Source: Promethearchaeia archaeon (lineage in GTDB: Archaea > Asgardarchaeota > Lokiarchaeia > Sigyniarchaeales > SOKP01). Taken from it: a stretch of 16,316 nucleotides of DNA. The position numbers and the translations under genes are program-made. The notes under the pieces are model-generated. The model did no database searches. It was not told the origin of the DNA and saw only the letters and a program-made list of their open reading frames with translations. Positions 1 through 16,316 of the stretch are shown here, one piece after another; position 1 is the first letter of the stretch; each line of letters opens with the position of its first letter. The stretch is taken from NCBI GenBank assembly GCA_046497275.1, contig JAWOFX010000086.1, forward strand, positions 1 to 16,316, written 5' to 3'.

Positions 1-378
1 TATGCCTTAACTCTGTCAAGCATCACTCTATTTCATGATAACAAGATCCTTAACAGTTTGACAATTCCCTTTACATTTATGTATCTACTTATATCATTTC
101 AAGATATTTTAGATCTAAATTTGCTTTTTTTCGTTTTCCACGCGCCTACCGCTATTTCTTGTTTATTTGTTATTAAAAGAAGAGATCATAATTTATACAT
201 TATGCTTTCAATGAGTATTTTGTATGCTCTATGGGTATATTTAATTAAAGCAACCTTATATTTTCCATTTTATGAATTTGTGCTTGGTATTAAAGGAGCA
301 CTTAATCAAACTCTTATTTTAATGCTTATTTGTGTCTCAACTTCCATCTTAGCATCGATACGCAAACATAAAAATTAG
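1..378 (+). CDS. Integral membrane protein, C-terminal fragment (5' end outside window), function unknown
   Basis: Frame 1 is open from base 1 (YALTLSSITLFHDNKILNSLTIPFTF...) to TAG at 376-378, so the ORF-track start at 58 is internal. It has about 4 hydrophobic segments and a basic C-terminal tail (SIRKHKN). Confidence 0.65.
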   Translation, partial: YALTLSSITLFHDNKILNSLTIPFTFMYLLISFQDILDLNLLFFVFHAPTAISCLFVIKRRDHNLYIMLSMSILYALWVYLIKATLYFPFYEFVLGIKGALNQTLILMLICVSTSILASIRKHKN

Positions 379-500
379 CAAGAATCTTCAGAGAGATATT
401 ACTCTATTTATCTTTTTAAACTCTTTTAATATATTTCTTTCTCTGAATTAAAGAATTAAATATCAATTTTTATTAGAATTTATATTTGTTCTCTCCAAAG

Positions 501-516
501 AAAAAAATTTTAATAG
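501..516 (+). promoter_or_regulatory. Putative archaeal BRE/TATA promoter of the serine hydrolase
   Basis: AAAAAAATTTTAATAG: an A-rich BRE followed by TTTAATA. The same pattern recurs upstream of other genes at about 3002 and 15842. A GAGGTGA Shine-Dalgarno site lies at about 545-551. Confidence 0.5.
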
Positions 517-557
517 CACATAATACCTAATAAAATTGAACAAAGAGGTGAAAAACC

Positions 558-1964
558 ATGAAACCCAAAATTGATTCACTCGAACAAATCATCTATAGGT
601 TAATGCGACGGTTTAAAGTGCCGGGATTAGCCATAAGTATCCTTCAAGATGGACAAGTCATATACGAAAAAGGGTTTGGGGCGCGAAATTTAGAAGAAAA
701 CCTTCCCATGACCCAAAATACTTTAATAGGAATCGGGAGCATTTCAAAATCCTTCACAGCGATGCTCATCCTTCAATTTCAAGAAGAAGGCTTGTTAAAC
801 ATTGAGGACCCCGTTCAAAAATATTTGGATATGGAACCGTTTATCAGCCATCCCGATATTCAAATCAAACACCTCCTATCGCATAGTAGCGGAATTCCCT
901 CCGTGGATGCGCAATGGCTTCCGATTGCGATAACTTATGGAGATTATAAGCGTATTTATCCTGTTTCATCGCGTGGAGATTATTTACATCATATTTCCGA
1001 AACGAAAGATGAGATCTTTTTCAAGCCCGGCGAGAAATTTTTCTATAATAATGATATGTATACCCTACTGGGCATAATTATAGAAAAGATAACTGGAAAA
1101 TCATTCGAAACCGTCTTGACCGAGAGAGTTTTCGACTCATTGAAAATGACACGTTCGACTGTGAATCGAGAGAACCTTGAAAAAGATCCTATGCAAGATT
1201 ATATTCGGGGGTATCTCCATAAAGGTGATGGGGATCATAAGGAGGGTGAAATAGAGTTAGCATATCCTAAATTGCCATTCTCAGAGGAACTCCAAGCACC
1301 TGGAGGAATTTATACATCTATGCATGAATTAGCAAATTATGGAAATTGTCTTCTTCACAAGGGTAACTATAATAGCGGCCGATTAATGACATCAGATTCC
1401 ATAGAGATCCTCTGGGCCCCAAGAGTTGAAAGTCCCTATGGATATGGAAAAGATCCTTACTATTGTTTTGGGTGGGTTCGAGAGGAAGATGTATTTGATC
1501 ACACTCTCATTCACCATGGAGGCGGTTTAGGAGTAAGTACTTCTTTCACGGGTCTGATTCCAGATGTAAATCTTGCGGTCAATGTCGCAGAAAATGATGA
1601 TGCTGGTATTGCCGGTGTAATCGGAATGTGTGCCCTCAGTTTAATGCTCGGAAAAGAGCCTCAACAATTCATTGAGAAGTATAGAATTCTGGAAATTTTT
1701 GAGGAAATCAAGGGAACCTATAAATCTTCATTAGGATTATATGAGTTGAACATCTATATGGAGAATCAAATCATTTATATCAAGGTCGAATCTGATGATG
1801 GAACATTTACTTTCCCTCTTGTTGCTGAGAATTTTGACACTTTAAGTTTCAGAATCGCATTAACAGTTCTTAATCCAGTAAAGCGAGTAAAATTCCATAA
1901 AGATGCTGAGACAGGAAAAGTCAAGTTTGTCACATATGATAGATATCTGTATCATAAACAATGA
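558..1964 (+). CDS. Serine hydrolase, beta-lactamase/class C PBP-like family (S12 peptidase/esterase), with a probable C-terminal DUF3471-like beta domain
   Basis: SxxK motif (GS61ISK), YxN motif (FFY163NN), HHGG triad, LLSHSSG and APGGIYTSMHELA family motifs. AGAGGTGA SD precedes the ATG. No signal peptide. Confidence 0.9.
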   Translation: MKPKIDSLEQIIYRLMRRFKVPGLAISILQDGQVIYEKGFGARNLEENLPMTQNTLIGIGSISKSFTAMLILQFQEEGLLNIEDPVQKYLDMEPFISHPDIQIKHLLSHSSGIPSVDAQWLPIAITYGDYKRIYPVSSRGDYLHHISETKDEIFFKPGEKFFYNNDMYTLLGIIIEKITGKSFETVLTERVFDSLKMTRSTVNRENLEKDPMQDYIRGYLHKGDGDHKEGEIELAYPKLPFSEELQAPGGIYTSMHELANYGNCLLHKGNYNSGRLMTSDSIEILWAPRVESPYGYGKDPYYCFGWVREEDVFDHTLIHHGGGLGVSTSFTGLIPDVNLAVNVAENDDAGIAGVIGMCALSLMLGKEPQQFIEKYRILEIFEEIKGTYKSSLGLYELNIYMENQIIYIKVESDDGTFTFPLVAENFDTLSFRIALTVLNPVKRVKFHKDAETGKVKFVTYDRYLYHKQ

Positions 1965-2026
1965 GAAAATTCTAAACTGAATACAGAATATCGCGGATTT
2001 TGAATAATTAGAGGATTATAATGAAA

Positions 2027-2039
2027 TTTTCTCTTTTTT
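2027..2039 (+). terminator. Putative oligo-T terminator
   Basis: TTTTCTCTTTTTT in the gap between the convergent serine hydrolase and TPR genes. Confidence 0.35.
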
Positions 2040-2061
2040 GATTAATTTAAGAAACTTTATT

Positions 2062-2898
2062 CTATTTTTTTTCACTAATTTCAGGTTCCTTATCGAATAA
2101 AAGTTTCCAAAGCTTTCCATTTTCATCCTCATAGATAAACCCCTCATCTGTTTCTCTAATTTTTGAGGGATCTTTTATGATAATGGGAATCCTCTCTTGG
2201 TCTTCCTTTTCGGATCCCCTTATAGTCAAATCTTTTAATCGATCTAGTTGTTGTTTTACATCTTCAAAATGGGGGTCCATTTTAAACACCTCTTCCATGC
2301 ATTTCAATGCTCCATTAAGGTCTCCTAATATTTGTAGAGTCACTCCCTTTCTATACCACGCATATATGAATTTGGGATCAATTTTTATTATTTTCTCATA
2401 AAAATGAATCGCTTCCTTAATGTTGTCCATTAATTCAAGAGTCATTCCTTTCCCAAACAATGCTTGTACAAAGAGAGGATCAATGTTAAGGGCCTCTTCA
2501 TGAAACCTGATCGCTTCATTAAATCTTCCCATCGCCCCCACAGTCATTCCTTTTCTGTACCATGCTTCTTTATTGCGAGGATTAATCGAGAGTATTTTAT
2601 TATAGAATTCAACTGCCTTTTGATAATCCCCTAAATTATGGAATATTATACCACAGTCGAATAGTGCGTCTTCATCATTGGGACTCACAGAGAGAATCTT
2701 ATTGTATCCTTCAAGAGCGCCATGATATTTTCCAATACATTCCAAAGATTTGCTCTTGAAATAGAGGACATCCAAATTATTAGGATTTAGTTTAAGAATT
2801 TGATTGAAATATATAATTGCCTCTTCAAATTTTCCTTGATAAAATAATTCTTCCCCCTTTTCCAGCCACTGATTCAGATTTGTATCATTTTTTTCCAT
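2062..2898 (-). CDS. Tetratricopeptide repeat protein (6 tandem TPRs plus a short C-terminal tail)
   Basis: Six consecutive 34-aa repeats with W/L-x3-G...A...Y/F-x-K/E-x-L-x-I-x-P pattern (e.g. KEAWYRKGMTVGAMGRFNEAIRFHEEALNIDPLF), followed by a capping helix. Confidence 0.92.
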   Translation of the reverse strand: MEKNDTNLNQWLEKGEELFYQGKFEEAIIYFNQILKLNPNNLDVLYFKSKSLECIGKYHGALEGYNKILSVSPNDEDALFDCGIIFHNLGDYQKAVEFYNKILSINPRNKEAWYRKGMTVGAMGRFNEAIRFHEEALNIDPLFVQALFGKGMTLELMDNIKEAIHFYEKIIKIDPKFIYAWYRKGVTLQILGDLNGALKCMEEVFKMDPHFEDVKQQLDRLKDLTIRGSEKEDQERIPIIIKDPSKIRETDEGFIYEDENGKLWKLLFDKEPEISEKK

Positions 2899-3000
2899 AT
2901 CTAAATCAAGATCTCGATACTATTTGAAATTTATTAACTTAACAAACTTAATAACCAGATGCTAATTTTTAGAGCTCTTTTTAGAAGAGAATTTCATTAC

Positions 3001-3017
3001 GAAAAATATTTAATAAG
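3001..3017 (+). promoter_or_regulatory. Putative BRE/TATA promoter of the membrane hydrolase gene
   Basis: GAAAAATATTTAATAAG lies inside the ORF-track N-terminal extension, which supports the later start at 3076. Confidence 0.45.
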
Positions 3018-3075
3018 CTTTCGAGCGAAACAATACTTATCAAATAAAAATAATAATCTTTTCGAGGAAACGAAA

Positions 3076-4185
3076 ATGCCTACATTTGGACATGTTTTCT
3101 ATGGACTATGTCTCCTTATTCCGATTTTTTACTACACAAGGAACAAGTTCAATTACAAAGTCGCCTTTATTTTTTTTGCGAATATGCTTTATGGACCAGA
3201 TACGATGTGGCTTTTTTTTGATACACCATTCCATAGTATTTTGGGGTTTGCTATATTAGCAATACCTCTTTCTTTAGTCTATTCTTATAGCTCCCGATTT
3301 TCACTGCAAAAGTCAGAGGAAGGCTTTCCATTGAAATTTGTTGATCAAGAATTAAGTGAAGTAAAATGGAGGAACGCCTATATTTTAACTGTAGCAGGAG
3401 GAATCTCGCACTTTTTCATTGATCAATTTTTTCACTTTGAAGAATCGATGTGGATATGGTCGTGGCCGGATATAAGTATCACCTATGATCAGATGCTTTC
3501 ATGGGGCGGACCATTATACCATGTGTTTGATCCACTTATGGTAATTGGGGAAATAATCGTGGTGGTAACCATCCTATTATCGTTCTATTATTTCAGAAAA
3601 GGATATAAAGAGACCTTTAAAGCGTTTGTAATTGTTTCATGCATCACCTTTGTCATAATGCTACTCGGTGCATTAGGAGTTGGGAATCTTACTGCAGTTT
3701 TCGGTGGAGAGCGAGAATTGGCGGTGATTGCGTTTGGACTAGTTTATATCTTAATCCCACTCTTTATGTTAATGTATGTTGCTCGGGATGTGGAAGAGAA
3801 TACGATTATGGAACCTGATAAAGTAAAAATCCCACGAGAGCGCCTATTAAAGATAGTGGCATCATTAGCTATGGTGTTCGCGATCTTCTTCATTCTCTAT
3901 GGAGTGCTTGCAATTGTTCTTTCCGATACCCTTGCTGATTTAATTCATTCAATGACGGGCACCGTCTATTATAATACTGAGACAGCATTAGTTTTCTTAG
4001 GAGTTTACTATGCAACCATAGCAACAATCCTTTTGATTGGGTCAATCGGTCTATTCTTTAAAAATAATTTCTGTCGATACTTAGCAATAGGAGCATCCCT
4101 CTACTTTTTCATCATTGGATTCCCATTAGCAATCGCATTGTTTCTATGCGAAAATAAGGTAAAACAGATGTTCAGAAAAGAATAA
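3076..4185 (+). CDS. Polytopic membrane protein, YdjM-like metal-dependent hydrolase with extra C-terminal TM helices
   Basis: Start moved from 2959 to ATG 3076 (GAGGA SD, MPTFGH...). Motifs GH, GPD, FHS and SHFFID match the H / PD / HS / SH-xx-D pattern of the YdjM (PF04307-like) family. About 9-10 hydrophobic segments. Confidence 0.65.
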   Translation: MPTFGHVFYGLCLLIPIFYYTRNKFNYKVAFIFFANMLYGPDTMWLFFDTPFHSILGFAILAIPLSLVYSYSSRFSLQKSEEGFPLKFVDQELSEVKWRNAYILTVAGGISHFFIDQFFHFEESMWIWSWPDISITYDQMLSWGGPLYHVFDPLMVIGEIIVVVTILLSFYYFRKGYKETFKAFVIVSCITFVIMLLGALGVGNLTAVFGGERELAVIAFGLVYILIPLFMLMYVARDVEENTIMEPDKVKIPRERLLKIVASLAMVFAIFFILYGVLAIVLSDTLADLIHSMTGTVYYNTETALVFLGVYYATIATILLIGSIGLFFKNNFCRYLAIGASLYFFIIGFPLAIALFLCENKVKQMFRKE

Positions 4186-4195
4186 AACTTAATCA

Positions 4196-4220
4196 TTTTC
4201 TTTTTTTTTTATTTACTTTT
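4196..4220 (+). terminator. Oligo-T terminator
   Basis: TTTTC-T10-ATTTACTTTT begins 10 nt after the stop at 4185. Confidence 0.6.
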
Positions 4221-4282
4221 ATACCAAAATTGAGTTGAAAAGCAAATTAGACTAAGATTATATTTTCATTATGACCATCATT

Positions 4283-4294
4283 AAAATTTATTAG
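4283..4294 (+). promoter_or_regulatory. Putative TATA box for a leaderless GH94-like transcript
   Basis: AAAATTTATTAG, with the TATA starting about 31 nt before ATG 4318. No SD precedes the ATG. Confidence 0.4.
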
Positions 4295-4317
4295 TAAAAT
4301 AAACTAAGATTAAAATT

Positions 4318-7026
4318 ATGAATGAAAGAAAACCCTATGGCTCCGGATATTTTGGAAGATGGATAGAGGATGAATACGGATTGCCTGCATATAAATATGA
4401 ATGTAATCAAATTCTTGACCCAAATGCAGCAACCCCTATGAATGATCTCTGGCGTTCTAAGACCGATCATTATTTTCTGGTCGGAAATGACAGAGTTGTG
4501 GGAATTGCCTCTAATTACGGATATATTAAACTTAGACAAGATGAAGGAAGTCCAAAATATTTAAATTATTATTTGCCAGAACTTCAGCAATATACGGGAG
4601 GTTTTGGATATCTAACCGACGGAAAACAAACATTAAGCACATATTATGCTGAACAAAATTTTCTTGATGAGCGAATATACGGAGTGGGATATTTTCGAAA
4701 AAAGATAGATAATGAGACCTATTCATTAGATCACGTAATTTTGGCTCCCTTTGGAGACGATCCTGTTTTAATCTCTCAAATTTCCATTACGAATTCATCC
4801 GATGAGAAGAAGAACGTAAGCTGGTTTGAATATTGGAGTTGTTTCAATTTTCAGTTTTCATTTCAAGCGGTTCTTCGAGCATTAAGTAAAAAAGACTCGG
4901 ATGAGTTAAAGGATTATCGAGTTGAGTTAGAAAAAAAATTCAAAAATAAATTTATTATGCTTGATGGCAATCTGGGACTTCTTAATCTCAAATATGATCC
5001 CTCCTCAAGAGCGGTAGAAGAGCAAAAAAATTTTGACCTAAGAAAGAATGGGATTCAGATTGGTAAGAAAAAGCCCGTATATGAGGATAAGAGCCCTCAC
5101 CCAATTTTCTTAATATGTCTTGATGATCAAGTTCAAGGCTGTTTTACTGATGCTAACAAATTTTTTGGAAAAGGGGGAATACGGAATCCGGATGGTCTTA
5201 AAACGGAAGCTTCCTATAGAACTGGGTATGAAGGGGTTGACTCGTGTATGGTCTTAAAAAAAGACTTGGAATTAGAACCGCATGAGACTAAAAAAATAAC
5301 TTTTATGTATGGATATATCCCTCAAGGATTTCAATTAAATCAATTAATTGCCAAATACAAGACTCAAAAAAATTCCCTCTTGGAAAAATCTCTGAGCTCT
5401 TGGAAACAGCATGGTCCGAGATTTGAAATTGAGGGAGAGGATTGGGTATTTAGAGAAACTTTATGGCATTATTATTATTTGCGTGGTGGATTAACGTACG
5501 ATGATTTTTTTATGGAACATATCCTCTCTCAAGGACATGTATATCAATATATAATTGGATTTCAGGGAGCAGCACGTGATCCTCCGCAACATGCTATGCC
5601 CTTTCTTTTTGATGACGCCGATATTGTGAAACAAATTATCCGATATACTTTTAAAGAGACGAAGAAAAATGGAAAAATCCCATATGGCATAACTGGGAAT
5701 GGAGCGATTATGTCCTCACTATGGGAGCCCAGCGACACAGAACTATGGCTTCTTTGGCTCACAAGTGAATATGTCTTATCCTCAAAGGACAAGGAGTTCT
5801 TAGATGAAGATATTCCTTTATATCCTATTTACAAAAAAAACCCATCATCACTTTCAATCAAAGAATTTCTAAAGATCATTTTTCAACATTTCACAGAAGA
5901 TACTGGAAAAGGAATACATGGATTACAAAAGGTTGAGAGTTGTGATTGGAATGATATGATCATTACTGGGTTTGTTCCAGATGATCTTCTCCTTGCAGTA
6001 AAAAAAGAGGGAGAATCTGTCTTGAATTCTGCAATGGCTGCCTATGTATTACCTCTTTTTGCCAATCTAATGGATTTTGTAGATGAAAAGGACACTGCAA
6101 TAAAGGCACGGATCTATGCTAATGAAATGAAAAATGCCTTAGAGAAGCAATGGAATGGAAAATGGTTTAATCGAGCATGGCTTACGGAAACGCTTGGATG
6201 GATTGGAGTCGAAAACTTATGGTTAGAACCTCAACCGTGGGCTATTATTAGTGATGTCGTAGATGAACAGAAAGAAGCACGATTAGTCCAGAGTATCGAC
6301 AAGATGGTAAGGCAACCCTCAAAACTGGGGGCGATCTTACAAAGTAATCCAATTGAAAGCGCCCAAGAACCCCCTGGAATGGCCACTAATGCAGGGATAT
6401 GGGCTTCGATTAATGGAACTTTAATATGGGCTCTAACTAAAGCCAATCCAGAAATGGCATGGCATGAATGGAAAAAGAATACGTTGACTTTTCATGCTGA
6501 AACGTATCCTAAAATTTGGTATGGTATATGGAGTGGTCCGGACACGATAAATTCTACATTTTCAGAATTTCCCGGACATACTCTATTTAATAAATATTAT
6601 TTAACTGGTGATCCAAAACATAAGAGCGAGAGTGCAATCTCAATGGATGTAAACTGGACAGATTTTCCCGTTCTTAACTTACATCCGCATGCATGGCCAC
6701 TTTTTAATATCACGCATCTTTTAGGGTTCAATTTCACAAAGGAAGGTCTTAAAGTCGATCTTAATTTTCCAAAAGAGATCTATGAATTCTCATCTAAGTT
6801 GTGTGGGTTGAAAAAAGACCAGGAGGGATACTCGGGATGGTATAATCCAAAAATAAAAGGAGAATGGATCATCGAACTTAAGCTTGAACAATCAGAAATA
6901 TCTCAATTCAAAACGCTTATAGTCAATAATATTGAGAAAGAACTAAAAATTAAAGAAAATAAAATAATATTTAGTGGATTAAATGAAACCGAAAAAGGAA
7001 TCTATTGGCAATTGAAAAAATGGTAA
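4318..7026 (+). CDS. Divergent GH94-like (cellobiose/chitobiose phosphorylase fold) glycoside phosphorylase or hydrolase
   Basis: 902 aa. N-terminal beta-sandwich-like region (LVGNDR...SNYG). ARDPPQ corresponds to the GH94 RD-x-x-Q motif and CDWND (5941-5955) to the catalytic DWND loop. GESV, W-x-G-x-WFNRAW and LEPQPWAI also match the (alpha/alpha)6 barrel of GH94. No signal peptide. Confidence 0.7.
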   Translation: MNERKPYGSGYFGRWIEDEYGLPAYKYECNQILDPNAATPMNDLWRSKTDHYFLVGNDRVVGIASNYGYIKLRQDEGSPKYLNYYLPELQQYTGGFGYLTDGKQTLSTYYAEQNFLDERIYGVGYFRKKIDNETYSLDHVILAPFGDDPVLISQISITNSSDEKKNVSWFEYWSCFNFQFSFQAVLRALSKKDSDELKDYRVELEKKFKNKFIMLDGNLGLLNLKYDPSSRAVEEQKNFDLRKNGIQIGKKKPVYEDKSPHPIFLICLDDQVQGCFTDANKFFGKGGIRNPDGLKTEASYRTGYEGVDSCMVLKKDLELEPHETKKITFMYGYIPQGFQLNQLIAKYKTQKNSLLEKSLSSWKQHGPRFEIEGEDWVFRETLWHYYYLRGGLTYDDFFMEHILSQGHVYQYIIGFQGAARDPPQHAMPFLFDDADIVKQIIRYTFKETKKNGKIPYGITGNGAIMSSLWEPSDTELWLLWLTSEYVLSSKDKEFLDEDIPLYPIYKKNPSSLSIKEFLKIIFQHFTEDTGKGIHGLQKVESCDWNDMIITGFVPDDLLLAVKKEGESVLNSAMAAYVLPLFANLMDFVDEKDTAIKARIYANEMKNALEKQWNGKWFNRAWLTETLGWIGVENLWLEPQPWAIISDVVDEQKEARLVQSIDKMVRQPSKLGAILQSNPIESAQEPPGMATNAGIWASINGTLIWALTKANPEMAWHEWKKNTLTFHAETYPKIWYGIWSGPDTINSTFSEFPGHTLFNKYYLTGDPKHKSESAISMDVNWTDFPVLNLHPHAWPLFNITHLLGFNFTKEGLKVDLNFPKEIYEFSSKLCGLKKDQEGYSGWYNPKIKGEWIIELKLEQSEISQFKTLIVNNIEKELKIKENKIIFSGLNETEKGIYWQLKKW

Positions 7027-7045
7027 TATTTAATATCTATTTTTA

Positions 7046-9508
7046 TTACTTGTTAGTGGTTGACACAGCTACTTTTGAGAAAAATTCTTTTTGAGCTATT
7101 TTCCTCTTTTTTCCAACAATCTTGAACTTTCCTTGTAATTTAGCTCCAGATTTAGAGAATAAATCAGAAAGTTCTAGTAATTCTGAACCATATAATCCAT
7201 AAGTACTGCCAATAAATACATCCATAATCCCGGGGTCAATAACAAAATCCATATTCTCGTCATAAAATCCCAATTGGTTCATTAATATTGTGAAGGATAT
7301 GGTTTTAGTTTCATTCGGTTGGAGGGAAATCCTTTTAAACCCGCATAATTCTTCAAGAGGGCGAGTCACATTAGCTTTTCGATCAGATATATAGAGTTGT
7401 ACAACTTCCTCTCCTACCATTTCACCAATATTTGTCACATCACAAGAAATGGTTATATTACCATTACTAACCACTTCTTCTTTATCAAATTTCAGATTCG
7501 AATAGTTGAATTCAGTATAACTTAGCCCATATCCAAAAGGATATAAGGGCATGGTGTTCTGTTCCACATAATTCCAGCTCCACACCGCAAGATTAGCCGT
7601 AGGTTTCTGATTATGATATAAAGATATTTGTCCTACACTACGAGGGATAGATAAAGGTAATTTTCCCCCTGGATTATATTTCCCAAATAAAACTTCAGCA
7701 ACAGCTACGGCACCCTCTTCACCAGGTAACCATGCTTCTATTATAGCTGGAATGTGCTCTTTTTCCCAAGAGATGGAGAGAGGTCTTCCATTAATTAAGA
7801 CTAAAATAATAGGTTTTCCAGTTTCATGTAATCTTTTCACCATATCTAATTGAACTCCTGGAAGGTTGAGGGTTGTACGATCCCGAGACTCGCCGCTAGT
7901 GCATCCTAACGTCATACCAGACTTCCCCCCCATAACTAGTATAATAATATCTGATCTATTGGCAAGATCTATCGCCTCTTCAAACCCTGATGTATCATTA
8001 TCATTGATATTACATCCTTTTACATAATTTACTTCAGAATCATGTGAGACGCTTTCTTTTATTGCCTCTAATATACTTTTTGAATTGTGTTCTTTTTGTA
8101 TGAAAGTATTAAGTTTCTCGAAATCTATCTCATTTTTAACATATTCTAACCATTCTTCAGTGAGTTCAGCACTCGCAAACGGATCTTTTAATTGATCTTC
8201 TAATTGAGCTAAATAGACATAATCTCCGAAAAGATTCCGTATATTGTGTGCATTTGGACCTATTACAGCTATTTTTTTAATATTATTGTCTAATGGTAGA
8301 AGAGAGTTTTTGTTCTTAAGCAACACAATAGATTTACGAGCTAATTCTCGAGCAATTTTTTTATTCTCTGGATTTTCATATATCTTAGAAATTTCCGTCT
8401 TATTTTCACTTGTATACGGATTTTCAAATAATCCCAAGTGAAATTTCATTTTTAAAACATTTGAGACTGCTCTATTAATTGTAACTTCATTAATCTCATT
8501 TCTTTTGGCTTTTCTAATGAATTTTTTTCCAAAACCTTCTCTTTTAGGTAATTCTACATCCATTCCGGCATTCAAAGCAAGAATAGCTGCATCATCGGAT
8601 TTTGAAGTTATTCGGTGCAATTTAGATGCATTACTAATGGTTTCATAATCGGAGACAACAATTCCCTTAAATCCAAGCGTATTCCTTAACAAATCTGTTA
8701 AAACTTCATAGGAAAACCCGCACGGAAGGCCATCTATTTCGCTATAAGAGTTCATAATCGATCCAATGTTCGCTACTTTTATAGCGGCTTCAAATGGTTT
8801 CGCGAAATTTTCGAGGAGATCACGTCGAGGTATCTGACAAGGTCCCCAATTTCTCCCTCCTTGACTAAATCCATACCCAAGAAAATGCTTCCCCGTTGCA
8901 ATAACACCTGTCTTAAAAGATTCTCCCTGCAATCCTTTGACATAAGCTACTCCCATTGTTGATGCGAGATACGGATCTTCTCCATATGTTTCTTCTATTC
9001 TTCCCCATCTTGGATCCCGTCCAATATCAAGTACAGGAGATAACGATTGATGAGCTCCTACACCTCTAATTTGCCATCTTATTATCGAAGTCATTTTTTT
9101 CACGAGATCTGGCTCCCATGTTGATGCTAATCCTATAGCTTGCGGGAATATCGTCGCCTTTCTCGCGGCATATCCACATAAACTCTCTTCATGAATAATT
9201 GCTGGAATTCCTAACCGGGTGTTTTCTACTAAATATTTTTGAATCTGATTGGCAATTTTTACACTCTCCTCTGGAGTCAAAAGAGTTGAGCCCCCAATCC
9301 TAGTAATTTCTCCGATCCCATTCTTTAACAATTTCTCTAATTGTTCAATTGATGCCTTATCATTTTGATTAATTAATTCTCGTCCGTATTCAGAGGTGAG
9401 TTGAGCAACTTTCTCTTCGATATTCATTCTTGAAAGCAAATCCTTTACTCTCTCATCAACGGAAAGAGATGGATCTTGATAGGGATATGATCCTTTTTCT
9501 TCATTCAT
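7046..9508 (-). CDS. Glycoside hydrolase family 3 (beta-glucosidase/beta-xylosidase) with C-terminal Fn3-like domain
   Basis: RLGIP, HEESLCG, RDPRWGRIEETYGEDP, KHF, VSDY (nucleophile Asp), GESRD (acid/base Glu), WLPGEEG, PFGYGLSY and EVVQLY motifs. ATG at 9508 is preferred over TTG at 9517. No signal peptide. Confidence 0.95.
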   Translation of the reverse strand: MNEEKGSYPYQDPSLSVDERVKDLLSRMNIEEKVAQLTSEYGRELINQNDKASIEQLEKLLKNGIGEITRIGGSTLLTPEESVKIANQIQKYLVENTRLGIPAIIHEESLCGYAARKATIFPQAIGLASTWEPDLVKKMTSIIRWQIRGVGAHQSLSPVLDIGRDPRWGRIEETYGEDPYLASTMGVAYVKGLQGESFKTGVIATGKHFLGYGFSQGGRNWGPCQIPRRDLLENFAKPFEAAIKVANIGSIMNSYSEIDGLPCGFSYEVLTDLLRNTLGFKGIVVSDYETISNASKLHRITSKSDDAAILALNAGMDVELPKREGFGKKFIRKAKRNEINEVTINRAVSNVLKMKFHLGLFENPYTSENKTEISKIYENPENKKIARELARKSIVLLKNKNSLLPLDNNIKKIAVIGPNAHNIRNLFGDYVYLAQLEDQLKDPFASAELTEEWLEYVKNEIDFEKLNTFIQKEHNSKSILEAIKESVSHDSEVNYVKGCNINDNDTSGFEEAIDLANRSDIIILVMGGKSGMTLGCTSGESRDRTTLNLPGVQLDMVKRLHETGKPIILVLINGRPLSISWEKEHIPAIIEAWLPGEEGAVAVAEVLFGKYNPGGKLPLSIPRSVGQISLYHNQKPTANLAVWSWNYVEQNTMPLYPFGYGLSYTEFNYSNLKFDKEEVVSNGNITISCDVTNIGEMVGEEVVQLYISDRKANVTRPLEELCGFKRISLQPNETKTISFTILMNQLGFYDENMDFVIDPGIMDVFIGSTYGLYGSELLELSDLFSKSGAKLQGKFKIVGKKRKIAQKEFFSKVAVSTTNK

Positions 9509-9523
9509 TTTATTCAAATTTTT

Positions 9524-9542
9524 GGAAATTTTATATATATTT
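9524..9542. promoter_or_regulatory. TA-repeat TATA element between the divergent GH3 and URO-D-like genes
   Basis: GGAAATTTTATATATATTT reads as a TATA box on both strands. On the minus strand TATATAAA starts 29 nt before the GH3 ATG, which is leaderless spacing. Confidence 0.5.
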
Positions 9543-9605
9543 GTGATGTAGAATCTAATAATCTTTATTTTATTATTGGAATTAATAACTAATAGTGAAT
9601 TATTA

Positions 9606-10766
9606 TTGAATTCAAGAGAACGAGTAAATAAAGCGCTCAGTCATGAGGAACCGGACAAAATTCCCTTAGATTTAGGAGGAAATCAATCGAGTATTCATAT
9701 AAAAGCCTATAAAAAACTTCTAAAATATCTTGATATTAATGATGATCACATAAAATATGCCGATTTTATTCAACAAATCGCACTTCCAAGCGAAGAATTA
9801 TTGGAACATTTCAATATTGATGTGAAATATGTCCGTCCTTTAGGTGGAATGGTAAAGGTTGAGGAGATGGAACCCCAATATGAAGGAAAATATGTAGGTG
9901 TATATGATCAATTTGGCGTATTTTGGGGAAATGATGCTGAGAAGAATATTGAAGATATCTTATATTATGATCCTGTAATCCATCCCTTAGCCGACTGTAA
10001 ATCTGTTCAAGATATTGATAATTATGAGTGGCCCGATGGGAATGATAAAAGTCCATTTCAAGGATTACGCGAATATGCTAAAAACTTATATGAAAATACA
10101 GAATATGCGATTTCAACTTCCCCGACAGGTTGTATTTATGAGTATACCACTTTTTTATTTGGATTTACTAAAGTGCTTCGATATTTGAGAACAAAACCCG
10201 AACTTTTAATAAGTGCGATGGAACATTTGCTTGAATATTGGAAGAACTACAATGTGACCTTTTTGGAGGAAGTAGGTGAATTTTTAGACGTGATATGCGT
10301 AAATGGAGACTTAGCGGAACAAGCTGGACCTATAATGAATTTAAAATTATACAAACAACTGATAAAACCTATAGAACGGGAACTCTCTGAAAAGATCCAT
10401 AGTCTTGCAGATATAAAGATTAACTATCATTCTTGTGGAGCAGTTTCACAATTCATCCCCCATTTCGCAGACATCGGATACGATGCCTATAATCCCGTTC
10501 AAATATCAGCGTACGATATGGAACCGTGTAGTTTAAAAAAGAGATTTGGAGATATCATTACTTTTTGGGGAGGATTATGCGATACTCAAAATACTTTACC
10601 CTTTGGAACTCCTGAGCAAATAAGGAATGAAGTCAAATATAATTTTTCCTGTTTCAAAAAAGAGAGTGGATATGTGGCAGCAAATGTTCATAATATCACA
10701 GCAGAAGTTCCACCAGAAAATATCGTAGCGATGTTTGATGCTGCGAATGAATATAGAAATTATTAA
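9606..10766 (+). CDS. Uroporphyrinogen decarboxylase-family (URO-D/MtaA/CmuA-like) protein
   Basis: NSRERV..AL.HEEPD..P N-terminus, YHSCG metal motif, D..NPVQ, LKK.FG..ITFWGG, GTPEQIRNEV and HNI..EVPPENI.AM C-terminus. No in-frame ATG at the 5' end. TTG 9606 (giving MNSRERV, preceded by GTGA) is favoured; TTG 9576 is the alternative. Confidence 0.85.
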   Translation: MNSRERVNKALSHEEPDKIPLDLGGNQSSIHIKAYKKLLKYLDINDDHIKYADFIQQIALPSEELLEHFNIDVKYVRPLGGMVKVEEMEPQYEGKYVGVYDQFGVFWGNDAEKNIEDILYYDPVIHPLADCKSVQDIDNYEWPDGNDKSPFQGLREYAKNLYENTEYAISTSPTGCIYEYTTFLFGFTKVLRYLRTKPELLISAMEHLLEYWKNYNVTFLEEVGEFLDVICVNGDLAEQAGPIMNLKLYKQLIKPIERELSEKIHSLADIKINYHSCGAVSQFIPHFADIGYDAYNPVQISAYDMEPCSLKKRFGDIITFWGGLCDTQNTLPFGTPEQIRNEVKYNFSCFKKESGYVAANVHNITAEVPPENIVAMFDAANEYRNY

Positions 10767-10953
10767 TATTACAGAATCTTTCAAGTTAAAAAGAGTTTAT
10801 ATACAAATCTGTCATATTTTTTTCTCAGAATAAAAATCTACTAGAAATCCACTATTATAAAATAAAAAATTGAAGTAATATAATTCCTCAAAAGAAAGGA
10901 TGAGATTAAATCATAAAATTGAATCTCTGAAGGACTATAAAAAATAATAAGAT

Positions 10954-10962
10954 AAAAAAAAA
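10954..10962 (-). terminator. Oligo-T terminator of the sulfur relay operon
   Basis: A9 on the plus strand (T9 on minus), about 11 nt after the dsrH stop. Confidence 0.5.
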
Positions 10963-10972
10963 GAATTAGAAA

Positions 10973-11272
10973 TTAGAAATTTACAATAGAGTCATTTCCA
11001 AAGATTAAATCAATCACATCTTCGGCTTTGACTAAATTAATTTCATCAGGGATGTATTTAGATAATCCTCTTAATTTGATATCCTCTTCACATGCTGCAA
11101 CTGTCTTTTTTTGGTTAATCGCTTGAGTAATTTCTCTGTTTGTTTTATTGGCGAAATACACTGCATTTTGAAGCAAAAGGATTGTCACGTCATCGTCTTC
11201 TGTATGTTCCATAGCAAACTGAACACCCGTGATGTCTTCACTTGTTATAAAATACAACACTTTTTTACCCAT
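10973..11272 (-). CDS. dsrH: DsrH/TusB-family sulfur relay protein
   Basis: Start moved to ATG 11272 (GGAGG SD; the ORF-track start at 11305 overlaps dsrF). LLLQNAVY and EDIKLRGL motifs, 99 aa, last gene of the E-F-H triad. Confidence 0.8.
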   Translation of the reverse strand: MGKKVLYFITSEDITGVQFAMEHTEDDDVTILLLQNAVYFANKTNREITQAINQKKTVAACEEDIKLRGLSKYIPDEINLVKAEDVIDLIFGNDSIVNF

Positions 11273-11285
11273 TTTTATCAGCCTC

Positions 11286-11630
11286 CTAGAATGGTATTGT
11301 AACATTTGAATTTTCGATCATATCTATGATATCACAATGTTCTCTTACTTCCACTTCATCTATTAAATCATCTTTAGTTAAACCACGTTCGTCAAGGGAC
11401 CGCTTATCAACAAATATATCCAAATCAATATCCTTTAAGAATCCTATGTGCATTGAATACATAGTTTTATCGCAGTCTTTAATAAATGCATATACAGCAT
11501 CATTGATGGCGATTGTTATAGGTTCAAAATCAGCACTCACAGCCACGGACATCCTCAACCCTTCTACGGGATAAAGTGTCCCATGAGGGGGTTGTCGTAA
11601 TAATATAACCACATTTTTTTCTTCTGACAT
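11286..11630 (-). CDS. dsrF: DsrF/TusC-family sulfur relay protein
   Basis: RQPPHG...EGLR, INDAVY and SLDERGL motifs. AAGGTGA SD. Lies between dsrE and dsrH. Confidence 0.85.
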   Translation of the reverse strand: MSEEKNVVILLRQPPHGTLYPVEGLRMSVAVSADFEPITIAINDAVYAFIKDCDKTMYSMHIGFLKDIDLDIFVDKRSLDERGLTKDDLIDEVEVREHCDIIDMIENSNVTIPF

Positions 11631-11641
11631 TTTTAATCACC

Positions 11642-12004
11642 TTAACAAATTGTTATTAATCGATCTGTTTCATCAATAATCTTAGCAAGATCTGGTGTTC
11701 CTGCTCTCTTTATATCACCGCACTCCCTATTAAGGCAGTTTTTCGTGGTACCTCTGACTAATAGACAAAGATTACACAATCTTACTGTAGCTCCTTTTTC
11801 TAATATCTCTTTAAATCCCTGTTCAATGTTAAAAATTCCTTCTACTTCTTTCTGATTTTCTAATACGGCATTTACAGCATCCATATAACAAAAGATTCTT
11901 ACCTCATGTCCTTTATCTAATGCTGCACTGGCTAATTTTACCACAGTTTCGGGGGCTTGAGCCTGATAAGGACCAGCAAAGAAAAGGATTCCTAGTCGCG
12001 CCAT
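11642..12004 (-). CDS. dsrE: DsrE/TusD-family sulfurtransferase
   Basis: GPY, ALDKGHEV..FCYMDAV and LC77NLC80LLVRG, the active-site Cys region equivalent to DsrE/TusD Cys78. GGAG SD. Confidence 0.88.
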   Translation of the reverse strand: MARLGILFFAGPYQAQAPETVVKLASAALDKGHEVRIFCYMDAVNAVLENQKEVEGIFNIEQGFKEILEKGATVRLCNLCLLVRGTTKNCLNRECGDIKRAGTPDLAKIIDETDRLITIC

Positions 12005-12027
12005 TTTAATATCATCTCCTTGTTAAT

Positions 12028-13059
12028 TTAATCTTCTCTCCACATAAACATAAAGTAAGCCGCAATCCAGCATCCAAATACTATACATGCTCCAGCTAAG
12101 ATACTATGTAAGGAGAGTTGTGGCACTCCACCTAAAATATTGGTTATATTACAACCCAATGCTGTTACTGCGCCGAATCCCATTAAGATTCCACCAACAA
12201 ATTGTTTTACTAATGTTAACCCTTCGTTCGGAATTCTTAATTTAAATTCTTTCGCGATTACAGCGCTTATCAAAGCACCGATTACGGCACCAATAATGAT
12301 GGCACCGGTCCAACCTAAAGTTCCTGTAGATGTCAACCAACCACTTATGTTCATCCACCCTCCAGTGATTCCAACAACACCGTTACTGACAATAAAGCCT
12401 ATAGTCAAGATGATACCGATTAAAATTCCAGCCAACCACCAAGGATGTCCCTTCTTAAAGGCTGATTCTACAAAATTCTCTGGTTTTATTAAGGGTTCTC
12501 CGGATTCTTTCTTTCTCTTTATTGCCGGCCATGACCAGAACACAAACATTATTACTATTGCGATGATACCGATAATTAACATAAATATTGGTGTTAAAGC
12601 GCTAAATTCACCAAAAACTGTCAATTGTGATCCAATAGTAATCGATTGTAATGCATTTTTTGTACTTGTAAAAATTCCCCCAGCAGTCATTAATGCTCCA
12701 CCGGTTAATCCTATTGCAGCTACAAAAGATCCCGTCATACCTTCTCCTACTCGATAAGTTGTTCCACTAGCACATCCAGCAGCTAAAACCATTCCTACTC
12801 CAAATATTAAACCACCTACAATAGCAGCGAATGGTTTAAATGGCTTTGGAGAAAGATCAATTACTCCACTTAAAGCAAAAATAGCAAACCCAACCATTAA
12901 CACAGCCAAAGAAACTAAAACAGCTTTTGCTAATTTATATTCCTTTAAAAGGATAATATCTCTAAAGGCGGAATTCATACAAAATCGTCCTCGTTGTAGT
13001 AAAAATCCAAACACAGCTCCGACTATAAGCCCACCTATTAATGCATACCAAAATTCCAT
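12028..13059 (-). CDS. yeeE: YeeE/YedE-family sulfur-compound (thiosulfate-type) transporter
   Basis: Three family Cys motifs: RGRFCMNSAFRD, LAAGCASGT and LGCNI. Also GGLIFGVGM and GGILMGFGA repeats, and about 9-10 TM segments. The GGAGG SD is embedded in the last codons of tusA. Confidence 0.92.
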   Translation of the reverse strand: MEFWYALIGGLIVGAVFGFLLQRGRFCMNSAFRDIILLKEYKLAKAVLVSLAVLMVGFAIFALSGVIDLSPKPFKPFAAIVGGLIFGVGMVLAAGCASGTTYRVGEGMTGSFVAAIGLTGGALMTAGGIFTSTKNALQSITIGSQLTVFGEFSALTPIFMLIIGIIAIVIMFVFWSWPAIKRKKESGEPLIKPENFVESAFKKGHPWWLAGILIGIILTIGFIVSNGVVGITGGWMNISGWLTSTGTLGWTGAIIIGAVIGALISAVIAKEFKLRIPNEGLTLVKQFVGGILMGFGAVTALGCNITNILGGVPQLSLHSILAGACIVFGCWIAAYFMFMWRED

Positions 13060-13063
13060 TTTT

Positions 13064-13303
13064 TTATGCGCCTCCTATTTTCACTAAAATTCGCCATTCT
13101 GAGGTTCCTTGTTTCTCTACTGAAAGCACTTCATGACCAAGAGATTCCATTGTCTCCGGAATTCTCTCCGCAGAAAGTGGATAATCAACCAGAATTTCAA
13201 GAACTTCTCCTGATTTCATTTTCTTTACTTTCCGTTTACTTTTTACATCTGGATAAGGGCATACTTCGCCCGAACAATCCAGTGTTTCCGTAATATCTAC
13301 CAT
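13064..13303 (-). CDS. tusA: TusA/SirA/YeeD-family sulfur carrier
   Basis: LDCSGEVCPYP (CPxP persulfide motif), GEVLEILVD, 79 aa. GAGGA SD. Directly upstream of yeeE with a 4-nt gap. Confidence 0.93.
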   Translation of the reverse strand: MVDITETLDCSGEVCPYPDVKSKRKVKKMKSGEVLEILVDYPLSAERIPETMESLGHEVLSVEKQGTSEWRILVKIGGA

Positions 13304-13407
13304 GTTCTTTTCCTCTAATTTTTTTTAGTTTTACTAAATATATTTCAATTTATTCCAAATAACTAATTCTTTTTCGAATAATTATTTGATATTAAGTTAA
13401 AAATCGC

Positions 13408-13426
13408 TTTTTATAAAAGTTTTTTG
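13408..13426 (-). promoter_or_regulatory. BRE/TATA promoter of the tusA-yeeE-dsrEFH operon
   Basis: The minus strand reads CAAAAAAC-TTTTATAAAAA, a close match to the archaeal BRE + TTTATAAA consensus. Predicted TSS is about 13387, giving a leader of roughly 80 nt. Confidence 0.6.
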
Positions 13427-13559
13427 ACCAATTCTTCATTTTCTTTATATAGGAATTCTGAATAATTATTTATAATTTCTAATTTACTAATTTTTTAATA
13501 TGTTGACTTCATAGAGTAATTTCTGGAAGCGATTGAAGGTTTAAACTCATATCTGCTTT

Positions 13560-13585
13560 AAGATGTGATATTTTTTCCACATCTT
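13560..13585. repeat. Perfect 8-bp inverted repeat (AAGATGTG-N10-CACATCTT)
   Basis: Seen directly in the divergent intergenic region, followed by TTT on the plus strand. Confidence 0.6.
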
Positions 13586-13716
13586 TTTGACTGAATCAAT
13601 CTGTTAATTCTTTAAAAATAATTTTTTATATATGTGGTAAGAACCTCAAAATCCAATTTTATCTCTATAGAATAACCTAATAATTAGAATTTTGAAATTT
13701 TTCTACCCCCTCCTTT

Positions 13717-13724
13717 TTTATAAA
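13717..13724 (+). promoter_or_regulatory. Possible TATA box for the radical SAM-DUF4130 operon
   Basis: TTTATAAA about 70 nt before ATG 13786. It lacks a purine-rich BRE on this strand. Confidence 0.3.
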
Positions 13725-13785
13725 TTTAGATACATCATTTCATCTAACTCAATTAAAAGCGATTTTTAGGATTCATTTCAAATCT

Positions 13786-15102
13786 ATGCCGTCCACCTTA
13801 GAAAAGATTAGAATTCTCGGAGAAAATTCAAAATATGATATATGTGCAAGCACATCATCCAGTCGTACTAAAAAATATCCTAAATTGTTTGGAGATACAA
13901 AAGATTGGGTGGGAGCGACAGCAAATGCGGGAATCTGTCATAGTTATACTCAAGATGGTAGATGCATGAGTCTTTTCAAAACTCTTTATACGAATAAATG
14001 CATTTATGATTGTAAATACTGTTTTTCTCAGAGTTGTAAGCATCGAACGAGTTTTACTCCCGAAGAATATGCGAGAACTTTTATGAAATTATATGCGATG
14101 AATGTGGTGGAAGGGGTATTTATCTCCTCTGGAGTGTGCGGAAATGCGGATGATACCACAGAAGAGATGCTGGAGTCGGTTCGTCTACTACGATTTAAAT
14201 ACAATTTCCAAGGGTATATTCATTTTAAATGTTTGCCGGGAGTCAGTCAATATCTTCTTAAAGAAGCGATCGCCCTCTCAGATCGTATTTCCATTAACTC
14301 CGAAGCTTCAAAACAGAGCTATCTTGCAGAAATCTCTTCACAAAAAGATTTCAAAAATGATATTCTTATAAGACAACGATGGATCAAACAAATTCGAATT
14401 GATCACAATAGGGAAGCGATGAAAGAACTGAAAGATATGAAAGAAGATAAAGAATTAGAATTTCAGGAAAAAAAGATTCAAGATCGGCGTGAGAATGGTT
14501 ATAAAAAATTTCGATGGGATGGCGCTCCAATTCTTAACAGTGGACAAACCACTCAATTCGTCGTGGGGGCTGTTGATCAAGAAAGTGATTGGGATTTGCT
14601 TAGAAGAATAGATTGGCAATATCAAAAGATGGATTTAAGAAGAGCATACTTCTCAAGTTTCATCCCAATCGAAGGCACACCATTAGGAAATCGGAATGCA
14701 ACCCCTTTAGAAAGAGAACATAGACTTTATCAAAGTGATTGGTTGCTAAGAATATACCATTATGATATGAATGATTTGGAAAATATTTTAACGGAAGATA
14801 ATAATCTTCCCAACGGAGATCCGAAAATTCACATAGCCCGACATTATTTTCAAGACCATAGTTTAATCGATCCAAATGAAGCCTCATATCGCGAATTGCT
14901 TCGAGTTCCAGGGATTGGTCCTATTTCAGCTAAAAGAATTATAAACTTACAAGCGAAAAAATTTAAAATCAAACGAAGAGAGCAATTGAAATCGATAGGA
15001 GTGGTTCTAAAACGAGCAGATCCATTTCTGAAGATAAATGGAACAAACCAGACTACCATTCACGATTTTTTTGATAATAAATCACAAAACCTATTGAATT
15101 AG
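13786..15102 (+). CDS. Putative DNA modification/repair radical SAM protein (TIGR03916-like) with C-terminal HhH and PIP box
   Basis: KYDIC, GICHSYTQDGRC and C72IYDC76KYC79 (CxxxCxxC, 13999-14022). Also GQTTQFVVGA, R.YFS.F.P, REHRLYQSDWLLRIY and the HhH motif NEASYRELLRVPGIGPISAKRII. Paired with a DUF4130 gene. Confidence 0.9.
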   Translation: MPSTLEKIRILGENSKYDICASTSSSRTKKYPKLFGDTKDWVGATANAGICHSYTQDGRCMSLFKTLYTNKCIYDCKYCFSQSCKHRTSFTPEEYARTFMKLYAMNVVEGVFISSGVCGNADDTTEEMLESVRLLRFKYNFQGYIHFKCLPGVSQYLLKEAIALSDRISINSEASKQSYLAEISSQKDFKNDILIRQRWIKQIRIDHNREAMKELKDMKEDKELEFQEKKIQDRRENGYKKFRWDGAPILNSGQTTQFVVGAVDQESDWDLLRRIDWQYQKMDLRRAYFSSFIPIEGTPLGNRNATPLEREHRLYQSDWLLRIYHYDMNDLENILTEDNNLPNGDPKIHIARHYFQDHSLIDPNEASYRELLRVPGIGPISAKRIINLQAKKFKIKRREQLKSIGVVLKRADPFLKINGTNQTTIHDFFDNKSQNLLN

Positions 15103-15120
15103 ATTTAAGAGAGTGATATA

Positions 15121-15780
15121 ATGAAAAAATCTGGAGATCCATTAAAAGTATTAGGAAGAGGGAAGGGCTATTCTCGGGATAAATTAATTAAAAATATAAC
15201 TCGCCATGAAAAATTCACTCCCGATCTTATACATCATATCAAAAAGCTTCCAGATGTAGTTTTACGTAATCTAGGAACTCCGATGGCTAAAAATCTTATT
15301 AAAATGGTTAGAGAAATCTTTCGAGAATCGTATAGAGCGAAACAATTTACCAGAACGAATATTAATGATCGGGGAGTTCTATATGGAATAGTATTATTAA
15401 AGCATAGAGTGATGGATCTCGTGTTAAATTACTTTCATGAGCGATGGCCGAAATGTATTATCTGCTTATATAACGAGCATACGCAAAAAACAGGGATCAT
15501 GGATCAACAAGGAAAAATAAAAGAAGTCAAGATGTCTCTTAAAGAGGTCGTAGATAAAATCAGTAAACATAGACCAGTTATGCCATACTTCGAGGATATC
15601 CAATTTACTGGGAAAGAAATTTTTGAAACCCTCTATGAAACGCAAAATATTACTGAACGGAATAATAAGCGCTATTTCAAACAAATGATTCCGGATAAAT
15701 GTTATGAATTACCCGGATTGAGAAACGGAATAGAAAAGCGATTTGATGATCAAAATAAGAAACTTGACGATTTTTTATAA
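15121..15780 (+). CDS. DUF4130 / TIGR03915-like putative DNA metabolism protein
   Basis: V-x3-RE-x-x-R-x-K-x-F-x-R, H-x-V-x-x-L-x-x-x-YF-x-x-RW and ERNN-x-R-x-x-x-Q-M-I-P resemble DUF4130. It lies 18 nt after the radical SAM gene with a GAGTGA SD. This family is known to be paired with TIGR03916. Confidence 0.75.
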   Translation: MKKSGDPLKVLGRGKGYSRDKLIKNITRHEKFTPDLIHHIKKLPDVVLRNLGTPMAKNLIKMVREIFRESYRAKQFTRTNINDRGVLYGIVLLKHRVMDLVLNYFHERWPKCIICLYNEHTQKTGIMDQQGKIKEVKMSLKEVVDKISKHRPVMPYFEDIQFTGKEIFETLYETQNITERNNKRYFKQMIPDKCYELPGLRNGIEKRFDDQNKKLDDFL

Positions 15781-15841
15781 CAATCTTAATTGCTATTCTC
15801 TTTCTATTATTCACATTTTGCATTTTCTAAATAGGGAGAAT

Positions 15842-15856
15842 AAAATATTTTAATAG
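15842..15856 (+). promoter_or_regulatory. Putative BRE/TATA promoter of the alpha/beta hydrolase
   Basis: AAAATATTTTAATAG, the same pattern as at 501 and 3001. Confidence 0.45.
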
Positions 15857-15915
15857 AAGTATGATCATTCATATAATTGAGAAATTTTTTTAATCCCCAT
15901 AAAAAGGTTAATACT

Positions 15916-16316
15916 ATGAGTGAAAAAATCAAATATGATTTTCCAGTAGGGTATCGAAATTTACATGAACAAGAAAATATAAACTTTCAGCTGAATAGAC
16001 TAATTTTAAATGGAGCTAAGGTTGAAGAAGTTAAGCAATTAGCACCAAAAATAAATGATTTTAATGATTGGAAAAGAGAATTAATCGTATTGGCAGAAAA
16101 AGCGCTCAATGACAATCGAGAATCAAATGCTGCGTGGTATTATCGAGCGGCACAATTTTTTGTTTCTCCAGACGATCCCGATAAAGAAAAGCTATATGAT
16201 AAATTTATTGATTTATTTTATTCTGTCTACAAGGAAGTTGAAGATCAGAAATTAGAGATTCCTTATGAAAGCATAACCCTCCCAATTATTTATTTAAGAA
16301 ATGAAAATAAGAAAGG
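15916..16316 (+). CDS. Alpha/beta hydrolase (FrsA / 2,6-dihydropseudooxynicotine hydrolase-like), N-terminal fragment running off the window
   Basis: Not in the ORF track. Manual translation gives MSEKIKYDFPVGYRNLHEQENINFQLNRL...DWKRELIVLAEKA...AAWYYRAAQFF...IPYESITLPIIYL, open to the window end. W...AEKA...YYRAA.F...IPYE is typical of this family's helical N-terminus. The catalytic motif lies outside the window. Confidence 0.7.
   Translation, partial: MSEKIKYDFPVGYRNLHEQENINFQLNRLILNGAKVEEVKQLAPKINDFNDWKRELIVLAEKALNDNRESNAAWYYRAAQFFVSPDDPDKEKLYDKFIDLFYSVYKEVEDQKLEIPYESITLPIIYLRNENKK

Follow-up and report, generated by a model that had tools for sequence, protein, structure and literature searches.

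A genuine PIP-type motif for interaction with PCNA is the most likely reading of QTTIHDFF, the C-terminal peptide of an uncharacterised radical SAM protein from an Asgard archaeon. We consider it probable that the enzyme docks on PCNA by means of this tail, together with the DUF4130 protein encoded alongside it, and that its bacterial relatives dock likewise on the beta clamp. Recruitment to the sliding clamp had been suggested by a sequence-only reading of the same DNA; the suggestion now gains support from the conservation of the motif, from the beta-clamp motifs of bacterial orthologs and from a predicted complex of the tail with PCNA.

The radical SAM protein and its C-terminal motif

The window, by which we mean the whole stretch of 16,316 nucleotides that was analysed, carries on its + strand an open reading frame (13786-15102) for a radical SAM/HhH protein of 438 residues, of the TIGR03916, COG4277 type. 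In a profile search the protein scored 346.1 bits against TIGR03916, a small margin over the NCBIfam curated cut-off of 343.5. The profile was aligned over positions 3-383 of its 415 and its last ~30 positions had no match, which indicates that the bacterial-type C-terminus is unmatched in the 438-residue protein. Pfam models for Radical_SAM, HHH_3 (E 6.8e-9) and HHH (E 4e-4) were also matched. The CxxxCxxC motif of the radical SAM cluster is found, in the sequence and in the alignments, as CIYDCKYC (13999-14022, + strand); its cysteines C72, C76 and C79 are kept by nearly all of the 116 sequences in alignment A1 and by every sequence of the Asgard set (A3). At about residues 205-250 the protein contains an Asgard-specific insertion, recognisable from matches that fall into two stretches. 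The helix-hairpin-helix DNA-binding domain covers residues 359-404 (14860-14997, + strand; Pfam HHH_3 and HHH). We regard the protein as uncharacterised and, judging from its HhH domain, as probably DNA-binding.

The proposed PCNA-docking peptide is encoded at 15049-15072 (+ strand), where the codons CAG ACT ACC ATT CAC GAT TTT TTT give Q422-T-T-I-H-D-F-F429. Reading of the frame and its codons confirms the position, the residue numbering and the fit to the consensus Q-x-x-[LIM]-x-x-[FY]-[FYW] exactly as first described, as well as the distance of nine residues from the C-terminus: QTTIHDFF is followed by DNKSQNLLN and then TAG, a tail of variable length that, with its stop codon, occupies 15073-15102 (+ strand). 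The motif had also been placed just after the HhH motif. This is roughly right, but a conserved segment, GVVLKRADPFLKING (residues 405-420), intervenes between the HHH_3 match and QTTIHDFF. Together with TN it forms the last conserved structured segment (14998-15048, + strand), as judged from A3 and from the per-residue confidence of the structure model, and it leads directly into the motif. Four of its residues, G405, K409, A411 and P413, are invariant in A3, and a segment of the form ...PF[IL]x[IL][ND]G is found upstream of the clamp motif in archaea and bacteria alike.

The host genome (3.85 Mb, 30% GC, 98.9% complete) contains a single PCNA gene, encoding 267 residues, and no match to DnaN, the beta clamp, was found in it. 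Several PCNA clients of the host end in peptides that resemble QTTIHDFF: QQKLSDFF in PolD DP2, QVSLDQFM in FEN1 and NRKITQYF in RNase HII. The strict motif occurs within the last ~33 residues of 11 of 3096 host proteins (0.36%, counted on a rough ORF set); these 11 include PolD DP2, a known PCNA client, and also unlikely clients, namely an ABC ATPase and an LRR protein.

Tail types of the enzyme and of its DUF4130 partner

The nearest homologs of the protein are labelled Promethearchaeota, Loki-, Thor-, Hod- and Heimdallarchaeota, which identifies the host as a member of the Asgard archaea. All 120 of the best Asgard homologs (73-94% identical) keep the core formed by Q1, [LIM]4 and [FY]7, while 13 residue types occur at position 5 and 10 at position 6, and the tail beyond position 7 shows no conservation and ranges in length from 1 to 19 residues. 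Invariant anchors amid variable positions and a variable tail are the signature of a short linear motif. When archaeal tails were shuffled, the core Q..[LIMV]..[FWY] arose in 3% of trials. The description of the motif as a canonical PIP box has to be narrowed: it holds for this copy, but conservation is limited to Q1, [LIM]4 and the position-7 aromatic. The second aromatic residue occurs in only 43 of the 120 Asgard homologs, always as F (32 others have I there, and 25 have T), and seldom in archaea outside the Asgard group.

Conservation extends beyond the Asgard group. A genome scan yielded 80 named loci, 53 of them from non-Asgard archaea, and 49 of these 53 encode a tail of the form [QDY]xx[LIVM]xx[WFY], which in 39 of the 49 lies 0-2 residues from the C-terminus. 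The groups concerned are Methanosarcinales, Methanothrix, Thermoplasmata, Methanofastidiosa and Thermococci, along with Woese-, Nano-, Micr- and Altiarchaeota and the Methanobacteriaceae. In some of them D or Y takes the place of Q, as in D-T-T-L-E-M-W of Methanothrix and its relatives and Y-S-R-L-D-R-W of Methanofastidiosa. The four exceptions are one copy from Nanoarchaeia and three from Methanobacterium; the latter stop at QTTL, so that the aromatic residue is absent, and have no adjoining DUF4130 gene. In a sample of the phylum of Methanothrix the gene was present in 98 of 301 genomes, and all 30 loci fetched from 30 genomes of this phylum encode an ending of the form [QDG]xxLxx[FYW]. The core is thus maintained across archaeal phyla at 37-49% overall identity, and a beta-type motif was seen in no archaeal copy examined. 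Taken together, the 120 of 120 best Asgard homologs, the 49 of 53 other loci and the 30 of 30 Methanothrix-phylum genomes bear out the expectation that archaeal orthologs would share the motif.

For bacteria, a set of 55 orthologs was assembled from 30 genomes of the Sporomusa phylum, 20 loci of 19 Chloroflexota genomes and the named bacterial loci; a search of the phylum of a 'Calditrichales' genome covered the same genomes as that of the Sporomusa phylum and added almost nothing. Within their last 60 residues, 45 of the 55 carry a beta-clamp motif resembling Q[LM]x[LMF][FW], and 31 of the 55 fit a strict beta-clamp pattern, against a shuffle expectation of 0.3% (0.3-4% over the beta-type patterns used). 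The remaining ten mostly have variants, such as QLTLSW, QTSLW, QLSFDF and QLALPLF. A true PIP-type motif was found in none of the 55, the two matches to the PIP expression in the last 60 residues being QLALPLF and QTELPLF. Chloroflexota proteins typically end in ...LLDGRxPxxQLxL[FW], which puts the beta motif about five residues past the ...[ND]G strand, at a position equivalent to that of the archaeal motif. This agrees with the statement in the sequence-only reading that bacterial members often end in QL[S/D]LF-type motifs. All four bacterial genomes tested contain DnaN. As the bacterial relatives have a beta-clamp peptide in the equivalent position, it is probable that the family acts while tethered to a clamp. 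Some bacterial members also have a segment weakly similar to the archaeal motif there (for example ...NGKKVGDIDNLL or ...GRAQGDLGAFL), upstream of QLSLF, and the segment may therefore have begun as a structural element.

The same two tail types were found among representatives at 50% identity, and the few of these with organism names fit the pattern: Diapherotrites and Woesearchaeota have the PIP type, Armatimonadota and Anaerolineales the beta type. A metagenome-assembled genome labelled 'Sulfurovum sp.', whose copy ends in QARLSKWL, was considered as a bacterial exception with a PIP-type tail and was rejected; it has PCNA, lacks a DnaN match, measures 0.9 Mb and is assigned by GTDB to a phylum with just 17 genomes, all tiny, so it is a mislabelled archaeon.

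A tree built from 133 labelled sequences is divided by a single branch (SH-aLRT 91) into an archaeal and a bacterial side. A larger tree of 262 rows, which includes unlabelled representatives, contains a clade of 120 rows with all the labelled archaea and no beta-type tail; the rows outside it hold all the labelled bacteria. Neither these two trees nor the 301 genomes of the Methanothrix phylum yielded an archaeal sequence placed within the bacteria or a bacterial one within the archaea. A single branch between the domains means that the match between domain and motif is one evolutionary event and not a series of repeated swaps. The proposed exchange of one clamp motif for another therefore holds in that archaea have the PIP type and bacteria QLxL[FW], but it is not replicated on the tree; judged from these sequences, the weight of the correlation is in the long upkeep of each motif within each domain.

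The neighbouring gene adds a second tail. It begins 18 nt downstream of the radical SAM gene (15121-15780, + strand) and encodes a protein of 219 residues with a Pfam DUF4130 match (E 3.2e-12) and no further Pfam domain; against TIGR03915 the protein scores 39.8 bits, below the cut-off of 112. The extreme C-terminus, as translated from this frame, is a second PIP-like motif, NKKLDDFL (15754-15777, + strand), which resembles the NRKITQYF tail of the host RNase HII. The order radical SAM gene, then DUF4130 gene, recurs in archaeal loci. In their last 16-20 residues, 51-55 of 58 archaeal partners have [LIM]xx[FYW] (48-49 with a stricter pattern), compared with 3-4 of 28 bacterial partners (2 with the stricter pattern), and shuffled partner tails gave 20% and 6%. 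The archaeal partner motif is most often found one residue from the end, as in ...NKKINDYL, ...TTLDDFL, ...KTLDEYL and ...KLSEFF, and bacterial partners end in ...MPKKYWKYLxE. On this sequence evidence, the two-gene module has gained a PIP-like tail a second time and separately, on the DUF4130 protein and specifically in archaea.

Structure models and predicted docking on PCNA

An AF2 model of the 438-residue protein, built with A1, has a mean pLDDT of 90. The confidence falls from 94 over residues 411-420 to 71 over residues 421-430 and 48 over residues 431-438. In the model, QTTIHDFF forms a helix that begins two residues past a folded strand, on the border of the ordered region. In a Foldseek search the top 50 PDB matches were generic radical SAM folds (HydE, ThiH, LipA, BioB, PFL-AE and viperin) at TM values of about 0.35-0.39, with no close solved relative among them.

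Complexes of PIP peptides with PCNA are textbook structures. We predicted the complex of the host PCNA (alignment A2) with the isolated tail, residues 399-438 (A3). The model reached an ipSAE of 0.75 (0.79, 0.73 and 0.75 in the individual runs), compared with 0.00 for the best control. At least 83% of the contacts were common to the runs, and the pLDDT of the partner was at least 58. The mark used for such predictions is met by 58 of 80 solved complexes and by 2 of 110 mismatched pairs, although, given the many solved PIP-PCNA structures, passing it may reflect likeness to these and is not proof that this copy binds. In the model, tail residues 417-431 contact PCNA residues 41, 44-48, 128-135, 231-232 and 248-255, a surface that corresponds to the classical PIP site with its hydrophobic pocket, interdomain connecting loop (IDCL) and C-terminal tail. 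Docking of the tail on the classical site of the host PCNA is thus supported in silico.

The main rival to PCNA docking is that Qxx[LIM]xx[FWY] forms a structural C-terminal helix, which packs on the HhH domain, on the radical SAM core or on DUF4130, its likeness to a PIP box being incidental. The position of the motif two residues past the high-confidence fold, and its modelling as a helix with a pLDDT of 71, would allow some packing on the body of the protein or on DUF4130, and the faintly similar amphipathic segment that some bacteria have besides QLSLF also fits such a role. In a 2026 preprint (10.64898/2026.08.19.745780), a confident heterodimer with a large interface is modelled for a bacterial DUF4130 protein and its radical SAM neighbour. 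One would not, however, expect a structural helix to give way at this very place to QLxL[FW], the clamp consensus of bacteria, nor to occupy the extreme C-terminus in many lineages while positions 2, 3, 5 and 6 vary freely. It also leaves aside the separate PIP-like tail that the DUF4130 partner has in archaea only, and the confident docking of the tail at the canonical PCNA site in the model. We therefore consider this alternative unlikely.

We see only a slim chance that the tail instead docks on a different hub protein, such as RPA/SSB, a polymerase subunit or some other factor in repair. Short hydrophobic C-terminal motifs do serve several hubs, and position 8 is often non-aromatic, but the pattern, spacing and terminal place of the motif agree with the PIP motifs of the PCNA clients of the host, the bacterial counterpart is a well-defined beta-clamp pentapeptide, and the score fell to 0.00 when an unrelated protein replaced PCNA in the complex prediction. 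A chance match, or a decaying relic without function in this organism, would fit the unlikely clients among the 11 host tails with the strict pattern and the loss of the aromatic half in Methanobacterium, but on the sequence comparisons it is very unlikely, with the core kept in every one of the best Asgard homologs and across phyla, well above what shuffled tails give.

A proposed clamp-tethered enzyme and its relation to known systems

PCNA docking would place the protein among the archaeal PIP clients (FEN1, PolD DP2, the RFC large subunit, RNase HII, DNA ligase and NucS/EndoMS), with which it shares a C-terminal Qxx[LIM]xx[FWY][x] beyond the last folded domain and modelled contacts at the classical site formed by the IDCL, C-tail and hydrophobic pocket. 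It differs from these clients in its catalytic part, here a radical SAM domain, and in the second aromatic residue, which its orthologs often lack. In kind it would add a client to an established docking system and would not be a new mechanism.

Another close known system is the SOS-regulated bacterial module in which the TIGR03916/COG4277 protein is joined by DUF4130 (TIGR03915) and a UDG-like protein (TIGR03914/COG1573). Both belong to the same family and have CxxxCxxC and HhH, an adjoining DUF4130 gene and a clamp peptide past the same strand. The archaeal version differs in having a PIP-type motif instead of QLxL[FW] and the Asgard-specific insertion, and in its DUF4130 protein, which is short, scores too low for the TIGR03915 cut-off, lacks a UDG domain and bears a PIP-like tail of its own. 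It also differs in that no TIGR03914 UDG, the source of the name rSAM_link_UDG, is linked to it; there was no match to TIGR03914 in the 98.9% complete host genome. Archaea, to our knowledge, have no SOS/LexA control.

Spore photoproduct lyase (SplB) resembles the protein in being a radical SAM enzyme for which direct action on DNA has been proposed. Membership in this family was rejected, as no SPL model was matched at E <= 0.001 and no SPL was among the top 50 Foldseek matches, and we know of no HhH domain or clamp motif in SPL.

In the literature, a COG1573-COG4277 operon, which joins a UDG-like and a radical SAM gene, is reported to belong to the LexA/SOS regulons of Bacteroidetes, Verrucomicrobia and Alphaproteobacteria (PMC8565304), and this regulation fits a role on damaged DNA. 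Aravind and colleagues (PMC3765255) connected DUF4130 with UDGs and with a radical SAM family that they call SplB-like, in gene neighbourhoods linked to the SOS response. The available parts of these two papers and of the preprint cited above contain no mention of a clamp motif, and our literature search found no clamp-binding motif or PIP box on any radical SAM enzyme, TIGR03916 included.

We infer tethering in vivo, a heterodimer in this organism and the chemistry alike, and suggest the following scheme. The enzyme would combine a [4Fe-4S]/SAM radical core with an HhH DNA-binding domain and would probably pair with the DUF4130 protein encoded alongside. Its tail, presumably exposed, would insert [LIM]4 and the aromatic residue or residues into the hydrophobic pocket of PCNA below the interdomain connecting loop, with Q1 as an anchor. 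The enzyme would so be kept on DNA that carries the clamp, at sites of replication or repair, and radical chemistry might there repair or modify some DNA lesion or base. As DUF4130 has its own PIP-like tail, the pair could fill two subunits of the homotrimeric clamp. In bacterial orthologs, the QLxL[FW] beta-clamp motif would provide equivalent docking from the same place. The fullest form of this proposal has the radical SAM protein and DUF4130 joined as a heterodimer that bears two docking tails and rides on PCNA in archaeal cells or on the beta clamp in bacterial ones. This widespread, SOS-linked family would then be the first known example of a radical SAM enzyme that repairs or modifies DNA while tethered to the replication clamp, acting on a lesion or base at the fork; we regard the case for this full version as evenly balanced.

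TIGR03916/COG4277 and DUF4130 form a widespread gene pair that is DNA-damage-inducible in bacteria. That the tail type tracks the clamp of the host, PIP in one domain and QLxL[FW] in the other, points to clamp-loaded DNA at replication and repair sites as the workplace of the enzyme. If this is true, a radical SAM enzyme joins the clients of the sliding clamp, and in archaea specifically the arrangement would be bivalent, with putative docking tails on both subunits. The tail also offers an experimental handle: it can serve as bait, an FF->AA exchange would give a separation-of-function allele, and PCNA-loaded DNA is the likely context of the substrate in activity assays. We suggest that the value of the finding is as a pointer to where one should look for what this widespread orphan repair module does.

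An Asgard-specific insertion and the divergent sulfur-relay genes

The radical SAM protein carries an Asgard-specific, Lys/Glu-rich helical insertion at residues ~205-250 (window about 14398-14535), which the predicted structure renders as a long helix at lower pLDDT. Non-Asgard relatives align in two matching stretches, about 1-203 and 250-428, which leave this segment out. Upstream, and separated from the radical SAM gene by a 482-nt spacer, lies a divergently oriented sulfur-relay cluster on the minus strand (10973-13303), comprising DsrH, DsrE/F-like, YeeE-like membrane and TusA-like genes.

Archaeal orthologs and genome labels that depart from the pattern

Three orthologs from Methanobacterium/Methanobacteriaceae (loci L072, at 2992-4110, L073 and L074) stop after ...SYQTTL, and so are without the aromatic half of the motif; at L072 there is also no DUF4130 gene downstream, and ParB/ParA-like genes lie on the opposite strand. 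These copies may be decaying or re-purposed. In the phylum of Methanothrix, the TIGR03916 matches of genomes G578, G617, G483 and G412 each contain one in-frame TGA, and that of G577 one in-frame TAG; such matches could represent pseudogenes, split genes or recoding.

An apparent bacterial case with a PIP-type motif comes from the MAG contig JAIVYC010000028.1, titled 'Sulfurovum sp.' (loci L076 and L118). We reject the bacterial label: the 0.9-Mb genome encodes PCNA, a search of it for DnaN, the bacterial beta clamp, gave no match, and its GTDB phylum consists of tiny genomes (17, of 0.6-1.1 Mb). The MAG is probably a misnamed archaeon of DPANN type. Separately, phylum-level searches around G003 (JAJGRE010000001.1, 'Calditrichales bacterium MX18-03') and around Sporomusa rhizae returned an identical genome set, and the GTDB placement of G003 thus seems to be at odds with its NCBI name.

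Partners and candidate clamp-docking tails

A search of the whole host genome (98.9% complete) gave no match to a UDG domain of the TIGR03914 type; as judged from this gene content, the archaeal module operates without the UDG-like partner that is the namesake of the bacterial family. Strict PIP patterns occur at the C-terminus of two other host proteins, a DUF72 protein (L003, C34:2090-2962; ...QTSLDKYFSN) and a leucine-rich-repeat protein (L005, C151:13345-14949; ...QTKITDFF), which could be additional clamp clients or chance matches.

A metagenomic homolog of 664 aa (P0114) joins the radical SAM and DUF4130 parts in one chain, with QTTLCNFF internal, between the two parts, and a C-terminal end reading ...QNRKLDDFS; the fusion could be genuine, or an artefact of assembly or a frameshift.

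In the window, the DUF4130 protein encoded immediately downstream (15121-15780) itself ends in NKKLDDFL (15754-15777). Of 58 archaeal DUF4130 partners, 51-55 carry a [LIM]xx[FYW] tail at the C-terminus (48-49/58 with a stricter pattern); among bacterial partners the count is 3-4 of 28, or 2/28 when the stricter pattern is applied. Based on this archaeal tail, we suggest that both subunits, the radical SAM protein and its DUF4130 partner, may dock on PCNA.

Follow-up and report, generated by a model that had tools for sequence, protein, structure and literature searches.

By their family matches, two adjacent genes in the genome of a Lokiarchaeial (Asgard) archaeon are the archaeal form of a widespread, biochemically uncharacterised pair consisting of a radical SAM protein (TIGR03916/COG4277) and a DUF4130 protein. 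The reading we favour, with a probability of about 0.6, is that this pair is a clamp-tethered radical SAM enzyme that processes DNA in both bacteria and archaea, with a docking peptide adapted to the local clamp: QLSLF where this is beta, PIP where it is PCNA. The archaeal heterodimer would dock through both of its subunits and could thus fill two sites of one PCNA ring. If true, the pair would be the first case of a radical SAM enzyme among sliding-clamp clients, and oxygen-independent radical chemistry would take place directly at the replication fork or repair patch, in a core that is independent of uracil glycosylase. We found no radical SAM enzyme among the clamp clients reported in the literature searched, and no published biochemistry for any member of the TIGR03916/DUF4130 family; for clamp motifs in this family, nothing relevant was found within the library searched, which is not all literature.

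The window (the whole stretch of 16,316 nucleotides that was analysed) contains both open reading frames at the coordinates given by the initial annotation, encoding proteins of 438 aa (P0001) and 219 aa (P0002). The features of the locus are as follows:

13786–15102, plus strand: TIGR03916 radical SAM protein P0001 (NCBIfam; Pfam Radical_SAM and HHH_3; AF2)
13999–14022, plus strand: codons of the C72-x3-C76-x2-C79 [4Fe-4S]/SAM cluster motif of P0001 (CIYDCKYC in translation)
14395–14529, plus strand: charged helical insert of P0001, about residues 204–248, absent from most homologs
14860–14997, plus strand: helix-hairpin-helix (ComEA-like) DNA-binding domain of P0001, residues 359–404 (Pfam HHH_3, 36.2 bits)
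15049–15072, plus strand: PIP-box-type motif QTTIHDFF in the flexible tail of P0001, residues 422–429, 9 residues before the stop
15103–15120, plus strand: 18-nt intergenic spacer atttaagagagtgatata with an SD-like GTGAT core
15121–15780, plus strand: short DUF4130 protein P0002 of 219 aa; putative DHHA1-like core, no N-terminal TIGR03915 region, no UDG domain
15751–15777, plus strand: PIP-like tail of P0002, QNKKLDDFL, residues 211–219, immediately before the stop

The tight coupling described initially (18-nt gap, SD) is borne out by the spacer, as the GTGAT core lies 4 nt upstream of the P0002 ATG and complements the 3' end of the 16S rRNA encoded in this genome (...GGATCACCTCCT, located on contigs C34 and C67). 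The neighbours are tusA, which is divergent, upstream of P0001 and an ORF without a family (15877/15917–16314) downstream of P0002; neither is a UDG. The downstream ORF was considered as the missing N-terminal part of DUF4130 or as a UDG, and was rejected because it is unconserved and has no Pfam or NCBIfam match. A functional link to the divergent tusA-yeeE-dsrEFH sulfur-relay operon was also rejected, as this operon is not a conserved neighbour, and the adjacency was judged to be due to chance. A search of the regions flanking 87 archaeal loci gave no homolog of tusA, yeeE, dsrE/F/H, URO-D or the downstream ORF.

The family assignments of the two-gene module were correct, with P0001 above the TIGR03916 cut-off and P0002 above that of Pfam DUF4130. 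P0001 scores 346.1 bits against TIGR03916 (346.8 in the genome scan; cut-off 343.5), a narrow margin that is explained by its insert and its differing tail. Most representative homologs match P0001 in two stretches (residues 1–203 and 249–428), and the insert appears as gaps in most alignment rows; in the AF2 model (pLDDT 89.9, pTM 0.88), helices at 189–216 and 221–232 are drawn with pLDDT 78–92. Two alignments, of 37 and of 93 homologs, show no variation at the three cluster cysteines, C72, C76 and C79. The 120 closest matches are 73–94% identical to P0001, and those with names are Asgard proteins. Among PDB sequences only the ComEA-related protein 2duy matches (E 3e-4). Among the Foldseek matches listed, the radical SAM core is nearest to the generic barrels of HydE, BioB, LipA and ThiH. 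Chemistry like that of spore photoproduct lyase (SPL) was considered and set aside, since SPL is missing from the NCBIfam, PDB-sequence and Foldseek matches listed for P0001, although absence from a list does not amount to exclusion. With barrels this generic, and SPL missing from the Foldseek matches listed, the structure does not reveal the chemistry.

P0002 matches Pfam DUF4130 (PF13566) with 47.2 bits over residues 38–194 (gathering threshold 27). Against TIGR03915 it scores 39.8 bits, below the cut-off of 112.25, and covers only positions 89–235 of the 243 in the model; bacterial partners score 222–252 bits across the full model. Searching P0002 against PDB sequences gave nothing meaningful. 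Its model resembles the linker and DHHA1 part of RecJ, Cdc45 and GAN (VIA-align; the Foldseek matches are weak only), which suggests a DHHA1-like fold. For a bacterial pair, a preprint reports that the fold is DHH/DHHA1-like and presents an AF3 heterodimer joined through the DUF4130 domain (10.64898/2026.08.19.745780).

Both proteins end in flexible segments carrying the PIP-box pattern Q-x-x-[LIM]-x-x-[FY]-[FYWLIM], with Asn for Gln in P0002. In the P0001 tail the last two blocks have AF2 pLDDT values of 61 and 43, and a low-confidence helix is drawn at 425–436; the P0002 tail, NKKLDDFL, has pLDDT 59–67. That both genes end in PIP-like tails had been proposed from the window, and these tails turned out to be conserved across orthologs. 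Of the closest Asgard radical SAM orthologs, 120/120 retain Q-x-x-[LIM]-x-x-[FY]; [NK]-K-K-[LIM]-[DN]-[DE]-[FY]-[FL] terminates nearly all of the 120 closest DUF4130 orthologs, and a second Asgard lineage of the module has PIP-like tails on both proteins too. In a wider archaeal sample (named members from Asgard, Methanothrix, Thermoplasmata, DPANN and Methanofastidiosa; rich in Methanothrix and Asgard kin), 81 of 83 radical SAM proteins carry the relaxed pattern x3-[LIMV]-x2-[FWY], in which the aromatic is followed by a median of 2 residues before the end. The pattern [LIM]-x-polar-[FYW] falls in the last 14 aa of 61/73 archaeal DUF4130 partners versus 0/32 bacterial ones, and forms one column block in the alignment. 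Among homologs the linker around the motif is free in length and sequence, and the motif itself is constant. In place of the canonical Gln, many archaeal radical SAM tails have Asp (32), Tyr or His, and DUF4130 tails have Asn, Lys or Thr, which makes many of the copies PIP-like only.

The presence of these tails is above chance. Among 2656 crude ORFs of this genome, 27 (1.0%) have the strict PIP pattern in the last 25 aa, and 0.4% have a [QN]-type pattern within 9 aa of the end. In the ends of flanking ORFs, used as a control, the frequencies were 1.3% for strict PIP, 5–9% for the relaxed patterns and 0/513 for the beta-clamp motif. The genome encodes one PCNA, and several of its other proteins end in tails of this kind: PolD DP2 in KQQKLSDFF, FEN1 in QVSLDQFMGSKK and the Y-family polymerase in KQATLMNYIY.

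Bacterial homologs have a different peptide. The beta-clamp motif Q[LM]x[LMF][FW] (QL[S/T]LF type) is found in 31/32 bacterial radical SAM proteins versus 0/83 archaeal ones; examples at the radical SAM C-terminus are QLSLL in Agrobacterium, QLALF in Phaeobacter and QLILPF in Parabacteroides. Named representatives of this type are all bacteria, and in fused forms the motifs persist as linker peptides. Overall, the type of motif is that of the host's clamp in 31 of the 32 bacterial and 81 of the 83 archaeal proteins, with zero cross-over. PIP-type peptides in archaea and beta-clamp-type peptides in bacteria indicate that the family probably works clamp-tethered, and they give strong comparative support to the clamp coupling suggested in the initial annotation. 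The two types split largely along one deep branch of the tree, however, so the association of motif and clamp represents few independent events.

These data also bear on the idea, which we consider unlikely, that the tails do not dock on a clamp but act as a subunit latch, as a site for another partner or simply as a conserved amphipathic end, with a superficial likeness to PIP and beta-clamp motifs. The missing Gln in many archaeal copies would be in line with this, as would the relaxed patterns at control ORF ends, the low-confidence helix in the AF2 model and the single deep-branch split, since common ancestry by itself would cluster the motif labels. Such tails would not be expected to track the host clamp without a cross-over in either domain, to keep the motif while the linker varies freely, or to resemble in kind the ends of DP2, FEN1 and the Y-family polymerase from the same genome. 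A latch in particular is difficult to reconcile with the published AF3 bacterial dimer, which runs through the DUF4130 domain, and with the sampled bacterial partners, which are without such a tail.

The strict pairing claimed initially also held among the 41 relatives examined, where both genes are in the same genomes and adjacent; across 117 loci, 107 have the radical SAM and DUF4130 genes adjacent in the arrangement seen here. The module is present in 65/201 Asgard genomes (about a third), including the cultured Promethearchaeum syntrophicum MK-D1, and is absent from two large families, a patchy occurrence that marks it as dispensable. The family also extends to 63/101 genomes of one bacterial class and, among archaea, to many methanogens and DPANN members, and a review that tabulates DNA-repair genes of LUCA and of minimal genomes includes a protein bearing its name. 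A bacterial MAG contig assigned to 'Deferrimicrobium' (L031) carries an archaeal-type module with PIP tails, and may be either a misbinned contig or a case of transfer. Phylogeny had been put forward as a check for bacterial-to-archaeal transfer. In our unrooted tree, P0001 falls in an Asgard clade (support 100) within an archaeal group (SH 93), so a recent transfer is not indicated and was rejected; without a root, the tree gives no direction for an ancient one.

The patchy occurrence and a tree unlike the species tree suggest horizontal spread, which would be compatible with a nucleic-acid modification enzyme, placing either an epigenetic or anti-phage mark on DNA bases or a modification on RNA in the manner of RlmN and MiaB. 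The NCBI name leaves 'modification' open, and the preprint on the bacterial pair draws a comparison of the complex to MiaB and RlmN, preferring a single-stranded nucleic acid as the occupant of a narrow channel (10.64898/2026.08.19.745780). We nonetheless find this improbable, considering that the clamp motifs indicate DNA at forks or repair patches rather than RNA, that the bacterial operon is under SOS or DNA-damage regulation (PMC8565304, PMC12392091), and that in Alphaproteobacteria the DUF4130 protein is fused to a UdgX-family domain that binds uracil- or AP-DNA. In addition, a screen of the 87 archaeal flanks for the window's neighbour genes found none of them recurring. For the clamp-tethered DNA enzyme we infer a role in repair rather than modification.

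The initial annotation had described the DUF4130 protein as 219 aa long, with no UDG domain and no adjacent UDG gene. Pfam and NCBIfam searches of P0002 and its neighbours agree with this description, but not with its treatment as a special feature, since a short DUF4130 protein without a UDG is the norm in archaea (median partner length 211 aa) and is common in bacteria. All 32 complete partners sampled from bacteria (29 from the Sporomusa class and 3 from other Bacillota) and the Parabacteroides partner are missing the UDG domain. A phmmer search with four Asgard UDGs, which has limited sensitivity, detected no homologs in the flanks of the 117 module loci. The bacterial fusion of DUF4130 to a UDG, also mentioned initially, is real: the Agrobacterium partner consists of TIGR03915 and TIGR03914 and has the NCBI name 'UdgX family', and this UdgX-family fusion to DUF4130 occurs in Alphaproteobacteria.

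It had further been suggested that the pair relies on a host UDG or on abasic sites supplied in trans. The first part is unsupported, as PF03167 (UDG superfamily) has no match in this genome, which is 98.9% complete, and is found in 0/6 genomes of its genus. Among the 41 relatives, 10 have a UDG-superfamily gene and 29 have the radical SAM/DUF4130 module. The second part may hold, as two HhH-GPD glycosylases and one endonuclease V are encoded in this genome and abasic sites could thus be provided in trans. A further proposal is that base excision repair has a branch in which the archaeal core works downstream of a glycosylase in trans, on abasic sites or on intermediates derived from uracil. 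Besides the two HhH-GPD enzymes and endonuclease V, the bacterial link to UdgX-type domains, which remove uracil and become covalently attached to the AP site, is consistent with it. We consider it very doubtful because the UDG superfamily is absent here and in the genus and is found in fewer relatives than the module, because no UDG was detected beside any of the 117 loci at the limited sensitivity of that search, and because many bacteria have the pair with a UDG-less partner.

For the clamp-tethered enzyme, we propose the following mechanism. P0001 and P0002 would form a heterodimer, as a bacterial pair does in the published AF3 model. The radical SAM subunit would grip DNA, the presumed substrate, via its ComEA-like HhH domain, and the DUF4130 subunit, as a catalytically decayed DHHA1-like module for binding nucleotides or single strands, would aid in positioning the substrate strand. 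The [4Fe-4S]/SAM site would then make a 5'-deoxyadenosyl radical, which would abstract an H atom from a damaged nucleotide. Flexible C-terminal PIP-type peptides, one per subunit, are predicted from their motifs to dock physically on PCNA and would keep the complex at replication or repair sites; in bacterial homologs, the QLSLF-type peptide would likewise dock on the beta clamp. The core would work without a UDG; some bacteria have a UdgX-like domain fused to DUF4130, which would be a lineage-specific accessory. Having the archaeal core in a genome without a UDG-superfamily gene suggests that the conserved function is separable from this accessory. The clamp-dependent change of peptide also offers a concrete and cheap test with peptides and clamps, and points to clamp-loaded primed or nicked DNA under anaerobic conditions.

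Several known systems are instructive here. The closest is the bacterial SOS/DNA-damage-regulated operon of COG4277 radical SAM (TIGR03916) and DUF4130 (TIGR03915) proteins, which has the same CxxxCxxC motif, the same C-terminal HhH followed by a flexible tail, the same gene order and tight coupling, an obligatory DUF4130 partner and a clamp-type peptide at the radical SAM C-terminus. It differs in that its partner is about 250–300 aa (490 with UdgX), whereas the archaeal partner (219 aa) is missing the first ~88 positions of TIGR03915, scores below its cut-off and has a PIP-like tail of its own, which 0/32 bacterial partners have. The archaeal radical SAM protein differs by a PIP-type tail instead of QLSLF and by the extra charged helical insert. 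SplB (spore photoproduct lyase) is also a radical SAM enzyme acting directly on DNA, which is shown for SPL and proposed for P0001/P0002. Aravind and colleagues termed the family 'SplB-like' in the paper defining SRAP and ImuB-C as SOS components, where DUF4130 was linked to SplB-like radical SAM enzymes and to UDGs (PMC3765255); however, the folds nearest to P0001 are those of HydE, LipA, ThiH and BioB, with SPL absent among the matches listed. UdgX and HMCES/SRAP, which bind abasic sites covalently, are related to the pair by genomic association in bacteria and, for the UdgX family (TIGR03914/COG1573), by fusion to DUF4130, although neither the window nor the genome has a UdgX-like or other PF03167 UDG gene. 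The DHH/DHHA1 superfamily (RecJ, archaeal GAN/RecJ-Cdc45, NrnA and the C-Ala domain of AlaRS) is the point of comparison for the putative DHHA1-like core of P0002, with weak Foldseek matches. Finally, the PCNA clients FEN1, PolD DP2 and Y-family polymerase carry Q-x-x-[LIM]-x-x-[FY]-[FLIM] within the last ~20 residues, after a folded domain, as the present pair does, except that P0002 has Asn for Gln and that binding by P0001 and P0002 is a prediction.

The initial annotation had described two co-directional ORFs, and both were read exactly at 13786-15102 and 15121-15780, the first encoding a radical SAM protein (P0001) and the second its DUF4130 partner (P0002). The features of the window considered here, including this gene pair (the module), are the following.

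2959-4185, + strand: 408-aa ORF between a TPR protein and a GH94-like gene, with no Pfam or NCBIfam match
10973-13303, - strand: tusA-yeeE-dsrE-dsrF-dsrH operon, head-to-head with the radical SAM gene
13786-15102, + strand: P0001 gene, 438 aa, read at the coordinates of the initial annotation
15121-15780, + strand: P0002 gene, 219 aa, likewise
15877-16314, + strand: ORF running off the window end, likely ATG at 15917, with no Pfam or NCBIfam match

In keeping with the proposed Shine-Dalgarno site, the 18-nt spacer between the two genes contains a GTGAT core, 4 nt upstream of the P0002 ATG, with complementarity to the 3' end of the host's own 16S rRNA. P0001 scored above the NCBIfam cut-off for TIGR03916 (346.1 vs 343.5 bits), as claimed, and has a C72-x3-C76-x2-C79 cluster motif and a ComEA-like HHH_3 domain (residues 359-404). 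For P0002, the DUF4130 assignment held (Pfam score of 47.2, threshold 27), but membership in TIGR03915 did not, with 39.8 bits on the full-length model against a cut-off of 112.25. Only model positions 89-235 were covered; P0002 thus lacks the first third of the bacterial protein, and the ORF cannot be extended upstream. Residues 6-18 of P0002 (window 15136-15174) form a peptide, D-P-L-[KE]-V-x-G-[RC]-x-[KR]-G-[YH]-S, that is kept in the Asgard DUF4130 clade, is missing from other archaeal and bacterial partners, and has low AF2 confidence; it could represent another linear motif. The AF2 model of P0002 (pLDDT 85.7) is confident over a core spanning residues 20-160, and F76, R78, H95, F105, R108, Y172, Q175, R180 and N182 are near-invariant in archaeal and bacterial partners. 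The fold modelled for P0001 (pLDDT 89.9) is similar to generic radical SAM barrels (HydE, LipA, ThiH, BioB, viperin), and SPL was not among the structural matches listed; the chemistry is therefore not readable from structure.

The PIP-like tails noted on both proteins were found. P0001 carries QTTIHDFF (a pattern like that of PCNA-docking, or PIP, peptides) at residues 422-429, with the stop nine residues later, and P0002 ends in QNKKLDDFL. Among the crude ORFs of this genome (3.85 Mb, 30% GC, 98.9% complete), 1.0% show a strict PIP pattern within their final 25 residues and 0.4% a [QN]-type pattern within their final 9. ORFs with such ends include PolD DP2 (KQQKLSDFF), FEN1 (QVSLDQFMGSKK) and a Y-family polymerase (KQATLMNYIY), all of which are PCNA clients. 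The host's "archaeal" label is correct, because its genome encodes PCNA, PolD DP2 and archaeal FEN1. Two DUF72 (PF01904) proteins, on contigs C34 (2153-2845, +) and C127 (11533-12213, +), also have canonical PIP-type tails (GQTSLDKYFSN and KQKSLSDFI) and, judging by these, may be further unrecognised PCNA clients. A second FEN1-like paralog (contig C13, 17149-18165, -) has a PIP-like end, QKTLDMIF, and scored 270 bits on fen_arch, under the cut-off.

Both tails are kept in orthologs, in homolog samples that are heavy in close kin. N-Q-x-T-[LIM]-x-x-[FY] occurs in 120/120 of the closest radical SAM orthologs (73-94% identity), forming the very C-terminus of 429-aa forms, and [NK]-K-K-[LIM]-[DN]-[DE]-[FY]-[FL] is the terminus of almost every one of the 120 closest DUF4130 orthologs. 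We also considered 83 complete radical SAM proteins from named archaeal genomes (Asgard, Methanothrix, Thermoplasmata, Woese-, Nano-, Micr- and Iainarchaeota, Methanofastidiosa), 81 of which have x3-[LIMV]-x2-[FWY], the aromatic residue lying a median of two residues from the end; many of these motifs do not have the canonical Gln, the first position being Q in 36 and D in 32. Among complete archaeal partners, [LIM]-x-polar-[FYW] falls within the final 14 residues in 61/73, and roughly six others carry it slightly further in. AF2 confidence is low in the tails (pLDDT 61 and 43 in P0001, 67 and 59 in P0002) beside well-folded cores, as would be expected for linear motifs.

More distant cluster representatives end in QLSLF-like peptides (the bacterial beta-clamp motif) in place of PIP, and the named ones are all bacterial (4/4: Lachnospiraceae, Armatimonadota, Selenomonadales, CPR3). 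In 30 loci from the Sporomusa class of bacteria, the tail of each complete radical SAM protein contains [EKD]-Q-[LM]-[ST]-L-F, and the ends in Agrobacterium, Phaeobacter and Parabacteroides are QLSLL, QLALF and QLILPF, respectively. A single beta-clamp pattern matched 31/32 bacterial and 0/83 archaeal radical SAM proteins, whereas Q-x-x-[LIM]-x-x-[FWY] within the C-terminal 28 residues matched 34/83 archaeal and 0/32 bacterial ones. Control ORFs from the same loci, in which all ORFs were called crudely, gave 0/513 for the beta-clamp motif, 1.3% for strict PIP and 5% for relaxed PIP. In the alignment, the PIP-type motif directly follows the last conserved block, KRAxPF-x-x-x-G, whereas a variable-length linker separates the bacterial motif from it. 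None of the 32 bacterial DUF4130 partners (median length 272 aa) has a PIP-like tail. Read from these sequences, the argument for clamp coupling is one of maintained, host-matched motifs and not a statistical one.

The module was found in 65/201 sampled Asgard genomes, including 34/45 of the window's family and none in two other large families. For both proteins, the closest homologs that carry names belong to Lokiarchaeota/Promethearchaeota, Hermod-, Hod-, Thor-, Odin- and Heimdallarchaeota MAGs; the window's order includes Promethearchaeum syntrophicum MK-D1 and Harpocratesius. In an unrooted FastTree phylogeny made with tails removed, P0001 falls in a 24-row Asgard clade (support 100) nested in an 83-row group (SH 93) with nearly all named archaeal and nearly all PIP-type sequences. 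Just beyond it, in the next larger group (SH 87), are two Methanobacteriaceae rows. Every beta-clamp-motif sequence falls outside the 83-row group, as do the named bacteria except L031, a locus on a bacterial-binned contig. Given this grouping, the association of PIP and beta-clamp motifs with archaea and bacteria reflects few independent switches. The tree, which had been suggested as a check for bacterial-to-archaeal transfer, gave no sign of a recent one, as P0001 lies inside the archaeal group; an ancient transfer, if any, could have run in either direction on an unrooted tree. The archaeal part is at odds with the species tree.

At L031 (DATKTP010000212.1, 'Candidatus Deferrimicrobium sp.' MAG), the module is of archaeal type, and its two proteins carry the PIP-type tails QTQLDNFL and NSLLDFL. 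Lipid genes with weak archaeal-type matches are among the genes nearby; either the contig was misbinned or the module moved recently from archaea to bacteria. A separate second Asgard lineage of the module also has PIP-like tails on both proteins. It comprises loci L089-L092 of one Asgard family (genomes G033, G027, G029 and G031, of the window's order), with a radical SAM protein of ~400 aa that scores higher on TIGR03916, a DUF4130 protein of 260-300 aa, and tails H-A-R-L-D-E-W and Q-K-S-L-L-D-F. Fused radical SAM-DUF4130 proteins retain both motif types as linker peptides. The Asgard fusion P0235 (664 aa) has NQTTLCNFF in the linker and ends in QNRKLDDFS, and bacterial fusions P0281 and P0293 keep QLSFF or QLSLF in the linker.

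Domain searches agreed that the 219-aa P0002 is without a UDG domain and has no adjoining UDG gene, finding none in P0001, P0002 or either neighbour's product. The bacterial DUF4130-UDG fusion is real, as the Agrobacterium partner matches TIGR03915 (222 bits) and TIGR03914 (346 bits). NCBI now names TIGR03914 'UdgX family uracil-DNA binding protein', and UdgX removes uracil and forms a covalent bond with the abasic site (PMC10359453). Nevertheless, the absence of a UDG is not special to the window, since UDG-less partners are the archaeal norm, the UDG neighbour search being of limited sensitivity, and also occur in the Sporomusa-class sample and Parabacteroides. The proposal of a host UDG acting in trans was unsupported, since PF03167 had no match in the window's 98.9%-complete genome or in its genus (0/6) and occurred in only 10/41 relatives, vs 29/41 for the module. 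Abasic sites could still arise from non-UDG sources, as this genome encodes two HhH-GPD glycosylases and endonuclease V.

The gene neighbourhood outside the pair is not conserved. Homologs of tusA-yeeE-dsrEFH, the URO-D gene and the downstream ORF (15877-16314) were absent from the flanks of 87 other archaeal loci. A sulfur-to-DNA link through the divergent tusA operon thus has no support, and its adjacency to the module looks accidental.

The gene pair is already annotated in public databases. Earlier papers considered it a possible repair system (PMC3765255, PMC8565304), and a 2026 preprint (10.64898/2026.08.19.745780) describes it as a predicted complex; no mention of clamp-binding motifs in it was found in the literature searched. 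We favor repair over modification as its probable role, because the bacterial operon is under LexA/SOS and DdaA damage regulons (PMC8565304, PMC12392091). Going by the preprint's AF3 model of the bacterial pair, the two proteins would form a heterodimer, in which the HhH domain and the putatively DHHA1-like DUF4130 domain may hold DNA while the radical SAM site, as its family suggests, would abstract a hydrogen atom from a damaged nucleotide. The two PIP-type tails would tether this complex to PCNA, and a single QLSLF tail would do the same for bacterial homologs at the beta clamp.
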